Shown: one piece after another, positions 1 through 64,000 of the stretch
Layout of the letters: every line of letters begins with the position of its first letter
How positions within the stretch are numbered: the stretch's first letter is position 1
DNA from: a virus
Lineage: Duplodnaviria; Caudoviricetes
DNA length: 64,000 nucleotides
Strand: one strand, 5' to 3'
IMG/VR virus record: IMGVR_UViG_2595698964_000001
Span: 32,001 to 96,000 of that record
Program-made: the position numbers and the translations under genes
The notes under the pieces: model-generated
Databases searched by the model: none
Seen by the model: only the letters and a program-made list of their open reading frames with translations
What the model was told of the DNA's origin: nothing

Positions 1-1227
1 GATGGATGTAGACGTAATAATATTGCTATCACCGCAGGTGAGGACGTTACTATTGACCGTGTTCATATTTTAAACGCGGGAATTAACGCGGATATTGACC
101 CTGCAGCAGGTATTGACATCGAAGGTTACGGAGAAGGTGATATTGACTTTGAAGAGCCTAGAAACGTTAAGATACACGGATGTACGTTTAGAGGGAACCG
201 CAAAGACGCTCTATGTAATTTTAGTGGTTACAACGTAATTGTTACAGGTAACTTCAGCGATGGTCCAATTTCATATGGTAATGGTACAGATATGGTGATC
301 GGAGATAACACGTTTACAAGAACAGACAACACAAGAACAGCAATCGCTGGACAGAAAGTTTCTAACGGGATGACTGGAAACAACGTTACGATTATTGGTA
401 ACACAATTAAAGGGTTTAGTTCCGGAATTGATGCGAGGGGCGCGGATGTGAATATAACAGGAAACACCATTTCTGAGCTTGGTCCAAACGGTTCAGGGAT
501 AAACGTATATCAAGCCTTAAACGTAAACATCAGCAACAACAATATTCAGCATAGTAAAGGACGCCACTATAAGATTCAGGAATCGACTGATGTTAAAATA
601 GACGGCGGAAGTTCACTTCACTCTGACGTAACGGGTGTAGATGTCGTATGGTCGAAGCTCGTTAAAATAAAAGCGTTGGATATTAAAAACTCAAAACAAG
701 GCGTAAACATAAAAGAGTCTTCCGTAAACGTTATTGACTGCGAGATTGACCTTTCTGAATATGGAACGGGAGTATCATACGGCGTTGCTTTTGATAAGAA
801 CAGTGATGTCTCGATTGATGGTACAAGAATCCTAAACTCACGTAATCTCGCGATATACGGCGGAACACAAGCTGGAAAGAAAGTTAGAATCGCGAATAAC
901 AAGATTCTTGACTGTCTTGGAGGAGGAGCTATTAGTATTGTAGACTCTAGTCCTGAAGAGGTCACGGAGAGAGCTAAACCAATATTGTTTAATAATGAAG
1001 TGTCGTATAACCGCGCTACTGGAGGAGGTTACGCAATAACTTTGAAAGGGACAAAGAAAGCTGACTTGATTGAAAACACCGTGTATTCAACTAACGGCAA
1101 AAAGATGTCCGCAGCGATCAAGACAGACGAAGCTTCTGAAAGTAGAATACTAAACAATACGGTAACTGATGGTAAGATCGCACCAAGCGGGACGGACGTA
1201 TTGAACGAGAACATTGAGATTCTATAA
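1..1227 (+). CDS. Right-handed parallel beta-helix (pectate-lyase-like) protein, 5'-truncated by the window; possible depolymerase/tail spike
   Basis: Frame 1 is open from base 1 (DGCRRNNIAIT...GIDIEG...). It has many N-x-I-x-G/N-N-x-I beta-helix turns, and the stop is followed by a terminator. Confidence 0.8.
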   Translation, partial: DGCRRNNIAITAGEDVTIDRVHILNAGINADIDPAAGIDIEGYGEGDIDFEEPRNVKIHGCTFRGNRKDALCNFSGYNVIVTGNFSDGPISYGNGTDMVIGDNTFTRTDNTRTAIAGQKVSNGMTGNNVTIIGNTIKGFSSGIDARGADVNITGNTISELGPNGSGINVYQALNVNISNNNIQHSKGRHYKIQESTDVKIDGGSSLHSDVTGVDVVWSKLVKIKALDIKNSKQGVNIKESSVNVIDCEIDLSEYGTGVSYGVAFDKNSDVSIDGTRILNSRNLAIYGGTQAGKKVRIANNKILDCLGGGAISIVDSSPEEVTERAKPILFNNEVSYNRATGGGYAITLKGTKKADLIENTVYSTNGKKMSAAIKTDEASESRILNNTVTDGKIAPSGTDVLNENIEIL

Positions 1228-1229
1228 AG

Positions 1230-1256
1230 AAAGACAGCGCCTAAGCGCTGTCTTTT
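1230..1256. terminator. Bidirectional intrinsic terminator
   Basis: AAAGACAGCGC-CTAA-GCGCTGTCTTTT between convergent genes. Confidence 0.85.
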
Positions 1257-1683
1257 ATTCTACCGTAATTTTTACTTTTGTCCCATCAGGGTATGGTAAT
1301 AATTGATGACCTACCCAAGAACCAGCTCCGCGGTTATCTGAAGGTGAAATGTATTTAACGCTTGCGCCTTCTCCTCCTTCTTCGCACATGGCCATAGGGA
1401 ACTCATCCCGATCAAAACCCTTCTTTGTAGGGAAACCTTTGAGAGACAACTCGCGTCTCGCATCCGCACCGTCACGATCTATTGTACAGATGTCACTATG
1501 TCCGGCTTCGATAGCCTCACGAATATGCTGCCCGGTTTCAGGATAACGGTAAGATGGAAAACTCAATGTCTTCTCATAGTCCGCTACAACCTCTGTTGGC
1601 TCACATCCGGGAGATGAGAGAGCCGAAAACCCAAAGGTTAAGACTAATACAGCTCCAAATACTCCTGCTAAAAACGTTTTCAT
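1255..1683 (-). CDS. nucB: NucA/NucB-family secreted DNase
   Basis: N-terminal hydrophobic signal; [31 protein letters not shown] and [14 protein letters not shown] motifs characteristic of Bacillus NucA/NucB; GGAGG RBS. Confidence 0.9.
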
Positions 1684-1749
1684 TTTTAAACCTCCGTCTC
1701 TACTTTGGATACAATTTCAACTAACAATGTAGATCAAGTCCAAGTTCGC

Positions 1750-2388
1750 TTATCTAGAAACCCATAACAGACCGGGAGACATCTTGTCTTCAAATACTCC
1801 CTCCGGGAGTCTACGTTTACCTCCGCGTTTTCTACGTCTCTTCACATTCTCTTTCAAGGCTTCAATTTCCTCTGCTTTCATAGAGTTGACTTGGTTCAAA
1901 ATTCGCGTTGCTTCGTCCAAAGAAGTACAATAAGACAAGATAACCTTATGATGTTGTACACAGTAACGTCCGCCTTTGAAGTGTCTATTGAACCAAATAT
2001 ACGCTCTGTACTCTTTTCGTTTAGGAGGAAAGAACCCGTTTTTCACAAAAAAGTCTCTTATTTGGCGTGCTTCCTCCAGTGTCTTAGCTGTTCTACTTCG
2101 GGCTTTACCCTTAGAAATAAACATAACCTGATAACCCGTCTTTCCCTTATAGATATATTTTGAGCGTCTAAGGCTAGGGTCTCTACGCTCAATTAGTTTT
2201 AGTCTAGCTAACTCCTCACGAACTTTATCAAGCTTGTTTCCCGCTAATACAAGCTCCCTTATTCTTTCCGCATTTTCTTTTATTTTAAGCGTTCCTATAT
2301 GAACTCTTTTGTCAACATCAATCGTTCTTCCCGTCACGTAATAGCATCTATAGCGCGTTTTGAACGACACAGCGCAAGCTGGCTTCAT
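1750..2388 (-). CDS. Basic protein with three tandem AP2-like DNA-binding repeats
   Basis: Three beta-beta-beta-alpha-like units ending ENAERIRE, LEEARQIRD and LDEATRIL; resembles 5643..6197. Confidence 0.55.
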   Translation of the reverse strand: MKPACAVSFKTRYRCYYVTGRTIDVDKRVHIGTLKIKENAERIRELVLAGNKLDKVREELARLKLIERRDPSLRRSKYIYKGKTGYQVMFISKGKARSRTAKTLEEARQIRDFFVKNGFFPPKRKEYRAYIWFNRHFKGGRYCVQHHKVILSYCTSLDEATRILNQVNSMKAEEIEALKENVKRRRKRGGKRRLPEGVFEDKMSPGLLWVSR

Positions 2389-2390
2389 TG

Positions 2391-3899
2391 TTATGCTCCT
2401 TTCACAACAACTAATGGTTTACAAACTGCTACTACTGAAGCAAGTTTCGCTCCTACTACAGAATCAATAATTTGGTCGACATCCTTGTAAGCTTGAGGAC
2501 ACTCATCTAAGATAGTCTCGAGAGACTTCTGGTTGACTACAATCTCATCGTCTTCTCCAACTCTCAAGCTCTTAGCAAACTCGTCAACCGTAACGACCTC
2601 TCTTGTAGCTCGACGACTACGAACACGACCAGCCCCATGACAGATAGAATAAAAGTTCTTTACACCCTCGTCTTTACCAAGCATAATGTAGCTTGACGTC
2701 CCCATAGAGCCCGGAATAAGCGCCGGGTGTCCAGTTTCCTTAAACACCTTTGGGTTTAAATGGTGTCCAGCCGGAAGAGCTCTTGTAGCTCCTTTACGAT
2801 GTACGATATGCGGAGAGTTTCTATGAAACTCGACTTGAGCATAGTTATGCATAAGATCATATAAAAGCTCAGTTTCCACATGTTCACCCATAACATCCCG
2901 GAAAGCTTGGGATACACCATACGCAATCATATGACGGTTCGCAACAGCGTAGTTAAGAGACGCGCGTAGCATAGTATAATAGTCTTGTCCGACCTCACTA
3001 TTGAACGGAGCAAAGACAAGGTTTGGATCAGGAGATTCAACACCCCATCTATACATCTCCTCTTTAAACGCTTTCACAGCATCGCGTCCAGCTCTTGCGC
3101 CGAACCCTCTTGAACCGGAATGGACCATAAATACAATTTGCCCGTCGAATAAACCCCACTTTTTCGCCGTTTCTCGATTCTCGTCTTCAATAGAGGCACT
3201 TTGTACCTCGATAAAGTGATTACCTCCTCCAAGAGTCCCAAGTTGATCACGAACAGAGGTGAATACTTTAGAGTCTCTGTTAAAGAGTTTCCCTTGTCCA
3301 TGTTTGTCCAAATACGCCTTAACGTCATCTTCCAAATCAAAGCCAGAAATTTCAACATTTTCTATGTCAGATTCGTTAAAGAAGAACTCAGAAGGCACCC
3401 CTCCCAAACCTTTAGTAGCGATATGCCAGGGATCGAGACTTTCAGAGTAGTGTCCTTTGACAGTTTGTCTCGCAGAACCTTTTCGGAAGTTAGACTCATC
3501 AACGGTATTTACATATTTTTCAATTCCAGCTACAAGAGCTCGGCGTAATTCCACATCCTTTAAATCGTTCTTATGAAGATTCGTCCTATGTAGTCGCATA
3601 CCACACCCGATGTCACTTCCAACGATGGATGGTGAAATGAACCCATCTTTAGCATTCCAAACAGCAGTAGTCCCTATACAAGTACCTACTCCAACATGCG
3701 CGTCCGGCGTGTAGCTCATATGAACATTACGAGGTATTTGTAGGTTATTTCGACCCATTTCAAATATTCGAGGTTCAAGGTTTTGGTACACCTCTTCATT
3801 AGCGAACACATGTAACTTTCCACTTACGTCTCCAGCGAACTCTTCAATATAGTGATTATTTCCTTTATTATGAGTTAAACGCATGTTAACGAATTTCAT
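2391..3899 (-). CDS. rtcB: RtcB-family RNA ligase
   Basis: Motifs PDAHVG, GSDIGCGM, GTLGGGNHFIEVQ, VHSGSRG, HNYA, HRKGAT, IPGSMG and SICHGAGR are all present. Confidence 0.95.
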   Translation of the reverse strand: MKFVNMRLTHNKGNNHYIEEFAGDVSGKLHVFANEEVYQNLEPRIFEMGRNNLQIPRNVHMSYTPDAHVGVGTCIGTTAVWNAKDGFISPSIVGSDIGCGMRLHRTNLHKNDLKDVELRRALVAGIEKYVNTVDESNFRKGSARQTVKGHYSESLDPWHIATKGLGGVPSEFFFNESDIENVEISGFDLEDDVKAYLDKHGQGKLFNRDSKVFTSVRDQLGTLGGGNHFIEVQSASIEDENRETAKKWGLFDGQIVFMVHSGSRGFGARAGRDAVKAFKEEMYRWGVESPDPNLVFAPFNSEVGQDYYTMLRASLNYAVANRHMIAYGVSQAFRDVMGEHVETELLYDLMHNYAQVEFHRNSPHIVHRKGATRALPAGHHLNPKVFKETGHPALIPGSMGTSSYIMLGKDEGVKNFYSICHGAGRVRSRRATREVVTVDEFAKSLRVGEDDEIVVNQKSLETILDECPQAYKDVDQIIDSVVGAKLASVVAVCKPLVVVKGA

Positions 3900-4115
3900 T
3901 TAGCGTCTTCTCCCTTCCATGGATAAGGTTACTTCTGTGTATTCCGGATCATTCATCAGTTCAAAAAGTGAATTAAAGTTAAGTGTATGTCGCCCAAAGT
4001 CGGGAGTTTTAGCGACTCCCTCTTTGAGCATAATAGTGAGCTCTGCTATCGCGGCTTCAAAAGAGTCCTGCTTATCAATACGATCTATCTCACTTGTTTT
4101 CACATAAAACAACAT
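3900..4115 (-). CDS. Hypothetical protein
   Basis: GGAGGG RBS; abuts rtcB. Confidence 0.7.
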   Translation of the reverse strand: MLFYVKTSEIDRIDKQDSFEAAIAELTIMLKEGVAKTPDFGRHTLNFNSLFELMNDPEYTEVTLSMEGRRR

Positions 4116-4128
4116 ATTAAGTCCCTCC

Positions 4129-4611
4129 TTAATAGATCAAGCTAACAAGTTCCTTTATGGAGTTCTTATCGTAAATTAAAGTTTTAGCAACACTAGTTCC
4201 AACCCCGTCTGTTTCGGTTACTACGACAGAAGCACTATTTGTATCAGCGAGTTGCTTGGTAAAACAGAACTCCATGTTAAGGTGTTTTTCCAGCGGAATA
4301 ATAAGGTCATCGACAACTTTCTTGAATTTTGCGTCAAGCGGGTGATCAATGAACACCGAGGTCTTAGCGTTAGGGTACTCAGGGAGCTCTAACAACAATT
4401 TAAATAAAGCCGGGAAGTCTAACATAGTCGGGATATATTGAAGCCTTGTATCGTCTATATCTCCACCAATAGCTTTTAAACGTCGATCTGTTTCGCGGGT
4501 TACAGTCTCGGTAAGAATAATTACGCGGTTACCTTTCTCTTGAGCCTCTTTAACAAGTTGAAGCATTACAAGAGTCTTTCCTGATCCGGGTCTTCCAAAA
4601 ATTGATTTCAT
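4129..4611 (-). CDS. Small P-loop NTPase/kinase-like protein
   Basis: N-terminal Walker A GRPGSGKT, later VFID Walker-B-like motif; GGAGGAG RBS. Confidence 0.65.
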   Translation of the reverse strand: MKSIFGRPGSGKTLVMLQLVKEAQEKGNRVIILTETVTRETDRRLKAIGGDIDDTRLQYIPTMLDFPALFKLLLELPEYPNAKTSVFIDHPLDAKFKKVVDDLIIPLEKHLNMEFCFTKQLADTNSASVVVTETDGVGTSVAKTLIYDKNSIKELVSLIY

Positions 4612-4662
4612 TTTTTCTCCTCCTAATCGTTAGTGATTACCTATCAAGTAAAGTGACCTTTT

Positions 4663-4848
4663 TCAATCTTCTCTCCCTAACAAACCAAGTTTCTGAAGAT
4701 ACAACCGTCTAGAAAGTTTGTCTACTTTTTTACCATCATCCTCAGAAACTCGTCGAATAGCTTGAGAAGCCTCCTCGGCAAAGTGTATTAATAGATGGTT
4801 ATCAGAAAACGCTTTGATCTGTCTAAGTAATGCTCCTAGCTCAACCAA
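4663..4848 (-). CDS. Hypothetical protein (start uncertain, possibly 4878)
   Basis: ORF within the leftward operon; the frame stays open upstream to a GAGGAGG RBS. Confidence 0.55.
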   Translation of the reverse strand: MVELGALLRQIKAFSDNHLLIHFAEEASQAIRRVSEDDGKKVDKLSRRLYLQKLGLLGRED

Positions 4849-4891
4849 TACTTTCTCTTCATTATAATTATAACTGATATCATTGACCTCC

Positions 4892-5089
4892 TCAAACGCT
4901 TCTTCGCGCTAGTTGTAACACTTCGTCAATAACTCCAGACCTAAACGCTCTGTCAAGTTGATGTTCAAGTCGAATTTGCTCAATTTGAACAGGTTCTTGA
5001 TTAACTTCCTTTTCATTGATCCTTTTCTCGAGGTCTATAATTTTGTACGCGATGTCTTTAATAAGTTGCTGTTTTTTCTTCTCAGTCAA
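4892..5089 (-). CDS. Hypothetical protein
   Basis: GAGGAG RBS, TTG start, first gene after the leftward promoter. Confidence 0.7.
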   Translation of the reverse strand: MTEKKKQQLIKDIAYKIIDLEKRINEKEVNQEPVQIEQIRLEHQLDRAFRSGVIDEVLQLARRSV

Positions 5090-5120
5090 TTGTTGTCACT
5101 CCTCTTGTCAGGATACTTCA

Positions 5121-5149
5121 AGCCTACTATAAAGGTCGTCAGTAGTCAA
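5121..5149 (-). promoter_or_regulatory. sigmaA-type promoter for the leftward operon containing rtcB
   Basis: TTGACT-N17-TAGGCT on the minus strand. Confidence 0.55.
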
Positions 5150-5214
5150 GTGATTTCTTCAAACTGGAGAAAACTTTTCAAGCGAGACTTTTATCAATTA
5201 TGGAGGCTGATAAT

Positions 5215-5640
5215 ATGAGAACTGATTGGAATACTTATTTTATGGAGATCGCAAACGCAGTGAAAACTAGGTCAACGTGTGAACGACTTAACGTAGGTTG
5301 TGTATTAACAAAAGATAACAGAATAATAGCCACAGGGTATAACGGAAGTATATCTGGTCACCCTCATTGTGACGAAGACGGGATTGGTCACCTTATGTAT
5401 GAGAATGGTTGTAAGCGGACTATCCACGCAGAGCTAAACGCGTTGTTACAATGCGCTAAAAACGGCATAGCTACTAACGGGGCGACGGCTTATGTAACTC
5501 ACTATCCTTGCCCAGATTGTATGAAGGCTTTGAATCAAGCAGGGATTAAGAAGGTTTATTACAATGAGTACTATCCGCATAGGTATCGTAATGAATTTGA
5601 CTACGGAATCGAACTATTTTCATTAAAGGAGGGCAAATAA
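5215..5640 (+). CDS. comEB: dCMP deaminase (ComEB-like)
   Basis: RSTC, ATGYNG, IHAELNAL and HYPCPDC zinc-deaminase motifs; GGAGG RBS before ATG 5215. Confidence 0.92.
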   Translation: MRTDWNTYFMEIANAVKTRSTCERLNVGCVLTKDNRIIATGYNGSISGHPHCDEDGIGHLMYENGCKRTIHAELNALLQCAKNGIATNGATAYVTHYPCPDCMKALNQAGIKKVYYNEYYPHRYRNEFDYGIELFSLKEGK

Positions 5641-5642
5641 AG

Positions 5643-6197
5643 TTGAAATCTAACAAAGTATACGTAGGACAAGGACGTGATTGTTTTACTGTCTACGTAA
5701 AAACTACAGAAGGTCTCGAGTACGTTGGTAGTGTAAAGGACAAAGAAGAGGCAATAAGAGTAAAAGAACGTCTCGCTGAGGGCACTGAATCTTACGAGTT
5801 TATTAAAAAGGAGCTTAGAAAAAGAGGGACTAAGAGGTCAACAACAGGACACAGAAATATATCTTGGAATCGTAAACAACTCTGTTATATTGTTAGTGTT
5901 AGAGGAGAGTATGTTGGGTTTACGAGAGAGCTTGACGAGGCAGTACGTATGAGGGACGCTTACCTTTCAAGCGGTGAAAAACCAGCTTGTAAGAAAAATC
6001 GTAATGGCGTATATGCGTATGAGGTAAAAAATGGATGGGTCATATGGTACAGAATGATTGTAGCCGGGACTCCAAAGAACCAATATGTTGGTCTAGTTGC
6101 GACCAAATCTGAAGCCGAACAAGTGAGAGAGGAACTTTTGAGTGGGGGAGACTACGAGACTATAAAAGAGAAGCTAAAAAATGAAAGAGGGCATTAG
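5643..6197 (+). CDS. Protein with three tandem AP2-like repeats
   Basis: Three repeats of YVG...(D/E/S)EA..R, e.g. TGHRNISWNRK...YVGFTRELDEAVRMRD. Confidence 0.6.
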   Translation: MKSNKVYVGQGRDCFTVYVKTTEGLEYVGSVKDKEEAIRVKERLAEGTESYEFIKKELRKRGTKRSTTGHRNISWNRKQLCYIVSVRGEYVGFTRELDEAVRMRDAYLSSGEKPACKKNRNGVYAYEVKNGWVIWYRMIVAGTPKNQYVGLVATKSEAEQVREELLSGGDYETIKEKLKNERGH

Positions 6198-6376
6198 CCC
6201 TCTTTCTTCGCCTCCCAAATCATCGGATATGAAGTATGCAAAATCCTTCCTTGTCCATCAAATAGAAACGTTTTTTCTTTCCAGCTGTCACAAGCGTTAG
6301 CTGTTGCCATTTTCGCGGTAATTAAATCCGTTTCGATAATCTCCTCATGCGTTTTCGATGCGATTTTATAAACCAT
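6194..6376 (-). CDS. Hypothetical protein
   Basis: GGAGGG RBS before ATG 6376 (MVYKIASK...). Confidence 0.65.
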   Translation of the reverse strand: MVYKIASKTHEEIIETDLITAKMATANACDSWKEKTFLFDGQGRILHTSYPMIWEAKKEG

Positions 6377-6377
6377 T

Positions 6378-6530
6378 TTATTCGCCCTCCGCTTTCTCAA
6401 TTGATAATACTTCGATATTCAAAAACGTAGGCTGTTTTCTCCACTGTTCAAACGCCCTCATACTTTTGAACCTGCTGACAGATTTATTGCCTTTTGCATA
6501 CCAACTTTGGCGCCACGTTACACGAATCAT
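6378..6530 (-). CDS. Small hypothetical protein (50 aa, not in the ORF track)
   Basis: Read by eye as MIRVTWRQSWYAKGNK...KAEGE*; RBS upstream; fills the gap between its neighbours exactly. Confidence 0.65.
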   Translation of the reverse strand: MIRVTWRQSWYAKGNKSVSRFKSMRAFEQWRKQPTFLNIEVLSIEKAEGE

Positions 6531-6531
6531 C

Positions 6532-6768
6532 CTATTCACCCTCCCCTTGCACAATTTTTCTTAATTGTTCCCATGCTCCAAACTCGCTTGTATCGTAGAC
6601 GGTTATTTTAGGACTTAGCAATTCTTGGTGATATAAATTCAGGAGCATGAAGTTGAACTCCTTAATTGATGTAGGTATCTTTTTATTGTTCCACTCGATT
6701 TCGATTGTTGCCCCTGTAGGTATTTCACTATTTAATGTCCATCCTTTAATTGCTGTCGGTATTTCCAT
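6532..6768 (-). CDS. Hypothetical protein
   Basis: GGAGGG RBS; tightly packed operon. Confidence 0.7.
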   Translation of the reverse strand: MEIPTAIKGWTLNSEIPTGATIEIEWNNKKIPTSIKEFNFMLLNLYHQELLSPKITVYDTSEFGAWEQLRKIVQGEGE

Positions 6769-6769
6769 T

Positions 6770-7270
6770 TTATTTGCCCTCCTCTTTTTCGATAGTGCGC
6801 TTTAACGTTTCCTCTAACAACTCTGCGCCTTTGAAGTTTCCTTCTTCTTTAGCTCTCTTGATTGACATTTCCAAGGCTTTGATTGTTGTTTCGATCGTTG
6901 CCTTTTGTGGCTCCTTTTTCTCTCCGCCATTAACTTTAACGATTTGTATTGAGTTGATATGATTAAACTCTGGGTGTGTTTCCTCGATGTTTAGAATCTT
7001 TCTTGTATTTTCGTTTTGTTCTCCCCAGCTTCTCAGTGCTTTGTCGGCATCCTTTAACGTTTTGTGATAAGAAACTTGCAACTTAGTAGTCCCTAAATCA
7101 ACAAACTTTTTGTTTTCGTCTCTGCCATAGTCATTGAACTCGATTACCACCACATATTTGTAATCATTTACTTTTGAGTTTCTTGTTTTTGTTTTTCCGT
7201 TGAATGATACTGAGTAAAGTGTTTTTCCGTTCTTTTCTGTTGCTGTTACTACTGGTTTCTGTTTTTTCAT
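6770..7270 (-). CDS. Hypothetical protein
   Basis: GAGGAGG RBS; 166-aa ORF. Confidence 0.75.
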   Translation of the reverse strand: MKKQKPVVTATEKNGKTLYSVSFNGKTKTRNSKVNDYKYVVVIEFNDYGRDENKKFVDLGTTKLQVSYHKTLKDADKALRSWGEQNENTRKILNIEETHPEFNHINSIQIVKVNGGEKKEPQKATIETTIKALEMSIKRAKEEGNFKGAELLEETLKRTIEKEEGK

Positions 7271-7306
7271 TTTGATTTCCTCCTCGTAATGGTTGGTTGT
7301 ATAAGC

Positions 7307-7453
7307 TTAAGCTACTTCGCCAATTTGTTTTTTGTACATTGAGAGCTTCCACTCGAGCATCATCGTTTGCATTTCGTCTAAGTTACCAGTAGTAAGTTCG
7401 TTAGTTACCTCTTTGATTTTACCTTCGATAGTGTTGATTTCAACTTTTGTCAT
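7307..7453 (-). CDS. Small hypothetical protein (48 aa, not in the ORF track)
   Basis: MTKVEINTIEGK...IGEVA*; AAAGGAG RBS; directly after a promoter. Confidence 0.7.
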   Translation of the reverse strand: MTKVEINTIEGKIKEVTNELTTGNLDEMQTMMLEWKLSMYKKQIGEVA

Positions 7454-7504
7454 CTAAATCGTCTCCTTTTTAACTCTGATTTAGTGTTTCTCGCTTACAA
7501 GTTA

Positions 7505-7533
7505 ATCATACTACGTAGTGTACCACTTAGCAA
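7505..7533 (-). promoter_or_regulatory. sigmaA-type early promoter (leftward)
   Basis: TTGCTA-N17-TATGAT with AT-rich upstream sequence. Confidence 0.65.
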
Positions 7534-7585
7534 GTGCTTTTTGTAACATTTTTGAATTTTATTTCATAACAAGAGAAGAGCCCTG

Positions 7586-7864
7586 TTACACAACGGGCTC
7601 TTCCTTAATTCTTTCGTATTCGTCAAGAGTGATTATAGTCCAACCAAGTACTCTTAGTGCTATCTCAAGAGTTGTTTGGCTTGTTGAGTTCTCAAACAAC
7701 GAGGGAGAACCATTGAAGGGCTCTTTTGATATGTACATAACATCTCCAGATATCGCGTCGTAAGAATGAACCCAACCTTCTGAGTAGAGACGGCCAAAAA
7801 GCTTGAAGTCTTCAGCTCTTGTGTTAACATCTTCAAACAAACCTATTGCAATCATTGTACCCAT
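7586..7864 (-). CDS. Hypothetical protein
   Basis: AAAGGAGTGG RBS before ATG 7864. Confidence 0.7.
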   Translation of the reverse strand: MGTMIAIGLFEDVNTRAEDFKLFGRLYSEGWVHSYDAISGDVMYISKEPFNGSPSLFENSTSQTTLEIALRVLGWTIITLDEYERIKEEPVV

Positions 7865-7972
7865 TGAAACCACTCCTTTAATTGTTTTAACATACTTTAT
7901 TTTATAGTACGTTCTAAAGGAAAGCAAGAAAAAGTCCACTTACCAGTTATCTCTATATAATGCAATTAATTC

Positions 7973-8002
7973 TTGACTAGTCCTAAGCTAATAGGTTATA
8001 AT
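7973..8002 (+). promoter_or_regulatory. sigmaA-type promoter of the candidate sRNA
   Basis: TTGACT-N18-TATAAT. Confidence 0.75.
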
Positions 8003-8007
8003 TCCTG

Positions 8008-8062
8008 TACGGAGTAGTTATGTCAAGCCCGATTTGAGGTTCTGAAAAGAACCTCATTTTTT
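8008..8062 (+). ncRNA. Candidate trans-acting small RNA (~55 nt)
   Basis: Promoter immediately upstream and a GAAA-tetraloop terminator at the 3' end; 8008-8024 is the exact reverse complement of 9686-9702. Confidence 0.65.
8035..8062 (+). terminator. Intrinsic terminator
   Basis: TGAGGTTCT-GAAA-AGAACCTCA-TTTTTT. Confidence 0.9.
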
Positions 8063-8166
8063 ATTGAACTTTTTCAAAATGTATTTGACGAGTACATTCG
8101 AGCTATAGTATGTTATTGCTAACAAATAAACAGTGCGTTCTTAACGCCAAAGGGGAGTTTAAAATT

Positions 8167-8589
8167 ATGAAAAAGAAAGTTATTGCGTTAACACTCGCGT
8201 CAGGAGTCGTATTAGGGTCAACAGCAACATACGCGGCGACTAACTGGTTCAGTAGTTTACTAGACAAGTCCGTGAGTGAAGTCAACTCTGTCGTTCCTGA
8301 CAAAGACTATGAAGCGATCTTCCAGAAGGAAGTTGACGCCGCGAAGGAAACAGTACAAGATGAAGTTGGCGATCTTACTGAGGAGCAAAAGCAAAACGTC
8401 AAAGCAGAAATCAAATATCACGAGGATCAAAGAATCTCTGAGATTAAAGAGAAATTTGTAGGGTCTAGTATTAAAACGGCTAGACAAACGTTAACTAAAG
8501 CTGGCGGCGAAGCTCAACAGAAAGCGGAACAAAAAATTGACGAGGCGTATAACAAGGTATTAGCAAATAACGGGTTAAGTTCTAAGTAA
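8167..8589 (+). CDS. Secreted helical protein of unknown function
   Basis: Sec signal MKKKVIALTLASGVVLGSTATYA; GGGGAG RBS; TTGACG-type promoter near 8085. Confidence 0.75.
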   Translation: MKKKVIALTLASGVVLGSTATYAATNWFSSLLDKSVSEVNSVVPDKDYEAIFQKEVDAAKETVQDEVGDLTEEQKQNVKAEIKYHEDQRISEIKEKFVGSSIKTARQTLTKAGGEAQQKAEQKIDEAYNKVLANNGLSSK

Positions 8590-8634
8590 ACGAGCATACT
8601 ATGCTTAACCTCGCTTAATGCATCACCACGCTAC

Positions 8635-8663
8635 CGCGGCTCAGTTGAGTCGCGTTTTATTTT
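8635..8663 (+). terminator. Intrinsic terminator
   Basis: CGCGGCTCA-GT-TGAGTCGCG followed by a T-rich run. Confidence 0.65.
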
Positions 8664-8723
8664 GTACCCTTATTATGTTTATATTAAACTAGTAACGAAT
8701 TACTATCATCGGAGGTAGCTTAT

Positions 8724-8954
8724 ATGAGAGACTCAAGAAATTTGAAGATAAAGTTCTTTAGTTCAAACGGTATGTCAGTCGAGGCTTTAGAATCTCTTGA
8801 AAAAGATGTTAACGACTTCTGTTGTTCTCCAGATGTCACACCAATAAATTTGAAGTCATTCCCTATTAGCGAACAAGGCGAGACTAAGTTTGTATCTCAA
8901 ATTATATATGAAGAGCGCATGGAACCTAGGTTCCGACAAGTTACGAGTGTTTGA
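8724..8954 (+). CDS. Hypothetical protein
   Basis: GGAGG RBS; followed by a palindromic terminator at 8967-8996. Confidence 0.7.
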   Translation: MRDSRNLKIKFFSSNGMSVEALESLEKDVNDFCCSPDVTPINLKSFPISEQGETKFVSQIIYEERMEPRFRQVTSV

Positions 8955-9064
8955 ATGCGTAAAACGAAGAGAGTCATATGACTCTCTTTTTCTTTTATAA
9001 ACTTATTCAAAGAGAAGCTATTGGAGATTGTTGTTATAAATACATTAAAGGCGGTGTATCATAA

Positions 9065-9634
9065 ATGACAGTTATCATTAAGAACAACGTTAACGGACTT
9101 ACAAAAGAAATTGAAAACGACATACAAACTATGATGCTAGCGGTTGACTATTTTGTATGTTCTCTATATACTGGTGGGAGCTTTGATGAGGTTAACGATT
9201 TTTCAATAATAGATGGCGGTGCTGAGAGAAAGTTAGCTGACGACGTAGATTTTGTAAAAGAGTACAAGGAGTATGTAAAGCGGTTACCAGAACGGAATAT
9301 ACAAACACACTCGTTGAGAAAGCTGGAAACTCAAACCAACGACTTGGTCACAGGATTCGTGAAAACCGTTACCTTCGTCTCAACAACTTACTTGAGTGAC
9401 GATGAGAAAAAAGCTGTAAACAGTGTCCTTAAAAATAGACTACAAGACCTTCAAAATTATCAACAACTAAAAACGGAGGCTGTGCGGAGGGTTACCGAAC
9501 TAAATTCAAAACAAAGTGGATTGATACAGGCCATTCAATATGTAGGTAGTAACATGTCAGACTCAACTTTTCGGGATGCGGTAGTTGATGCGGTCGTAGC
9601 TAAATTTATAGAAGCGACTAAAAATCAACAATAA
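9065..9634 (+). CDS. Hypothetical protein
   Basis: 189-aa ORF with AAGGCGGTG RBS. Confidence 0.75.
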   Translation: MTVIIKNNVNGLTKEIENDIQTMMLAVDYFVCSLYTGGSFDEVNDFSIIDGGAERKLADDVDFVKEYKEYVKRLPERNIQTHSLRKLETQTNDLVTGFVKTVTFVSTTYLSDDEKKAVNSVLKNRLQDLQNYQQLKTEAVRRVTELNSKQSGLIQAIQYVGSNMSDSTFRDAVVDAVVAKFIEATKNQQ

Positions 9635-9685
9635 TGTTTATTTGTTACAAGGATAATACGCTTGTGCGCCGAATAACATGGTATG

Positions 9686-9722
9686 GACATAACTACTCCG
9701 TATACAAAGAAATGGGGTGGTT
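9686..9722 (+). promoter_or_regulatory. RBS-sequestering leader hairpin and target site of the candidate sRNA
   Basis: 9691-9701 AACTACTCCGT pairs with 9712-9722 ATGGGGTGGTT (11 bp, 3 G-U), covering the GGGGTGG SD. Confidence 0.6.
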
Positions 9723-9724
9723 TA

Positions 9725-10057
9725 TTGAAGAGTAAGAAAGCGAAAATACTTCTTGGTTGTCTCGCTGTTGTTGCTTGTTACATCTTTTATGCTACCGTTA
9801 CTTTCGAAAAGAGAGACGCAGAACGCGTCGCAAAAGAATTTATTGAAGATCGTCTTTATGCTCCTAGTACGATAGAGTACATTGGAGACCCAGCCGTAAC
9901 AAAAATAAAGAAACACACTTACAGAGTCGAGGGAGAATTTGACGCTCAAAACAAGTTCGGAGCTACTATGCGAGGGAGTTATGACCTAGAGATTACTCTT
10001 GACAAAAAGGAAAACGAGTGGACATTACTCTACATCAATATTTTGGATCGACAATAA
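9725..10057 (+). CDS. Membrane-anchored extracytoplasmic protein
   Basis: TTG start after GGGGTGG (alternative in-frame ATG at 9683 lacks an SD); basic N-terminus, one TM helix, then an APST...VDAQN-FGA-like domain. Confidence 0.75.
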   Translation: MKSKKAKILLGCLAVVACYIFYATVTFEKRDAERVAKEFIEDRLYAPSTIEYIGDPAVTKIKKHTYRVEGEFDAQNKFGATMRGSYDLEITLDKKENEWTLLYINILDRQ

Positions 10058-10063
10058 ACATAC

Positions 10064-10092
10064 TTGTAAACTGAGTCTCTTTCGGTTATACT
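10064..10092 (+). promoter_or_regulatory. sigmaA-type promoter
   Basis: TTGTAA-N17-TATACT. Confidence 0.6.
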
Positions 10093-10115
10093 AAAGAGGA
10101 ACTAATAACTGGAAG

Positions 10116-10301
10116 GTGGACAAATTTATGAAAAACGCGAATGAATTCGAGAGCTTTTTGGAGGATGTCTTGCTCGAGAGTGACAAAATTGACTCAGTGG
10201 GGACTTTTGATGACGAGAGAATTAGTAGTAAACACAACGGTCTGGTAGTCGTATTTGAAGATGGCGTTGAATATAAAATAACCATAGAAAGACATAAATA
10301 G
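10116..10301 (+). CDS. Small acidic hypothetical protein
   Basis: Lies between a promoter and the terminator at 10312-10340. Confidence 0.7.
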   Translation: MDKFMKNANEFESFLEDVLLESDKIDSVGTFDDERISSKHNGLVVVFEDGVEYKITIERHK

Positions 10302-10401
10302 TTTAACTTTGAAGAAGTCCTCCGGGACTTCTTTTTTATTGCGTAAGCGTAAACTTTGAATAACTGGACTTTATTTGTTAAAACCAAAAGGAGGGGTTAC
10401 A

Positions 10402-11031
10402 ATGGCGTTGAAAGAACAACATGATTTGTTAGAACGTTTCCTTGACCCTGTTCTAGGTGTAAAAGGAGAGGCGAAGACACTGCTGGCGTTTGTTGGGTAT
10501 AAGAAGGAGCTTTCTGAAAGAGCTTTTCTAGTTACAGAGTTCGATACGAAATATGTAAATGGTAACGACGTAATTGTTATTGGATTAGAAAAAGGTTCAG
10601 AAAAACTCTTTGCTTGGAAGAATGTAGACGGTGTAGGAAGTAAAACAGTAAGAACATCAAAAACAGTTAGAAAGTGGTTAAACAGCGTAATATCTGATCC
10701 GTTTAGTGAGGTTGTTATCTATGTTGTTGTCTCAAACGTGACCTACAACGAATATCAAAATATGATGACTCCTCGCAAAGTTGAATATGAGTTACTCCAA
10801 AATCGGGATTCGCCGCGCATTGACGCTTTATTAAAGATCATTGATTATCGTGTACAAATAAAGAGACTCCAAGAGCGAGTTGATAGAGCTCTCGACGAGC
10901 GGGATGAGACTAAGTTTAAAGCTGTTGCGGAAGAGCTAAGGTTATTTGAAGAAAGTATACCTAATCATGTAAGGGACGAAGTTTTCAACATAAAAGGGGT
11001 GAAAAGAAAAGTTGAAACGACGAAACATTGA
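10402..11031 (+). CDS. Protein with a C-terminal IDEAL-like domain
   Basis: RVDRALDERDETKFKAVAEEL resembles the IDEAL motif; GGAGGGG RBS. Confidence 0.65.
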   Translation: MALKEQHDLLERFLDPVLGVKGEAKTLLAFVGYKKELSERAFLVTEFDTKYVNGNDVIVIGLEKGSEKLFAWKNVDGVGSKTVRTSKTVRKWLNSVISDPFSEVVIYVVVSNVTYNEYQNMMTPRKVEYELLQNRDSPRIDALLKIIDYRVQIKRLQERVDRALDERDETKFKAVAEELRLFEESIPNHVRDEVFNIKGVKRKVETTKH

Positions 11032-11206
11032 GGTTACGTATGTTTACGAGGAAAACGGGAGAGAGGTTTACAAAAACACTCTCACTTTAAAAAGGATTCT
11101 TAAGGGCGAGGACTTAACAGCCGGGATGTGTTTTAAAAAGAAGAGACCAAGACTTAGCAGAGGTGTAAACAATGTGGAAAGAAAAACAAGTGCAGGTAGT
11201 AACTGA
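11012..11206 (+). CDS. Hypothetical protein
   Basis: Fills the gap between neighbours; weak RBS. Confidence 0.45.
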   Translation: MKRRNIEVTYVYEENGREVYKNTLTLKRILKGEDLTAGMCFKKKRPRLSRGVNNVERKTSAGSN

Positions 11207-11618
11207 AACCACTGACAAATTCAATGTTAGATATGTAGAGGAAGAATCTGGTTGTAAGTGTTTAACAATTTTAGACAACAAGGCGGAGCTAAATAAATTA
11301 CTATCTGACTTTAGGGACAGAAAAACAATAGCAGTAGTCACCAAGGACTATTTTACGGGACGCAAGTCTAGAGAGATGGTCAAAGTCACTTCAGTAAAAG
11401 TGTCGAGAGTTAGCTCTGTCAAGTCAATTGCAACACGTAAGATGATGCTTCCAGCTTATTTTAAAGAAGATGGATTAAAGATAGACGCTAAAAATGTAGA
11501 CCTCGTTGAGTACTTAGTATCATTCGCTATGGCTATGGATCATCTTATGGGAAGAGGACTCCAGACAGACATGGACAAGTTAATTAAAACGATTGAAGAA
11601 GCGTTTATTCATTTTTAG
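11172..11618 (+). CDS. Hypothetical protein
   Basis: GAGGTG RBS; followed by a terminator at 11632-11660. Confidence 0.7.
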   Translation: MWKEKQVQVVTETTDKFNVRYVEEESGCKCLTILDNKAELNKLLSDFRDRKTIAVVTKDYFTGRKSREMVKVTSVKVSRVSSVKSIATRKMMLPAYFKEDGLKIDAKNVDLVEYLVSFAMAMDHLMGRGLQTDMDKLIKTIEEAFIHF

Positions 11619-11671
11619 AGATATGCTACATTAAAGGGTACTGGAAACAGTGCTCTTTTACATTATTCTTC

Positions 11672-11700
11672 TTGACTTCGGTCTAAAGATATAATACAAT
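11672..11700 (+). promoter_or_regulatory. sigmaA-type promoter
   Basis: TTGACT-N17-TACAAT. Confidence 0.65.
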
Positions 11701-11735
11701 AGACCTGAGTAAAAATACACTTGGGAGATGATACT

Positions 11736-12233
11736 ATGTTATTAACATGCGACTATGCGAGAGCGATCATTCAAAATACAGAAGGGCAACTACTCGTAGG
11801 CTTACGTAAAAACAACTTGAGCGTGCCACTCTGGGAGTTCCCGGGAGTAATGCTAAACAGCGCTATTGACCTCAAAACGCCTATTCAAACAATAGTCATA
11901 CAAGAAATCCTTGGAGTTCAAGACGGTGATAGAGTCAGTGTTAAGGTTAACCCTACATATCATAACATCATTGAACACTCTATTGAAGATAGCAACGCGA
12001 CGATTATGATGTCAACTAGCTTCTACAGCTGCTTTGTAACGACAGAGTTTGAGAATGCTATCGAGTCTGAAACATACAAAACACTCATTTGGATAGACAA
12101 ATCCGATGTGTCTTCGTTAAACTTTACTAAACCTCATGATAGTACGTTATTTAAAATCCTAAACAAAGCGCTAACTGTTAAGGACTTGAATAAACTAACG
12201 GAGGATGACAAATGGACAATAAAGCAAATATAG
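11736..12233 (+). CDS. Nudix-fold (MutT-like) protein with a degenerate Nudix box
   Basis: ARAIIQNTEGQLLVGLR...LWEFPG start of the fold; the canonical REUXEE catalytic box is absent. Confidence 0.55.
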   Translation: MLLTCDYARAIIQNTEGQLLVGLRKNNLSVPLWEFPGVMLNSAIDLKTPIQTIVIQEILGVQDGDRVSVKVNPTYHNIIEHSIEDSNATIMMSTSFYSCFVTTEFENAIESETYKTLIWIDKSDVSSLNFTKPHDSTLFKILNKALTVKDLNKLTEDDKWTIKQI

Positions 12234-12337
12234 TCTCACCTAAGACTATTCGGCTTGTCGATTTCAAAACAAGAGAAGTTAAAATTGTAACACTTTCAAT
12301 TGAATCTCAAAAGTATTTAGCAGAGCTCCGTGAATAG
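12212..12337 (+). CDS. Small hypothetical protein (41 aa, not in the ORF track)
   Basis: GGAGG RBS; MDNKANIVSPK...AELRE*; overlaps a terminator hairpin. Confidence 0.55.
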   Translation: MDNKANIVSPKTIRLVDFKTREVKIVTLSIESQKYLAELRE

Positions 12338-12498
12338 AGGGGCTCTGCTTTTGTTTTACGCGGTCTTTTTATCTCTTAGTATATTTACTTTCTTCGCGCA
12401 AATAACAGTCTATAATCGAGACAACAGCGTGTAATTTGGAGCGAACTTTTTATGACTTCCCTTTATTCTTATAGATTCGAAAATAAGGAGGAAAAAAG

Positions 12499-13188
12499 AT
12501 GAATATTCCAAGAGATGCAAGGAAAGCAGATTTATATGATTATGTAGAAACTTTGCGTGATGGAGCTATAGTAAGTCTAAACGAAAAGTACAAAAAGAAA
12601 GTAACCGAACTCGGTTTAGTAGACGACTTTAAAAATTTGTTTAAACCAGCATTTGATGAACTGTCTGAAGCTATCCGAAAAATGAGCAATGCTTACTCAA
12701 AAGTTGAAGGGTTTAACATGAGAAGTCACGGATCAGTGTTAAACTGGAGTTTAAGCGGTTCGCTAGATAGGGTTAGATACCACTCTCAATCTGAGTCTGA
12801 CACACTAAAGTCAGCTATGAGAATGGTAGAGTCTATTATCAACAGTATGGATGAAATCGTGGTTGACAGAATTATAGATGTCTTACCGCAAGAACTTCTC
12901 GAAAAGGTGAAGACATATAATAACTTCGCAGTAGAATACAAGAAAGAGCAAGACGAACTCATTGAAGTTTATAGAAAGCTAAACTTAATCATTAAAAACG
13001 CTACGCGGGGCTCAGACGCTTGGAAAGCTCTTGAACAAACCAAGTTAAACCTTGCGCCGTTGCGTATGAAACTCGCAAAAGGTAACCAGATTTCCTCTGT
13101 ACCCAGCACAGTAATCAAAAACATCGAGCTTTTAAACAGCGTGGCTCTAGACACTGAGGAGACTAATGACGAAGATGTTCAAAAGTAA
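12499..13188 (+). CDS. Hypothetical helical protein
   Basis: AAGGAGG RBS; 229 aa. Confidence 0.8.
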   Translation: MNIPRDARKADLYDYVETLRDGAIVSLNEKYKKKVTELGLVDDFKNLFKPAFDELSEAIRKMSNAYSKVEGFNMRSHGSVLNWSLSGSLDRVRYHSQSESDTLKSAMRMVESIINSMDEIVVDRIIDVLPQELLEKVKTYNNFAVEYKKEQDELIEVYRKLNLIIKNATRGSDAWKALEQTKLNLAPLRMKLAKGNQISSVPSTVIKNIELLNSVALDTEETNDEDVQK

Positions 13189-13468
13189 ACGAGTCCGCGA
13201 GCTAGAATACAAGGTTTCTGTACTCTCTGAAGAGAACAAGCGTATAAAGAAATTAGAAAGACGTATCAAAGACCTCGAGAAGGAACTTGAAGAGATTAAC
13301 AGATCTGATTGGTATTACGCGGTAGTACACGAACACTATAGCACTAACACTATTGTTTATATCGGCTGTAGTTACAAAGACGCTTATCAAATCTACATGG
13401 AAGACAAAAATCACCAGTTGCTAACCTACAACCAAGAAAAGCTTATTAAAACAGAATCTCATTTCTAA
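13166..13468 (+). CDS. Hypothetical coiled-coil protein
   Basis: GAGGAG RBS; heptad-rich N-terminus. Confidence 0.7.
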   Translation: MTKMFKSKRVRELEYKVSVLSEENKRIKKLERRIKDLEKELEEINRSDWYYAVVHEHYSTNTIVYIGCSYKDAYQIYMEDKNHQLLTYNQEKLIKTESHF

Positions 13469-13479
13469 AGGAGTCCGAA

Positions 13480-13962
13480 ATGTCTAAAATTACTATCAAT
13501 CCTATTACAGTAAAACTTAAGCCGGAAGCCATTAGAGCTTCTGCGGTTGCCGACCTTATTTTTGTCCGACTCAATCAAGGAAAAGGACTAGTTTATTACC
13601 ATCCAAAGTCCCGAATTAGAGTTTCAAGTATTGACCCCGGGAGTTACGTTACTAGGGAAGAGGTACTTGAAAATGAAAGACACTGCAAGGTGTTACGTGT
13701 AAATGAAGATGGTTCTGTATTTGGGTCCAATTTTCTTATACCTCCTGCTGAAGGCGGTAATACACTAGACCCTGAGGAACTAACTAAGGAGATTACTTCT
13801 GCAATACGTAAACTCCAGTTAGAAATTGATATTCTCAAAGCTTCTACTAGTCGACGAGATATGACTTACAGAGAACTACAAAAGCTGACTGAACTTCAAT
13901 CTGAGGTTAATGATCTGATGATCCAAAGAGATGCTATGCTGTTTGGAGTTGGTAATGTATGA
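13480..13962 (+). CDS. Hypothetical protein
   Basis: AAGGAG RBS. Confidence 0.75.
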   Translation: MSKITINPITVKLKPEAIRASAVADLIFVRLNQGKGLVYYHPKSRIRVSSIDPGSYVTREEVLENERHCKVLRVNEDGSVFGSNFLIPPAEGGNTLDPEELTKEITSAIRKLQLEIDILKASTSRRDMTYRELQKLTELQSEVNDLMIQRDAMLFGVGNV

Positions 13963-14270
13963 GGCATCTCGATAAAGAAGAAGTATACACCAAAGACGGG
14001 TCATTTAATACGCGTTGTTTAAAACCCGGACAGTTTGTAGACTACGCTGAGGGTAACGCTCCCGGAGATGATTTGTTTGTTTTTGAGTTCGCAAGTCAGA
14101 GAATAAAATCAGAAGGTCTACGTCATGACGGTGTGTTCTTCCGCGGTGTAATTATAGCAGTTAACAAAGATATAATAAGGGTGTCGGGTGTCTCAGCGTT
14201 TGGTGATGAAGGGACAATGTATTTATCTCCTATGAAGTGTAAGGATTACCTTACAGTTTACAAAATATAA
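13959..14270 (+). CDS. Hypothetical protein
   Basis: ATGA overlap with the upstream stop. Confidence 0.7.
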   Translation: MRHLDKEEVYTKDGSFNTRCLKPGQFVDYAEGNAPGDDLFVFEFASQRIKSEGLRHDGVFFRGVIIAVNKDIIRVSGVSAFGDEGTMYLSPMKCKDYLTVYKI

Positions 14271-14281
14271 GGAGGACTAAC

Positions 14282-14425
14282 ATGGAAGAACTCTCAAAAG
14301 GTAGTGGTTCTGTGTACGGGACTGGAGACCTTATTGGAAAAATCCAAATAGACAACGAAGGTAAAACTATAAAGAAAGCTTCTGAATCCGATAATTCTAA
14401 GAAGGACGAAGATGAAAACGAATAA
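14282..14425 (+). CDS. Small hypothetical protein (47 aa, not in the ORF track)
   Basis: AAGGAGG RBS; MEELSKGSGS...DENE*; followed by a GAGAGTGAC hairpin terminator. Confidence 0.7.
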   Translation: MEELSKGSGSVYGTGDLIGKIQIDNEGKTIKKASESDNSKKDEDENE

Positions 14426-14518
14426 TCTTAACGGAGAGTGACTATGACGGTCACTCTCTTTATTTTTAAAATCTTTTAGGACACTTGTTAAGATTGTAGA
14501 TTAAGGATGGTGGTAATC

Positions 14519-14758
14519 TTGGAACAGACTGAACTTGGTCTGATTGTGAGATCAGAAGTAATACGCCGAGGGTTTTGTTGGAAACACAAATTTTGCTCTT
14601 TTTGCGGTAGGGAGATAACTAAACTAAACTTAAAAAAGGGTTGTCTAATACAAGGACTCCACTTTTTACATACATTAGACAACGGCGTTCAGATAAGACA
14701 GTGTTATCAAAAAAGCGCTTGTTTGCGTAGAAGGAAGGAAGCTAAGAATGAAAAATAA
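14519..14758 (+). CDS. Small Cys-rich (zinc-finger-like) protein
   Basis: CSFC ... CYQKSAC; TTG start after GGTGG. Confidence 0.5.
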   Translation: MEQTELGLIVRSEVIRRGFCWKHKFCSFCGREITKLNLKKGCLIQGLHFLHTLDNGVQIRQCYQKSACLRRRKEAKNEK

Positions 14759-15056
14759 AAGAAATGTAAAATATGTACCTCCGTTGCTCCTACCTGTTCT
14801 TTGGGTGGTAATCGGTGTAGAGTGTGTAATACGGTTTTTTATGTGGCTAATTGGCTTTTGGAGATGTTCAGAATGTAAGGAACGCTACTTCATATATGAC
14901 GAAAGGAGGGCGATCATTGTATCTGACGTTGTATCAAAACTTGTAAAGCACGAAATAAAACAGTTTAGAGTCCTTAAACGTCGTAAAGTGTGCGTAAAAT
15001 GTCATATCAAACTTAAAGAGGAACAGCAACAACAGTTAAAGGGGGAGACTTCATAA
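14748..15056 (+). CDS. Membrane protein with a zinc-finger motif
   Basis: Hydrophobic N-terminal segment; CSEC...CVKC. Confidence 0.65.
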   Translation: MKNKRNVKYVPPLLLPVLWVVIGVECVIRFFMWLIGFWRCSECKERYFIYDERRAIIVSDVVSKLVKHEIKQFRVLKRRKVCVKCHIKLKEEQQQQLKGETS

Positions 15057-15193
15057 TGACTGAGTGTGTAATCTGTAAACGTAAGCTTAAAGACCACGAG
15101 TATGAACTTTGTACGCCTTGTGCTGAGAAATACGGAACAGGAGAGGATGAACCCGTAATTGGTAAGTTCAGAAAAAGGGCGATGGAGAGATGA
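15056..15193 (+). CDS. Small zinc-finger protein (45 aa, not in the ORF track)
   Basis: MTECVICKRK...LCTPCAEK; GGGGGAG RBS; TAATG overlap. Confidence 0.65.
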   Translation: MTECVICKRKLKDHEYELCTPCAEKYGTGEDEPVIGKFRKRAMER

Positions 15194-15336
15194 ATCAACA
15201 AGAGTATACCGATTACGTTTATTCACAAACTAGAGTCTTAGTTGAGAAAAAGATTAATGGTAGACTCAATGCGCAACAGTACGTTAAGTTCGCATCAAAG
15301 CTATGTGACTGGTTAGACCAATTTAAAGGCGTATAG
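15190..15336 (+). CDS. Small hypothetical protein (48 aa, not in the ORF track)
   Basis: ATGA overlap; MNQQEYTDY...FKGV*. Confidence 0.55.
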   Translation: MNQQEYTDYVYSQTRVLVEKKINGRLNAQQYVKFASKLCDWLDQFKGV

Positions 15337-15366
15337 AAAGGTTTTAGTAGAGGGGAGGGGATATAG

Positions 15367-15735
15367 GTGTTAAATGGTACTAACCACGTTAATAAAGCTA
15401 TTATACAGCTTAGAAAGAAGCTAAAACAAAGTAATGACCAAGAGGAAGTAAGGCGTAATGACGCGCTTGAAGTTATTGATATCGCAAGCGCGCAGTTCAA
15501 AGCCAACTTACTCAAAGGGAAAATTAAAATTGGAGTACCTGAATATGAGCGTCTTCAGAAACTCGGGTTGTTACTCTCTGAAAAACCAACTGAGATTATC
15601 GAGAATCGAGACACTTCAGAAGACCTTGACAATGAGACTCTTCAAAACGTTCTTGAATCTGAAGAGTTCGAAACTATCAAAGAGCAACTGTTTGCCAGTA
15701 TGAACGAACTAAACGAGGAGGGCAAAAGAAAATAA
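15367..15735 (+). CDS. Putative terminase small subunit
   Basis: Size, helical character and position two genes upstream of terL, as in Herelleviridae-like phages. Confidence 0.5.
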   Translation: MLNGTNHVNKAIIQLRKKLKQSNDQEEVRRNDALEVIDIASAQFKANLLKGKIKIGVPEYERLQKLGLLLSEKPTEIIENRDTSEDLDNETLQNVLESEEFETIKEQLFASMNELNEEGKRK

Positions 15736-15781
15736 ATAGCCCTGTTACATTCTAATTGATTGCTGAAAAGGAGGCGATACT

Positions 15782-16084
15782 ATGGAACCGCGGAAAATGA
15801 AAATTGTTGATACTAAGTATAGTGTTACTGGACCAGTAGTCACTAAGGTTGGTCCAAATAAAGTTGAGACAAAAGCTAAGATTTACTCATGTGCGCTAAT
15901 CTTAACTGATGGGACGCCACAGCCACCTACACTAGAGAACGTGATGGGTGAGACCGAGAGGCATACTGTTGTAGGACAGCACATCGTAAAGGCTGACGAG
16001 GTTAACGAAGAAGTTGCAAAAAGTGAGGCTTACAAAGCAGCACTTAACAGAGTTTATTCATATGGATTTACAGTTGTAGAGTAG
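15782..16084 (+). CDS. Hypothetical protein
   Basis: AAGGAGG RBS; terminator follows. Confidence 0.75.
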   Translation: MEPRKMKIVDTKYSVTGPVVTKVGPNKVETKAKIYSCALILTDGTPQPPTLENVMGETERHTVVGQHIVKADEVNEEVAKSEAYKAALNRVYSYGFTVVE

Positions 16085-16175
16085 ACGTGCCGTTAAGGTA
16101 CGTCTTTTCTTTTTAAAATTTTGAGTCTCTTCTGGTCTACAGTGTTGTTACAAATAATATGGGAGGTAAACGAAG

Positions 16176-17816
16176 TTGAATGACAAAAAGATGATCGAGA
16201 AACTTATAAACGCTACGCCGTCTCTTTATTGTCTAAGACACTATACAATAAAAGGAGCTCCGTTGACTTTTCACATAAAGGACAAGAATTACAAGAGGGC
16301 GGTAAAGCATAGACCTTGGCAGGAGCAGATACTTAACGATAGTCATGAAGACAAAGTGGTTCAAAAGTCTCGTCAGCTAGGATTATCAGAGTTGGCCGTC
16401 ATGGAAAACGTTTGGTTCAACGACACTAAGGGTAACGTAAAATCATTATTCACTTTCCCTAGGAACAGACAGTTACGAGACTTTGTAAAAACGCGTCTTA
16501 ACCCAGTGTTGGATTCTAATGAATACTTTAAGTCAATTGTAAATCCCCAGATGGACTCGCTAGATGTAAAGCAAATTAGAGACTCTTTTATGATGTTCCG
16601 TTCTGCTTGGGGTGGGGCTCTCGGGGAAGGTATTGATATTGACTTTCTCGGATTCGATGAGTACGACCGTATGGCAGACAACGTAGAACTCGCATTCCAA
16701 GAGTCCATGCAGTCTTCAGTGTACGGCTGGCTTCGTAGATGGTCAACACCTACTTTGCCCGGTCGAGGTGTGAACGAACAGTTTCAACACTCTGACCAAA
16801 GATTTTACATGCATAAATGCGAGAAGTGTAACCACAGACAGATTTTAAATGTTGAGGATAATATTAAACAGGTAAAGCCTAATGGAATTGACTATATTAC
16901 TGAGACTGTAGAAGATGGTACATTTGAATACGTTTGCGCCAAATGTGGTCGTCCTCTAGACAGATGGTACAACGGTGAATGGGTTGCTAAGCATCCGTCA
17001 AGAGATGGGACTAGAGGCTATCACATTTCCCAGCTTAATGCGGTTTGGATCTCGGCTGATGCTATAATGCGTCGTCAATTTAAGTACAAATCAAAACAGT
17101 TGTATTATAACTACGTAATCGGAGAACCTTATGCGGCAACAGGTTTAATCGTAACTGATGACGACATACTCTCAGCTGAAAGGTATTCAGACCCTAAAAC
17201 CTCCCGAGCTGGGTATCAAAAAGTTGTAATCGGTATTGACTGGGGTACAATTAACTGGGTGTGCGCTATCGGGATAAAAGAAGATGGTCAGACTGACTTG
17301 CTCAATACTTGGTCATTCAGAGACAACCCGGAAGTTCCATTGGAGCCTGTTCAACATATCGCTGCGATGATAAAACCATTAGACCCTGATCTTATCGTTG
17401 CTGACTACGGATATGGAGCAGACAGGAACTCACTTCTCATGCAAATATTCAAAGGTCGAGTTTGGGCTTGTAAATATCAGACTTTCAAATCAGGTTCTCA
17501 ACCAATAAACCGTTGGAATGAAACTTCCAGAATTGTAACTGTGGACAAAACGTTAACAGTACAACGTATGGTTCATACTGTAAAAGAGCGTGGAGTTGGT
17601 TTTTGGAGAATGGACGACCAACTTGCTATGTTCACAAAACATCTAAAGAACACCCGTATCATGGACGAGGAAGACGACCATGGAAACGTTTACCAAGTAG
17701 CTACGAGGGTCGGTGATGACCACTTAGCCGCGGCGTTTAACTACTGTTTGATAGGGAAAGAGAAACTTAAAAATCCTTATAAAGGTAAACCTGGGTTTGA
17801 TTTTGACTTCATTTAA
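16176..17816 (+). CDS. terL: Terminase large subunit
   Basis: KSRQLGLSE Walker A variant, FDEYD Walker B, STPT, CEKC/CAKC zinc pairs, GIDWG nuclease motif and GDDH; Herelleviridae-type. Confidence 0.93.
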   Translation: MNDKKMIEKLINATPSLYCLRHYTIKGAPLTFHIKDKNYKRAVKHRPWQEQILNDSHEDKVVQKSRQLGLSELAVMENVWFNDTKGNVKSLFTFPRNRQLRDFVKTRLNPVLDSNEYFKSIVNPQMDSLDVKQIRDSFMMFRSAWGGALGEGIDIDFLGFDEYDRMADNVELAFQESMQSSVYGWLRRWSTPTLPGRGVNEQFQHSDQRFYMHKCEKCNHRQILNVEDNIKQVKPNGIDYITETVEDGTFEYVCAKCGRPLDRWYNGEWVAKHPSRDGTRGYHISQLNAVWISADAIMRRQFKYKSKQLYYNYVIGEPYAATGLIVTDDDILSAERYSDPKTSRAGYQKVVIGIDWGTINWVCAIGIKEDGQTDLLNTWSFRDNPEVPLEPVQHIAAMIKPLDPDLIVADYGYGADRNSLLMQIFKGRVWACKYQTFKSGSQPINRWNETSRIVTVDKTLTVQRMVHTVKERGVGFWRMDDQLAMFTKHLKNTRIMDEEDDHGNVYQVATRVGDDHLAAAFNYCLIGKEKLKNPYKGKPGFDFDFI

Positions 17817-17880
17817 ACGGTGTAAACTTTCAACCTCCCTTCTTTTCTTAGGTATACGGAAAACAACGGGAGGTCTAGTT

Positions 17881-18591
17881 ATGTCTAAGAATTTTAATCC
17901 AGCTCTTGGAGACTTTGATAAGTTTATCGAGGAACACAGCGGGCTTGTAAAACATATTGTTAACAAAGGTTTTAGAACAAAACTAAAATACCTACAGGCG
18001 GAGACTTCTGATGATCTGCTACAAATTGGTTACATCGGACTTATCCACGCTTACAACAGGTATGATCCCAACAAGAATACTAAGTTTTCAAGTTTCGCTT
18101 ACTCGACTATTAGAGGGTTTATAGCAAAGTATCTTAGAGATACATCTAGTTACGCTAGTGGTATTAAATTTTCAAGCGCGACTAATGAGATTTTCTTTAA
18201 GCTTCAAAAAATGGAGGACGCGGAGATAACTGTCGACTTTGTAAAGGAAAAATTTGGTTGTGGTGAGCGACTCGCGAAGAGAGTCATTGAGCGCTCTTGG
18301 TTTCAAAGATTAGACGACGTAAACGTTAGGCTGGGTGAAGACGAGGAAGGAGAAAGATTAGGAAGTCTTATAGAACGTATCGCTGATGAAGCTGACTACT
18401 CCGTCGTTCACGTTTCTGAGTTTATGAACTACTTGTCGGACTTTGAGCGTAGTGTGTTAAAACTGCGTATGGAGGAAAAAACACAGGAAGAAATCGCAAG
18501 ACAACTTGGAGTCTATCAGATGAAGATTAGTAGAGCTCTCGAAACAATAGCTAAGAAATATTTGTATAACCAAAAAGAGGTGATACAATAG
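17881..18591 (+). CDS. Phage RNA polymerase sigma factor, SigF/SigG/SigB-like
   Basis: Region 2 DDLLQIGYIGLIHAYNRYDP...FSSFAY..IRG...YLRD; region 4 TQEEIARQLGVYQMKISR. Confidence 0.9.
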   Translation: MSKNFNPALGDFDKFIEEHSGLVKHIVNKGFRTKLKYLQAETSDDLLQIGYIGLIHAYNRYDPNKNTKFSSFAYSTIRGFIAKYLRDTSSYASGIKFSSATNEIFFKLQKMEDAEITVDFVKEKFGCGERLAKRVIERSWFQRLDDVNVRLGEDEEGERLGSLIERIADEADYSVVHVSEFMNYLSDFERSVLKLRMEEKTQEEIARQLGVYQMKISRALETIAKKYLYNQKEVIQ

Positions 18592-19046
18592 TGGACTACT
18601 TCAAAACCTACGAAGGTGTTGTCCCTGATAGTGTTGACGTACTTAGGATAGATACGCGTAAGATTTATGTACTGGCTGATGACAAAGAGAACTTTGTAAC
18701 GATTCAACTTGTAAATAATACTAAGACCTATAAGACGCAGCTTGTTGTTATCAAACAAGATACTATTGATACTGTTAGCATACCAGAACCTCTGTTCCAT
18801 GAGTTAAAAATGTGCGCTAAAACTGACCCGGTCGAGGTTTATTTTACTGAGTATGATCTACAACCTAACATAAGAGTTTACGCGGTTAGTGAACCAAAGA
18901 CCTGCAATAAACAAAACAAAAGATCGTTAGTTATCGAGTTTAACAACGCTATAGACATGGCTGTGTTCTGTCCTCCAGAATGGCTTAATGAGACAAAGAG
19001 AACTGAATCTAACTTAATAGCTCTTTTAAGCTCGGCTTCTCTTTGA
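18591..19046 (+). CDS. Hypothetical protein
   Basis: GAGGTG RBS; coupled to the sigma gene. Confidence 0.7.
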   Translation: MDYFKTYEGVVPDSVDVLRIDTRKIYVLADDKENFVTIQLVNNTKTYKTQLVVIKQDTIDTVSIPEPLFHELKMCAKTDPVEVYFTEYDLQPNIRVYAVSEPKTCNKQNKRSLVIEFNNAIDMAVFCPPEWLNETKRTESNLIALLSSASL

Positions 19047-19132
19047 GAAGCCTTTTCAATTTCTAAATATAAGGAAGGCGTTTTTATATTCTTTATAGTT
19101 GTTACAGAGAACATAGTGGAAGGGGCGGTATC

Positions 19133-19528
19133 ATGGAAGACTTCTTGAAATTTAGTTTTGACTTACCTTGGTACGCTGCGCTCATACTTGGTATTATTAC
19201 TGCTTATTTGGGTTACTACGCGAAGCGCATTGTTTCTAAAGATAACAGTCAAGTCGAGTTAGTCAAACAAGCAATTGATCGACAAAACTCCCTGGATAGA
19301 CGTCAAGATTCTCTTATGGACACATTCCAACAGGAAATAAAGAGATTTAACGACGACATCTTCCAAATTAGGGAAGAACTTAATGAGGAACGAAGACGGA
19401 ATATGTCTTTACAAACTCAAGTAGAGGTTCTTACGCTAGAAAACAGGGAGCTAAAGGCACTTATGGATGAGCTTAAAAAGGAGAACATCAGTTTGAAGCA
19501 GAAGTTGAAACAGTTCAACAAAAGTTGA
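19133..19528 (+). CDS. Membrane-anchored coiled-coil protein
   Basis: One N-terminal TM helix followed by long heptad repeats. Confidence 0.75.
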   Translation: MEDFLKFSFDLPWYAALILGIITAYLGYYAKRIVSKDNSQVELVKQAIDRQNSLDRRQDSLMDTFQQEIKRFNDDIFQIREELNEERRRNMSLQTQVEVLTLENRELKALMDELKKENISLKQKLKQFNKS

Positions 19529-19601
19529 TGTTCTCAGTAATATAATCAAGTTCCTGTAACGTATGTTAATATACAACTTACGAAAAGGGGAGTTTACAGC
19601 T

Positions 19602-19823
19602 ATGAGCGCAGGTTTACAAAAACCAAGCAACGATCTGTTCAGGGTTCTGTTATCTCAAAAAGACGAAGCCGAAAAAGCCGTAGCCACCGCATCCAGAAAA
19701 GGAGACGAGGAACTTGAAGAGGCTGCTGAACTTATGTTGGAATCTCTCGAAGATGCTATTGACAAGCTGTGTGAGTTCACTACAAATTTAGAGGTATACC
19801 ACATTCTCCAAAAGGGCAGTTAA
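19602..19823 (+). CDS. Hypothetical protein
   Basis: GGGGAG RBS. Confidence 0.7.
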   Translation: MSAGLQKPSNDLFRVLLSQKDEAEKAVATASRKGDEELEEAAELMLESLEDAIDKLCEFTTNLEVYHILQKGS

Positions 19824-19837
19824 ACACTGCCCTTTTT
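19811..19837 (+). terminator. Intrinsic terminator
   Basis: AAAGGGCAGT-TAAAC-ACTGCCCTTTTT. Confidence 0.8.
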
Positions 19838-19849
19838 ACATAAAAAGTC

Positions 19850-19878
19850 TTGTAAAGTGCGCCCGGATAACGTATACT
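19850..19878 (+). promoter_or_regulatory. sigmaA-type promoter
   Basis: TTGTAA-N17-TATACT, the same boxes as at 10064. Confidence 0.6.
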
Positions 19879-19912
19879 TGAGTTGTTAATAAAAGTGAGA
19901 GGGGAACTCAAG

Positions 19913-20764
19913 ATGTCTCAAAAAGTCCTTAATAAAGTAAAACACCTATTAAACACTACCACTGAAAACGGAGCGAGCGAGGAAGAAGCGCAGAGCGCGT
20001 TCCTCAAAGCGCAAAGATTACTCGCAAAGCACGATTTAAAAATAACAGACGTTGATCACGCTGTCGACGAAAAACAAACGAGAGCTATCCACGAGACAGG
20101 AGGCGACAAAGAAAAAAGTGTATGGTGGAAACGTTCTCTTGCAAACATAATCGCTGATAACTTTCGTTGTTACACTTATTTCCAACTATACTACAAAGGG
20201 TATGAACGTTACATATTCGTCGGTAAGGGAGATGACGCAGAGATAGCAAAAACTGTATTCGAGTTTGCTTTGAAAGCTGTTCCCCATTATGCGAAACAAT
20301 ACGTCAAGAAACGCAAGAAAGAAGCGTTACAACAATCCGGGTTAGACTTTAAAAAGATGACTACAAGTGAACTGCGCCAACTTGCGGCTAGTACAGTACC
20401 AACAGCGGAGCTTATGGAACTTGATCTAAAGTATGGTGATAACAAGAAGTTGATGACTATGAGAACAATAATGGCCATCAAGAAACATCTAGGTATTGAA
20501 CTGCCTACTGCGGGGATTAAAAATGATTGGATAAAAGGTTTTCTTCAAGGGCTACGGTTACAATTTAAAGAACAGCGAGAACAAAACAAGGAAGAATGGG
20601 GATTAATCCTTGTAAAGGATGAAGACTTGGTTCAGTATTACGAAAACATTGATCTTAAATCTGCGAAACCGAGAACTATCAATTCAAGTTTTGATGCAAA
20701 AGCTATACAAGATGGAGTTGAAAAAGGTAAGAATTGGTCAACACCTTCTGGAGCCATCGAGTAA
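19913..20764 (+). CDS. DUF2786-domain protein
   Basis: KVKHLL...EEEAQSAFLKAQRLLAKHDL N-terminal signature; WWKRSLANIIADNFRC. Confidence 0.8.
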   Translation: MSQKVLNKVKHLLNTTTENGASEEEAQSAFLKAQRLLAKHDLKITDVDHAVDEKQTRAIHETGGDKEKSVWWKRSLANIIADNFRCYTYFQLYYKGYERYIFVGKGDDAEIAKTVFEFALKAVPHYAKQYVKKRKKEALQQSGLDFKKMTTSELRQLAASTVPTAELMELDLKYGDNKKLMTMRTIMAIKKHLGIELPTAGIKNDWIKGFLQGLRLQFKEQREQNKEEWGLILVKDEDLVQYYENIDLKSAKPRTINSSFDAKAIQDGVEKGKNWSTPSGAIE

Positions 20765-20857
20765 AATCTCACTGTCTAGTGGGATTTTTTATTTTATTGG
20801 AATGATCTGTAATTAAACGCGTATGTTTAAGTAACAACACCAAGAGGGGGCTACAAG

Positions 20858-21040
20858 ATGAATATTAAGTTCTTTGTTACTGATAAGGCTTTAGAGGAAA
20901 ATGTAAGGAAAATGATTGAAAGTGAGAGTCACCTTGAATCTAGCCGGATGGTTCGTATCCGTATACCGAAAGATTCCAAACAGAAAAGATTTGAGGGTAG
21001 AAACCAAGATTTTTACAGACATGTTAAAATAGGGGAGTAA
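20858..21040 (+). CDS. Hypothetical protein
   Basis: GAGGGGG RBS. Confidence 0.65.
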   Translation: MNIKFFVTDKALEENVRKMIESESHLESSRMVRIRIPKDSKQKRFEGRNQDFYRHVKIGE

Positions 21041-21092
21041 ACTTTCATTCCGCCCTCTTTTATTTAGTATAAAAGATAAAACGGGGGTCAAT

Positions 21093-21155
21093 ATGGAAGA
21101 TAAAAACTTAATAGACGTATTGTATGAAGAACTAGTTAGAGCTCTGTCTAAGTAA
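21093..21155 (+). CDS. Possible 20-aa micro-protein
   Basis: GGGGGT RBS then MEDKNLIDVLYEELVRALSK*. Confidence 0.35.
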   Translation: MEDKNLIDVLYEELVRALSK

Positions 21156-21193
21156 ATAGGCGGAGCTCTTTTCATGTTTCTGGATTGTTTCGC

Positions 21194-21222
21194 TTGTCGT
21201 TTACAGAGGAGTATAGTATAAT
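21194..21222 (+). promoter_or_regulatory. sigmaA-type promoter
   Basis: TTGTCG-N17-TATAAT. Confidence 0.6.
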
Positions 21223-21342
21223 AGCCCTCGTAATAGTACATAACAATAATTATCAACTAATAATTGGAATATAATGGGATAACTGGAAAACCTTAAAACT
21301 ACCCATGTTGTAATAGTTTTAAGCTGAAAGGGTTGATACTAA

Positions 21343-23559
21343 ATGAATTTTGAGAGAGCGAGCGACTTCAAAAACTTCTGTAAAGTGCTGAAAACTGAAG
21401 ATCGCGAGAACATAATAAAGAGTGCGAAGAGTCAAGGACTCGTTTGGAAAGAGAACGAAGTGTTCAAAGTGAACTGGATGCGTTGCGCGATGGCAATTAA
21501 TAAGCATATCAAAAAGGGTAACATCTTTAAACTTGATATATCGCCGCCTAACGAGAGTAAACCAGATAAGGATAAAATACTCGAGGAAAAGAAAAAGACC
21601 AAAATTCCGACATCTAAATCAAATAATTTAAGCGTTCTTACGCAAAAAGTAAACTCGACCTACAGAGAGTTGGAAGATGGTACTATAATAATTGGAGAAG
21701 GGTATCAAACCAGACCGGGGAAATACGGAAATCCATTAGGAATTCAAGGACATCTTAGGCTTTGTTACCTATCTGCTCGCGTACCTTGGGACGTCGGCCA
21801 TTATATTGCTGTAGAAAACGCTTATGAAGATAACAAGGTATTACGGGAGCAACTAAGTGCGAAGTTTGATAGAAACACAAGACTTTGGTTTGTACCTTTT
21901 AGTCAATTGCTAGAACTTCTAAAGATTTTCAAAAATATCGAAGTTTCAAAAGGTATCGCCAAACCTATCAAAGAAGTACTAAACCGACTTGACATCGAGC
22001 AAATTGACGCTAGGAATATGAAATTCAAAAAGCTTTCTAATTACGAGTACGACGAAAGTCTAGAAAGTAATAGTAAAATTAGATTACACCAGTATCAAAA
22101 ACGAGGAGTGGAGACGCTAATAAGAGAACAGAAGGTCATACTTGGTTACGCTGTAGGTTTAGGAAAAACACTTACAGCGGTCGCCGGAGCTACAGAGCTA
22201 ATGAGAATGGGAATCGCTGAACGAGTTCTTATAATATGTCCGTTAGCTGTTATAAATAGTTGGGAAGACGAAATAAAGAAATTCAACCCAGAAGCTAGAG
22301 TTGAAAAGATACGAAGCAGAGATGTTCGTAAACAAGAAAAAGAAACTTTTGAGAGAGCTTCAAGGGCGGATTTTATCGTTGCGAATCATGAAGTAATAAG
22401 TAAAGACAATGTTGCGAGACAACTTAGACAACTCTGTGACGACGTAGTAATTGTAGATGAAGCGCATAAGTTCAAGAATTGGAGTTCGCAAAGAACAAAG
22501 TCGTTTTATAAACATTGGTCTAGCATACGTTACAAATGGATGTTAACAGCGACACCTTTCCCAAGCGGTAAACCAAAGGAGACTTACACGATGTTGAGTC
22601 ATGTAAGACCTGAGCTCGTCGGGAGTTGGCTCAAATTCTCCTCAGAGTTTGTTAAAACTAAAGATATACAAACTAGACAAGGGAACATAACCAAACCTGT
22701 AAGGCTCAAAAACGTCGTCAAACTAAGAAAACTGATAAGCCCTTTTGTTATAATAAAAACACAAAAAGACAAAGACGTAATGTTGTCGTTACCAAAAGAA
22801 CGTCATCTAACTTACAAACTAGACCTAACAGACCAACAAGCGAAACTTTACAGTAAACTCTTACAAAAAGCTATCGAGTTGACGTCAAATCCTAAAGGGA
22901 AGTTTGATCTTTTGGCAACGCTAACTAGAATGGAACATGTAGCAGTTGATCCTGATATAGCATTGAAGGGTAGTATTGATCTGAACAACTTTTACCCGAA
23001 AGAAGAGTGGGCGCTTAACACCATTCTAGCACATCTTGAAGACAAAGAAAACAAAGGCATTGTGGTGTTTTGTAGCTTAAAACTCCCTCTAGATAAACTA
23101 TACAACGGATTGGTTTCAAATGGTGTCCCTAAGAGCAAAATAGGCTTTATAACCGGGGAGTACAAGACGACTAACGTTGAGGAAAAGTTTAATGACGGAA
23201 AAATAAAAGTACTTCTATGTACATCCGCAGGAGAAGAAGGAATCAACCTTCAAAAAGGCGGAGACACAATGATTCATCTAGATACTACTTGGTTACCAAA
23301 AACCATAACTCAACGAGAAGGACGATTGTTAAGACAAGGGGCGACCGCGGAAGTTGTAACAATTTACACTCCTGTTATGAATGGTACAGTGGAAGACAAC
23401 AAGAGAGACACATTGTCGAAGAAGGTCGATATGATTGAACGACTGTTAGGAGATCGGTCAGCGGGGTCAGTAGCAAACAACTTAAAATCTGATATTCGGG
23501 CTCAGTTTTTAACAACAGAGGACATAAAAGCTATTTTAGACTCAGATTCTCATTACTAA
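21343..23559 (+). CDS. SNF2/SWI2-family helicase with an N-terminal extension
   Basis: YQKRGV, GLGKT, DEAH, LTATP, GEEGINLQ and QREGRLLRQG motifs. Confidence 0.9.
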   Translation: MNFERASDFKNFCKVLKTEDRENIIKSAKSQGLVWKENEVFKVNWMRCAMAINKHIKKGNIFKLDISPPNESKPDKDKILEEKKKTKIPTSKSNNLSVLTQKVNSTYRELEDGTIIIGEGYQTRPGKYGNPLGIQGHLRLCYLSARVPWDVGHYIAVENAYEDNKVLREQLSAKFDRNTRLWFVPFSQLLELLKIFKNIEVSKGIAKPIKEVLNRLDIEQIDARNMKFKKLSNYEYDESLESNSKIRLHQYQKRGVETLIREQKVILGYAVGLGKTLTAVAGATELMRMGIAERVLIICPLAVINSWEDEIKKFNPEARVEKIRSRDVRKQEKETFERASRADFIVANHEVISKDNVARQLRQLCDDVVIVDEAHKFKNWSSQRTKSFYKHWSSIRYKWMLTATPFPSGKPKETYTMLSHVRPELVGSWLKFSSEFVKTKDIQTRQGNITKPVRLKNVVKLRKLISPFVIIKTQKDKDVMLSLPKERHLTYKLDLTDQQAKLYSKLLQKAIELTSNPKGKFDLLATLTRMEHVAVDPDIALKGSIDLNNFYPKEEWALNTILAHLEDKENKGIVVFCSLKLPLDKLYNGLVSNGVPKSKIGFITGEYKTTNVEEKFNDGKIKVLLCTSAGEEGINLQKGGDTMIHLDTTWLPKTITQREGRLLRQGATAEVVTIYTPVMNGTVEDNKRDTLSKKVDMIERLLGDRSAGSVANNLKSDIRAQFLTTEDIKAILDSDSHY

Positions 23560-23608
23560 AAGTTTTGAGGGTCTGTTGTTTACATTCTTTTTGGAGGTGA
23601 TGATAAAG

Positions 23609-23788
23609 ATGACAACTATCAAAATGAACAACGGGGATGTTTTTTATAGTAAATTAAACGCAGAACAGTTCCGGTCTCAAGTTAACGGTGCTAACAACGG
23701 AGGCAAAGCGATTATCGAAGCTTTCAAAGACACAGGTTTTACTGACAGAGAGTTTATAAATTTAAATCTAGTTTCAAGTTTTAAATAG
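23609..23788 (+). CDS. Hypothetical protein
   Basis: GGAGGTG RBS. Confidence 0.7.
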   Translation: MTTIKMNNGDVFYSKLNAEQFRSQVNGANNGGKAIIEAFKDTGFTDREFINLNLVSSFK

Positions 23789-23884
23789 ACAGGAGATATT
23801 TTCCTGTCTCATACATAATTTTTACTCATTGTAACGCAAAAAACATGTAACTAGACCAGTTAGCAATTGGTTTACATTGAAACG

Positions 23885-24034
23885 CATGCGTAATTTTTAC
23901 GTCAGAATACATAAATGTATTATATATTAATAATATATACAACATGTTATATAAATATATGCAGAGGGCTTTGGTTGTCCTCTAGCATATTATTTAAATT
24001 AGTTATTTGCTTCGCAAATATGTCTATCGACTGG
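23885..24034 (+). repeat. 150-bp structured non-coding element, copy 1
   Basis: Shares a 36-bp identical block and conserved hairpins with 60089-60238. Confidence 0.9.
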
Positions 24035-24088
24035 AGAAAATTTTTGTTTTTAACTCTTTAGTTATAAAAACTCTACCGGGGTGACAAA

Positions 24089-24361
24089 ATGCGTGAAGGA
24101 AGACTATCAGTTGTCTACTTGAAAGAAGAGGAGAAACAGAAGAGAACTATAGACGCTGTTAAGTATATGATGAAGCATAACTTGACAATGAATTTAGCTG
24201 GCAGACGCTACGGTTTACCTCGTAGTACGCTTCATAGGTTTATCCATAAACACCTTGAAGGCTGGGATAAAGAACTCTATGATGAGGTGATAAAGTTTAT
24301 TAAAAGACGAAGAAAGCAGATAGCTCTGGAAGCGTCATACTCATATCACGGGAGACCTTAA
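24089..24361 (+). CDS. SpoIIID-like HTH regulator
   Basis: RTIDAVKYMM...YGLPRSTLHRFIHKHL...LYDEV aligns by eye to SpoIIID (RTIKIGKYIV...FGVSKSTVHKDLTERL...LANEV). Confidence 0.7.
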   Translation: MREGRLSVVYLKEEEKQKRTIDAVKYMMKHNLTMNLAGRRYGLPRSTLHRFIHKHLEGWDKELYDEVIKFIKRRRKQIALEASYSYHGRP

Positions 24362-24416
24362 AAGGCTATTGAAGCTCGCCCTATATTCTTGCTGATACTA
24401 CGAGGAGGTGAGAACT

Positions 24417-24710
24417 ATGGGCGAAAATTCTAAACTTAACTGGCGAGTGCGGTTTGCCAACCCTACTTGGTGGGTGTTAGCGGGAATCCCTCAGTTGATT
24501 CTTATTGTTCAGCTGATCTTAACTTTTGTAAACGATTTTGTTTACCCTACGGGATATCAGATCACTGAAGAAGGCGTACAAGGTTTTATGGGTATTGTCA
24601 ACGCTGTTGCGCTGTTATTCGGTATTGGCGGTTCAATTATTGATCCGACGACTTCCGGATTCAAAGACAGCTCACAAGCAAGTCAATACAAAAAACCTAA
24701 TAAGTTGTAA
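24417..24710 (+). CDS. Holin (phiLC3-like)
   Basis: LNWRVRFANPTWW, two TM segments and IIDPTTSGFKDS. Confidence 0.88.
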   Translation: MGENSKLNWRVRFANPTWWVLAGIPQLILIVQLILTFVNDFVYPTGYQITEEGVQGFMGIVNAVALLFGIGGSIIDPTTSGFKDSSQASQYKKPNKL

Positions 24711-24768
24711 TTAAACGACCCCCTGTTGGCGTACTATATGTACTATATGTTAACAGGAGGGGATACTT

Positions 24769-25086
24769 ATGAGAAGAGAAGCTTGTAAACTTGCGAAGGA
24801 ACTCGCCCAAAAGAACGGCGGGAAACCGAGCGAGTACATGGGAGAGGCTTGGGCTAGACTTAGGAAGGATAATCCTGAGAAGTTCAAGAAAGCTCCTAAA
24901 AAGAAGACAACGAGTAAGAAAGACAAGATTGTTAAAGTGGCGAAGGTTTCTCACGGATTGTTCAAAGCTTATCAAGCAACGTCCGGGAAATCAAGAACCT
25001 CTGGTGTCGACGCCCTAGCGACTTTCTTTGGCGGCGGAAAGGAAGCTAGAAGGACTGAGAACGTGATCTTGAAATTTTTAAAATAG
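24769..25086 (+). CDS. Very basic Lys-rich protein, possibly nucleic-acid binding
   Basis: KKAPKKKTTSKKDK tract; GGAGGGG RBS; terminator at 25098-25122. Confidence 0.65.
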   Translation: MRREACKLAKELAQKNGGKPSEYMGEAWARLRKDNPEKFKKAPKKKTTSKKDKIVKVAKVSHGLFKAYQATSGKSRTSGVDALATFFGGGKEARRTENVILKFLK

Positions 25087-25221
25087 TTTTAGAAAAGAAG
25101 GGTGGGCGTTGCTCACCCTTTTCAATTTATAATCTGAATTACTTCCAAGGGATCATTGTTTACTGTACAAAACAGGAGTCAAGTTTTGACTTTTAAACTT
25201 TATTCTATGGAGGTTGGTAAT

Positions 25222-25932
25222 ATGTCAATGTACTACTACTCTCGTAACTTGGACAATATTAACAAGCTGGCGGATAACACAAAAGCTGCTGCTAAGAAAC
25301 TTTTGGACTACGCGGAAAAGAACAAACTTGGTGTTCTTGTCTACGAAACCATTAGAACTGAAGCGCAACAAAGAGAGAACGTACGCAAGGGAGCATCTCA
25401 AACGATGAAGTCTTACCATCTTGTTGGTCAAGCTCTTGACTTTGTTCCTACGAAGGGTTACTCTTCCAGTGCGGTTGACTGGAATGGTTATGGCTCTTCA
25501 ACTGCTAAGAAGTTCGTAGCTTACGCGAAGAAACTCGGATTTGAATGGGGCGGAGATTGGAAATCTTTCGTTGACAAACCTCATCTTCAATTCAACTACA
25601 AGGGATACGGAACAGACACTTTTGGAAAGAAAGCTGTTACACCTAGTAAGCCTAAAGCGTCTAGCGGTTCAGGTTCTTCAAAGGTTTCTCTTCCAAATAG
25701 AGTTATTCGTGTAACGAAGCCGATAGTTCACGGAAGTGACGTACTAGCGATTCAGAAAGCCTTGTCTAGTTTGTACTTCTACCCTGAGAAAGGTGCTAAA
25801 GATAATGGTTGTGATAGCTACTACGGTCCAAAAACTGCAAACGCTGTCAAGCGATTCCAATCAGTTAACGGATTAGTGGCTGATGGTGTATATGGTCCAA
25901 AAACGAGAGCAGCTATCTTGAAGAAACTATAA
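25222..25932 (+). CDS. Endolysin: L-Ala-D-Glu peptidase (M15) plus peptidoglycan-binding domain
   Basis: ETIRT..QQ, SYHLVGQALDF and WGGDW..FVDKPHLQ motifs; C-terminal DGVYGPKT PG_binding_1 repeats. Confidence 0.93.
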   Translation: MSMYYYSRNLDNINKLADNTKAAAKKLLDYAEKNKLGVLVYETIRTEAQQRENVRKGASQTMKSYHLVGQALDFVPTKGYSSSAVDWNGYGSSTAKKFVAYAKKLGFEWGGDWKSFVDKPHLQFNYKGYGTDTFGKKAVTPSKPKASSGSGSSKVSLPNRVIRVTKPIVHGSDVLAIQKALSSLYFYPEKGAKDNGCDSYYGPKTANAVKRFQSVNGLVADGVYGPKTRAAILKKL

Positions 25933-25954
25933 TTTGCTGAAAGGGGTCTCTAAT

Positions 25955-26779
25955 ATGCCGGAAATAGTGGAAGTTGAGATTCAAGTGGAAGGATTATACG
26001 GGCTGATCGGAGATCGACTCAAAGACCTGATGTTAGGAGACCGGGGAGAAAAAATCATCAGACCTTTTGATGAAGACTCTTTCCGGTCTTTTGTTTTAGG
26101 TAAAGAGATTCGAGATGTAAAACGTGTTGGAAAGTATATCGTGATGACCTTTGAGGATGGTTTGAGTATGGTTACTCACTTGCGAATGACCGGCAGGTAC
26201 ACTATAAACGTGCCTGAGAGTAAGATCGGGCATACTCGAGTAGAGTTTTTTACAGAAAACGGTCTCTCACTTCGATATAGCGACGTTAGATTGTTCGGAA
26301 GGATTTCTATTATAAAAGATTTAGACGTCCTTAAAAAAGGTGCAGATGCCCTTAAAACGGATAGTATTCAGTTAGCTAAGATTATCGAAAAGACGAAAGA
26401 GAAGGATGCGAAACGCCGAAAAGATAGAACGGTTAAAGAGCTCCTTACCGGACAGAAGGTAATAACAGGTGTTGGCAATGTTTACGCTAATGAAATTTTG
26501 TTTAGGCAGTCTTTATATCCGGGAACGCTTTTGAGTGAACTCGCCTCAACCTCGATAGAATCGTTAGCAAACGAAATAAAGTCTGTGCTTTCTTGGGGTT
26601 ATCAACTTGGAGGACTTTCTTTGAAAGACTACTATCACGTTGATGGAACAAAAGGAAAAGCTCAAAACCATTTAAATGTTTATAAAAACTCTAGATGTCA
26701 AAGATGTTTGAGTAGATTAAAAACTAGTAAGGACTTCGATGGCAGGGCGACGTACTATTGTCCACGTTGTCAGTCTTAG
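25955..26779 (+). CDS. mutM: Formamidopyrimidine-DNA glycosylase (Fpg/Nei family)
   Basis: N-terminal MPE catalytic motif, RVGKY, HLRMTG, DVRLFG, H2TH GVGNVYANEILF and C-terminal CQRC...CPRCQ zinc finger. Confidence 0.92.
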   Translation: MPEIVEVEIQVEGLYGLIGDRLKDLMLGDRGEKIIRPFDEDSFRSFVLGKEIRDVKRVGKYIVMTFEDGLSMVTHLRMTGRYTINVPESKIGHTRVEFFTENGLSLRYSDVRLFGRISIIKDLDVLKKGADALKTDSIQLAKIIEKTKEKDAKRRKDRTVKELLTGQKVITGVGNVYANEILFRQSLYPGTLLSELASTSIESLANEIKSVLSWGYQLGGLSLKDYYHVDGTKGKAQNHLNVYKNSRCQRCLSRLKTSKDFDGRATYYCPRCQS

Positions 26780-26793
26780 AAGGGAATGATTAG

Positions 26794-27531
26794 ATGCGAA
26801 AGTCTCTGTTGACTTGTTCGCTTGTGGTTGTATGTTTAGCGGAGAGTGTTGTATGTTATTCGCTTACGAACAAAGTGAATGAGAAAAACGAAGAGATCAC
26901 AAAAGTTAAAAAACACAACGATGAGCTTGGTAACAAAAATGATGAGCTGAATGATACCAACAATAGTTTAGAGAAAGATTTGAAGTCGACGGCAAAGGAT
27001 GTTGAGAGTCTGAAAGTTGACCTTAAGGAAGCTAAGAAGGCTAAAAAAGAGCTCGAAGAGACAAAGAAAGATTTGAACAAGAAAAGTGCGTCACTAAGTG
27101 CGGAAAACGAGAGGTTAAAAGAAGCGTTAAAAAAGAAGAGAGCTGACAACGGCAAAGCCGTCGAGGTACAAAAGCGCGATATAAAGCGTGATGTTACAAC
27201 CCCTTCTCGCGAGAAAAGTTCAACTCCAAACCAAAGGATGTTAACAATGGAAGCCACAGCCTACACAGCTTTCTGCGAGGGTTGCTCTGGTACAACTAGA
27301 CTAGGTTTTGATCTCAGAGCGAACCCAAATGCTAAAGTTGTAGCAGTTGACCCATCGGTTATTCCACTTGGTTCTACAGTAGAGGTAGCGGGTTACGGTT
27401 ATGCGGTTGCCAGCGATACGGGAGGGGCGATAAAAGGAAACAGGATAGACCTGTTTATGGCTTCCGAGACTGATGCGAGAAACTTTGGAAGACGAAGTGT
27501 TACAGTGAAAATTATAAAAGCGGGTGGATAG
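26794..27531 (+). CDS. Signal/TM + coiled coil + 3D-domain cell-wall protein
   Basis: MEATAYT, VAVDPSVIPLGS and ASDTGGAIKGNRIDLF motifs. Confidence 0.9.
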   Translation: MRKSLLTCSLVVVCLAESVVCYSLTNKVNEKNEEITKVKKHNDELGNKNDELNDTNNSLEKDLKSTAKDVESLKVDLKEAKKAKKELEETKKDLNKKSASLSAENERLKEALKKKRADNGKAVEVQKRDIKRDVTTPSREKSSTPNQRMLTMEATAYTAFCEGCSGTTRLGFDLRANPNAKVVAVDPSVIPLGSTVEVAGYGYAVASDTGGAIKGNRIDLFMASETDARNFGRRSVTVKIIKAGG

Positions 27532-27739
27532 GTTGTTCATTATTAAAGGATGGAACGGCAGGTATGGACAAGATGCCGTCTTCATAATCGAAGACCGAGA
27601 TACAGGTAAGCAGGGATTATATGTTGTTGGTATGAAACAAGAGCACGTAAGTTGGTTGGACGAAGACCTTTGTTCCATATACAATTTTGAGGACTTCTGT
27701 AATGAGAAAGTCGATAGCCTAGAAGAGATCGTGTTTTAA
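27524..27739 (+). CDS. Hypothetical protein
   Basis: Overlaps the upstream stop; GTG start. Confidence 0.55.
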   Translation: MDRLFIIKGWNGRYGQDAVFIIEDRDTGKQGLYVVGMKQEHVSWLDEDLCSIYNFEDFCNEKVDSLEEIVF

Positions 27740-27879
27740 AAGCGGCAACACCCTAAGTACTAAACTATGATTGTACAATCTTAACAGTGTACTGGGCGGT
27801 GTTGTGTTAATGCGACGACACAAGCGGCATAGTGGTTGGACAAGGGTCGCGTTCATGTAAACGAAGGGTGGTTTTGTCG

Positions 27880-28530
27880 ATGGTTAAAGAGAGTTTAGAA
27901 GTTCCTGAGATTGGGTTTTACAACCTTAGAAAGAGGATGACTGCTGAACAACTAGAATATGCAAACTCGATTCTCAAGAAGAACATTACATTCAGCAACT
28001 CTGGCGCGGGCACAGGCAAGACTACAGTAGCTGTAGCTTGTATGCGTTTCTTATATGAACTCGGATTGATTAACCACCTTTATTATATCGTTTCTCCTTG
28101 TGAGGAAAAGGCTCTTGGTCATAGACCGGGAACTCAAAAAGAGAAAGAAGCAGACTATATGTATCCGTTACACGATGCTCTTGTTGAAATAGGAGAAGTT
28201 CCTGAGAGAGCTACTGATGAGGTTGCGGGTTGGGTAACTCCTAAGACTGATACTTTCCTACGAGGAACAAACATAAAAGGCGCTGGAGTGATTATCGAAG
28301 AAGCACAAAACTGGACAACTCATCAACTCAGAAAAGGTCTAACTCGACTTCACGATGACTGTACAGTTGTCGTAATAGGTCATGACGGTCAAATTGATCT
28401 TAAACGTCCTCAAGATTCCGGGTTCAAAAAATGTATTGAGCACTTTGAAGTTCTTGGGGATAAAGTTGGTGTGGTGACGCTAACCACTGACTTTAGAGGT
28501 TGGATCTCAAGTCACGCAGATAAACTGTGA
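27880..28530 (+). CDS. phoH: PhoH-family ATPase
   Basis: GAGTGKT, LGHRPG, FLRGTN, IEEAQN, LTR and GHDGQID motifs. Confidence 0.9.
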   Translation: MVKESLEVPEIGFYNLRKRMTAEQLEYANSILKKNITFSNSGAGTGKTTVAVACMRFLYELGLINHLYYIVSPCEEKALGHRPGTQKEKEADYMYPLHDALVEIGEVPERATDEVAGWVTPKTDTFLRGTNIKGAGVIIEEAQNWTTHQLRKGLTRLHDDCTVVVIGHDGQIDLKRPQDSGFKKCIEHFEVLGDKVGVVTLTTDFRGWISSHADKL

Positions 28531-28540
28531 GGTGTAAATA

Positions 28541-28753
28541 TTGAAAGCTATAAACCTAGAACATAACTTGACTGACGTAGAACTCGAAGAGACACTAACA
28601 AAGGCTTTAAAAAGCCTTGTAGACATGAGGGAGCTGGACAAAGACCTCCCAGAGGGTTTGGCTAACGATATTAAAACAGAAGCGGAAGACCTTGTAGGAA
28701 AAGTTTTAGACAACATGACTTCCGAAATTCGTAATGTTCTGCTAATGAAATAA
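28541..28753 (+). CDS. Hypothetical protein
   Basis: GAGGTG RBS; TTG start. Confidence 0.7.
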   Translation: MKAINLEHNLTDVELEETLTKALKSLVDMRELDKDLPEGLANDIKTEAEDLVGKVLDNMTSEIRNVLLMK

Positions 28754-28836
28754 GATTACGACTATATGAGTTTAGACATTAAGGTGTAGATCAGTTATAG
28801 GTCTACACCTTAACTAATTTTCAGGGGGAAACTAAA

Positions 28837-29697
28837 TTGGAATTGTTAACAAAAGAGCAACTCAAAGCGATTGCTAAAATAATTCAAGAACACGTTGGTG
28901 TTCTCGTAAATCTTGCTGTTGGGAACCGTGAAGTTGATGGCAACTTACTTAAAAAACTAGGTATACCGATCGACGCGCCGTCAATTATTGAAAACGCGTT
29001 TGTTCTTGGTAAACTTGTACAACTTCTTCGTGAAAAAGATTTAAAGCAGATGTCTTTTGACGACCTTAAAAAGGAAAGTAAGAAGATGAAACTTTCTGTT
29101 GTAGAACGGAACTCGCTAGAGTTTTCTAAGAAGTCTGCAGCCAAATACGTTACAGCGCTAGGACAGCGAATTCAAAACAAGATAAACACAGATATAGAGC
29201 TTGCGTCTCAAAAGGTGAACCTAGAAGTAGCGGAAAGGGACATCGTAAGAGACAAAATATCGCAAGGAATCTTAAAACAGCGAACAAGAACACAACTAGC
29301 GTCCGACTTAGGACACGAGTTGGACGACTGGAAAAGAGACTGGAGACGCGTAGCGCATACGGAGCTTTGGAATGCAAAGCTACAAGGGGAAGTTGTTACA
29401 ATCCTTCAAGGGGAGTCTATTTATTCAAATGGGTCTAGAGGAGACACAATTGTCTTTAGACGTCCTGCGCCGGATGCCTGTAGTCACTGTAAACGATTAT
29501 ACTTGGAGTCCGATATGACGACACCCAAATTATTTAAGCTTAGTGAACTAGTAAACAACGGAACTAACGTTGGAAAGAAAGTCGCTGAATGGAAACCGAT
29601 AACAGGAACGACTCATCCCAACTGTTCTTGCCCTATAGCAGTTATGCCCGATGGTTTCGGTTTTAATGAACATGGACAGATTGAATTTAAAGGATAG
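28837..29697 (+). CDS. MuF/gp7-like minor head protein
   Basis: WRRVAHTE, ACSHC and HPNCSC motifs; directly upstream of the portal. Confidence 0.8.
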   Translation: MELLTKEQLKAIAKIIQEHVGVLVNLAVGNREVDGNLLKKLGIPIDAPSIIENAFVLGKLVQLLREKDLKQMSFDDLKKESKKMKLSVVERNSLEFSKKSAAKYVTALGQRIQNKINTDIELASQKVNLEVAERDIVRDKISQGILKQRTRTQLASDLGHELDDWKRDWRRVAHTELWNAKLQGEVVTILQGESIYSNGSRGDTIVFRRPAPDACSHCKRLYLESDMTTPKLFKLSELVNNGTNVGKKVAEWKPITGTTHPNCSCPIAVMPDGFGFNEHGQIEFKG

Positions 29698-29700
29698 GAG

Positions 29701-31464
29701 TTGATTGATTTGGGATTTTTTGACCGGATTTCAGGAGCGTACCAATCTATGCGAGGGTTGGTCGCATCCCCTCTTACTAAGTCATTCGCAGAAGAGATAC
29801 AAGAATCTAACTTACTAACTCAAGTTGACTTGAATCCTGAACAGCGTCTTGGTCCAAGCCATGAGGCGTTAGCTAAGTCGATTGCAGCACAGAAGACAAA
29901 GGCTCAGTTGGAAGACCCTTTTGGAATTACAGAGGCTATGGGTTACAAAGATAAGCCGTTTTCGTTATCATATGACATCCTCCGTCGGATGGCCAATAAA
30001 GACGCGGTAATTGCCTCGATTATTACAACTCGAGTGAACCAGGTGTCTACGTTCACGACCCCTGCACGTTTCAGCCGCAGCGGTATGGGTTACGAGATAC
30101 GACTCCGAGACCCGAATGAAGAGGTAACAGAAAAGGATTTAGAGACGATAACAGCCATTGAGAAGTTTCTTGAAAACACTGGATTCGATAATGACAACGA
30201 AAGAGACGACTTTGATACTTTTGTCCGTAAGATAACAAGAGACAGACTAACCTTTGACCAAGTAGCTATCGAAACAGTACCGGATAGAAAGGGGCGTCCT
30301 GCCGAGTTTTACGCAGTGGACGCGGCAACTATTCGCGTAGCATCAGAAAAGATTAGAGAAGACAACTCTTTGAACATCAAAGACAAAGACAAAATTAGAT
30401 ATGTTCAGGTTTTAAACGGGGAGATACAAGCTTACTTTACATCTTCTGAGTTAGGATTCGCTGTCTCTAACCCGAGGACTGATATTGGCGTAGCTCCTTA
30501 TGGTTTCAGTGAGCTGGAGATGCTTATTCACCAAGTTACTGCTCATCTCTGGGCTGAAGAATACAACTCTAGGTTCTTCTCTCAAGGTGGAACGACAAAG
30601 GGGATTATAAACCTTAAAAACGAAGGAAACGACCCTATAGACGCTGGAATGTTGGAATCATTTAAGCGCCAATGGAGAAGTCAAGTAAGCGGCATGACTG
30701 GTGCTTGGAAGACTCCAGTATTATCAGTTTCCGGATTAGAATACATTGACGTGTCTCAATCTAACCGAGAGATGGAATTTGAAAAATGGATGAACTATCT
30801 TATTAATATTGCTTGTGCGGTTTACCAGATTGACCCGTCTGAAATCAACTTTCCTAACCGAGGAGGCGCGGGTAATACTGGTGGTGGAGGTCTTGGAAAC
30901 GGCGGTATTAAAGACCGACTTTCTCACTCTAAGGACAAAGGTTTACGTCCATTGTTACGATTCATTGAGATGGTTATAAACAAGTTTATTGTATCTAAGT
31001 TTGACGAGCGTTATGTGTTTACCTTTGTCGGTATTGATGCGAAGTCTGACTCAGAGCTTATTGAACTTCAAAAATCTCAGGTAGAAACATTCAAGACACT
31101 TAATGAAATCCGTAAGGAGAATGGTCAAGAGCCCCTACCTCACGGAGACGTTGTACTTAATAGCAACTATATTAATTACCTACAGAGTTTGAATACATCG
31201 ACAACCGAGGATGAAGATCAACAGCAGGAAGTTTCGAACGAAGAGCAGCTCAACGAGGACGACGAGAACAAAGAGAAAAAGCCTAAAAAAGACAACGAAG
31301 ACAAGAAAGAGGATAAGGACAACGACAACGACAAAGATTCAAAGAAACAAAAGAAAGACAGCAAAGTTGACCCTGACGATGTAAGCGACGACGAAAACAA
31401 AGATACTAGTTCAAAAGACGTTTCAAAGTCCGAGACTAAGTTCTTAAGAATTGAGATTGAATAA
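29701..31464 (+). CDS. Portal protein
   Basis: RDRLTFDQ, YGFSELE, FFSQGGTTKG, MEFEKWMNYLINI and SKDKGLRPLL motifs typical of Herelleviridae portals; acidic/KD low-complexity tail. Confidence 0.93.
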   Translation: MIDLGFFDRISGAYQSMRGLVASPLTKSFAEEIQESNLLTQVDLNPEQRLGPSHEALAKSIAAQKTKAQLEDPFGITEAMGYKDKPFSLSYDILRRMANKDAVIASIITTRVNQVSTFTTPARFSRSGMGYEIRLRDPNEEVTEKDLETITAIEKFLENTGFDNDNERDDFDTFVRKITRDRLTFDQVAIETVPDRKGRPAEFYAVDAATIRVASEKIREDNSLNIKDKDKIRYVQVLNGEIQAYFTSSELGFAVSNPRTDIGVAPYGFSELEMLIHQVTAHLWAEEYNSRFFSQGGTTKGIINLKNEGNDPIDAGMLESFKRQWRSQVSGMTGAWKTPVLSVSGLEYIDVSQSNREMEFEKWMNYLINIACAVYQIDPSEINFPNRGGAGNTGGGGLGNGGIKDRLSHSKDKGLRPLLRFIEMVINKFIVSKFDERYVFTFVGIDAKSDSELIELQKSQVETFKTLNEIRKENGQEPLPHGDVVLNSNYINYLQSLNTSTTEDEDQQQEVSNEEQLNEDDENKEKKPKKDNEDKKEDKDNDNDKDSKKQKKDSKVDPDDVSDDENKDTSSKDVSKSETKFLRIEIE

Positions 31465-31549
31465 AATCTCAATTTTTTCAAAAATAAAATAAATATCATG
31501 TGTAACATATATTGTCTACAGGTTTGAAACAACGAGTCATCGGCAGGAG

Positions 31550-32302
31550 GTGATTAAATTGCCTGAAGAAAAGTTGAAATTTTTTGTAGAAGCTGACGTT
31601 GATTTAAAAAAGTCTGAAGAGGAAGGCGATTGGTATATACGTGGTTACGGGTCAACTGAAAATGAAGACCGTCAGGGAGAATGTATGATTCAAAAAGGAT
31701 TAGACATTAGTGACTTCCTGAAATGTGGATTTCTGAACTACGACCATGATAACTCTCAGATTCTTGGTTACCCAACAGAGAACACTCATATTGACGACCG
31801 AGGGCTTTGGATTGAAGGCGTTCTTCTAAAAGATGTCCCACTAGCACAAAGAATGTGGAATCTGGCGAAGTCTCTTAAAAAGTCAAATGCACCTCGTAAA
31901 CTAGGATTCTCTATTGAAGGGAAGGTGCTAGAGCGTAAGGGAAACCGGATTGTAAAAGCGAAGGTTTATCATTGCGCAATTACACCTACTCCTGCAAACA
32001 CTGATGCAACTTGGGAGGCTGTTGTTAAATCCTTTAATGGAGACGCTGACGTAAGTAAGACTATGGAAGCGGGTTACGCCACAACTCCTGAGACTCAGTC
32101 AGACGGAGGTGCTTTACGTAGAGAAAGTGTTGAACAAGATATAAAAAGAATCGCAGCCAACCTAGACAATTTTAATTACTGGGAGAACGTCAAGAGGAAT
32201 CTCGCTAACGGCGATACAGTTTCAAAATCCGAAATGGTTGTTTTCCTTCAGTTGAGCAAAGGATTGTCGAGAGGACAAGCCCTTGAAATTGTAAAAGACT
32301 AA
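31550..32302 (+). CDS. Prohead protease
   Basis: GYGST..EDRQGE, NYDH, LGFSIEG and AITPTPAN motifs. Confidence 0.9.
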   Translation: MIKLPEEKLKFFVEADVDLKKSEEEGDWYIRGYGSTENEDRQGECMIQKGLDISDFLKCGFLNYDHDNSQILGYPTENTHIDDRGLWIEGVLLKDVPLAQRMWNLAKSLKKSNAPRKLGFSIEGKVLERKGNRIVKAKVYHCAITPTPANTDATWEAVVKSFNGDADVSKTMEAGYATTPETQSDGGALRRESVEQDIKRIAANLDNFNYWENVKRNLANGDTVSKSEMVVFLQLSKGLSRGQALEIVKD

Positions 32303-32320
32303 AACGCGGAGGTGCGATAG

Positions 32321-32983
32321 ATGGAAAAGAATATTCTAGATGAGTTAGAAAACAAAGCTGACCAGATTCTAGCTAAGTCGGCGGAGGCTGCTAAAGCCGA
32401 GGAAGAAGAAAAGAAAGCCAAGGAAACAAAAGAAGCTGAAGAAGCACAGACAAAAGACGAAAACTCTGAAGAGGTTGCTCCGAAAGGGGAAGAAACTTCA
32501 GAAGAGAGCACAGAGGAAGTAAAGGAAGAAGCTGTTGCTAAGTCTGAAGAGTCATTTACAGTTCTTGCTGAAGCTATCCGTGAAGACATTGCTAAGTCTT
32601 CTGCTAGCGCTAACAAAGGTTTCAATGTTCTTGCTAAGTCATTTATGTCCCTAATGGATACTAACGAGCAGCTGTCTAAATCTGTAAAAGCCCAAAGCGA
32701 AAAAATTGAGGAACAAGAGTCCGTAATTAAGAGCCTTGAGACTCGACTGGAAAGCCTTGAGAAGCAACCAGTTGGACGTAAAGCTGTAGTTGAAGTTGTT
32801 GAGAAGTCTTTCGAGACGGACAAGCCTAAAGCTGAAGAACAACTCACAAAAGGTGAGATTCTCGCTAAACTTAGCAACGCGGTTATGAATGGTAACAACG
32901 CAGTTACAACTGCTGATGTTGTAAAATACGAATCCACAGGTGAGATGCGCGAAGAAGTTCGCCAAGCTATCCTGTCAAACTAA
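32321..32983 (+). CDS. Scaffolding protein (putative)
   Basis: Acidic coiled-coil protein between the protease and the capsid gene; repeated (A/S/E)KS motifs. Confidence 0.75.
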   Translation: MEKNILDELENKADQILAKSAEAAKAEEEEKKAKETKEAEEAQTKDENSEEVAPKGEETSEESTEEVKEEAVAKSEESFTVLAEAIREDIAKSSASANKGFNVLAKSFMSLMDTNEQLSKSVKAQSEKIEEQESVIKSLETRLESLEKQPVGRKAVVEVVEKSFETDKPKAEEQLTKGEILAKLSNAVMNGNNAVTTADVVKYESTGEMREEVRQAILSN

Positions 32984-32999
32984 ACGGAGGTGTCCATAA

Positions 33000-34412
33000 A
33001 TGAACGAATTAAACTTTGATATGCAAGGCGCTGGTTTTGGTATTGGTAGCCAAGAATCAGTCACTAACTTAAACAAAGCATTAGAAGCAGGATACGGTAC
33101 TTCACCTGATACACAATCTGGCGGTGGAGCGTTCCGCGTAGAATCTCTAGAGTCTTCTTTAAAGGTTCTGACCTACACTGACCAACAAATTAAATTTTGG
33201 AAGCGTATTCCTAAGCTTACTGCGACAAACACTGTTGAAGAATACAACCAGTTACTAAGCTACGGCGCTGACGGTGGCGGCTTCCTTCCAGAAGGTCAAA
33301 CGCCTGATACTGAAGATTCTCAATACCAACGTCAATCTGCGTTCGTTAAGTTCTTAGGTATCACTCGTGAAGTAACTCACCAAATGACGCTAGTTAACTC
33401 TGCTCATGGTGATGTTATTGCTCGTTCTAACCAAGATGGTATTATGAGCATACTTAAGAAACTTGAACATGGTCTTTTCTGGGGTAACTCTAAACTTGGT
33501 GCTGGTGGTACTGAGTACGTTGAGTTTGATGGTCTTGACAGTCAGATTTCTGAAGAGAACACTATCAACCTTAAAGGTAATCCGTTAGAGCCTGAGCACT
33601 TAAACTTTGGGTCTAATATGATCATTGATAACTATGGTACTCCTACAGATTTATTTGTACCATACGCGGTTCAAGCGCATTTTGCTAACTCTTACATCCC
33701 TAAAGAGCGTCAATTTATGCCAACTGCGCAAAGCAACACAGCTGGTACAGTAATCGACACTTACAACACTATTGGTGGACCAGTTAACTTTACACCAGAT
33801 GTGTTCTTACGTCAGACTAAGCCATTATCAGTGCTCCAGCCACATGCGAAAGCTCCGGCTCAACCAGCTAGCGTAACTGCTGAAGACCTTGCTGCGGCTA
33901 CAACTGATGGTGAATTCTATAACTCTGGTGCAGGCGTATACAAATACTTTGTAACAGCTTCTAACCGTCATGGTGAGTCTGCTGCTACTGAGATTGATGC
34001 TCCTGTAACTCTTACTGCTGATGATTTACAAAAAGCAGTCACTATCAAGATCAAAAATGCAGGTTCTTCTATGTTCCCGGTAGACTATTACACTGTGTAC
34101 CGCACAGAAGCTGGTGGAAACATGGCGTACCAAATTGCTCGTATCCCTGTTAGCTCTGCTGCTGGTGGATCTGAAACGTTGTTTAAAGATCGTAACTTGA
34201 CTATGCCTAACACTTACACAGCGTTCATGGGTGAAATGTCTGAACAAGTTCTTGCGTTCAAACAGCTCGCTCCATTAACAAAAATGGATCTAGCGACTGT
34301 TGGACCATCTTACCGTTGGATGATTCTTCTTTATGGAACTCCAATCTTGTACGCTCCTAAGAAATGGGTGCGCTTCAAGAACATCAAAGCTGAGATTGGT
34401 CAGTTCTCGTAA
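33000..34412 (+). CDS. Major capsid protein
   Basis: GYGTSPDTQSGGGAFRVE N-terminal motif, EFDGL, YGTPTD and LYAPKKWVRFKNI, as in Herelleviridae MCPs. Confidence 0.93.
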   Translation: MNELNFDMQGAGFGIGSQESVTNLNKALEAGYGTSPDTQSGGGAFRVESLESSLKVLTYTDQQIKFWKRIPKLTATNTVEEYNQLLSYGADGGGFLPEGQTPDTEDSQYQRQSAFVKFLGITREVTHQMTLVNSAHGDVIARSNQDGIMSILKKLEHGLFWGNSKLGAGGTEYVEFDGLDSQISEENTINLKGNPLEPEHLNFGSNMIIDNYGTPTDLFVPYAVQAHFANSYIPKERQFMPTAQSNTAGTVIDTYNTIGGPVNFTPDVFLRQTKPLSVLQPHAKAPAQPASVTAEDLAAATTDGEFYNSGAGVYKYFVTASNRHGESAATEIDAPVTLTADDLQKAVTIKIKNAGSSMFPVDYYTVYRTEAGGNMAYQIARIPVSSAAGGSETLFKDRNLTMPNTYTAFMGEMSEQVLAFKQLAPLTKMDLATVGPSYRWMILLYGTPILYAPKKWVRFKNIKAEIGQFS

Positions 34413-34431
34413 GAACAACGAAGCCTACTGC

Positions 34432-34466
34432 AAAGCCCTTCCTCTTAAAAAGAGGTTGGGCTTTTT
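34432..34466 (+). terminator. Terminator after the capsid gene
   Basis: AAAGCCC..CCTCTT-AAA-AAGAGG..GGGCTTTTT. Confidence 0.7.
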
Positions 34467-34514
34467 ATTATATTCTTGTTTATGTATTCCACTAATTTCA
34501 AGGAGGAGTTATAA

Positions 34515-34808
34515 ATGAATAAACTAACACATGTTTCACTACGAAACACAGAATTGGTGACTAGCTTCGGACGTGTTGCTGTTGACGATAAAGGTGTTGT
34601 AGATTCTTCAAACCTATCTAAGGACGCGTTGGAGAAGCTAGGAGCGTTGGAAGGATTCTCTTTGAGCGGTAAGTCTAAAGGCGACGAAAAACCAGAAGAG
34701 AAGGAAAATAAACAGCAAGAAACTGAAGAACAAGAAGAAGTTAAGTCTGATGAAGAAGTAGAACAGAAGAAGGATAAGAAGAACAAGAAAAACAAAAAGA
34801 AAGACTAA
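34515..34808 (+). CDS. Small charged protein after the MCP
   Basis: AAGGAGGAG RBS; acidic region then a Lys-rich tail. Confidence 0.75.
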   Translation: MNKLTHVSLRNTELVTSFGRVAVDDKGVVDSSNLSKDALEKLGALEGFSLSGKSKGDEKPEEKENKQQETEEQEEVKSDEEVEQKKDKKNKKNKKKD

Positions 34809-34821
34809 GGGGTTGATATGA

Positions 34822-35595
34822 ATGTCGTACTTCGATACTGATACTATTCGTAACCTCTACTTGTTCGGTATTGTTCTCAAAGATACAGAAGGTAAAGACT
34901 TCCCAGATGAGTTGCTTCAGACGTACTTAGACTCGGCTATTGCTTGGGCAGAGAAAAAGCTCGGAGTTGTAATACACCCAAGATCAGAAGAAGAAACTCA
35001 TGACTTCCATATTAGAGACTACCAAAACTGGGGCTATTTACAGCTTTACCGTAAGCCTGTAATCGAGGTTGAGTCGCTTACAATGTATTTTGGAGCGCAA
35101 CAGGTTATGACAATTCCTAAAGATTGGCTCAAGATTGACCCTATTTCAGGACAGGTTCAACTATTCCCAGCTTCAGGGTCAACCACTGGCGGGCCAATAT
35201 TGACTGCTAATGGAAGCTTGTTTCTACCTCTCACGCAGGGACGTCTAGATTTTGCACCTCAACTCTGGAAAGTTAAGTACAAAGCGGGTATGACATTACC
35301 AGAAAAAGGTGAGAATCAGATTTATAGAAAGCACGACTTACACCCGGACTTAAAAGAGATCATCTACAAGAAAGCTGCTAACTCAGTCTTAACAGTTTGG
35401 GGAGACTTAATCCTTGGCGCAGGTATTGCGAGTCAAGCGATTAGTATTGATGGAGCTTCTCAGTCTGTTAACACTACTCAATCAGCTATGTACGGCGCAG
35501 CGTCTGCTCGTATTCAACAATACGAAGCTGACATTGATAAGTTACTAGCTGGTTTACAGCGTTATTATGTCGGAATTAATGTGACGGTGGTTTAA
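34822..35595 (+). CDS. Head-tail adaptor/neck protein
   Basis: Position; HPDL...WGDLILGAGIA...SAMYGAASARI motif of Herelleviridae neck proteins. Confidence 0.75.
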   Translation: MSYFDTDTIRNLYLFGIVLKDTEGKDFPDELLQTYLDSAIAWAEKKLGVVIHPRSEEETHDFHIRDYQNWGYLQLYRKPVIEVESLTMYFGAQQVMTIPKDWLKIDPISGQVQLFPASGSTTGGPILTANGSLFLPLTQGRLDFAPQLWKVKYKAGMTLPEKGENQIYRKHDLHPDLKEIIYKKAANSVLTVWGDLILGAGIASQAISIDGASQSVNTTQSAMYGAASARIQQYEADIDKLLAGLQRYYVGINVTVV

Positions 35596-35596
35596 T

Positions 35597-36313
35597 ATGG
35601 CTGAACGTGATGAATTATACGCAATTAACCTTGGTCGTGTAGATTTCACCCCTGGTGACTTTGATAAGTTTGTTTACCAACATGGAGCGAAGGCATTATG
35701 GGAACGTTCAATGTTATGCTCTTGTATAAGTGAGAGTTCAGGACAACCTGATTTTACTTGTCCGAACTGTGATGGGAAAGGGTTCTCTTACGATGAAGGT
35801 AAGGTAATTAAGGCTCTTATTAGTAACGCTGACGGGCAGAAGGACTCTGTGCCTGTTGGATTGTTGGATGTTGGTACGACGCTAGCTACTATCTCGTCAG
35901 AGTTTAGAGTTGGTTTTAGAGACCGCCTTCTGTTCCCTGACATGAGAACAGTTTACTCCCAAGTATTGACTTATAAAGGCAACCCGGCAGGAGAACGTCT
36001 AAAGTACTATTGTGCGGAGATGCAGCAGGTCAGGGTTCTTGATACCAAGATACCTGAAGATAAGTATGAGGTTAATGGTTCGAGGATAATTTTCAAAGAG
36101 GATGCGGGAATACAAGTTGGCGAAAGGTTTTCAGTCCTTATGTACACCATACCTTCATACGTTGTCATTGATATACCTCACGAGTTGCGAGGGACATTTG
36201 TAAAAATGGGACGTGTAACTGACACTTGGGAAGAGTTACCTAAACAGTACATGATAAAACGCGAGGATTTACTACCTACGACTAGAGGAGGGAGCTTACT
36301 TGAGACAGATTAG
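35597..36313 (+). CDS. Neck/head-closure protein
   Basis: WERSMLCSC...CPNCDGKG, VGFRDR and LPKQYMIKRED motifs; position. Confidence 0.7.
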   Translation: MAERDELYAINLGRVDFTPGDFDKFVYQHGAKALWERSMLCSCISESSGQPDFTCPNCDGKGFSYDEGKVIKALISNADGQKDSVPVGLLDVGTTLATISSEFRVGFRDRLLFPDMRTVYSQVLTYKGNPAGERLKYYCAEMQQVRVLDTKIPEDKYEVNGSRIIFKEDAGIQVGERFSVLMYTIPSYVVIDIPHELRGTFVKMGRVTDTWEELPKQYMIKREDLLPTTRGGSLLETD

Positions 36314-37031
36314 TATTGAGATTCCTCAAGGGTTTTCGGACGTACTCAACAGTCAAATTCGTTCCTCTGCGACGGCTTCAATCTCGTCAACACTTATGGC
36401 GACCAAGTCTCATTGGGAACAACTTGTACAACAAAGGCTGAAAACTTCTAGAGCTGATTACTTACTAGGACTCAATGCTGATAACTCTCTCACCTTTCCG
36501 GATGAGTTTACTGGCGTGTTGACCCTTCGAGGACAATGGGCTAACATGCTTGAGGAAGGATTCCCGGCTTTTGATATGAAGTCGGGTTTTTCTCACGCTC
36601 GTAACGTTAAGCAGAAGAAGGACGGAGGATGGTACATGACTGTGCCATTTAGACACAGAACTCCTAACACTGCGGGGTCAGCTGTCGGAGGACGCGCTAT
36701 GCCTGATGACATTTATAGTCACGCGAGGGCTATGAGAGGACAGTCACCAAGATTAGCAGGGACTGAAGATAAGTACCCTGCAGGTAAGTCTTGGACTGGG
36801 TATCAACATAAAAACGGTATCTATGAAGGCTTGACAAAGAACCGTAAGAAATACGAACGCGCAGTTCAAAACTCTTATTACACTTTCCGACGAGTTAGTG
36901 ACAAATCAGATCCATCCTCTTGGAAGCATCCGGGATTCAAGGGAGTTAAAGCATTCCAAGAAGTAGAAAGCTTTGCTCAACAGACGTTTACGCAGGTCTT
37001 TAACACTTACATTAAAAACACTATGGGGTGA
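36300..37031 (+). CDS. Neck/tail completion protein
   Basis: KKDGGWYMTVPFR and YYTFRRVSDKSDPSSW motifs; position. Confidence 0.7.
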   Translation: MRQISIEIPQGFSDVLNSQIRSSATASISSTLMATKSHWEQLVQQRLKTSRADYLLGLNADNSLTFPDEFTGVLTLRGQWANMLEEGFPAFDMKSGFSHARNVKQKKDGGWYMTVPFRHRTPNTAGSAVGGRAMPDDIYSHARAMRGQSPRLAGTEDKYPAGKSWTGYQHKNGIYEGLTKNRKKYERAVQNSYYTFRRVSDKSDPSSWKHPGFKGVKAFQEVESFAQQTFTQVFNTYIKNTMG

Positions 37032-37035
37032 TTAC

Positions 37036-37869
37036 ATGATTCAGATTCCTGAGATCACTGTTAAAAGGATTATAGAGAAAGGATTACAACAGCTACAAAG
37101 TAATCCAGACGCTTTTGATAAGATGTTTGCAACAGCCGACCTGACTACGCGAAGTAGAATCAAAAGTCTGTTTGCTAAGAGCATACCTAACGTAGTTCTG
37201 GGTTACCCACTCGAGCAAAGTTCAGTCCCTACGTATGTCATAACGTTAGGTCAAGACCTAGAAGAAGAACACAGTATTGGGAACCAGCTAGGAGAGGACG
37301 AGGTTGACTTTCTAATAGCTTCTGAACCCCAACCTGACCTAGTAAGAGTGTACAGAGATAGAGAGACAGGAAACTACCACGTGAAAACAACAATACGCCC
37401 TATCGAGTCTGTTGAGAGTATCTACGTTACAGCAGAGGATGAAACTCACTTTTCTGGATTTGTTGTAGTAGACGAGGTGAGAGGGGTAATTGATGTAACA
37501 GCTCTAAACGTTTCTATTTACGACACCCTTGAAGTTGCCGTAAAGCCTAAGACAGGCGGGTTTGAGTCTTTTGGGTCTATGTTTACTACAACGCTAAATG
37601 TAGAGACTTGGACAACTAATGGGGATTTAACAATATGTATGTACACAATACTTAAATACATCCTTCTAGCTGCCAAAGACGAGATGTACAAGCAAGGGTT
37701 TATTGACGTCAAACTTGCGGGCGGCGACCTTCAATTCAATCCGGAGTATAGTCCGGAGCGTGTTTACTCAAGAATGACTACAATTACTTTCAAATTGGAA
37801 AGCTCAATAGATAATGAATATGGGTTCTTAACAGAGATTTTTGTTAATGGAACATTAGAGGAGGATTGA
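37036..37869 (+). CDS. Tail terminator-like protein
   Basis: Position before the sheath gene; GGGGTG RBS. Confidence 0.6.
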   Translation: MIQIPEITVKRIIEKGLQQLQSNPDAFDKMFATADLTTRSRIKSLFAKSIPNVVLGYPLEQSSVPTYVITLGQDLEEEHSIGNQLGEDEVDFLIASEPQPDLVRVYRDRETGNYHVKTTIRPIESVESIYVTAEDETHFSGFVVVDEVRGVIDVTALNVSIYDTLEVAVKPKTGGFESFGSMFTTTLNVETWTTNGDLTICMYTILKYILLAAKDEMYKQGFIDVKLAGGDLQFNPEYSPERVYSRMTTITFKLESSIDNEYGFLTEIFVNGTLEED

Positions 37870-37871
37870 TC

Positions 37872-38078
37872 ATGGCTGATAAAAGGAAGAAGCAAACAAA
37901 ATCTGAAACAGAAAACACCAATATTTCTTATGTTCATGTTGATGACTTCTTGCGTCGAAAAGAACTTTCTCCTGAGATGAAAAGAGGGTTCAAAATTTTC
38001 GTTCGTGGTAGATCATACCAGTTGTCAATGGAAGCTTTTGAAAAAGAACTTGAAAAATTCCTTAACCGGAAAATTTAG
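37872..38078 (+). CDS. Small protein preceding the tail sheath gene
   Basis: YVHVDDFL...GFK..V motif; position. Confidence 0.65.
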   Translation: MADKRKKQTKSETENTNISYVHVDDFLRRKELSPEMKRGFKIFVRGRSYQLSMEAFEKELEKFLNRKI

Positions 38079-38092
38079 AAAGGGTGATATAA

Positions 38093-39802
38093 ATGGCTAG
38101 AAACATTGGGGTTAACTTTGATGGTAAACACATTATCCACCCAGGAGCCCACTCTAAGGTAAACGCTGACGGGCTTAACGCGTTAGGACAAGCTGGAGCG
38201 ACCCATATTGCCTTGATTGGTACTTCTGACGGCGGAGAGCCGGGAGTTGTACACTGGTTTGATAACCCGTCCGATGCTAAGGAAGTATTACGAGGTGGAG
38301 ACTTGTATAAAGCTGGAGAACTAGCTTGGACACCTTCCGGTGATGGTACGGGTGCAGGTAGTATTGCTTTCTTACGTGTTGGTGATGCTAAAAAGTCTAG
38401 CTTGAAGAAAGATGGTATGTTGATTGAATCTCTAGATTGGGGAGCACATACTAACAAAATTCAAGTAAAACTAGAAGATGGTGCAGTTGCGAACTCCAAG
38501 CAGATCACTTTCTATTACTGGCCTGATAACATTACTGAAACCTATGACAACATTGGTCCAATTTTTAATGTTAAGTACGATGGCGCAGCTGAAACTGCGA
38601 CTCTTAACGTAATTGGAGACGACGCCGGAAAGGCTAAACAACTCATCATTTCTATTGATGGTTCGGATGTTATGGTTTACCAACTAGGCGATGGTGAATA
38701 CGCAGACATCAACAAAATTGTCTATGACATTAACGAACACGCAGACTTTGAAGCTTCAATGGTAACTGTTGGTAACAAGAACTTAGTATCTGACCAGCTT
38801 GACGTTGTCGCTAACGTTGATATCAAAGGTAAGCAACATACTGTTACAGCTTTGAAAGGTGACTTGATCTATCAAACAAGGTACTCAACGCTATGCTCAA
38901 TTAAGTTTGATGCAAACGGAGTTGTACCTGAAAACTTTGATTTCACTTACATGACAGGAGGATCTGACGGACAAGTCCCTGCTTCTTGGACTAAAGAGAT
39001 TAATAAGTTTTATGGTGAAGGCGTAAAGATCATTGTTCCTCTCACAGGAGATGAAGCGATCCACGCAGAGGTAGCTAGATTCGTAAACAACCAGTCTCAA
39101 GAAGAGGGCTCTAAAATGATTGGTGTTTATGGCGGACGATTGAACGAAACGATTGACGACGTTATTGGTCGCGCCTTAACATTCAATAGTTCTCGCGCAG
39201 TCGTTTGTACACCGGGAATTACTCGACCTATTAATGGTTCGACTGAGAAAGAAACATTACCGCCTTACTTTACAGCTGCACAAGTTGCTGGAAGAATTGC
39301 TGGAAAAGAAACAGGCGAGCCAATTACTCTTGATTACCTAAGTCTAGTCGGTTTAGAACGTGTTTACACTTCAACTGAGATTGACCGTTTGATTGCAGCC
39401 GGTGTAACAGTTGTTGAGTTTGTACGACACGCTAACAAGAAAGGCTACAGAATTGCTCAAGGTGTTACAACTTACCAAGCTGACTCTAACCCTTCATACC
39501 GCGAGATTTCTATGAGACTAGTAACAGACGAACTGTCTGAGGAACTTGTAGCTAATCTTGAGGACTCTTTTGCTGGCGGTAAAGGGACGAGAACAACACT
39601 CGCACTTATCAAGAATGAGGTTCAGTCGTTCCTAGACCAGAAGAAACGGGATGAGGTAATTGTAGACTACGACGCCGAGAGTGTGCAAGTAACACTTGAT
39701 GGTGACAAGGTTTATGTCGGTTACAGCGTAATCCCAGTTGGAGCCATCAACTATATCTTGATCACCACTAAATATTATCAAGAACAGCTTATCGCTGAAT
39801 AA
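38093..39802 (+). CDS. Tail sheath protein
   Basis: 569 aa; LIGTSDGGEPG, RGGDL..AGELAW, PLT..EAIHAE and RIAQGVTTY motifs. Confidence 0.93.
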   Translation: MARNIGVNFDGKHIIHPGAHSKVNADGLNALGQAGATHIALIGTSDGGEPGVVHWFDNPSDAKEVLRGGDLYKAGELAWTPSGDGTGAGSIAFLRVGDAKKSSLKKDGMLIESLDWGAHTNKIQVKLEDGAVANSKQITFYYWPDNITETYDNIGPIFNVKYDGAAETATLNVIGDDAGKAKQLIISIDGSDVMVYQLGDGEYADINKIVYDINEHADFEASMVTVGNKNLVSDQLDVVANVDIKGKQHTVTALKGDLIYQTRYSTLCSIKFDANGVVPENFDFTYMTGGSDGQVPASWTKEINKFYGEGVKIIVPLTGDEAIHAEVARFVNNQSQEEGSKMIGVYGGRLNETIDDVIGRALTFNSSRAVVCTPGITRPINGSTEKETLPPYFTAAQVAGRIAGKETGEPITLDYLSLVGLERVYTSTEIDRLIAAGVTVVEFVRHANKKGYRIAQGVTTYQADSNPSYREISMRLVTDELSEELVANLEDSFAGGKGTRTTLALIKNEVQSFLDQKKRDEVIVDYDAESVQVTLDGDKVYVGYSVIPVGAINYILITTKYYQEQLIAE

Positions 39803-39822
39803 TTACAAAGGAGGAGATATAG

Positions 39823-40248
39823 ATGGCAACTCAAGCTAAACAGACAGTTCATACTGGTGCTACGGTACTACTTATGATTAAAAACAAAGTTGTCGGGCGT
39901 GCACAAGGTCTCGATGGTCGTCGATCCTTTGGTACTGAAGGTGTTTACGAGATTGGTTCTATCATGCCTCAAGAACACGTTCAAAACCGTTACGAAGGTA
40001 GTTTCACCCTAGACCGTTTCTTTGTTAAGAAAAAATCCCTAGCTGATCTTGATTTAGCTCCGTTGGGCGAAGACGTTCTTAAACTAGACATCTTTGACGT
40101 TGTAATTGTAGACAAGGAAACAAACTCTATCCTACGTGCATACCGCGGTTGTACTGTATCCGAGTACAGCGAGACTTTCCGAGTCGGTCAGATTTCCGGG
40201 GAGAACGCTACATTCCAGTATTTAAAAGCGTCCGACTCTAAAAACTAA
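39823..40248 (+). CDS. Tail tube protein
   Basis: QTVHTG..V.LMIKN..VGRAQ and FGTEGVYEIGSIMPQEHV motifs. Confidence 0.93.
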   Translation: MATQAKQTVHTGATVLLMIKNKVVGRAQGLDGRRSFGTEGVYEIGSIMPQEHVQNRYEGSFTLDRFFVKKKSLADLDLAPLGEDVLKLDIFDVVIVDKETNSILRAYRGCTVSEYSETFRVGQISGENATFQYLKASDSKN

Positions 40249-40263
40249 ATTGTAAACGAATCT

Positions 40264-40292
40264 AAGACATGGGAGTTATTTCCATGTCTTTT
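40264..40292 (+). terminator. Terminator after the tail tube gene
   Basis: AAGACATGGGA-GTTAT-TTCCATGTCTTTT. Confidence 0.75.
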
Positions 40293-40311
40293 AATTTTAG
40301 GAGGTAATATA

Positions 40312-40701
40312 ATGGATCAAAATAGATTAATCGGTAAAGGAATTTTAGCAGGTACTGGAAGACAACTTACAAAGGATTTGGACTTTACAGAATTCGACCC
40401 TAAATATACAGGACGCTTTATTTTTAAACATCCAACGGTTCTCGATCAGATGAACATAGACGTGTTGAAAACTCAAATGCTACAAGGATTTGAAACACCT
40501 TCTATCATCGCAGACAACATCGCACATATGTCATCGACTCTTACTGTAGTCTTAGTAGAAGCCCCGGAATGGTTCAAGATCAATGAGATTTACGACTATG
40601 AAATCCTAGATCGGGTTTATGAGGAGTACCTGCAATGGTACCGCACCTTTCGAAGAAAAGATAGACAAGGTAACACTCAAGGAGATAGCAAGACATCCTG
40701 A
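40312..40701 (+). CDS. Tail assembly chaperone (gpG-like)
   Basis: Between the tube and tape measure genes; overlaps the next ORF, which is in the +1 frame. Confidence 0.75.
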   Translation: MDQNRLIGKGILAGTGRQLTKDLDFTEFDPKYTGRFIFKHPTVLDQMNIDVLKTQMLQGFETPSIIADNIAHMSSTLTVVLVEAPEWFKINEIYDYEILDRVYEEYLQWYRTFRRKDRQGNTQGDSKTS

Positions 40702-41116
40702 CAACCTATTTGACTACTGGATTTGTAAGGAGTTTAAAGTACTCCCGTCAAGCCCGGACTTCCAAAACTTGACGCAGCTTCAAAAGGATATGCTTTATGA
40801 GCAATATCTCGCGTTCAACCCTGAGATTGCTAAACAACACGAAAGAAAAGCGGTACAACAGGATGAGGAATTTGATGAGATCTGGGAAGCAGAAGAGACA
40901 CCAGAAGTAATAGCCGACAACTCTGTTGTCGTTGAGTCTAGTTTTGATGACTTCGCGGAAGACGCGGGACTCGCAGAAGAGAATATTCCATACTCTGACG
41001 CTGCAAAGAACATTCTTGCGAGAATTGAGAAAAAGCTATCAGAGTCTGGGGAAAGAACTGAAACACAATTAAGCGTTGAAGACAACGACGATGATTGGGA
41101 GGAGGTTGATGACTAA
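40649..41116 (+). CDS. Tail assembly chaperone extension (gpT-like), probably reached by a +1 frameshift
   Basis: No RBS for its own ATG at 40619; ACC-TTT-CGA slip site at 40645-40653. Confidence 0.65.
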   Translation, partial: FEEKIDKVTLKEIARHPDNLFDYWICKEFKVLPSSPDFQNLTQLQKDMLYEQYLAFNPEIAKQHERKAVQQDEEFDEIWEAEETPEVIADNSVVVESSFDDFAEDAGLAEENIPYSDAAKNILARIEKKLSESGERTETQLSVEDNDDDWEEVDD

Positions 41117-44019
41117 TGGCTCAACAGGAAATCGGTTTAAAGCTGAAGGCTGACACGACGGAGGCCATGAAATCCGTAAAAGAGTTAGAACGCTCTGTTA
41201 ATGGTCTTGAATCGGTAAAACGAAAAGGAGACACAGCAAACGGATTTCTAAACGAGAATGACGTTAGAAACTTTCGTCGTATGAGCGAACAAGCTGAAAC
41301 TGTATACAAAAATTTTCTTAACCGATACTCAACCATGCAACGAGAGTTTGAGAAACGTAAAGGCGAGCTTCAGAGACAAATTGAGACAGGGTCAAACCAT
41401 ACCGAGGTAAACGCTGCTAGAGCAGAGCTTCGTCGAATTGACTCGCAAAGTACTCTTTTAGAAACTCAAGCTCGGGCTGCTGAAAACCTACGTAATAGGC
41501 AAACCTCCTCCCAGTCTGATATTAGCAACATGAGACAGGAAAATGGCGGAACTATGTTGATGGGCGGGCTGTCTAGAGGAGCTATGAGTGCGCTGGCTGG
41601 TACATTAGCAGTCAGCCATCTTTTTGGTTTGGCGAAACAAGGTATGGGAATGGTTAAGAGTGAAGAAGAGTATATGGCGCAACTAGGTAACCGTATGGGC
41701 GGTTATGGAGGCGACTATACTCAAGCTAGAAAAGATGCTATGGATACTGGGATGACTAATGGTTACAAAGCTCAAGAGACCATGATGTTGACTGACCAGT
41801 TTACTAACATGGCAGGTACAAGGTCTAAGGAGAAGACTTGGAATGATATTCAAGACATCCAAACCTCTTCTAGAGCAATGGGAGTTGACTCGAGCACTCT
41901 GGCCAACGCAGGAGGTTTTCTAAACAAAGTTGGCGCGTTACAAGACGGAGATCAGAGGAAGTTCGCTAACCTTATAGCAGGGGCAATTAAAAAAGAAGGT
42001 ATGGAAGGGCGCGACACTGAACTCATAGAAGCGGTCAACTCTATGGCTGTAAACTCTGCAAGTAACCAAGTTAACCTGTCCAAGTCTCAACTTGATCAAC
42101 TGGTCGGGTTCCAAACGATGCTAGGCTCCAAAGAAGAGGGATGGAAAGGTCAACGCGGTGCCGATATCGCATCATCAATTGACCAAGGTATCAAAGGTGG
42201 AGACAACCGCGTTGACATGCTACTTGGTTGGGGTTCTGAGTATCAAGGTGTTAGCGGACGTGCAGAGCTTGAACGGATGAAAGCGAAGGGGATTACAGAC
42301 CCTGAAAATGTCTCAAAAATATTTAGCAATCTAGACAAGGTCGCAGGGGGTAATAAAGACTATCAAGCCCTCATGGTATCGGATATGTTCGGCGTCAGTA
42401 TCGACCAAGCAGACAGACTGCTAGAGCCTGATATCATGGAGTCTTTAAAGAAGGGCGGTATGTCGAAGAAAGAGATAGACTCCTTACTCAAGTCTGGTGA
42501 CAGCGTTGTTGATAAGAAATCTGAAGAATATCAAGGTTCTAAAGCTGCATCCCGAGCAAGGACGGACGCTCAATGGGAAGAAACAAAGAAATCCGGAGGA
42601 GAGTTCTTGGATAATCTTTGGAGACCTGCGGCAGAGTTCTTTACAGGTCTCGACCCCTCAACACAATGGGGAGCCATGGGTATGGGAGCTGCGGGAGCTA
42701 CAATTGGTGGCTCTAAAGCGTTAGGACTTCTTAAGGGGAAATTCCCTCAGTTATTTGGTTCTACAGTCGGAGAAGCTGGAGCAGCGGGGGCGGCTGGTGC
42801 TGGAAGCACTGCAGCTGCATCTGGAGGTATTGGCGCCGCATTAAAGAAAGTTCTTGGTCCATTAGGAACACTAACATCAATTTCTGCGGGTGGTGATATG
42901 GTAGATGGGTTTAGTGACTGGTTATTTGGTCACAGCAAAGGGGATGAAAAGCAACGCGGTATTTTAGACCCCCGTGCGTTAAACCCTTGGGACAAAAAAG
43001 AGAAATACACAGACAGCAAACAGGGGTTTTTACCTTGGTTGTTTGGTGACGACTCTCAGATCAAGGATGACGAGGACGCAAAGACCAAAGCCAAGAAAAC
43101 TTCTAATGGGAAAAAGGACGACGAACAAAAGTCTAAGAGCAAAGAGATGATCGAACTTGAAGCCAAGAACTTAGACAAGAAAGAGTCGTTACTCAACACA
43201 GAAGCCAAACTCAAAGAAAAAGAAGCTAACAATGTTAAACAGCTTAAAGCGGAGAGCACCGATTATAAAAACAACGCAAGTCTTAAAGGCGAGAAAGAGG
43301 ATAAAGGATTCTTTGGAAACCTTTGGGACGGTATTAAAAGTTGGTTTGGCTTTGGAGATGACTCTGGGTCTGGTGCGACACAAACAGCATACGGCGGAGG
43401 GAGTAAGGCGACAGGTTCTAATGCAGCGTTAAGAAACCAAAACCTTAAAGCTGGCGGATCAACGATGACTGCTGCACAAGTTAATCGTTGGATTGACAGC
43501 AAAGCACCTAAAGGGTCAATACTCAGAGGACAGGGCGCTGCTTTTGTAAAGGCGGCTCAGGAGTCTGGTTTGGATGTAAAATATCTTGTAGCCCACGCTG
43601 CACATGAGACTGGTTGGGGAACATCTAATATCGCAAAGAAAAAAGGAAACTTCTATGGTATTGGAGCCTTTGATAACAGCCCAATGGCGTCAGCCTACAA
43701 ATACGGAGGCACATCTGAGGGTATTGTCGAAGGTGCGAAGTGGATAGCCAAGAACTATGTAAACAAAGGACAAAATACTCTAAATAAAATGAGACATAAC
43801 AACGGTGTCCACGAGTACGCTACTGACCCTGACTGGGATAAGAAAATTGCTAACATTATGGCGGGTGCTCCTACCGGGACACTTAACGTGAAGGTTAGTG
43901 GAGGGATTACTGGTTTAAGTGCTGAGAACAACGCTAAGGTAACATCAGCGCTCACCACTACAATCAAAAACAGCAAACTCGCCAAGAATACAACGCAAGG
44001 TAACGGAGGTTGGTTATAA
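41116..44019 (+). CDS. Tape measure protein with a C-terminal glucosaminidase (GH73)-like domain
   Basis: Long Ala/Gly-rich helical protein; LVAHAAHETGWG, NFYGIGAFD and YATDPDW motifs. Confidence 0.88.
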   Translation: MAQQEIGLKLKADTTEAMKSVKELERSVNGLESVKRKGDTANGFLNENDVRNFRRMSEQAETVYKNFLNRYSTMQREFEKRKGELQRQIETGSNHTEVNAARAELRRIDSQSTLLETQARAAENLRNRQTSSQSDISNMRQENGGTMLMGGLSRGAMSALAGTLAVSHLFGLAKQGMGMVKSEEEYMAQLGNRMGGYGGDYTQARKDAMDTGMTNGYKAQETMMLTDQFTNMAGTRSKEKTWNDIQDIQTSSRAMGVDSSTLANAGGFLNKVGALQDGDQRKFANLIAGAIKKEGMEGRDTELIEAVNSMAVNSASNQVNLSKSQLDQLVGFQTMLGSKEEGWKGQRGADIASSIDQGIKGGDNRVDMLLGWGSEYQGVSGRAELERMKAKGITDPENVSKIFSNLDKVAGGNKDYQALMVSDMFGVSIDQADRLLEPDIMESLKKGGMSKKEIDSLLKSGDSVVDKKSEEYQGSKAASRARTDAQWEETKKSGGEFLDNLWRPAAEFFTGLDPSTQWGAMGMGAAGATIGGSKALGLLKGKFPQLFGSTVGEAGAAGAAGAGSTAAASGGIGAALKKVLGPLGTLTSISAGGDMVDGFSDWLFGHSKGDEKQRGILDPRALNPWDKKEKYTDSKQGFLPWLFGDDSQIKDDEDAKTKAKKTSNGKKDDEQKSKSKEMIELEAKNLDKKESLLNTEAKLKEKEANNVKQLKAESTDYKNNASLKGEKEDKGFFGNLWDGIKSWFGFGDDSGSGATQTAYGGGSKATGSNAALRNQNLKAGGSTMTAAQVNRWIDSKAPKGSILRGQGAAFVKAAQESGLDVKYLVAHAAHETGWGTSNIAKKKGNFYGIGAFDNSPMASAYKYGGTSEGIVEGAKWIAKNYVNKGQNTLNKMRHNNGVHEYATDPDWDKKIANIMAGAPTGTLNVKVSGGITGLSAENNAKVTSALTTTIKNSKLAKNTTQGNGGWL

Positions 44020-45797
44020 TGGGGAAAGTTAAACGCTTTAAACCTGAAGCCACTGTCTCGTTCTATACAGAAAAGGGTGAAATTGTAGCAAGATCAAAAC
44101 CAAAAAAGCAGGGCGACGCTATTGACGGCGACGTCCTGCAAATAAGCACTCAAAATGACCTCGCTAATGATGCGGGGGTTTTTCAAATTGTCTTGACAGC
44201 GAAAAACCGTTGGGACAAGAAGATCGCGTCAAACGACTTGGTTATTATCAAAATGCATAGAAACGACGACGATAAAGAAGACCAAACGATAATGTTTGGA
44301 TTGGTTGATGACGTAAGGAAGACGGTTTCTGTAGGAGACGAGACCGTTGAGCGGAACGTGCTAATCATGGGAAGGAACTTTGCAAAAGCGCTAATCAACT
44401 TTGAAGTAGGGGTTGTTCAAGAGGTTGAAATGACAACAGCCAGCTTGGGTTGGTTAGAAGGTCGGGTTAACTTTATGGGGGAGAACGCCGCGAATATTGT
44501 TAAGCAGGTTATGAACGACTTAGTGTTCAAATATATGGAATACGAGTTTGAGAATGGTAAGAAAATCAAAGAACTAGTGCATATGAAATTAAGCTCGAGA
44601 AAAGGAGAACGACTATTTGATGATAAATCGTTTATAAACTTTCAAGGTTCAATGTACTCCTTTCTGAAAGAAATTGTAGACGAACCGTTCAACCAGATGT
44701 TTTGGGAGACTTACAAAGGTAAGAATACCTTAGTCGTCCGAGAGACGCCCTTTAACAAGGATAACTGGAACGATCTAAAACGTCATGAGATAACTGATGA
44801 TGACGTGGTAAGCGAGTCAATTGGGAGATCTGATCTTGAATCATACGCCTTGTTCTCTGTAGGTATGCAGTCATTCTTCAACTCGTTCGACGTTAGTAAA
44901 ACAGTTAACGTTTTCCCTCTATGGTATGAGCCGTACTTTAAAAAATACGGGCTACGTCGTTTGAACAGATACACAGCCTATGTAGGATATGGTAACGCGG
45001 AGGACGCAGGAGACGTAAATACCAAACTTGAAAGCTATCAGCGGGATTTGTTTAATTGGAACATAATGAACCCGACATTTTTTAATGGTACGATAGTTGT
45101 AAAGGGACGTAACAAATACAAAATCGGTGAGCGACTTCTTTACAAGTCTACAGAGGACGGTAGAGACATTGAGTTCTTTGTAGAAGGTGTCTCTCAAGAG
45201 TTCGTTAACATGAATCACTGGTATACTACACTAACTGTAACAAGGGGATTAGAGGACTCTGGAAAGAACAGGTTTAAGAAGCCTTGGGGCGAAGGTGTAG
45301 CTTACCAAGGAGGAGCACTAGGTACTCCGGCTGCTGCTGATATGGTTGACGCAGGAACTACTGATGGAATTGTTTACCCGGGAGGTAGCGCAGAAGGTAT
45401 CGCAGCCCAACTAATCGCCAACGCTAAAAGCTGGTTAAACAAACCAAACAAGTATGTATTTGGAGGCGGTCGCAACACTAGTGACATAATGGCTGGAAGG
45501 TTTGACTGTTCGTCTTGGGTTCGGTATATATTTGAGACAGTAGGAATAAACGTTGGGCCAATATCCGGAACCACAACAGACACTTTAGCCAAACAGGGGT
45601 CTCCTGTAAAGTCAGTTATGGCGCTTAAGCCGGGGGATTTAGTTATGTTTAACACGTACAAACATAACGGTCATGTAACAATTTACCTTGGAAATGGAGA
45701 GGCTATTGGTTCCCAGAGTAGTACCGGAGTAGGTATAATAAAAGTTTCAACTTGGCAGAACAAATATGGACTTGGAAGTTTACGTCGTATTTTGTAA
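44019..45797 (+). CDS. Baseplate hub / tail lysin with a C-terminal NlpC/P60 peptidase
   Basis: YVFGG, FDCSS, LKPGDLVMF and GHVTIYLG motifs. Confidence 0.85.
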   Translation: MGKVKRFKPEATVSFYTEKGEIVARSKPKKQGDAIDGDVLQISTQNDLANDAGVFQIVLTAKNRWDKKIASNDLVIIKMHRNDDDKEDQTIMFGLVDDVRKTVSVGDETVERNVLIMGRNFAKALINFEVGVVQEVEMTTASLGWLEGRVNFMGENAANIVKQVMNDLVFKYMEYEFENGKKIKELVHMKLSSRKGERLFDDKSFINFQGSMYSFLKEIVDEPFNQMFWETYKGKNTLVVRETPFNKDNWNDLKRHEITDDDVVSESIGRSDLESYALFSVGMQSFFNSFDVSKTVNVFPLWYEPYFKKYGLRRLNRYTAYVGYGNAEDAGDVNTKLESYQRDLFNWNIMNPTFFNGTIVVKGRNKYKIGERLLYKSTEDGRDIEFFVEGVSQEFVNMNHWYTTLTVTRGLEDSGKNRFKKPWGEGVAYQGGALGTPAAADMVDAGTTDGIVYPGGSAEGIAAQLIANAKSWLNKPNKYVFGGGRNTSDIMAGRFDCSSWVRYIFETVGINVGPISGTTTDTLAKQGSPVKSVMALKPGDLVMFNTYKHNGHVTIYLGNGEAIGSQSSTGVGIIKVSTWQNKYGLGSLRRIL

Positions 45798-45809
45798 GGA
45801 GGTTGTAAA

Positions 45810-46940
45810 ATGGATGAGATACGTCTTCAGAGTTCCCTTGGGGGATTAAAAGAAATTGATAGACCTGATATGCAAATGTCAGGTCTGATAACTGTAGCTA
45901 AGGTTCTCAAAGTACACCATAAATCTGGGACAGCTGATGTAGTAGTTGTAAACACCAAAGACACATTTACTTCTTCTGAACAGAACGAAGGGAAGTTTGC
46001 TGCGAGAATCCTGACTGAGTTCGCTGGGTATGACGCGAAAAGAGAAAAATATTGGGGCTCTATCGCGCCTATTGCAGAAGGTTCTTTGGTACTCTTAGGG
46101 TTTTTGGATAACCTTAAAAACAGACCCGTTATTCTAGGGCAATTCCATCGCCCAGACGAGACGGAAAACGTTCTCCCTAGCGTTTACCCTTTAAGGGAGA
46201 AAAAAGCCGGGTACAACCGCAGAGAGGCTTTAAAAAGCCTAACTGTTTATCCTTCTATGGCATACAAGAAAGTTGACGGAGATTCGAACATGGAGTTTGC
46301 TCACGCCTCTAAGTCATTCTTTGCGGCTTACAACACAGCGACTGACGTACAAGAGTATATAACAGATGACCATGGAGGATTTGATCATCAAAACCTTTCT
46401 GAGATGGATCGCCGGACGGGGAATGTATTAGAAGCTGATCAAGAAGAGGCGCAGAGCCCGTCTAAGTTTTTGTTTGTTCATCGCTCTAGTTTCGATAACG
46501 AGGAAACAACTTGGACAAAGTTCTTTTTAGAAGCTTCGGGGGCGTTTAGGTTAACACGCGATAACAACGATGGTAAGTTGACATATATGGAGTTCCCTGA
46601 AGAAGGCGGAACACTTATAAGACGTCAGCTAGACACTAACATTCGAGAGGACGCTACAGACTATGCAGAGCTTGATATAGACATAGATGGTGGCGCAAAC
46701 TTGCGGCGTGTTATTGGGGAAAGTATAGCGGAAGTTGGAGTAAACAGCGCTGGTAACGTTCAGCTGACTCATAGTGACGGGAGTTACATGGACATGGGTA
46801 AAGATATAACAATAGAAACTGATGGAGAGATTCTTTCTGAAGCGCTTATACGATTTATTGAGAAACACTTTATCAAAGTTGGGGATGAACCTGTTAATCC
46901 ACTTCCTTATACTCTATGGGTTGACATGAAAGATGAATAG
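45810..46940 (+). CDS. Putative baseplate central spike (OB fold + beta-strand repeats)
   Basis: AKVLKVHHK, EGSLVLLGFL..RPVILG; position after the hub. Confidence 0.65.
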   Translation: MDEIRLQSSLGGLKEIDRPDMQMSGLITVAKVLKVHHKSGTADVVVVNTKDTFTSSEQNEGKFAARILTEFAGYDAKREKYWGSIAPIAEGSLVLLGFLDNLKNRPVILGQFHRPDETENVLPSVYPLREKKAGYNRREALKSLTVYPSMAYKKVDGDSNMEFAHASKSFFAAYNTATDVQEYITDDHGGFDHQNLSEMDRRTGNVLEADQEEAQSPSKFLFVHRSSFDNEETTWTKFFLEASGAFRLTRDNNDGKLTYMEFPEEGGTLIRRQLDTNIREDATDYAELDIDIDGGANLRRVIGESIAEVGVNSAGNVQLTHSDGSYMDMGKDITIETDGEILSEALIRFIEKHFIKVGDEPVNPLPYTLWVDMKDE

Positions 46941-46952
46941 GAGTGATGAACT

Positions 46953-48128
46953 ATGCCTCAAAGCGATGGAGTAAATACATTGAAACGCATGGAGTTCTCG
47001 TTTAAAGGGAAATCCTATAAGTTTAATCTTAACCCAGAAGAGTACACTCAAGACGAACCGAGTAAGTCGCAAGTAACACAGACCAAAAGCGGAGCTTGGG
47101 TCGACGACTTTGGAGCAGGATTGAAGTCAATCTACATGAAGGGGACAACTGGACTAAACAAAGGTAACGGATTCAAGAAGTTTAAAGAGCTTAGAAAGTT
47201 AATACGAGACTACTATAAGGACACTAAGCCCGGTAAAACAATAAAGGATGAACTTATATTCCATAATTTTACAGATGAGGAAAGCTGGGTTGTTCATCCA
47301 GAGCCTTCGGGTTTCCGGTTGTTAAGATCAAAATCTAACCCCTTGTTATATATGTACGAGATACGTCTCGTTTGTCTTCGCGAAACAAAGTATCCGGGAA
47401 CAACTTCAAAGACAGGCGTCGGTAAAACATTAGGAACTCCAGCGAAGTTGAGTACTAAGAGTACTACGAGCTACGAAATTGGAAACTCTTACATCGCGGG
47501 GTCTCTTATGGTCGCAGACAAGATACCTAAGACCCTTGCGTCTTTTGTATCACAACTCAAAGCTCTAGCTGGAGGACAACTAGCAATGACTGGTAAAAAG
47601 ATTTCAACAGCTAACGTTAAGACACTCGACCTTCAATTTTTTGCTAGCGGAAACGATTTACTTGATACGCTAGAGATTGAGTTTGATCCTGTAATTTCCA
47701 AACTCGCGACAGGTATTCTTCAGCAGATAAAAGATGGAGTTTTACTAACAAGGATGAAAGACAATGACTTGTCGCTACTCGTTGACAAAATTAGAACACT
47801 CGAGCAAGATACTTTAGACCCAGAAGTGATGACTGGTTTACAAAGCGTACTCCTAGAGCTCTTGTCTGTGTCAAGGCAAATAATTGAAGACCCCGAAAAA
47901 CTTCGCGTGGACTTCTCTATTGATGATCTTAAGCGACTTCGGCGGAATTTACGCTGGGTTACGAACAAGATGGCAGAAAGAAAAGCGGTAGACTATAGCT
48001 TTGTTGAAGAGCTTCGTTGGCTTGAAAGAGCTGTTATGTATCTAATGGATTCTAACTTGTTTGAGGACAACATTGAATCCGAGATCATCAAAGTAAACGT
48101 TTCTATGGGGAGGGTTACTGATGGCTGA
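46953..48128 (+). CDS. Tail tube initiator/baseplate protein
   Basis: MPQSDG..LKR, FNLNPE, DFGAG..I..GTTG, FHNFTD and PLLYMYEI motifs; internal LDLQFFAS. Confidence 0.7.
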   Translation: MPQSDGVNTLKRMEFSFKGKSYKFNLNPEEYTQDEPSKSQVTQTKSGAWVDDFGAGLKSIYMKGTTGLNKGNGFKKFKELRKLIRDYYKDTKPGKTIKDELIFHNFTDEESWVVHPEPSGFRLLRSKSNPLLYMYEIRLVCLRETKYPGTTSKTGVGKTLGTPAKLSTKSTTSYEIGNSYIAGSLMVADKIPKTLASFVSQLKALAGGQLAMTGKKISTANVKTLDLQFFASGNDLLDTLEIEFDPVISKLATGILQQIKDGVLLTRMKDNDLSLLVDKIRTLEQDTLDPEVMTGLQSVLLELLSVSRQIIEDPEKLRVDFSIDDLKRLRRNLRWVTNKMAERKAVDYSFVEELRWLERAVMYLMDSNLFEDNIESEIIKVNVSMGRVTDG

Positions 48129-48813
48129 TTTTATAAAACACGCTTTGATATATGGGGAGTCTCTTCAAGAGATTTCCCAAAAATACTTAGACACGCCAGA
48201 CAGATGGACAGACTTGGTAGTTATTAACAATCTTAAATACCCTTTCGTTGTTTGGGAAGAGAGAACACCCGAAACACCTAAGAATGTAAAAACGATAGGG
48301 GAAATAGTTCTAGTTCCTGTAGAAGACGACACAAACCCATTAGAAGGGCTTCATAAGTTTGAAATAGACGACGCTTATGACAGATTGTTGGGCGAAGACT
48401 TAAGCTTGTTTGAAGACAACGAACTAGTTAACTTACGAGGAGACGAGATTGGAGAATTCCGAGCAACTAATAGGGGAGACCTCAGAACTGTCAAGGGAAT
48501 CACTAACCTCAGACAGTCCCTTGTGTTACGTTTAGCGACTCCGTTAGGAGCGTTACTTCACCATCCTAACTATGGTACGTTGTTATATGACTATGTCGGA
48601 GATCGAGAAGACTATCAAACTCAACAGAAAATAAAAACTGAAGTCGAACGCACATTAAGATCAGACCCCCGAGTGGCAGACATTGTTATGAACGAGGTGT
48701 CTTCTTATCGAGGCATACTAACAATTCAGGTTAGTATTGCGGCACTAGGTATAGATGACATCATAAATCTAGGGATTCGCCTAGATTCTGAAGGGGTGAT
48801 AGAATGGGGTTAA
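48121..48813 (+). CDS. Baseplate wedge protein (LysM-like + gp25-like)
   Basis: GESLQEISQKYL...NNLKYP; DLRTVKGITNLRQSL..RLATPLG.LLHHPNYG; DPRV. Confidence 0.82.
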   Translation: MADFIKHALIYGESLQEISQKYLDTPDRWTDLVVINNLKYPFVVWEERTPETPKNVKTIGEIVLVPVEDDTNPLEGLHKFEIDDAYDRLLGEDLSLFEDNELVNLRGDEIGEFRATNRGDLRTVKGITNLRQSLVLRLATPLGALLHHPNYGTLLYDYVGDREDYQTQQKIKTEVERTLRSDPRVADIVMNEVSSYRGILTIQVSIAALGIDDIINLGIRLDSEGVIEWG

Positions 48814-49859
48814 AGATAAAAACGTTTCAAGAAGTTCTTATATCTATGGTGGACTGGATTGCTAAAGGGTCTAGGAGACTTGTCGACTTTACAGAAGGTT
48901 CTGTAATAAGGACTCTACTGGAAGCAGTAGCGACAGAGCTGGAAGAATACTATTTTAAATCTTACAACAACATGCTTTATGCAATGGAGAACGCAGTATA
49001 TGACGCATTTGGATTCGAGAGACGTCCAGCAACGAGCGCGTTAGGAAACATAGTTGTTGTTTTCTCTAATCCGATTCCATCAGATTTGGTTATACCGAAA
49101 GGTACACGAGTCGCGACAAGTGATGCTGATCCTGTTTATTATCAGACGCGAACTGACTTTAGCGTGAAAGAAGGAGCTTCTGAAGCTGTTATCGAGGTGT
49201 ATTGCGTAACTCCTGGCAAGGTCGGTAACGTCCCTGAGAACAGCATAACGGTTATGGTTAATCCTCTAAGTCTTGTGTCTAGAGTCTATAATCCTGATCG
49301 GTTTATAACAGGGAGAGATGAGGAGACGCTTGTTGAGCGGAAACAGCGGTTTAACAAGTTTGTCGAGACAAGAGCAAAGGGTACTATCTCGGCCATTGAG
49401 TATGGGGCGCTAGAGGTTGAAGAGGTGACTGGTGTTTGGGTTGATGACTCTCAAATTGGAATCATAAAAGTATACGCCCATGACGCGGCAGGTAATTTAT
49501 CTGACTCGCTTCGAAAAGCAGTACAAGACAATCTGGAGAACTATAGAGCGGCAGGGATACCCCTATTTGTTTACCCGATTGTAAAACTACCTCTTGATGT
49601 GGAAGTAGAAATAACTGTCGACTTTAGATACAACAATGACGACTATAAAAACGAGATCGCAGCTAATATTAGAGACTACCTCGATTCATATGTTGTCTCG
49701 CAAGAATACATTGAGTCAGACTTAAACGCGTATATTAGATCATTAGATAGAGTCATTATAAAAAACTGTCGTATTTTGAAACCTTCAGACGATACTGTAA
49801 TTGAGCCTAGACAGCTCATCCGTAGCGGTAACATTACAGTTAAACTCGTCTCTAAGTAG
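48804..49859 (+). CDS. Baseplate J-like wedge protein
   Basis: DFTEGSVIRTLLEA, IPKGT, GKVGNV, GRDEET and YRAAGI motifs. Confidence 0.9.
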   Translation: MGLKIKTFQEVLISMVDWIAKGSRRLVDFTEGSVIRTLLEAVATELEEYYFKSYNNMLYAMENAVYDAFGFERRPATSALGNIVVVFSNPIPSDLVIPKGTRVATSDADPVYYQTRTDFSVKEGASEAVIEVYCVTPGKVGNVPENSITVMVNPLSLVSRVYNPDRFITGRDEETLVERKQRFNKFVETRAKGTISAIEYGALEVEEVTGVWVDDSQIGIIKVYAHDAAGNLSDSLRKAVQDNLENYRAAGIPLFVYPIVKLPLDVEVEITVDFRYNNDDYKNEIAANIRDYLDSYVVSQEYIESDLNAYIRSLDRVIIKNCRILKPSDDTVIEPRQLIRSGNITVKLVSK

Positions 49860-50621
49860 GTGAGTGAGATGTTAAAATTTCTTAGTGTTATCTTTAAGCA
49901 ACGTAACTCAAACCCGGACAACGAGGCATTTATAGAAGCTCTTTCAAACCAGCTACAAGTTGCGAACAAAGACGCCGACTTAATGGAACAAGAACTAGAC
50001 CTAAGACAGTCGAGTGCGGAGTGGCTTGATGAGTGGGGTAGTTGGTTTGGAGTCAAACGGCTTACTGGAGAAACAGATGAGCACTACCGATTCCGGATTC
50101 TGACGGCGATGGAAGATAAGGTTACAATCCCAGCTATAAAACGTGGAGTCAAGAAGGTAATGGGCGATGACACTGTTATTAAAATATACGAGCCGTTTGA
50201 AGAGATTCGTTATTTTAACGTCTCAACGTTTAGCGGGGTGGGACGCTTCCAAGATGGGGACTACTACCGAATTGGAGTCATCGACGTAATAATAAACAAA
50301 CCGATTACAGAGGAGTTAATGGCGTTCATAAACACTTTAAAAGCAGCAGGAATTTCTGTAAAGTTTACTTATAAGATGACGCCTCCATCTGATCAAATTG
50401 TAATCGGAGATGGAGATGACAACCCTGACGTTGTGTATGAAAACGCTGTATCTAACGAGCCCGGGTTTATTGATGAAACTAACGGTGCGGTATTCTCTGG
50501 AGACAATCCTGTACAGAGATATTCCGGAGATCGTGACATTTGGGTACGTACTACGATTAATGACGAAGCATTTGTTTCTCCGATTCAGGTTGTTGAGATT
50601 GAGAAGAAAATTGATAGATAG
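49860..50621 (+). CDS. Baseplate wedge protein (gpI/gp7-like)
   Basis: WLDEWG..FGVKR..GETDEHYR.RI; KAAGI. Confidence 0.75.
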   Translation: MSEMLKFLSVIFKQRNSNPDNEAFIEALSNQLQVANKDADLMEQELDLRQSSAEWLDEWGSWFGVKRLTGETDEHYRFRILTAMEDKVTIPAIKRGVKKVMGDDTVIKIYEPFEEIRYFNVSTFSGVGRFQDGDYYRIGVIDVIINKPITEELMAFINTLKAAGISVKFTYKMTPPSDQIVIGDGDDNPDVVYENAVSNEPGFIDETNGAVFSGDNPVQRYSGDRDIWVRTTINDEAFVSPIQVVEIEKKIDR

Positions 50622-50636
50622 GGATGGTGTTGCTAA

Positions 50637-50975
50637 ATGGCTAACGACAAACTTATTAGAGACGCTGACGGGACATTAGTACCTCAGCATAAAGACTCTA
50701 CAGGTTGGGTTGAGACAGGAGACGCGTACCCACTACCTGTAAGACCTCTTGTATCCAAAGAGGCGTGGGAAGGTAACGCTGACGAGACAAAAACCTTCGA
50801 GGCTCCTAGACGGGGGTTCAACATAGTTAACGATGGGGATGCTGATTTGACTTTTACTATTAACGGTACAACTAGACGAGTAAAGGAAAGTGAAAGCTAT
50901 TCCGGGACTTTCGACCCATTTACGGAAGTCTCTATAACAACCACAGTCCCATATAGAGCAGAAGTACTCGCATAG
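50637..50975 (+). CDS. Small beta-rich virion-associated protein (putative)
   Basis: IVNDGDADLTFTING beta-strand pattern; inside the baseplate cluster. Confidence 0.6.
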   Translation: MANDKLIRDADGTLVPQHKDSTGWVETGDAYPLPVRPLVSKEAWEGNADETKTFEAPRRGFNIVNDGDADLTFTINGTTRRVKESESYSGTFDPFTEVSITTTVPYRAEVLA

Positions 50976-51078
50976 GCAGGTCTAAGACCTGTCTTCATTT
51001 ATTAACGCTATTATAAATAGACGGGTGTAGATCAGATATTTGTTTATAGCATTCCGCATGGACAGAGGAGGTATAAAA

Positions 51079-51606
51079 ATGGCGGTAAAAACTAGAGCGC
51101 ACCGGGTTAGCCGGGCGTTAGACTTTTATAAGAAAAACACGATTTATTTCTCAATTGGAAGAACAACTCCTTGGGAGGATGAAAACAACCCTCCTCGTAC
51201 TGAAGACACAACTCCGTTAGAGGAGATGATTGGGATGAGAAAAGCGGACAGAGTTCTGCTTGTAACTCCTTATGATGGAAGTGACGTCCCTGAAGGCACA
51301 GAGATCATCGAGTTTGTAGAAAACTCTTTTTGGAAAGTCGTACCTGAGCAAGACGCACTCAAAGAGTACGCGAGATATGTTTACATCGAGACAACTATTA
51401 ATCCGTCTGACCTACCATTAGGCGCTTACAGACAGGTAGGCGTACATTCAGGAGTAGTTCGTAAAGAAGGTGTCAGCGCTGGAAAGTTCAACTTACTCCC
51501 GGACGAAATCGAAGACACAGGTATGCTCGAGTTGATTGACAATAGGGAGAAGAACCTCAGAGGCGAGAGTACAAGGTTGCTATTGAACTTTATTATTAAA
51601 TTTTAG
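51079..51606 (+). CDS. Baseplate protein
   Basis: IGRTTPWEDENNPP, ARYVYIE and LPLGAYRQVG motifs. Confidence 0.75.
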   Translation: MAVKTRAHRVSRALDFYKKNTIYFSIGRTTPWEDENNPPRTEDTTPLEEMIGMRKADRVLLVTPYDGSDVPEGTEIIEFVENSFWKVVPEQDALKEYARYVYIETTINPSDLPLGAYRQVGVHSGVVRKEGVSAGKFNLLPDEIEDTGMLELIDNREKNLRGESTRLLLNFIIKF

Positions 51607-51617
51607 GAGGGTTACGT

Positions 51618-54600
51618 ATGTTCGATAAAACAAAACAAGAGCCTTATTTTGACGACTATGATAGCGGTAAACAGTATTCCCAAATTCTAGCCGTACCGGG
51701 TAGAGTTGAACAAGCGCGGGAGTTTACGCAAATTCAAACAATGCTTTTTGACTTCCTTAAGCGAGTTTCTGATACTATTCTCAAAGACGGTAGTATCGTA
51801 GCTGGTATGGGATTCTCCATTAACGGGAACACGCTGACTGTGGAAGATGGGAGAGTTTACATCGAAGGTAAAGTACACGAGTTCAAACAACAGTCTATCG
51901 AGATAACAAAGACTGGTACAGAGATAATTGGATTAAAGGTAGACTATTACATCGTAACAGAGGAACAAGACAGTTCTTTGTTAGACCCTGCTCAAAATAT
52001 GCAAAACTATGGGCAACCGGGAGCTCACCGGGTTAAAGCCGTTCCTGTGTTAACTCTAAATGAGAGTGAGGCTGCCGTCCTCTACGAGTTTGAAGATGGT
52101 GAACTAAAAGTTGAGGTTGCGAAGCCGTCCCTTGACGGTATTACTGAAGTCCTCGCAAGACGTACCTACGACGAGTCAGGGAACTACCGTGTACGAGGTT
52201 TAGAACTTTTTGATGAACCTTTCGACTCTGATAACATCCAGCTTGTTGTTGAGGCAGGTACAGCTTATGTTTTAGGGTACGAGATAACTAAGCCAACGCC
52301 CGTTAAGAAACGTATTCCAATCTCAAAGGACTTAAAAGCGACACTCAACGAGCCGAAAACTTATGTAACTAACAACCAAAAATATGTATTGAATAACTTT
52401 CCTGCGAAAGAGATAACCAAACTTGTCTCTCAGGTTGAAGTCACACAGACTATGACTCGCGGTAGTGTTGTAGGCGGTGTTGACTACTTACCTAAACAGC
52501 CTGTTGTTTCAATTCAGTCTGTAAAACAAGGAACTAAGACGTATGTTCAAGGAACTGACTATCAGTTGTCTGCCGACGGGGTTGACTGGAGTTTAGATGG
52601 TGCTGAACCAGAAGTAGGTTCTTCTTATGAAGTAGTGTATCGCTACAACAAAGAGATGGTTCAAGGTACTGACTACAAACTCTTACAAGAGACAGGAAGA
52701 TGGGGAGAAACGAAAGACTATGTGCAATTCTTGTCTGGCGATAAGCCTGTACCAAACACACAGTTTACGGTAGACTATAAGTTTTTCTTAGCTAGAAAAG
52801 ACCTTATTAGTCTCGATAAGAATGGTAACATTGTCGTCACCCCAGGGCAACCAGACATTGAACGACTAGCTGTGGTTCCAACAGTTACAAGCGAGGAGTT
52901 CTTAAATCTTGGTTATGTTGTCCTCCCTCCGAACAGCGGGAACGCTCAGGCTTACTCTGCTTCAATAACTCGTCTCGAGATGGGTGATTTACAGAGAATG
53001 TTAAAACGATTAGAGGACGTAGAATTTAACCAAGCGATTACAGCGCTAGACCAAGAAGCGATTGCTGGAGAACCGCCTTCTGAACTAATTGGAGTTTTCT
53101 CTGATGGATTTAAGTCTACTACTCGCGGAGACTTAACTCACCCAGAGTTTGATGTTATGTACTCTCTTGAAGACGGACTTATTATGCTTCCGATTGTAAA
53201 CACAAATGATACATCTCCTACGATTAACGAAGGTGAGTCAAACGCAAAAGTTTGGGGACGCGTAATTTCAGCTCCTATGCGAGAGATTACTGCAATCAGT
53301 CAGCAGTACGCTACAACAACTATGAAGATCAACCCTTATCTTGCATTTAACACTCTTGGTGTTCTCAAACTTAGTCCTGAGGTTGATAACTGGATCGAGA
53401 CTGAGAAAATAAAGATCGAAGAGACTCAATTTAAAGCTCGTAACTTCTATAGATGGTGGACTCACGCTGACGGTCGTCAGAAGAAAATGGCGGACATCTG
53501 GGACTTACAGATTGATGGTAAAAAACAGACTGTTGGCGATATCCGACTGAAGATTGGAGAACAGGCTACTGCGATCAAAACCGAAAAGAGTAAGACAGTA
53601 GTGGAAGAGGCTATAACTTACATGAGACAGATTGATGTTACCATTGACGCGTCTAACTTGTCGCCAGCTTCAGATAACCTGACTTGTTACTTCGATGGAG
53701 TGAAAGTTAACTTAACACCGTTGAGCGGGTTCTCAAAAGGTACAAACCCGGGAACTGTCCGTTCTAACGCATCAGGAAGAGTGAAGGCCAAGTTCAAAAT
53801 TCCAGAGGGTATTCGTACAGGGACACGGGAAGTTGTCCTTACAAACGAATCTAACACTGCTTCAGCTGGATTTACGTCAATCGGTACAAAACGGACTACG
53901 ACTGAGAAAGTCTTAAGAACTAGAATTACTCTAACTGCAGTCGATCCGTTGGCTCAAACTTTCCAGTTTGACGAAGCTAAGATTTTAACATCTGTAAGTG
54001 CGTATTTTGCTGCGAAAGATAATACTAACAACGTTCAGGTTCAGATCAGAAACGTTGTTAACGGCTACCCCGGAAATGTAATCTACGGGGAGAAAGTTCT
54101 TTCACCTTCAGAGATTAAAGTTAGTGAAGATGCTACAGCTGAGACCAAAGTAACTTTTGATGATCCAATTATGTGCGAAGCCGGACAACAGTACTGCGTT
54201 GTCTACATGACTGACTCTGCTGCGCATAGCTTGTATGTTGCAGACTTAGGAAAAACAGACATTACGACTGGACAGACGATTACTAGACAACCATACCTAG
54301 CTGGGCTGTTGTTCTCATCTAAAAACGCTATTGCTTGGACAGCACATCAATCAATGAACATGAAGTTTAAAATATACGTTGCTGAGTTCGAACCTACAGG
54401 AACTGTAGAGTTTGACCCGATCTTTAACATGGAGTCAGACAGACTTCTTTTGTTATCCGATGAACTCACACCTCAGAACACTGGCTGTATCTGGGATATG
54501 AAACTTGATGACGGGGAGTTCAGACCGATTTCAAGTTATCAAGATGTTGAGCTTGAAGCGGTAATCGACAAAGTACAACTGAGAGCAACGTTTAAGTCGG

Positions 54601-54974
54601 ACAAAAATATGTCTCCACTTATGGCCGCAGACTCGTTTACATTAGTCGGTTTCCTACAGGCAACCTCAGGTTCATATATCTCTAGGAACACGACGCTGTT
54701 AGAACCGTATACAAACGTTAAGATTGTGTATGACGGGTTCATTCCTAGTGGTTGTACGATAACGCCGCAGTTTAGTTACGACGACGGTAAAACTTGGATC
54801 ACCCCGCCTCAGACATCTGCGGTAGAGGTAGAGCTAAACTGGACACGGTACACTCATTCAAAACCAGTCGAAGCTTCTGTGAACGCGAAAATGTTCCGTG
54901 TTCGACTAAATATTCAAGCGGCTAGCTCTGTAGTACGTCCGAAAGTCCGCAAGCTTATGTGCGTAATGAACTAG
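51618..54974 (+). CDS. Large baseplate/tail adsorption protein (DUF4815-like)
   Basis: PYFDDYD...QAREFTQIQ, LARRTYDESGNY and DPLAQTF motifs. Confidence 0.85.
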   Translation: MFDKTKQEPYFDDYDSGKQYSQILAVPGRVEQAREFTQIQTMLFDFLKRVSDTILKDGSIVAGMGFSINGNTLTVEDGRVYIEGKVHEFKQQSIEITKTGTEIIGLKVDYYIVTEEQDSSLLDPAQNMQNYGQPGAHRVKAVPVLTLNESEAAVLYEFEDGELKVEVAKPSLDGITEVLARRTYDESGNYRVRGLELFDEPFDSDNIQLVVEAGTAYVLGYEITKPTPVKKRIPISKDLKATLNEPKTYVTNNQKYVLNNFPAKEITKLVSQVEVTQTMTRGSVVGGVDYLPKQPVVSIQSVKQGTKTYVQGTDYQLSADGVDWSLDGAEPEVGSSYEVVYRYNKEMVQGTDYKLLQETGRWGETKDYVQFLSGDKPVPNTQFTVDYKFFLARKDLISLDKNGNIVVTPGQPDIERLAVVPTVTSEEFLNLGYVVLPPNSGNAQAYSASITRLEMGDLQRMLKRLEDVEFNQAITALDQEAIAGEPPSELIGVFSDGFKSTTRGDLTHPEFDVMYSLEDGLIMLPIVNTNDTSPTINEGESNAKVWGRVISAPMREITAISQQYATTTMKINPYLAFNTLGVLKLSPEVDNWIETEKIKIEETQFKARNFYRWWTHADGRQKKMADIWDLQIDGKKQTVGDIRLKIGEQATAIKTEKSKTVVEEAITYMRQIDVTIDASNLSPASDNLTCYFDGVKVNLTPLSGFSKGTNPGTVRSNASGRVKAKFKIPEGIRTGTREVVLTNESNTASAGFTSIGTKRTTTEKVLRTRITLTAVDPLAQTFQFDEAKILTSVSAYFAAKDNTNNVQVQIRNVVNGYPGNVIYGEKVLSPSEIKVSEDATAETKVTFDDPIMCEAGQQYCVVYMTDSAAHSLYVADLGKTDITTGQTITRQPYLAGLLFSSKNAIAWTAHQSMNMKFKIYVAEFEPTGTVEFDPIFNMESDRLLLLSDELTPQNTGCIWDMKLDDGEFRPISSYQDVELEAVIDKVQLRATFKSDKNMSPLMAADSFTLVGFLQATSGSYISRNTTLLEPYTNVKIVYDGFIPSGCTITPQFSYDDGKTWITPPQTSAVEVELNWTRYTHSKPVEASVNAKMFRVRLNIQAASSVVRPKVRKLMCVMN

Positions 54975-54982
54975 TCACTCTC

Positions 54983-55012
54983 AGCAACCTCTTTATAAAG
55001 AGGTTGCTTTTT
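54983..55012 (+). terminator. Intrinsic terminator
   Basis: AGCAACCTCTTT-AT-AAAGAGGTTGCT-TTTT. Confidence 0.8.
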
Positions 55013-55054
55013 GTTTAATATTATTCTTACAACTAATTAAAGGGGCTGTTTTAC

Positions 55055-55246
55055 ATGGCAGAGATGCAAATCCAACCATCCGGAGGTATCGCGTTCCAAC
55101 GCACTCCTGAAGAAAAGAAATTGAGCGCCGAGAAACGGAGACTTCAACAAGAGAAAGAAGAGATAACAAAGTTAAAAGACGAGCTCGCAGATAAGCTTAG
55201 ACAAGTTGATTCTCTGATAGATGATCTAAAATCCTCAAGGAAGTAG
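55055..55246 (+). CDS. Small coiled-coil protein
   Basis: SGGIAFQRTPEE motif; AAGGGG RBS. Confidence 0.7.
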   Translation: MAEMQIQPSGGIAFQRTPEEKKLSAEKRRLQQEKEEITKLKDELADKLRQVDSLIDDLKSSRK

Positions 55247-55254
55247 GTGAAGGT

Positions 55255-58200
55255 ATGCCGCAACTAAAACTAAGGTACAACGGTAGATGGGTTACAATTG
55301 GTGGAGGTCTCTCAGGCGGAGATACGGGAGAAATTGTAGACTACATCGATCAAATCAAAAAGGAACTTCAAAATAATCTTGAAAAAATATCAACAGACCT
55401 TAACAATACTGATATCTACATTGACGGCGCTTTTCGAGACGGTATTATAACAGAAACTGAAGCCAAGAAAATAAAGGCATATCTTAACACTCTTAATACC
55501 TCGAAAGTACAGCTTGACCAGCGTTTCGAAGAGATTTATAAAAATATATACTTGCCGGCTTTTAACAAAGAAGGACTAGTGAGCGCGAACAACACTTATC
55601 AGACAGCTTACGAGAACCTTCATAAAACAATTTTAGATGCTATTGTTGACGGAAAAGCGACTGAAGAAGAGTCAAACGCTGTAGATACTGCGTTCGATGT
55701 TTATACAAGAGCTCTGTCCCTTCTTGTCTCAGCATTAGAAGTCTCAGTTGATGCTATTAACAACGCAAAGAACAAAGAGACGTTAGATAACTCCAAAAAG
55801 TACACTGATGACCTTTATGTTCCATTAGACGAGAGAGTTGTAAAAGCTGAATCTGAGATCAAAACAACTAAGGAGCAGATTTCTCTTAGAGTTACTAAAG
55901 AAGAGTTTACACAAGGGTTAAACAACAACTTAGACTCTGCTAAGCAGTACTCTGATACGCAGAAAAAGGCTCTCGAGACCGACTTGTCAACTCTTCGGGG
56001 AGACCTTCAGGAAACAGACGAATACATCAATGGAGCGTTTAGAGATGGAATTGTATACGACTCCGAAAAGATACAGATTGAGGGGTACTTGAATACGATC
56101 AAAACTTCAAAGAGTCAGTATGATAATCGTTACCAAAGTGTTCATGATAACTCATATCTCCCAGAGACCCCTAAACTAAACCTGGAGAGCGCTAAGACAG
56201 ACTACGATACGAAATATAACATGCTTGTACTAGCCATTACAAATGCTATTGACGACCAGCTAGCGGACGATGACGAAACGGCCAAAGTCAACGCAGCCTT
56301 TGACGCTTATAACCAAGCGTTAGCGCTTCTTACCCTATCTTTGGAGGTCGCTATAGATGCGATTAGCAAAGCGAAGGCAGAAGAGGCTAGAAAGCTTGCA
56401 GAGGGCTACGCTGATGAGCTGAAGCAAGGGCTAGACAAAGACATTGCGAATGTACAACAGTCGATTAAGGAAACTGATGATTATATTACCCATGCGTTCC
56501 GGGATGGACTAGTTAGTGAGACAGAAGCCAAACGAATCGAAGGTTACTTACTAGGTTTGGCTCAGAATCATCAAGCTATTATGGAGCGTTACACAGAGAT
56601 TTATGAGAATCCAATGCTAGCTGGAACAGCGAAGACTGACTTGTACCAAAAACAAACTGATTACGCGACGGCTTACGACTCACTTGTAACGACAATAAAT
56701 GACGCGACATCAGACGGTCAGACAACAGCGGAAGAGAGCAACAATGTTCAACTAAAGTTCTATGACTATAACAATAGGTTCAAAGAGCTTACAAAGGCGA
56801 TAGAGACAGCCATTGACTTCATCTCTACATCAAAAGCGAATAAATCAGAAGAGAACTCAAAAGATTACACAGATGGGAAAGTAACACCAATTGAAACCAG
56901 ACTCACAACTGCAGAGTCAAATATAACTCAAAACGCAAAGGAGATATCGCTGAGAGTTAAAGAAGAGACATATAATCAAGGTATGCAACTAGTCGATGGA
57001 ATTGACACACGTCTTAAGTCGGCAGAGTCAACTATTGTTCAACACGCAGATGCAATCAGTCAGCGCGTTACGATAGAGAATTTTGATACAAAAGCAAAAC
57101 AGCTACAACTAGATGCTGACAACGCGAGAAAAGCGGCAGACGCAGCTCAACAAACAGCGGACGCGGCCAAGTCTGGAGTAGATGACGCGGTCAAATCAAT
57201 CTCTGACTTAACATCTGACAACAAGTTGTCTCAATCTGAAAAGACTGAAGCTAAACGTGAGTGGGAAGCGATCAAAGCAGAAAAGATAACACTCGAGAAA
57301 CAAGCAACCGACTATGGAATAACGACAGCAAAGACTAACTATATCGCTGCTTACAATTCTCTCGAGGCGTTTTTAACTCCTCTGATTGCAGACTTGTCTA
57401 CTATATCTGACGTCGATGGCGAGACGTTCCGAGCGAAGTTCAAGGCTTACTATGACACTCGCTCTACGCTACTTCAGGCAATCGCATCGGCTTCTAAAAA
57501 GCAATCTGACGACTTAGACACTAGGTTAACAAACTTGAAGTATGTAAACGCCAACATACTTGCTGGATCAATGTTCGGGGAAGGAGATGTCCTTCCTATT
57601 GATTCAGGTACTGTTGTTAGAGTACAGCCAAATGATGGCGATGTTAACAGCTTACAAGTAAAGCAGTACTCTCCTTCTTCTGCGGTCTATGGATTTAAGA
57701 CTACTAGACAGACAACTGAGTTTAAAACAGGAACTGTATACACCCTGTCAATGCAAGTGGCTATTGGAGACGTTACAAAACTTGATGAGATTTATATTAA
57801 GTCTGCTGAGGGAGGATCTCAGAAGCTGCCTTCAATCCCCATAACTTGGTCTGATACTGCGTATAGAACTGTAACACTCACGTTTACAAGTAACATTTCA
57901 ACGTCTAGAGGTTACATTCAAGTCGCAACAGCAGACTTAAGTTCAACAAGAATCGAGTATTTCTATATCAAAAAGTTGAAGATTGAGGAAGGCGGTGTTG
58001 CGACACCGTACATCCCTTCTGGCGCAGACACGGGTACGCTTGGAAGTCAGGTAGCTAAGGCTGAGTCTGAAATAAAGCAAAACGCAGAGCAGATACAGTT
58101 GAGAGTTTCAAAGACCGACTTTAATGGTAAGAACGTAGTATCTATGATTAACCAAACAGCCGACGAAGTTCTCATTGAGGCCAGCAAGATAAAACTAAAT

Positions 58201-59757
58201 GGGGACGTTAATGTCGGGGGTTTTTCAAACTATGTACAAGACCCTGACTGCGAAAAAGCTTTATCTCTGAACTGGACAGTAACGTCGACAGGTTCAGGAG
58301 GATTTTCATACGCAGTCCTGCCGACAAACGATGTACCGCCGGCAGGTGAACCAAACTTTCCCCCGCCAACCAGATATGGAATAAAATTACAAGTCAACGA
58401 GAAGAAGCTTTACGAAATGAAACAGCCAAAGTTTGATGTTGAGCCGGGAACTCCATTGGCTATTAGCTGTTACACTTATAAAAAGCTAAATGAAACGGCC
58501 ATATATTCCGGATGGTTTGCGGTTAACTTTTACAACGCAAGAGGTTCATTACTGCAAGACGAGTTTTATGTACCATTGAGAGGGAACGACGACGAACCTT
58601 TATGGTCACTAGTAAGAGCCGAGATGAAAGTTCCGGCAACAGCTGCGAAAGCAGAAGTGTATATAAGGTTCAAACCACTAGCAGATGAGGAGTACCCATT
58701 AACTTACTATATTGGTAGTCCAAAGGTTTCTAAACCCGGTACGATGGATGTTGACTCTATATACTCTTATCTAGTTTACTCTCAACGTGTTACAGTTAAC
58801 AAAACGCTAGATTTTGGGTACAGAGGTAACATAAAACAACAAGGTTACTTAGCGCCTTATGGAGACATAAAGATGCAAGATGGAGTGTTGACTTCTACAA
58901 AGAGTGACTACAAGTTGCACATCGGTAACGGGCATATCTCTGCTGTTAAGTACTATGACATTGATAGCGATTCCTTGAATCCGAGGATGATACTAGACGC
59001 TGTTGGACTACACGCGTTCTCGTCAGGCAGCAATAAGAACGCTATGTTTTCAACTGATGGGAATCTGGAGATGTATCGCGACGCGGCGATAGTTTTCAAA
59101 TCTTCACCGTCTAGTATGACTTTTAACAAATATGGGAACTTGACTCCAACAACACCTAGCAGCGCTTCTGCAACAGCAAGTTGGAACGTTGGTCACGTAA
59201 ATGGTGGGAATGTAATCAAAGCTTTCTTCGGTTCAAGCGGAGGAAGTAATAACGCTTATGGAATTCAACTTATCCCGGGAGGGTCAGGTAACGGATTTGA
59301 GTTCGTAAATCTCGACAGCACGAACATCGGCATGAAAGGTCCAAACCAGATTATTAAGTTTCTAGGCAGGAGCAGTACAACACAGTTTAGAAACAGGGCT
59401 GACTCTGACTACGCCTCAATAACTGTCGGAGGATTAACGAACCACTCGTATCGAGACTCAAAGACAGGGATTGAAAAATCTACTATGAACGCGTCAGATA
59501 TTATTAAAAACCTCATTGTAAGGGAGTACTACAAAGGGTCAGACTTAGTTGTAAAAGACGAATGTGGAAACGATTTATATTGTGAGTTACCTGACTCTAC
59601 AGTGTTGTTGTCACCCAAGAAGCAGATTGGGTTGATCTGGGACGAAGCTGCGGATTGTATACGAAACCCAGATGGAATTGATTTATACAAGTTCTGTACG
59701 TTGTTACTAAAGGCGTTACAGGAGACAGATGAAAGACTAACTGCAGGAGGCTTATAA
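55255..59757 (+). CDS. Long tail fibre with helical repeats, CBM-like beta domains and a C-terminal intramolecular chaperone (S74-like)
   Basis: Three AFRDG repeats; four AES.I...ISLRV-like repeats; C-terminal S..DSKT.IE...IGLI..E...GIDLY..LLKALQE. Confidence 0.8.
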   Translation: MPQLKLRYNGRWVTIGGGLSGGDTGEIVDYIDQIKKELQNNLEKISTDLNNTDIYIDGAFRDGIITETEAKKIKAYLNTLNTSKVQLDQRFEEIYKNIYLPAFNKEGLVSANNTYQTAYENLHKTILDAIVDGKATEEESNAVDTAFDVYTRALSLLVSALEVSVDAINNAKNKETLDNSKKYTDDLYVPLDERVVKAESEIKTTKEQISLRVTKEEFTQGLNNNLDSAKQYSDTQKKALETDLSTLRGDLQETDEYINGAFRDGIVYDSEKIQIEGYLNTIKTSKSQYDNRYQSVHDNSYLPETPKLNLESAKTDYDTKYNMLVLAITNAIDDQLADDDETAKVNAAFDAYNQALALLTLSLEVAIDAISKAKAEEARKLAEGYADELKQGLDKDIANVQQSIKETDDYITHAFRDGLVSETEAKRIEGYLLGLAQNHQAIMERYTEIYENPMLAGTAKTDLYQKQTDYATAYDSLVTTINDATSDGQTTAEESNNVQLKFYDYNNRFKELTKAIETAIDFISTSKANKSEENSKDYTDGKVTPIETRLTTAESNITQNAKEISLRVKEETYNQGMQLVDGIDTRLKSAESTIVQHADAISQRVTIENFDTKAKQLQLDADNARKAADAAQQTADAAKSGVDDAVKSISDLTSDNKLSQSEKTEAKREWEAIKAEKITLEKQATDYGITTAKTNYIAAYNSLEAFLTPLIADLSTISDVDGETFRAKFKAYYDTRSTLLQAIASASKKQSDDLDTRLTNLKYVNANILAGSMFGEGDVLPIDSGTVVRVQPNDGDVNSLQVKQYSPSSAVYGFKTTRQTTEFKTGTVYTLSMQVAIGDVTKLDEIYIKSAEGGSQKLPSIPITWSDTAYRTVTLTFTSNISTSRGYIQVATADLSSTRIEYFYIKKLKIEEGGVATPYIPSGADTGTLGSQVAKAESEIKQNAEQIQLRVSKTDFNGKNVVSMINQTADEVLIEASKIKLNGDVNVGGFSNYVQDPDCEKALSLNWTVTSTGSGGFSYAVLPTNDVPPAGEPNFPPPTRYGIKLQVNEKKLYEMKQPKFDVEPGTPLAISCYTYKKLNETAIYSGWFAVNFYNARGSLLQDEFYVPLRGNDDEPLWSLVRAEMKVPATAAKAEVYIRFKPLADEEYPLTYYIGSPKVSKPGTMDVDSIYSYLVYSQRVTVNKTLDFGYRGNIKQQGYLAPYGDIKMQDGVLTSTKSDYKLHIGNGHISAVKYYDIDSDSLNPRMILDAVGLHAFSSGSNKNAMFSTDGNLEMYRDAAIVFKSSPSSMTFNKYGNLTPTTPSSASATASWNVGHVNGGNVIKAFFGSSGGSNNAYGIQLIPGGSGNGFEFVNLDSTNIGMKGPNQIIKFLGRSSTTQFRNRADSDYASITVGGLTNHSYRDSKTGIEKSTMNASDIIKNLIVREYYKGSDLVVKDECGNDLYCELPDSTVLLSPKKQIGLIWDEAADCIRNPDGIDLYKFCTLLLKALQETDERLTAGGL

Positions 59758-59758
59758 A

Positions 59759-59974
59759 ATGTCAGAAAACAAAAGACAGATCACCTATTTAGAACTAACA
59801 ACGAAGGAAACAATGACCGGACTGTTTCTTGATAATGTTGAGTACCAAGCTAGAATTAGGGAGCTTACAGATTTAGTTCAACAGACACAAATGGAGTTAC
59901 AAGACGCGAGAAGAGAGCTTAAAGAGCTTAAAGAAGCCAAGACAGAGATAGAAGACACAGAGAAGGCTAAATAA
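59759..59974 (+). CDS. Small coiled-coil protein, possible fibre chaperone
   Basis: GGAGG RBS; follows the fibre gene. Confidence 0.65.
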   Translation: MSENKRQITYLELTTKETMTGLFLDNVEYQARIRELTDLVQQTQMELQDARRELKELKEAKTEIEDTEKAK

Positions 59975-60060
59975 CCCATTTTAGCACATTAGAATCGGGT
60001 TTAAATCTCTTACTAGTATAGTTTATCATAAACTTACTTAAATCGTATAGAACTTGCGAG

Positions 60061-60087
60061 AGAGCCCTTATTTTGAGGGCTCTTTTT
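60061..60087 (+). terminator. Terminator ending the tail module
   Basis: AGAGCCCT-TATTTTG-AGGGCTCT-TTTT. Confidence 0.8.
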
Positions 60088-60088
60088 C

Positions 60089-60238
60089 CATGCGTAATTT
60101 TTACGTCAGAATACATAAATGTATATAACATATAATACAAGTATTTATATAAATATATGCAGAGATTCGTGTCAGTTCTCTAGCATATAATTTTAGTTTA
60201 GTATTTGCTCCGCAAATATGTCTCTACATAGAGACTGG
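60089..60238 (+). repeat. 150-bp structured non-coding element, copy 2
   Basis: Same 36-bp block and hairpin series as 23885-24034. Confidence 0.9.
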
Positions 60239-60280
60239 CGTAAACTTTGAATTTTTCGCTTTCCTTAATGCTAGGAGGCG

Positions 60281-61999
60281 ATGTATTTGAAAATTGTAGT
60301 AGACAATAATTATTCAAAGATAACGGATGTAACAACCAAGGGTAACAGAGACCTTCTGCTAACCTCTATTGACGACGAGCTTGCTGTAAGGTCTCCCGGT
60401 TACTTCTTTAGTCCTGCGTTTAAGTCTGGGAGGTGGGATGGGTTTATCAGATTCTATGATAGGAGAACTAGAACTTTCCCGACTGGACTACTTGATAGTG
60501 TGTTATCTATATTCGCAGAGGCGGGTATTGAATTTGAGATCGACGACAACAGGACTGTGTACGAGTTTGACTTCCCAGAAGAGATAAAGCTTATGGAACC
60601 TTCTGTCGAAGAGGGCTATATTACCCTTCGTGACTATCAGTACGAGGCTGTTGTTGAGACTCTGAAGAAGCGAAGAGGAGTTGTAAACGTTGCGACTAAC
60701 GGCGGGAAAACTGAGATAGCGTCAGGTATAATCCAACAACTCTTACCAAAGATGAAACCAAAACAACGCATTCTGTTTGTAACACATAACAAGGAAATCT
60801 TTCATCAGTCTGCTGCTCGTATTGAAAAGCGGCTTGGGATAAAGGTCGGTAAGGTTGGGGATGGCATTTGGGATTTACGTCCTGTTACCCTTGTAATGAT
60901 CCCTACAATCTCTAGGTATGTTACTAAATCGAAAAGTAAAAAGAAGTCAAAGCCTATCACCTATACGGGAGAAATGAAAGCAATAAAGAGAATATTTGAT
61001 GTAATCGAGGATGATGAACCGAGAGGAAAAGAGCTAGATAAGCTTGTCTCGTTGTTCCAAGGGGAAAACTCGAGAGACGCCCAAGAAGCGGCGGAGATTT
61101 TGTATAACGTTCGTGAAAAGAAGACGACGTTTAAGAAGTTACGAAAGGCTCTTGAAAAATACGAGAGCAAAAAGAGAGGAAAGAGCGATGAGAAGAAACA
61201 AGAAGTCTTAGACCTTCTGGAGAGCGCTGTTTGTTTCATAGGGGATGAATTCCACCACTCCGTGTCCGATACTTGGTATCAGTCGTTAATGTTATGTAAA
61301 AACGCTGTGTTCCGGATAGGGTTAACAGGGACTGTTGACAAGAAGGACGAGCTTAACTATATGCGAATCCTGAGTTGTACAGGGGAGATCACGACTAAAA
61401 TCTCAAATGAGTTCCTGATAAGTCGCGGGTTCAGCGCGAAACCTACTATCCATCTTTCAAAAATTGAGACACCAGTAATACCGGAACAAGTTGGTTGGCA
61501 AGAAGCCTACAGAATTGGAATAACTGAGAACGAATATCGTAACAAAGTGATCGCTAACAAAGTAGCTAGTAAGTACAAAGAGGGTAAGGGTTGTTTAATC
61601 ATAACAAACCATATTAACCACGGGCAGACTATTTTGGACTTACTAAAAGAGCTTGATGTTGAGGCTGAGTTTACTAATGGACAAAGAAGTTCGGAAGACC
61701 GAGAAGCGTTCCTTCAGCGGATGCGTGATGGGGAGCTTCGAGTATTGATAGCGACTTCAATTCTTGATGAGGGCGTAGACATCTCGGGAATTAACTGTGT
61801 CTGGATGGCTGCTGGAGGGAAGTCGTATCGTCAAACACTTCAACGTGTTGGTCGTGGACTCCGAAAAAAGGAAGACGGGAGTGGACTGGAAGTATATGAT
61901 TTTCTAGACTTTACCCACTCAATCCTTACTAAACACACTCAGGAGAGATACACCTATTATAAAGATGAGGGTTTTGAAATTAAGAGAGACAATGATTAA
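60281..61999 (+). CDS. SF2 DNA helicase (UvsW-like)
   Basis: LRDYQ, ATNGGKT, DEFHH, GLTGT and QRVGRGLR motifs. Confidence 0.9.
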   Translation: MYLKIVVDNNYSKITDVTTKGNRDLLLTSIDDELAVRSPGYFFSPAFKSGRWDGFIRFYDRRTRTFPTGLLDSVLSIFAEAGIEFEIDDNRTVYEFDFPEEIKLMEPSVEEGYITLRDYQYEAVVETLKKRRGVVNVATNGGKTEIASGIIQQLLPKMKPKQRILFVTHNKEIFHQSAARIEKRLGIKVGKVGDGIWDLRPVTLVMIPTISRYVTKSKSKKKSKPITYTGEMKAIKRIFDVIEDDEPRGKELDKLVSLFQGENSRDAQEAAEILYNVREKKTTFKKLRKALEKYESKKRGKSDEKKQEVLDLLESAVCFIGDEFHHSVSDTWYQSLMLCKNAVFRIGLTGTVDKKDELNYMRILSCTGEITTKISNEFLISRGFSAKPTIHLSKIETPVIPEQVGWQEAYRIGITENEYRNKVIANKVASKYKEGKGCLIITNHINHGQTILDLLKELDVEAEFTNGQRSSEDREAFLQRMRDGELRVLIATSILDEGVDISGINCVWMAAGGKSYRQTLQRVGRGLRKKEDGSGLEVYDFLDFTHSILTKHTQERYTYYKDEGFEIKRDND

Positions 62000-62129
62000 C
62001 AAAATTTTTATTTTCCACGTCAACCTAGTTGGTAAGCTGTTTCAACTCCTGCGGCTAGAAATGACGTGGAAAATAATTAGTTGTGTTTAGCTTATTTTAA
62101 TGTGTACGTAAATCGTAGGAGGAATTAAT

Positions 62130-63350
62130 TTGAACTTAGTTGAAAGGATAGAGGACTTTGGAAAAGATACTGTTGTTGTTCCAGATTCCGTTTGGGAGTG
62201 CGAAGACTTACTGCCCATAGACATAAAGGTTTACAAGATAATACTAGCCTACAGTAAGCTGGCGTTGTCGTTAGGAGGTAAACTTACTAAGAAAGGTCAA
62301 CCTATAGTTAATGTGTCTCAAAAGACGCTTGCGGAGCGGGTACGGACGACTGTAAAAACTCTTCAGTCTAGTTTGGAAAGACTCGTTAGTGTTGGATTGA
62401 TAGAGGTTCAAAGATTCCGGACAGTTAATAAAAACAATAACATAATGCTAATTGGAGATTTCTACGGAATAGACACCGAGAACCCGGGAATTGAAACCAA
62501 AGAAGAACGTCCTGTTAAGATAGCTGATAAGTCAGTAAAACCAAAATTGTTGGGTGATGATGAAGTGACAGTTACTAAGCGTTTTGACCCTGAAAAATAC
62601 AAGAACAAACTCCGTAGTATTGGAGGTAAGACAAGAGAAGAACAGGAGATAATAGAGATTGCAAAGCACTATGACATGCTCGCGAGAAAGGTTCTCAAAA
62701 CAAGCGGTTATAGATCATTGTCTATTAAAGAGCCTCAAAAGCATAAGAACTGGCCAAAGTTTGAAAAGTATCGGGCGTTTTGTATAGAGAAAGACTTTGA
62801 TGCTCTGGTGTTCCTTGACGTACAATTTGAGAGGGCTACGAATCATTGGAAAGGTAGCAAATTCAAATTTCCGTTACCTCATATGCTTTGTTCCTCGGGA
62901 GCGGAGAAGTATTTTGTAAATTGGGTCAAAGAACAAGAGGAGAAGTATGGAAAAGATGTACGAAAGTCTAAGAAGCTGAAAGCAAAGAAAACAGAGAGTT
63001 TGAAAACGCAAGTTATACGGGGAATTGTCCAGACCTGCGAAAAGATGTCTAGACACTTTGAAAACGTCAAAGGAAAGCAAGAACGTGAGGAGACGAAGGT
63101 ATTAAAAATAACAGAGTATTGGATGTCTTACTCTTCTGCCTATTTGTACTCAGTTCCTTGGTTTAGAGACTACCTAGAGGAACTGTTGGGTGAGTCGAAC
63201 CCGCACCCTCGTCTACTAGAAGTAAAAGACGATTTCAGCCTATACGACAAAAATAAAAGAATACAAACTGTAATTTCAAAAACTGTTGATATGTCTGAGA
63301 AGGAGTTTGGTATCCCAGCTAACTTAGATTTGACTGAGTATGAGGAGTAA
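62130..63350 (+). CDS. wHTH protein, putative replication initiator/regulator
   Basis: VSQKTLAERV..TVKTLQSSLERLVSVGLI winged helix; lies between two helicase genes. Confidence 0.65.
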   Translation: MNLVERIEDFGKDTVVVPDSVWECEDLLPIDIKVYKIILAYSKLALSLGGKLTKKGQPIVNVSQKTLAERVRTTVKTLQSSLERLVSVGLIEVQRFRTVNKNNNIMLIGDFYGIDTENPGIETKEERPVKIADKSVKPKLLGDDEVTVTKRFDPEKYKNKLRSIGGKTREEQEIIEIAKHYDMLARKVLKTSGYRSLSIKEPQKHKNWPKFEKYRAFCIEKDFDALVFLDVQFERATNHWKGSKFKFPLPHMLCSSGAEKYFVNWVKEQEEKYGKDVRKSKKLKAKKTESLKTQVIRGIVQTCEKMSRHFENVKGKQEREETKVLKITEYWMSYSSAYLYSVPWFRDYLEELLGESNPHPRLLEVKDDFSLYDKNKRIQTVISKTVDMSEKEFGIPANLDLTEYEE

Positions 63351-63405
63351 GTTTGTAAATATTGGCTTTATTATTTGTGTGATTTAGAAGGGAGGAGTGA
63401 AGAGA

Positions 63406-64000
63406 TTGGCAGATGTGTATGACTTTAGTGGTTCTTTCCAGACAAAGATACTTGCTTTGCTTTGGAGGGACTCCTCTTTCTTTACTTTATATAGCGAGAC
63501 AGTAAAACCGCAGTATTTTGAATCCGAGATCCATATTGATCTAGCTAGAATAATTTTCACTCACTATGAGAAATATGAAGAACCGCCTTCTATGGAGGCT
63601 ATGGAGGAAGAAGTAAGAACGCTAGTTGGGTCATCAAAGATAAAATCTAAAAAATCTGACGAGTATTACTCGGAAGTTAATAAGCTCGTAGAGGCTAACC
63701 TTAACGACATGTCGTATGTTCGCGATAAGGTTATAGAGTTTGGTAAGCGACAAGCGGTTACTCAGGCAATCCTTGACTCGATTGATGATGTTAAAGCAGG
63801 GAAGAACTATGACAAAGTTGAGGAGCGTATTAAGTCAGCGACGCAGGTCGGAGAGGACATAGGTGACCATGGTACTGACTACTTCAGCGAAGAATCAATT
63901 GACGCTCGATTAGAAGAAACTTACGAAAAGAGTGAAGACCTCGAAAAGATACCGACCGGAATCGAACTTCTGGATAGAGTTATGGGCGGCGGCTTAGGTC
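63406..64000 (+). CDS. Replicative DnaB-like helicase, 3'-truncated by the window (not in the ORF track)
   Basis: GGAGGAG RBS and TTG start; MADVYDFSGSFQTKILAL... running to IPTGIELLDRVMGGGLG, the motif that precedes Walker A in DnaB/gp41 helicases. Confidence 0.85.
   Translation, partial: MADVYDFSGSFQTKILALLWRDSSFFTLYSETVKPQYFESEIHIDLARIIFTHYEKYEEPPSMEAMEEEVRTLVGSSKIKSKKSDEYYSEVNKLVEANLNDMSYVRDKVIEFGKRQAVTQAILDSIDDVKAGKNYDKVEERIKSATQVGEDIGDHGTDYFSEESIDARLEETYEKSEDLEKIPTGIELLDRVMGGGLG

Follow-up and report, generated by a model that had tools for sequence, protein, structure and literature searches.

The window analysed here is 64 kb of a genome of 143,986 bases, and its source is a lytic SPO1-like (Herelleviridae) phage of Bacillus subtilis. 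The features that concern us are the following.

7973–8002, plus strand: promoter P1, TTGACT (7973–7978), 18-nt spacer, TATAAT (7997–8002); 11 of 12 sigma-A matches
7998–8026, minus strand: leftward promoter, TTGACA (8026–8021), 17-nt spacer, AATTAT (8003–7998); 10 of 12 matches
8008–8024, plus strand: seed 17-mer TACGGAGTAGTTATGTC, exact reverse complement of 9686–9702
8009–8062, plus strand: predicted 54-nt small RNA, with a 16-nt 5' seed, 10-nt linker, 9-bp GAAA-loop terminator and U tract
8035–8062, plus strand: predicted intrinsic terminator T1, stem 8035–8043 with 8048–8056, loop GAAA, T tract to 8062
8085–8114, plus strand: promoter P2, TTGACG-N18-TATGTT, 9 of 12 matches; the relatives have TTGACT
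9065–9634, plus strand: upstream gene, 189 aa, no known family
9686–9702, plus strand: target site GACATAACTACTCCGTA, made up of a 5-nt toehold (9686–9690), the hairpin 5' arm (9691–9701) and 1 further nt
9691–9722, plus strand: leader hairpin, 11 bp (3 G-U) with a 10-nt loop, 9691–9701 with 9712–9722; the 3' arm is the Shine-Dalgarno (SD)
9714–9722, plus strand: SD GGGGTGGTT, 7 nt from its GG core to the start codon
9725–10057, plus strand: target gene, TTG start, 110 aa, N-terminal membrane helix plus alpha+beta domain (phrog_13160)

A scan of the whole genome for sigma-A promoters returned two with 11 of 12 matches, and one of them is P1, the TTGACT-N18-TATAAT element already picked out in an earlier, sequence-only reading of this DNA; P1 is predicted to be the best sigma-A promoter of the phage. 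The same reading had described a short unit closed by a GAAA-loop terminator, and both signals are present: T1 reads TGAGGTTCT-GAAA-AGAACCTCA at 8035–8056, followed by TTTTTTATTG, so that the predicted RNA is about 54 nt long. The seed lies at the predicted 5' end of this RNA, as had been claimed, whereas the exact end shifts from T8008 to A8009, where the −10 spacing rule would place the transcription +1. The 54-nt RNA has a predicted MFE of −16.4 kcal/mol (z = −3.61; 2 of 200 shuffles fold equally well), and in the folding model its seed is mostly unpaired when the RNA is alone. Genome-wide, P1-T1 is the sole 11/12 promoter with a terminator within 160 nt, next to three weaker 10/12 candidates, and no other pairing of a strong promoter with a terminator is free of an ORF. 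The longest ORF it contains has 5 aa and ends at a stop codon that is not conserved. Micro-ORFs from ATGs inside the 17-mer were rejected as genes on both strands: on the plus strand the frame is 5 aa in the window and 14–15 aa in the relatives, and on the minus strand it is about 20 aa and lacks a promoter. Searching 6000–12000 on both strands with Rfam 15 covariance models (E up to 1) gave a single chance-level miRNA match, located elsewhere, and none for the 54-nt RNA.

The P1 region also carries a promoter facing the other way, the sole minus-strand promoter-like site listed for 7865–8030, which would serve a leftward operon beginning at ATG 7864. The two −10 boxes overlap (7997–8002 on the plus strand, 8003–7998 on the minus strand) and form a shared −10 region, and from the sequence geometry the predicted starts, 8009 and about 7991, lie 18 bp apart. 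According to the available text of PMC10268837, this start spacing is the commonest layout of bidirectional promoters, and the divergent RNA is often non-coding. The P1 region is a predicted sequence-symmetric bidirectional promoter whose geometry fits this description. The seed overlaps the −35 (8021–8026) and the spacer of the leftward promoter. Downstream of T1, P2 precedes the gene at 8167–8589, which encodes a protein with a signal peptide, and with P2 present P1 would not be needed to express that gene.

The upstream gene at 9065–9634 is probably co-transcribed with the target gene. Terminators are found at 8966–8989 and 10311–10334 with none between, and neither a sigma-A-like promoter nor a terminator is predicted in 9211–10063, including the stretch just upstream of 9686, for which no sigma-A match is listed. 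An mRNA starting downstream of 9702, which would remove the target site and which the sequence-only reading had named as fatal to its proposal, finds no sigma-A-like promoter here; as none is predicted from the upstream gene to the start at 9725, nor any terminator, the target site should be part of the mRNA. The stretch upstream of 9686 was also compared by eye with the SPO1 middle and late promoter consensus. Two conserved blocks (9642–9658 and 9667–9687) flank a variable stretch there, and the words they contain were not found again ahead of other genes.

The target protein matches phrog_13160 with an E value of 5.3e-36, its residues 1–107 aligning with profile positions 19–138 of 139. No usable hint of its function came from Pfam, NCBIfam, a PDB sequence profile or the ESM Atlas. 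Foldseek against the PDB found no structure with an E value of 0.001 or less, and its best hits, all weak, are to the PBP2a N-terminal region and to NTF2-like and cystatin folds. We take the protein to be a predicted membrane-anchored protein with an NTF2/cystatin-like fold. The roles suggested earlier, superinfection exclusion or receptor masking, find no support in these results. A type I toxin-antitoxin pair was considered and rejected, since the toxin would be expected to be small and hydrophobic (below about 60 aa) and the target has 110 aa with a folded alpha+beta domain, and since the gene for the RNA shares the strand of the target and lies 1.7 kb from it, whereas the antisense RNA of such a pair would overlap or adjoin the toxin gene and repress it.

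The start codon matters for the interpretation. The Goe26 annotation places the start at the equivalent of ATG 9683, which is in frame with the target gene. If that start were right, pairing would fall on codons 2–7 and would repress instead of activate. ATG 9683 has no SD. Downstream of 9725 the comparison with Goe26 shows 22 synonymous codon changes and 1 non-synonymous, and that with SBSphiC 21 and 1. The changed codons of the two regions differ in kind, whereas 9683–9724 has no synonymous change and 1 (Goe26) or 2 (SBSphiC) non-synonymous changes (Fisher p = 0.083 and 0.011, respectively). The 14-aa extension from ATG 9683 adds nothing to the phrog_13160 score, the alignment starting at the TTG residue, and several homologues of 108–115 aa align from their own residue 1–4. 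Codon patterns, family profile and homologue alignments thus argue for TTG 9725 over the annotated ATG 9683, a start that the sequence-only reading had conceded would undo its case.

Folding reproduced the SD-burying hairpin described in that reading, 9691–9701 with 9712–9722 and 11 bp including 3 G-U, at −12.1 kcal/mol. Its z score is −1.76 and 12 of 200 shuffles fold equally well, so it is only modestly better than shuffled sequence. The SD at 9714–9722 presumably pairs with the 3' end of 16S rRNA, judged by the anti-SD sequence. The seed is complementary to the anti-SD arm (9691–9701) plus the toehold, and not to the SD or the start codon. Comparison of the duplex and hairpin energies, proposed as a check when the circuit was first described, favours the duplex in the cofold model, with a ddG of −15.6 kcal/mol for the window sequences and −9.4 for those of the relatives. 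The mean unpaired probability of the SD rises from 0.034 alone, in a 151-nt context, to 0.396 in the modelled heterodimer; the SD would be only partly freed. A bridging ORF at 9634–9735 (33 aa, TAATG overlap), which could melt the hairpin via translational coupling, was rejected as a conserved mechanism, having no start codon in the relatives.

The 17-nt reverse complementarity between 8008–8024 and 9686–9702 is exact, as first reported; counted from the predicted +1 at A8009 it amounts to 16 nt. The repeat had been picked post hoc in the sequence-only reading. There are two copies of the 17-mer only, in the window (allowing up to 3 mismatches) and in the complete genome (up to 2). Dinucleotide shuffling produced an exact inverted repeat of at least 17 nt somewhere in the window in 15 of 100 cases, and one with its arms within 3 kb of each other in none of 100. 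When the 26-nt 5' region of the RNA was shuffled and compared with 316 initiation regions, none of 3000 shuffles reached at least 15 nt (maximum 14, against 16 for the real sequence), a test that takes the promoter-terminator unit as given. Ranked by duplex energy, the initiation region of 9725 comes first of the 316, at −30.1 against −23.9 for the next, and no shuffled seed out of 20 equalled −30.1 (best −28.6). The bare 17-mer was found in 9 viral contigs, none of which resembles the window by blastn, and in 8 bacterial or archaeal contigs with one copy each, none of them B. subtilis, which we read as chance; no perfect host target for the seed was seen among species representatives. A further inverted pair, I7 (16888, 19532), was considered as a second promoter duplicate and dropped, as both its arms look coding.

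Blastn of 7600–10100 against phages gave two relatives, Goe26 and SBSphiC, which are near-identical at the locus and count as one independent comparison. Tblastn with three proteins of the module returned the same two phages plus distant, non-syntenic matches in YungSlug and MinS1, and the leader of the YungSlug homologue is unrelated. Relatives sought through the target protein were confirmed for none of 19 pattern matches in viral contigs and none of 212 in metagenome contigs, and patterns at the DNA level, built on the promoter-terminator frame, on the SD region and on the terminator, gave no hit in viral, metagenome or genome contigs, collections that may omit records very close to the window. 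A word-based protein search found the query's own cluster only.

The window, Goe26 and SBSphiC are collinear, and both elements of the proposed pair are conserved. There are no differences from the relatives in the 62 nt of 7973–8034, including the 30 nt of P1 and the seed 17-mer, and T1 has one difference in 28 nt (T8035C, in the outermost stem pair). The leader at 9671–9724 has 1–2 differences in 54 nt, and the hairpin has 1–2 in 32 nt and still folds at −12.1 kcal/mol in both relatives. The contrast stretch 9635–9670, on the other hand, has 11 differences in 36 nt, against a background of 10–18% divergence in other intergenic DNA and 7–15% in coding DNA. By this comparison the promoter-small RNA region and the leader appear as conserved islands in Goe26 and SBSphiC. 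The sole change in either arm is A9692G in the target of the relatives, which keeps a G-U pair in both duplex and hairpin. As to co-variation in related phages, which the sequence-only reading had proposed as a check, complementarity is kept through G-U pairing, but the change is one-sided and no double compensatory change is found in the one independent lineage. The overlap with the leftward promoter, together with the likely constrained initiation region of P1, means that conservation of the seed arm has other possible causes.

We tentatively propose, at a little below an even chance, that the 54-nt RNA switches on translation of the target gene by anti-antisense activation. P1 firing rightward would yield a non-coding RNA of about 54 nt (8009–8062) with a free 16-nt 5' seed. 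The target gene would be the second cistron of an mRNA starting upstream of 9065, with its SD locked in the 11-bp hairpin. The small RNA would dock on the single-stranded 5-nt toehold at 9686–9690 and displace the 5' arm of the hairpin through 16–17 Watson-Crick pairs, and the SD thus freed would allow translation of the membrane-anchored 110-aa protein. The coincidence of the pairing site with the anti-SD arm is what activation predicts. Three steps of this scheme are inferred, namely synthesis of the RNA with its end at T1, an encounter of the two RNAs in the cell and an activating effect, and on the sequence and modelling evidence the whole switch is a credible, plausible candidate. Both partners lie in one early-looking cluster, and the need for such a switch is not obvious. 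A bolder version, which we hold to be possible and rather more doubtful, is that of a natural toehold switch in a strictly lytic Bacillus phage, in which one face of the strongest host-type promoter of the phage yields the RNA, whose only job is to unlock the target in trans, and which works as a timer coupled to promoter orientation.

The same features can be explained with no regulation in trans, a reading we consider unlikely but deserving of real weight. Here the symmetric bidirectional promoter P1 would have as its real job the leftward operon, possibly with read-through into 8167, the rightward RNA would be a by-product insulated by T1, the hairpin would be a self-contained brake on the second cistron, and the 17-mer would be the relic of an inverted duplication of the leftward −35 plus spacer (TTGACA-TAACTACTCCGTA against TGGACA-TAACTACTCCGTA), each copy held by its own local function. 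The minus-strand promoter TTGACA-N17-AATTAT does overlap the seed, the predicted 18-bp start spacing and a non-coding divergent RNA are usual for bidirectional promoters in the text cited above (PMC10268837), and with the −35 included the similarity extends to 18 of 20 nt. However, the rightward half is the better promoter (11/12 against 10/12) and is served by a well-formed terminator of its own, behind which comes a second promoter, an arrangement that resembles design and not leakage. The copy at 9684 is followed by AAGAAA only, which is no usable −10, so the second copy is not a promoter. Moreover, promoter spacers usually vary, yet the two arms have kept their complementarity in surroundings whose intergenic DNA differs by 10–31%, and the similarity stops sharply at both edges.

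Alternatively, the RNAs may pair but repress or process, which we regard as improbable: RNase III would cut the 16–17-bp duplex and so separate or destabilise the second cistron, or a start at ATG 9683 would be blocked over codons 2–7. The complementarity statistics apply equally to this case, ATG 9683 is in frame and is the annotated start in Goe26, and DsrA-rpoS duplexes are described in the available part of PMC2831331 as creating an RNase III site. The missing SD at ATG 9683, the evolution of 9683–9724 like non-coding RNA with no homology to family N-termini, and the precise coincidence of the pairing site with the anti-SD arm all count against it, as does the length of the duplex, since 17 bp is short for RNase III. 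Very little probability attaches to pure coincidence of two unrelated regulatory sequences with SD-related motifs (GGAG against CTCC). Some 4–5 of the 17 nt do follow from SD/anti-SD content, the match was selected post hoc and the whole-window shuffles produce such repeats (15 of 100), but none of the 100 shuffles had one within 3 kb, none of the 3000 shuffled seeds reached 15 nt, and both arms lie within conserved non-coding islands. The least probable reading is that the inverted 17-mers act as DNA, either bound by a regulator of the phage or serving for recombination on the two sides of the 1.66-kb segment 8025–9685. Two exact inverted copies bracket three genes and one lies inside a promoter; against this, the 17-mer occurs just twice in 144 kb and lacks internal symmetry, neither the segment nor the DNA next to it encodes a recombinase, the three phages are collinear, and the A-to-G change of the relatives breaks DNA identity and keeps RNA pairing.

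Regulatory RNAs in lytic Gram-positive phages are almost unexplored, and the locus offers a fully specified hypothesis, with one small RNA, one target, a perfect seed and a defined hairpin, in a phage whose host, B. subtilis, is a laboratory organism and whose relatives SBSphiC and Goe26 are in culture. If confirmed, the RNA would be the first mechanistically defined trans-activating sRNA of Herelleviridae and a natural counterpart to synthetic toehold switches, perhaps one that needs no chaperone. If the timer is real, the direction of polymerase at the symmetric promoter would set the ratio of leftward early proteins to the unlocked membrane protein, and such a promoter-orientation-coupled RNA timer would be new for Herelleviridae. 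If refuted, the locus would illustrate how bidirectional promoters, and promoter fragments that have been duplicated, can pass for sRNA-target pairs when genomes are scanned.

In synthetic toehold switches the RBS lies in the loop, the AUG lies in the stem and the toeholds are longer, and the stem opens when a trigger RNA displaces one of its strands. The leader described here likewise has a single-stranded 5' toehold followed by a stem that hides initiation signals, but this stem has the SD as its 3' arm and leaves the start codon outside, and the toehold is 5 nt. DsrA and RprA are host sRNAs with several stem-loops whose pairing is imperfect and Hfq-assisted; the RNA predicted here is minimal, carries its perfect 16–17-nt match at the very 5' end and has one evident target. 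In common with the candidate, and as far as the available text of PMC3675490 and PMC2831331 goes, these E. coli sRNAs pair with the leader arm that sequesters the rpoS RBS and free it.

Our literature search, with most subscription journals outside its scope, found neither the 54-nt RNA described nor any sRNA that activates in trans in phages of the SPO1-like group or of the Herelleviridae. The accessible text on the transcriptomes of the Listeria phage CKA15 (PMC12282133) and the Staphylococcus phages K and 515A1 (PMC10383478) describes abundant non-coding RNAs and gives no target or mechanism. Those highly transcribed, ORF-less loci behind promoters, in the same phage family, resemble the unit that is here only predicted, though the CKA15 loci are described as lacking canonical terminators. 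Its promoter recalls the symmetric bidirectional promoters outlined in PMC10268837 (citing Warman et al. 2021) in its overlapping opposite-strand −10 boxes, predicted starts 18 bp apart and short non-coding product, and differs from that outline in having near-consensus −35 boxes in both halves and a non-coding product with a dedicated terminator and a specific complementary target.

The closest likeness we found is to IsrK, an sRNA of the Salmonella Gifsy-1 prophage that, in the portion of PMC4825925 available, activates translation in trans. The sequence-only reading knew of no such circuit for this phage group, and our search found none in Herelleviridae, but for phages at large the circuit is anticipated by this prophage RNA. 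In both cases a short phage-borne RNA makes a translationally inactive phage transcript translatable in trans, as reported for IsrK and as proposed here. IsrK acts on the read-through isoform of the very gene that encodes it, belongs to a temperate enterobacterial prophage and has an effect that leads to an antiterminator (PMC4825925, same portion). The candidate described here has no sequence relationship to IsrK. Its phage is lytic and infects a Gram-positive host, and the target on which it would act is 1.7 kb distant, with three terminators in between. By analogy with IsrK and DsrA, it would belong to a kind that is already known, anti-antisense activation.

The sequence-only reading had proposed that a short phage RNA pairs with the anti-Shine-Dalgarno (anti-SD) arm of a leader hairpin 1.7 kb downstream and thereby frees the SD of a membrane-protein gene; all of its sequence statements were correct on re-check. 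The elements concerned are as follows, where promoters and terminators were assigned by consensus scans and all RNA and protein structures are predictions.

7973-8002, + strand: promoter P1, TTGACT-N18-TATAAT, 11/12 consensus matches
7998-8026, - strand: leftward promoter, -35 TTGACA at 8026-8021, 17-nt spacer, -10 AATTAT at 8003-7998, 10/12 matches
8008-8024, + strand: 17-nt seed of the predicted small RNA
8035, 8635, 8966 and 10311, + strand: terminator-like sites; the first is T1, a 9-bp stem with a GAAA loop (8035-8056), then TTTTTTATTG
8085-8114, + strand: second promoter, P2, downstream of T1
9686-9702, + strand: target site, comprising a toehold (9686-9690) and the hairpin 5' arm (9691-9701)
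9725-10057, + strand: target gene, start TTG 9725, with an in-frame ATG at 9683

From the usual -10 spacing, transcription from P1 is predicted to start at A8009, which would give an RNA of about 54 nt with complementarity running from its first base. The window covers bases 32001-96000 of a virus record of 143,986 bases, and our own scan of that entire genome found only two promoters with 11/12 matches, and P1 is the only one of these with a terminator within 160 nt downstream; there are three weaker candidates at 10/12. The next gene has a promoter of its own, P2, downstream of T1 and would not need P1. No Rfam family matches the locus.

The seed matches the reverse complement of 9686-9702 without mismatch, and the two form the longest exact inverted pair of the window, although this pair is only the extreme end of a continuous distribution. 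An exact inverted repeat of 17 nt arose somewhere in the 64-kb window in 15 of 100 dinucleotide shuffles and within 3 kb in none of 100; the non-chance status of the match depends on the question posed, and the stronger argument takes the RNA unit as independently defined. Of 3000 shuffles of the 26-nt unstructured 5' part of the RNA, none had an exactly complementary run as long as 15 nt in any of 316 initiation regions; the longest run was 14 nt, and it came up once. The 9725 initiation region also has the most favourable duplex energy of the 316 (-30.1 kcal/mol vs -23.9 for the next), a value matched by none of 20 shuffled seeds (best -28.6). The GGAG-CTCC portion of the match follows from SD-like content. 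Elsewhere in the window, a 23-nt inverted match (5627-5649 / 6761-6783, 91%) covers the SD and start-codon regions (AGGAGGGCAAATAAA...) of one + strand and one - strand gene, and is apparently a reuse of initiation regions between unrelated genes. A 36-nt exact direct repeat adjoining an 89-nt repeat of 78% identity occurs at 23873-24025 and 60089-60223, 36.2 kb apart; both copies lie in non-coding, AT-rich sequence that includes a GC-rich hairpin, and look like a putative repeated regulatory element.

The leader hairpin pairs 9691-9701 with 9712-9722 (11 bp including three G-U, predicted -12.1 kcal/mol), with a modest z-score of -1.76, and its 3' arm is, as claimed, the GGGGTGG SD ahead of TTG 9725. 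Predicted energies favour the RNA duplex over this stem, as the sequence-only reading expected: when the RNA and 9640-9760 are cofolded the value is -55.5 kcal/mol vs -39.9 separately (ddG -15.6), and the corresponding ddG in the related phages SBSphiC and vB_BsuM-Goe26 (Goe26) is -9.4. The toehold is predicted to be mostly unpaired (0.64), as is the seed in the lone RNA, and the mean unpaired probability of the SD rises from 0.034 alone to 0.396 in the dimer ensemble.

The choice of start codon decides the sign of any regulation at 9725. The annotation of Goe26 uses the equivalent of ATG 9683, a start that the sequence-only reading had named as counting against the switch. We favour TTG 9725, which, judged by the anti-SD sequence of the ribosome, has a 9-nt SD at 7-nt spacing whereas ATG 9683 has none. 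Downstream of 9725, 22 of the codon changes vs Goe26 are synonymous and 1 is non-synonymous, and vs SBSphiC the counts are 21 and 1; within 9683-9724 they are 0 and 1 vs Goe26, and 0 and 2 vs SBSphiC (Fisher p 0.083 and 0.011, two mutually non-independent tests). The 14 extra residues bring no gain against phrog_13160 (124.4 vs 124.7 bits), whose alignment starts at the TTG residue, and in several distant homologues (108-115 aa) the aligned part likewise begins with the first residues of the protein.

Terminator positions, and the lack of any promoter-like site on the + strand between 9211 and 10063 in the consensus scan, indicate that 9725 is most likely a second cistron behind 9065-9634, with its leader within the mRNA. 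A 33-aa ORF (9634-9735) begins in a TAATG overlap with the upstream gene's stop, crosses the hairpin and stops 8 nt beyond TTG 9725; translational coupling through it is conceivable in the window phage, and it lacks a start codon in the relatives. Directly upstream of the target site, two conserved blocks (9642-9658 and 9667-9687) flank a variable stretch of 8-9 nt in a pattern resembling a non-sigma-A holoenzyme promoter; no recurring motif from them was found in the genome.

Both relatives are Herelleviridae (Spounavirinae) phages of Bacillus subtilis, 89% identical to 7600-10100 and the only two of 50,697 records to match it; being near-identical there, they amount to one independent comparison. 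The region 7973-8034 has 0 differences in 62 nt, T1 has 1 in 28 nt, at the outermost stem pair, and the leader 9671-9724 has 1 (Goe26) or 2 (SBSphiC) in 54 nt. In contrast, 9635-9670 has 11 in 36 nt, other intergenic DNA differs by 10-18% and coding DNA by 7-15%. The second SBSphiC leader change, C9705T, lies in the hairpin loop. The sole change inside the arms, A9692G, gives G-U with both U8018 of the seed and U9721 of the hairpin, which fits RNA-level selection, yet there is no compensatory pair. A micro-ORF within the predicted RNA (8020-8037, GGAG 5 nt upstream of its ATG) encodes MSSPI-stop in the window; in the relatives T8035C destroys the TGA and the frame extends to 14-15 aa. This micro-ORF is unlikely to be a gene. 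The stretch ~6200-6550 has no counterpart in either relative (identity 0 over 6250-6499 in the three-way alignment) and is, by this alignment, some 330 nt of inserted or replaced sequence specific to the window.

The 110-aa target protein matches phrog_13160, a family without assigned function, and no Pfam family; with an E cutoff of 0.001 its family comprises 444 representatives. An AlphaFold model (52-sequence alignment, pLDDT 89.6) has a long N-terminal helix, comprising membrane segment and stalk, and a four-stranded sheet. Foldseek returned no match within an E of 0.001; the highest-ranking of its weak hits were to the N-terminal region of PBP2a and to folds of the NTF2-like and cystatin types. 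A basic N-terminus precedes the hydrophobic helix, which suggests that the domain faces outward; nothing speaks for or against a superinfection-exclusion role. Nearby, sub-threshold Pfam matches were seen to an Ntox1 RNase-like toxin domain at 6773-7270 (-) (E 0.0045, 17.7 bits vs cutoff 25) and an IDEAL domain at 10375-11028 (+) (E 0.00036, 20.7 bits vs cutoff 22).

We consider trans-activation of 9725 by the P1 RNA the likeliest mechanism, at slightly less than an even chance. P1 would make the small RNA early during infection; the RNA would dock at the toehold, then displace the anti-SD arm and in this way switch on translation of the second cistron. The leftward promoter bears on a rival without trans regulation, in which the RNA is a bidirectional-promoter by-product, the hairpin autonomous and the match left over from a duplication of the -35 and spacer. 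This promoter overlaps the seed and has its -10 region in common with P1 (sequence-symmetric), with predicted starts 18 bp apart, the commonest bidirectional-promoter layout (PMC10268837). Upstream of the leftward operon beginning at ATG 7864, the consensus scan lists no other promoter-like site on the minus strand, and this one is likely the operon's promoter; promoter functions could also cause the constancy of the seed arm. This rival is unlikely, if still a serious competitor.

Pairing that ends in cleavage or repression would use the same duplex, and we hold this outcome improbable. Pure chance, which the window-wide shuffles would tolerate better than those of the 5' part, is very improbable. 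Least probable is a DNA-level site formed by the two 17-mers, of which no further copies occur in the window (up to 3 mismatches) or the genome (up to 2).

In a literature search with most subscription journals outside its scope, no description of this RNA or such a switch in Herelleviridae was found; transcriptomes of the family contain unexplained non-coding RNAs (PMC12282133, PMC10383478). The nearest phage precedent is IsrK of Gifsy-1 (PMC4825925). DsrA and RprA act on rpoS by the same mechanism as proposed here, and the predicted switch at 9725 is a credible, fully specified candidate for a mechanism of known type.
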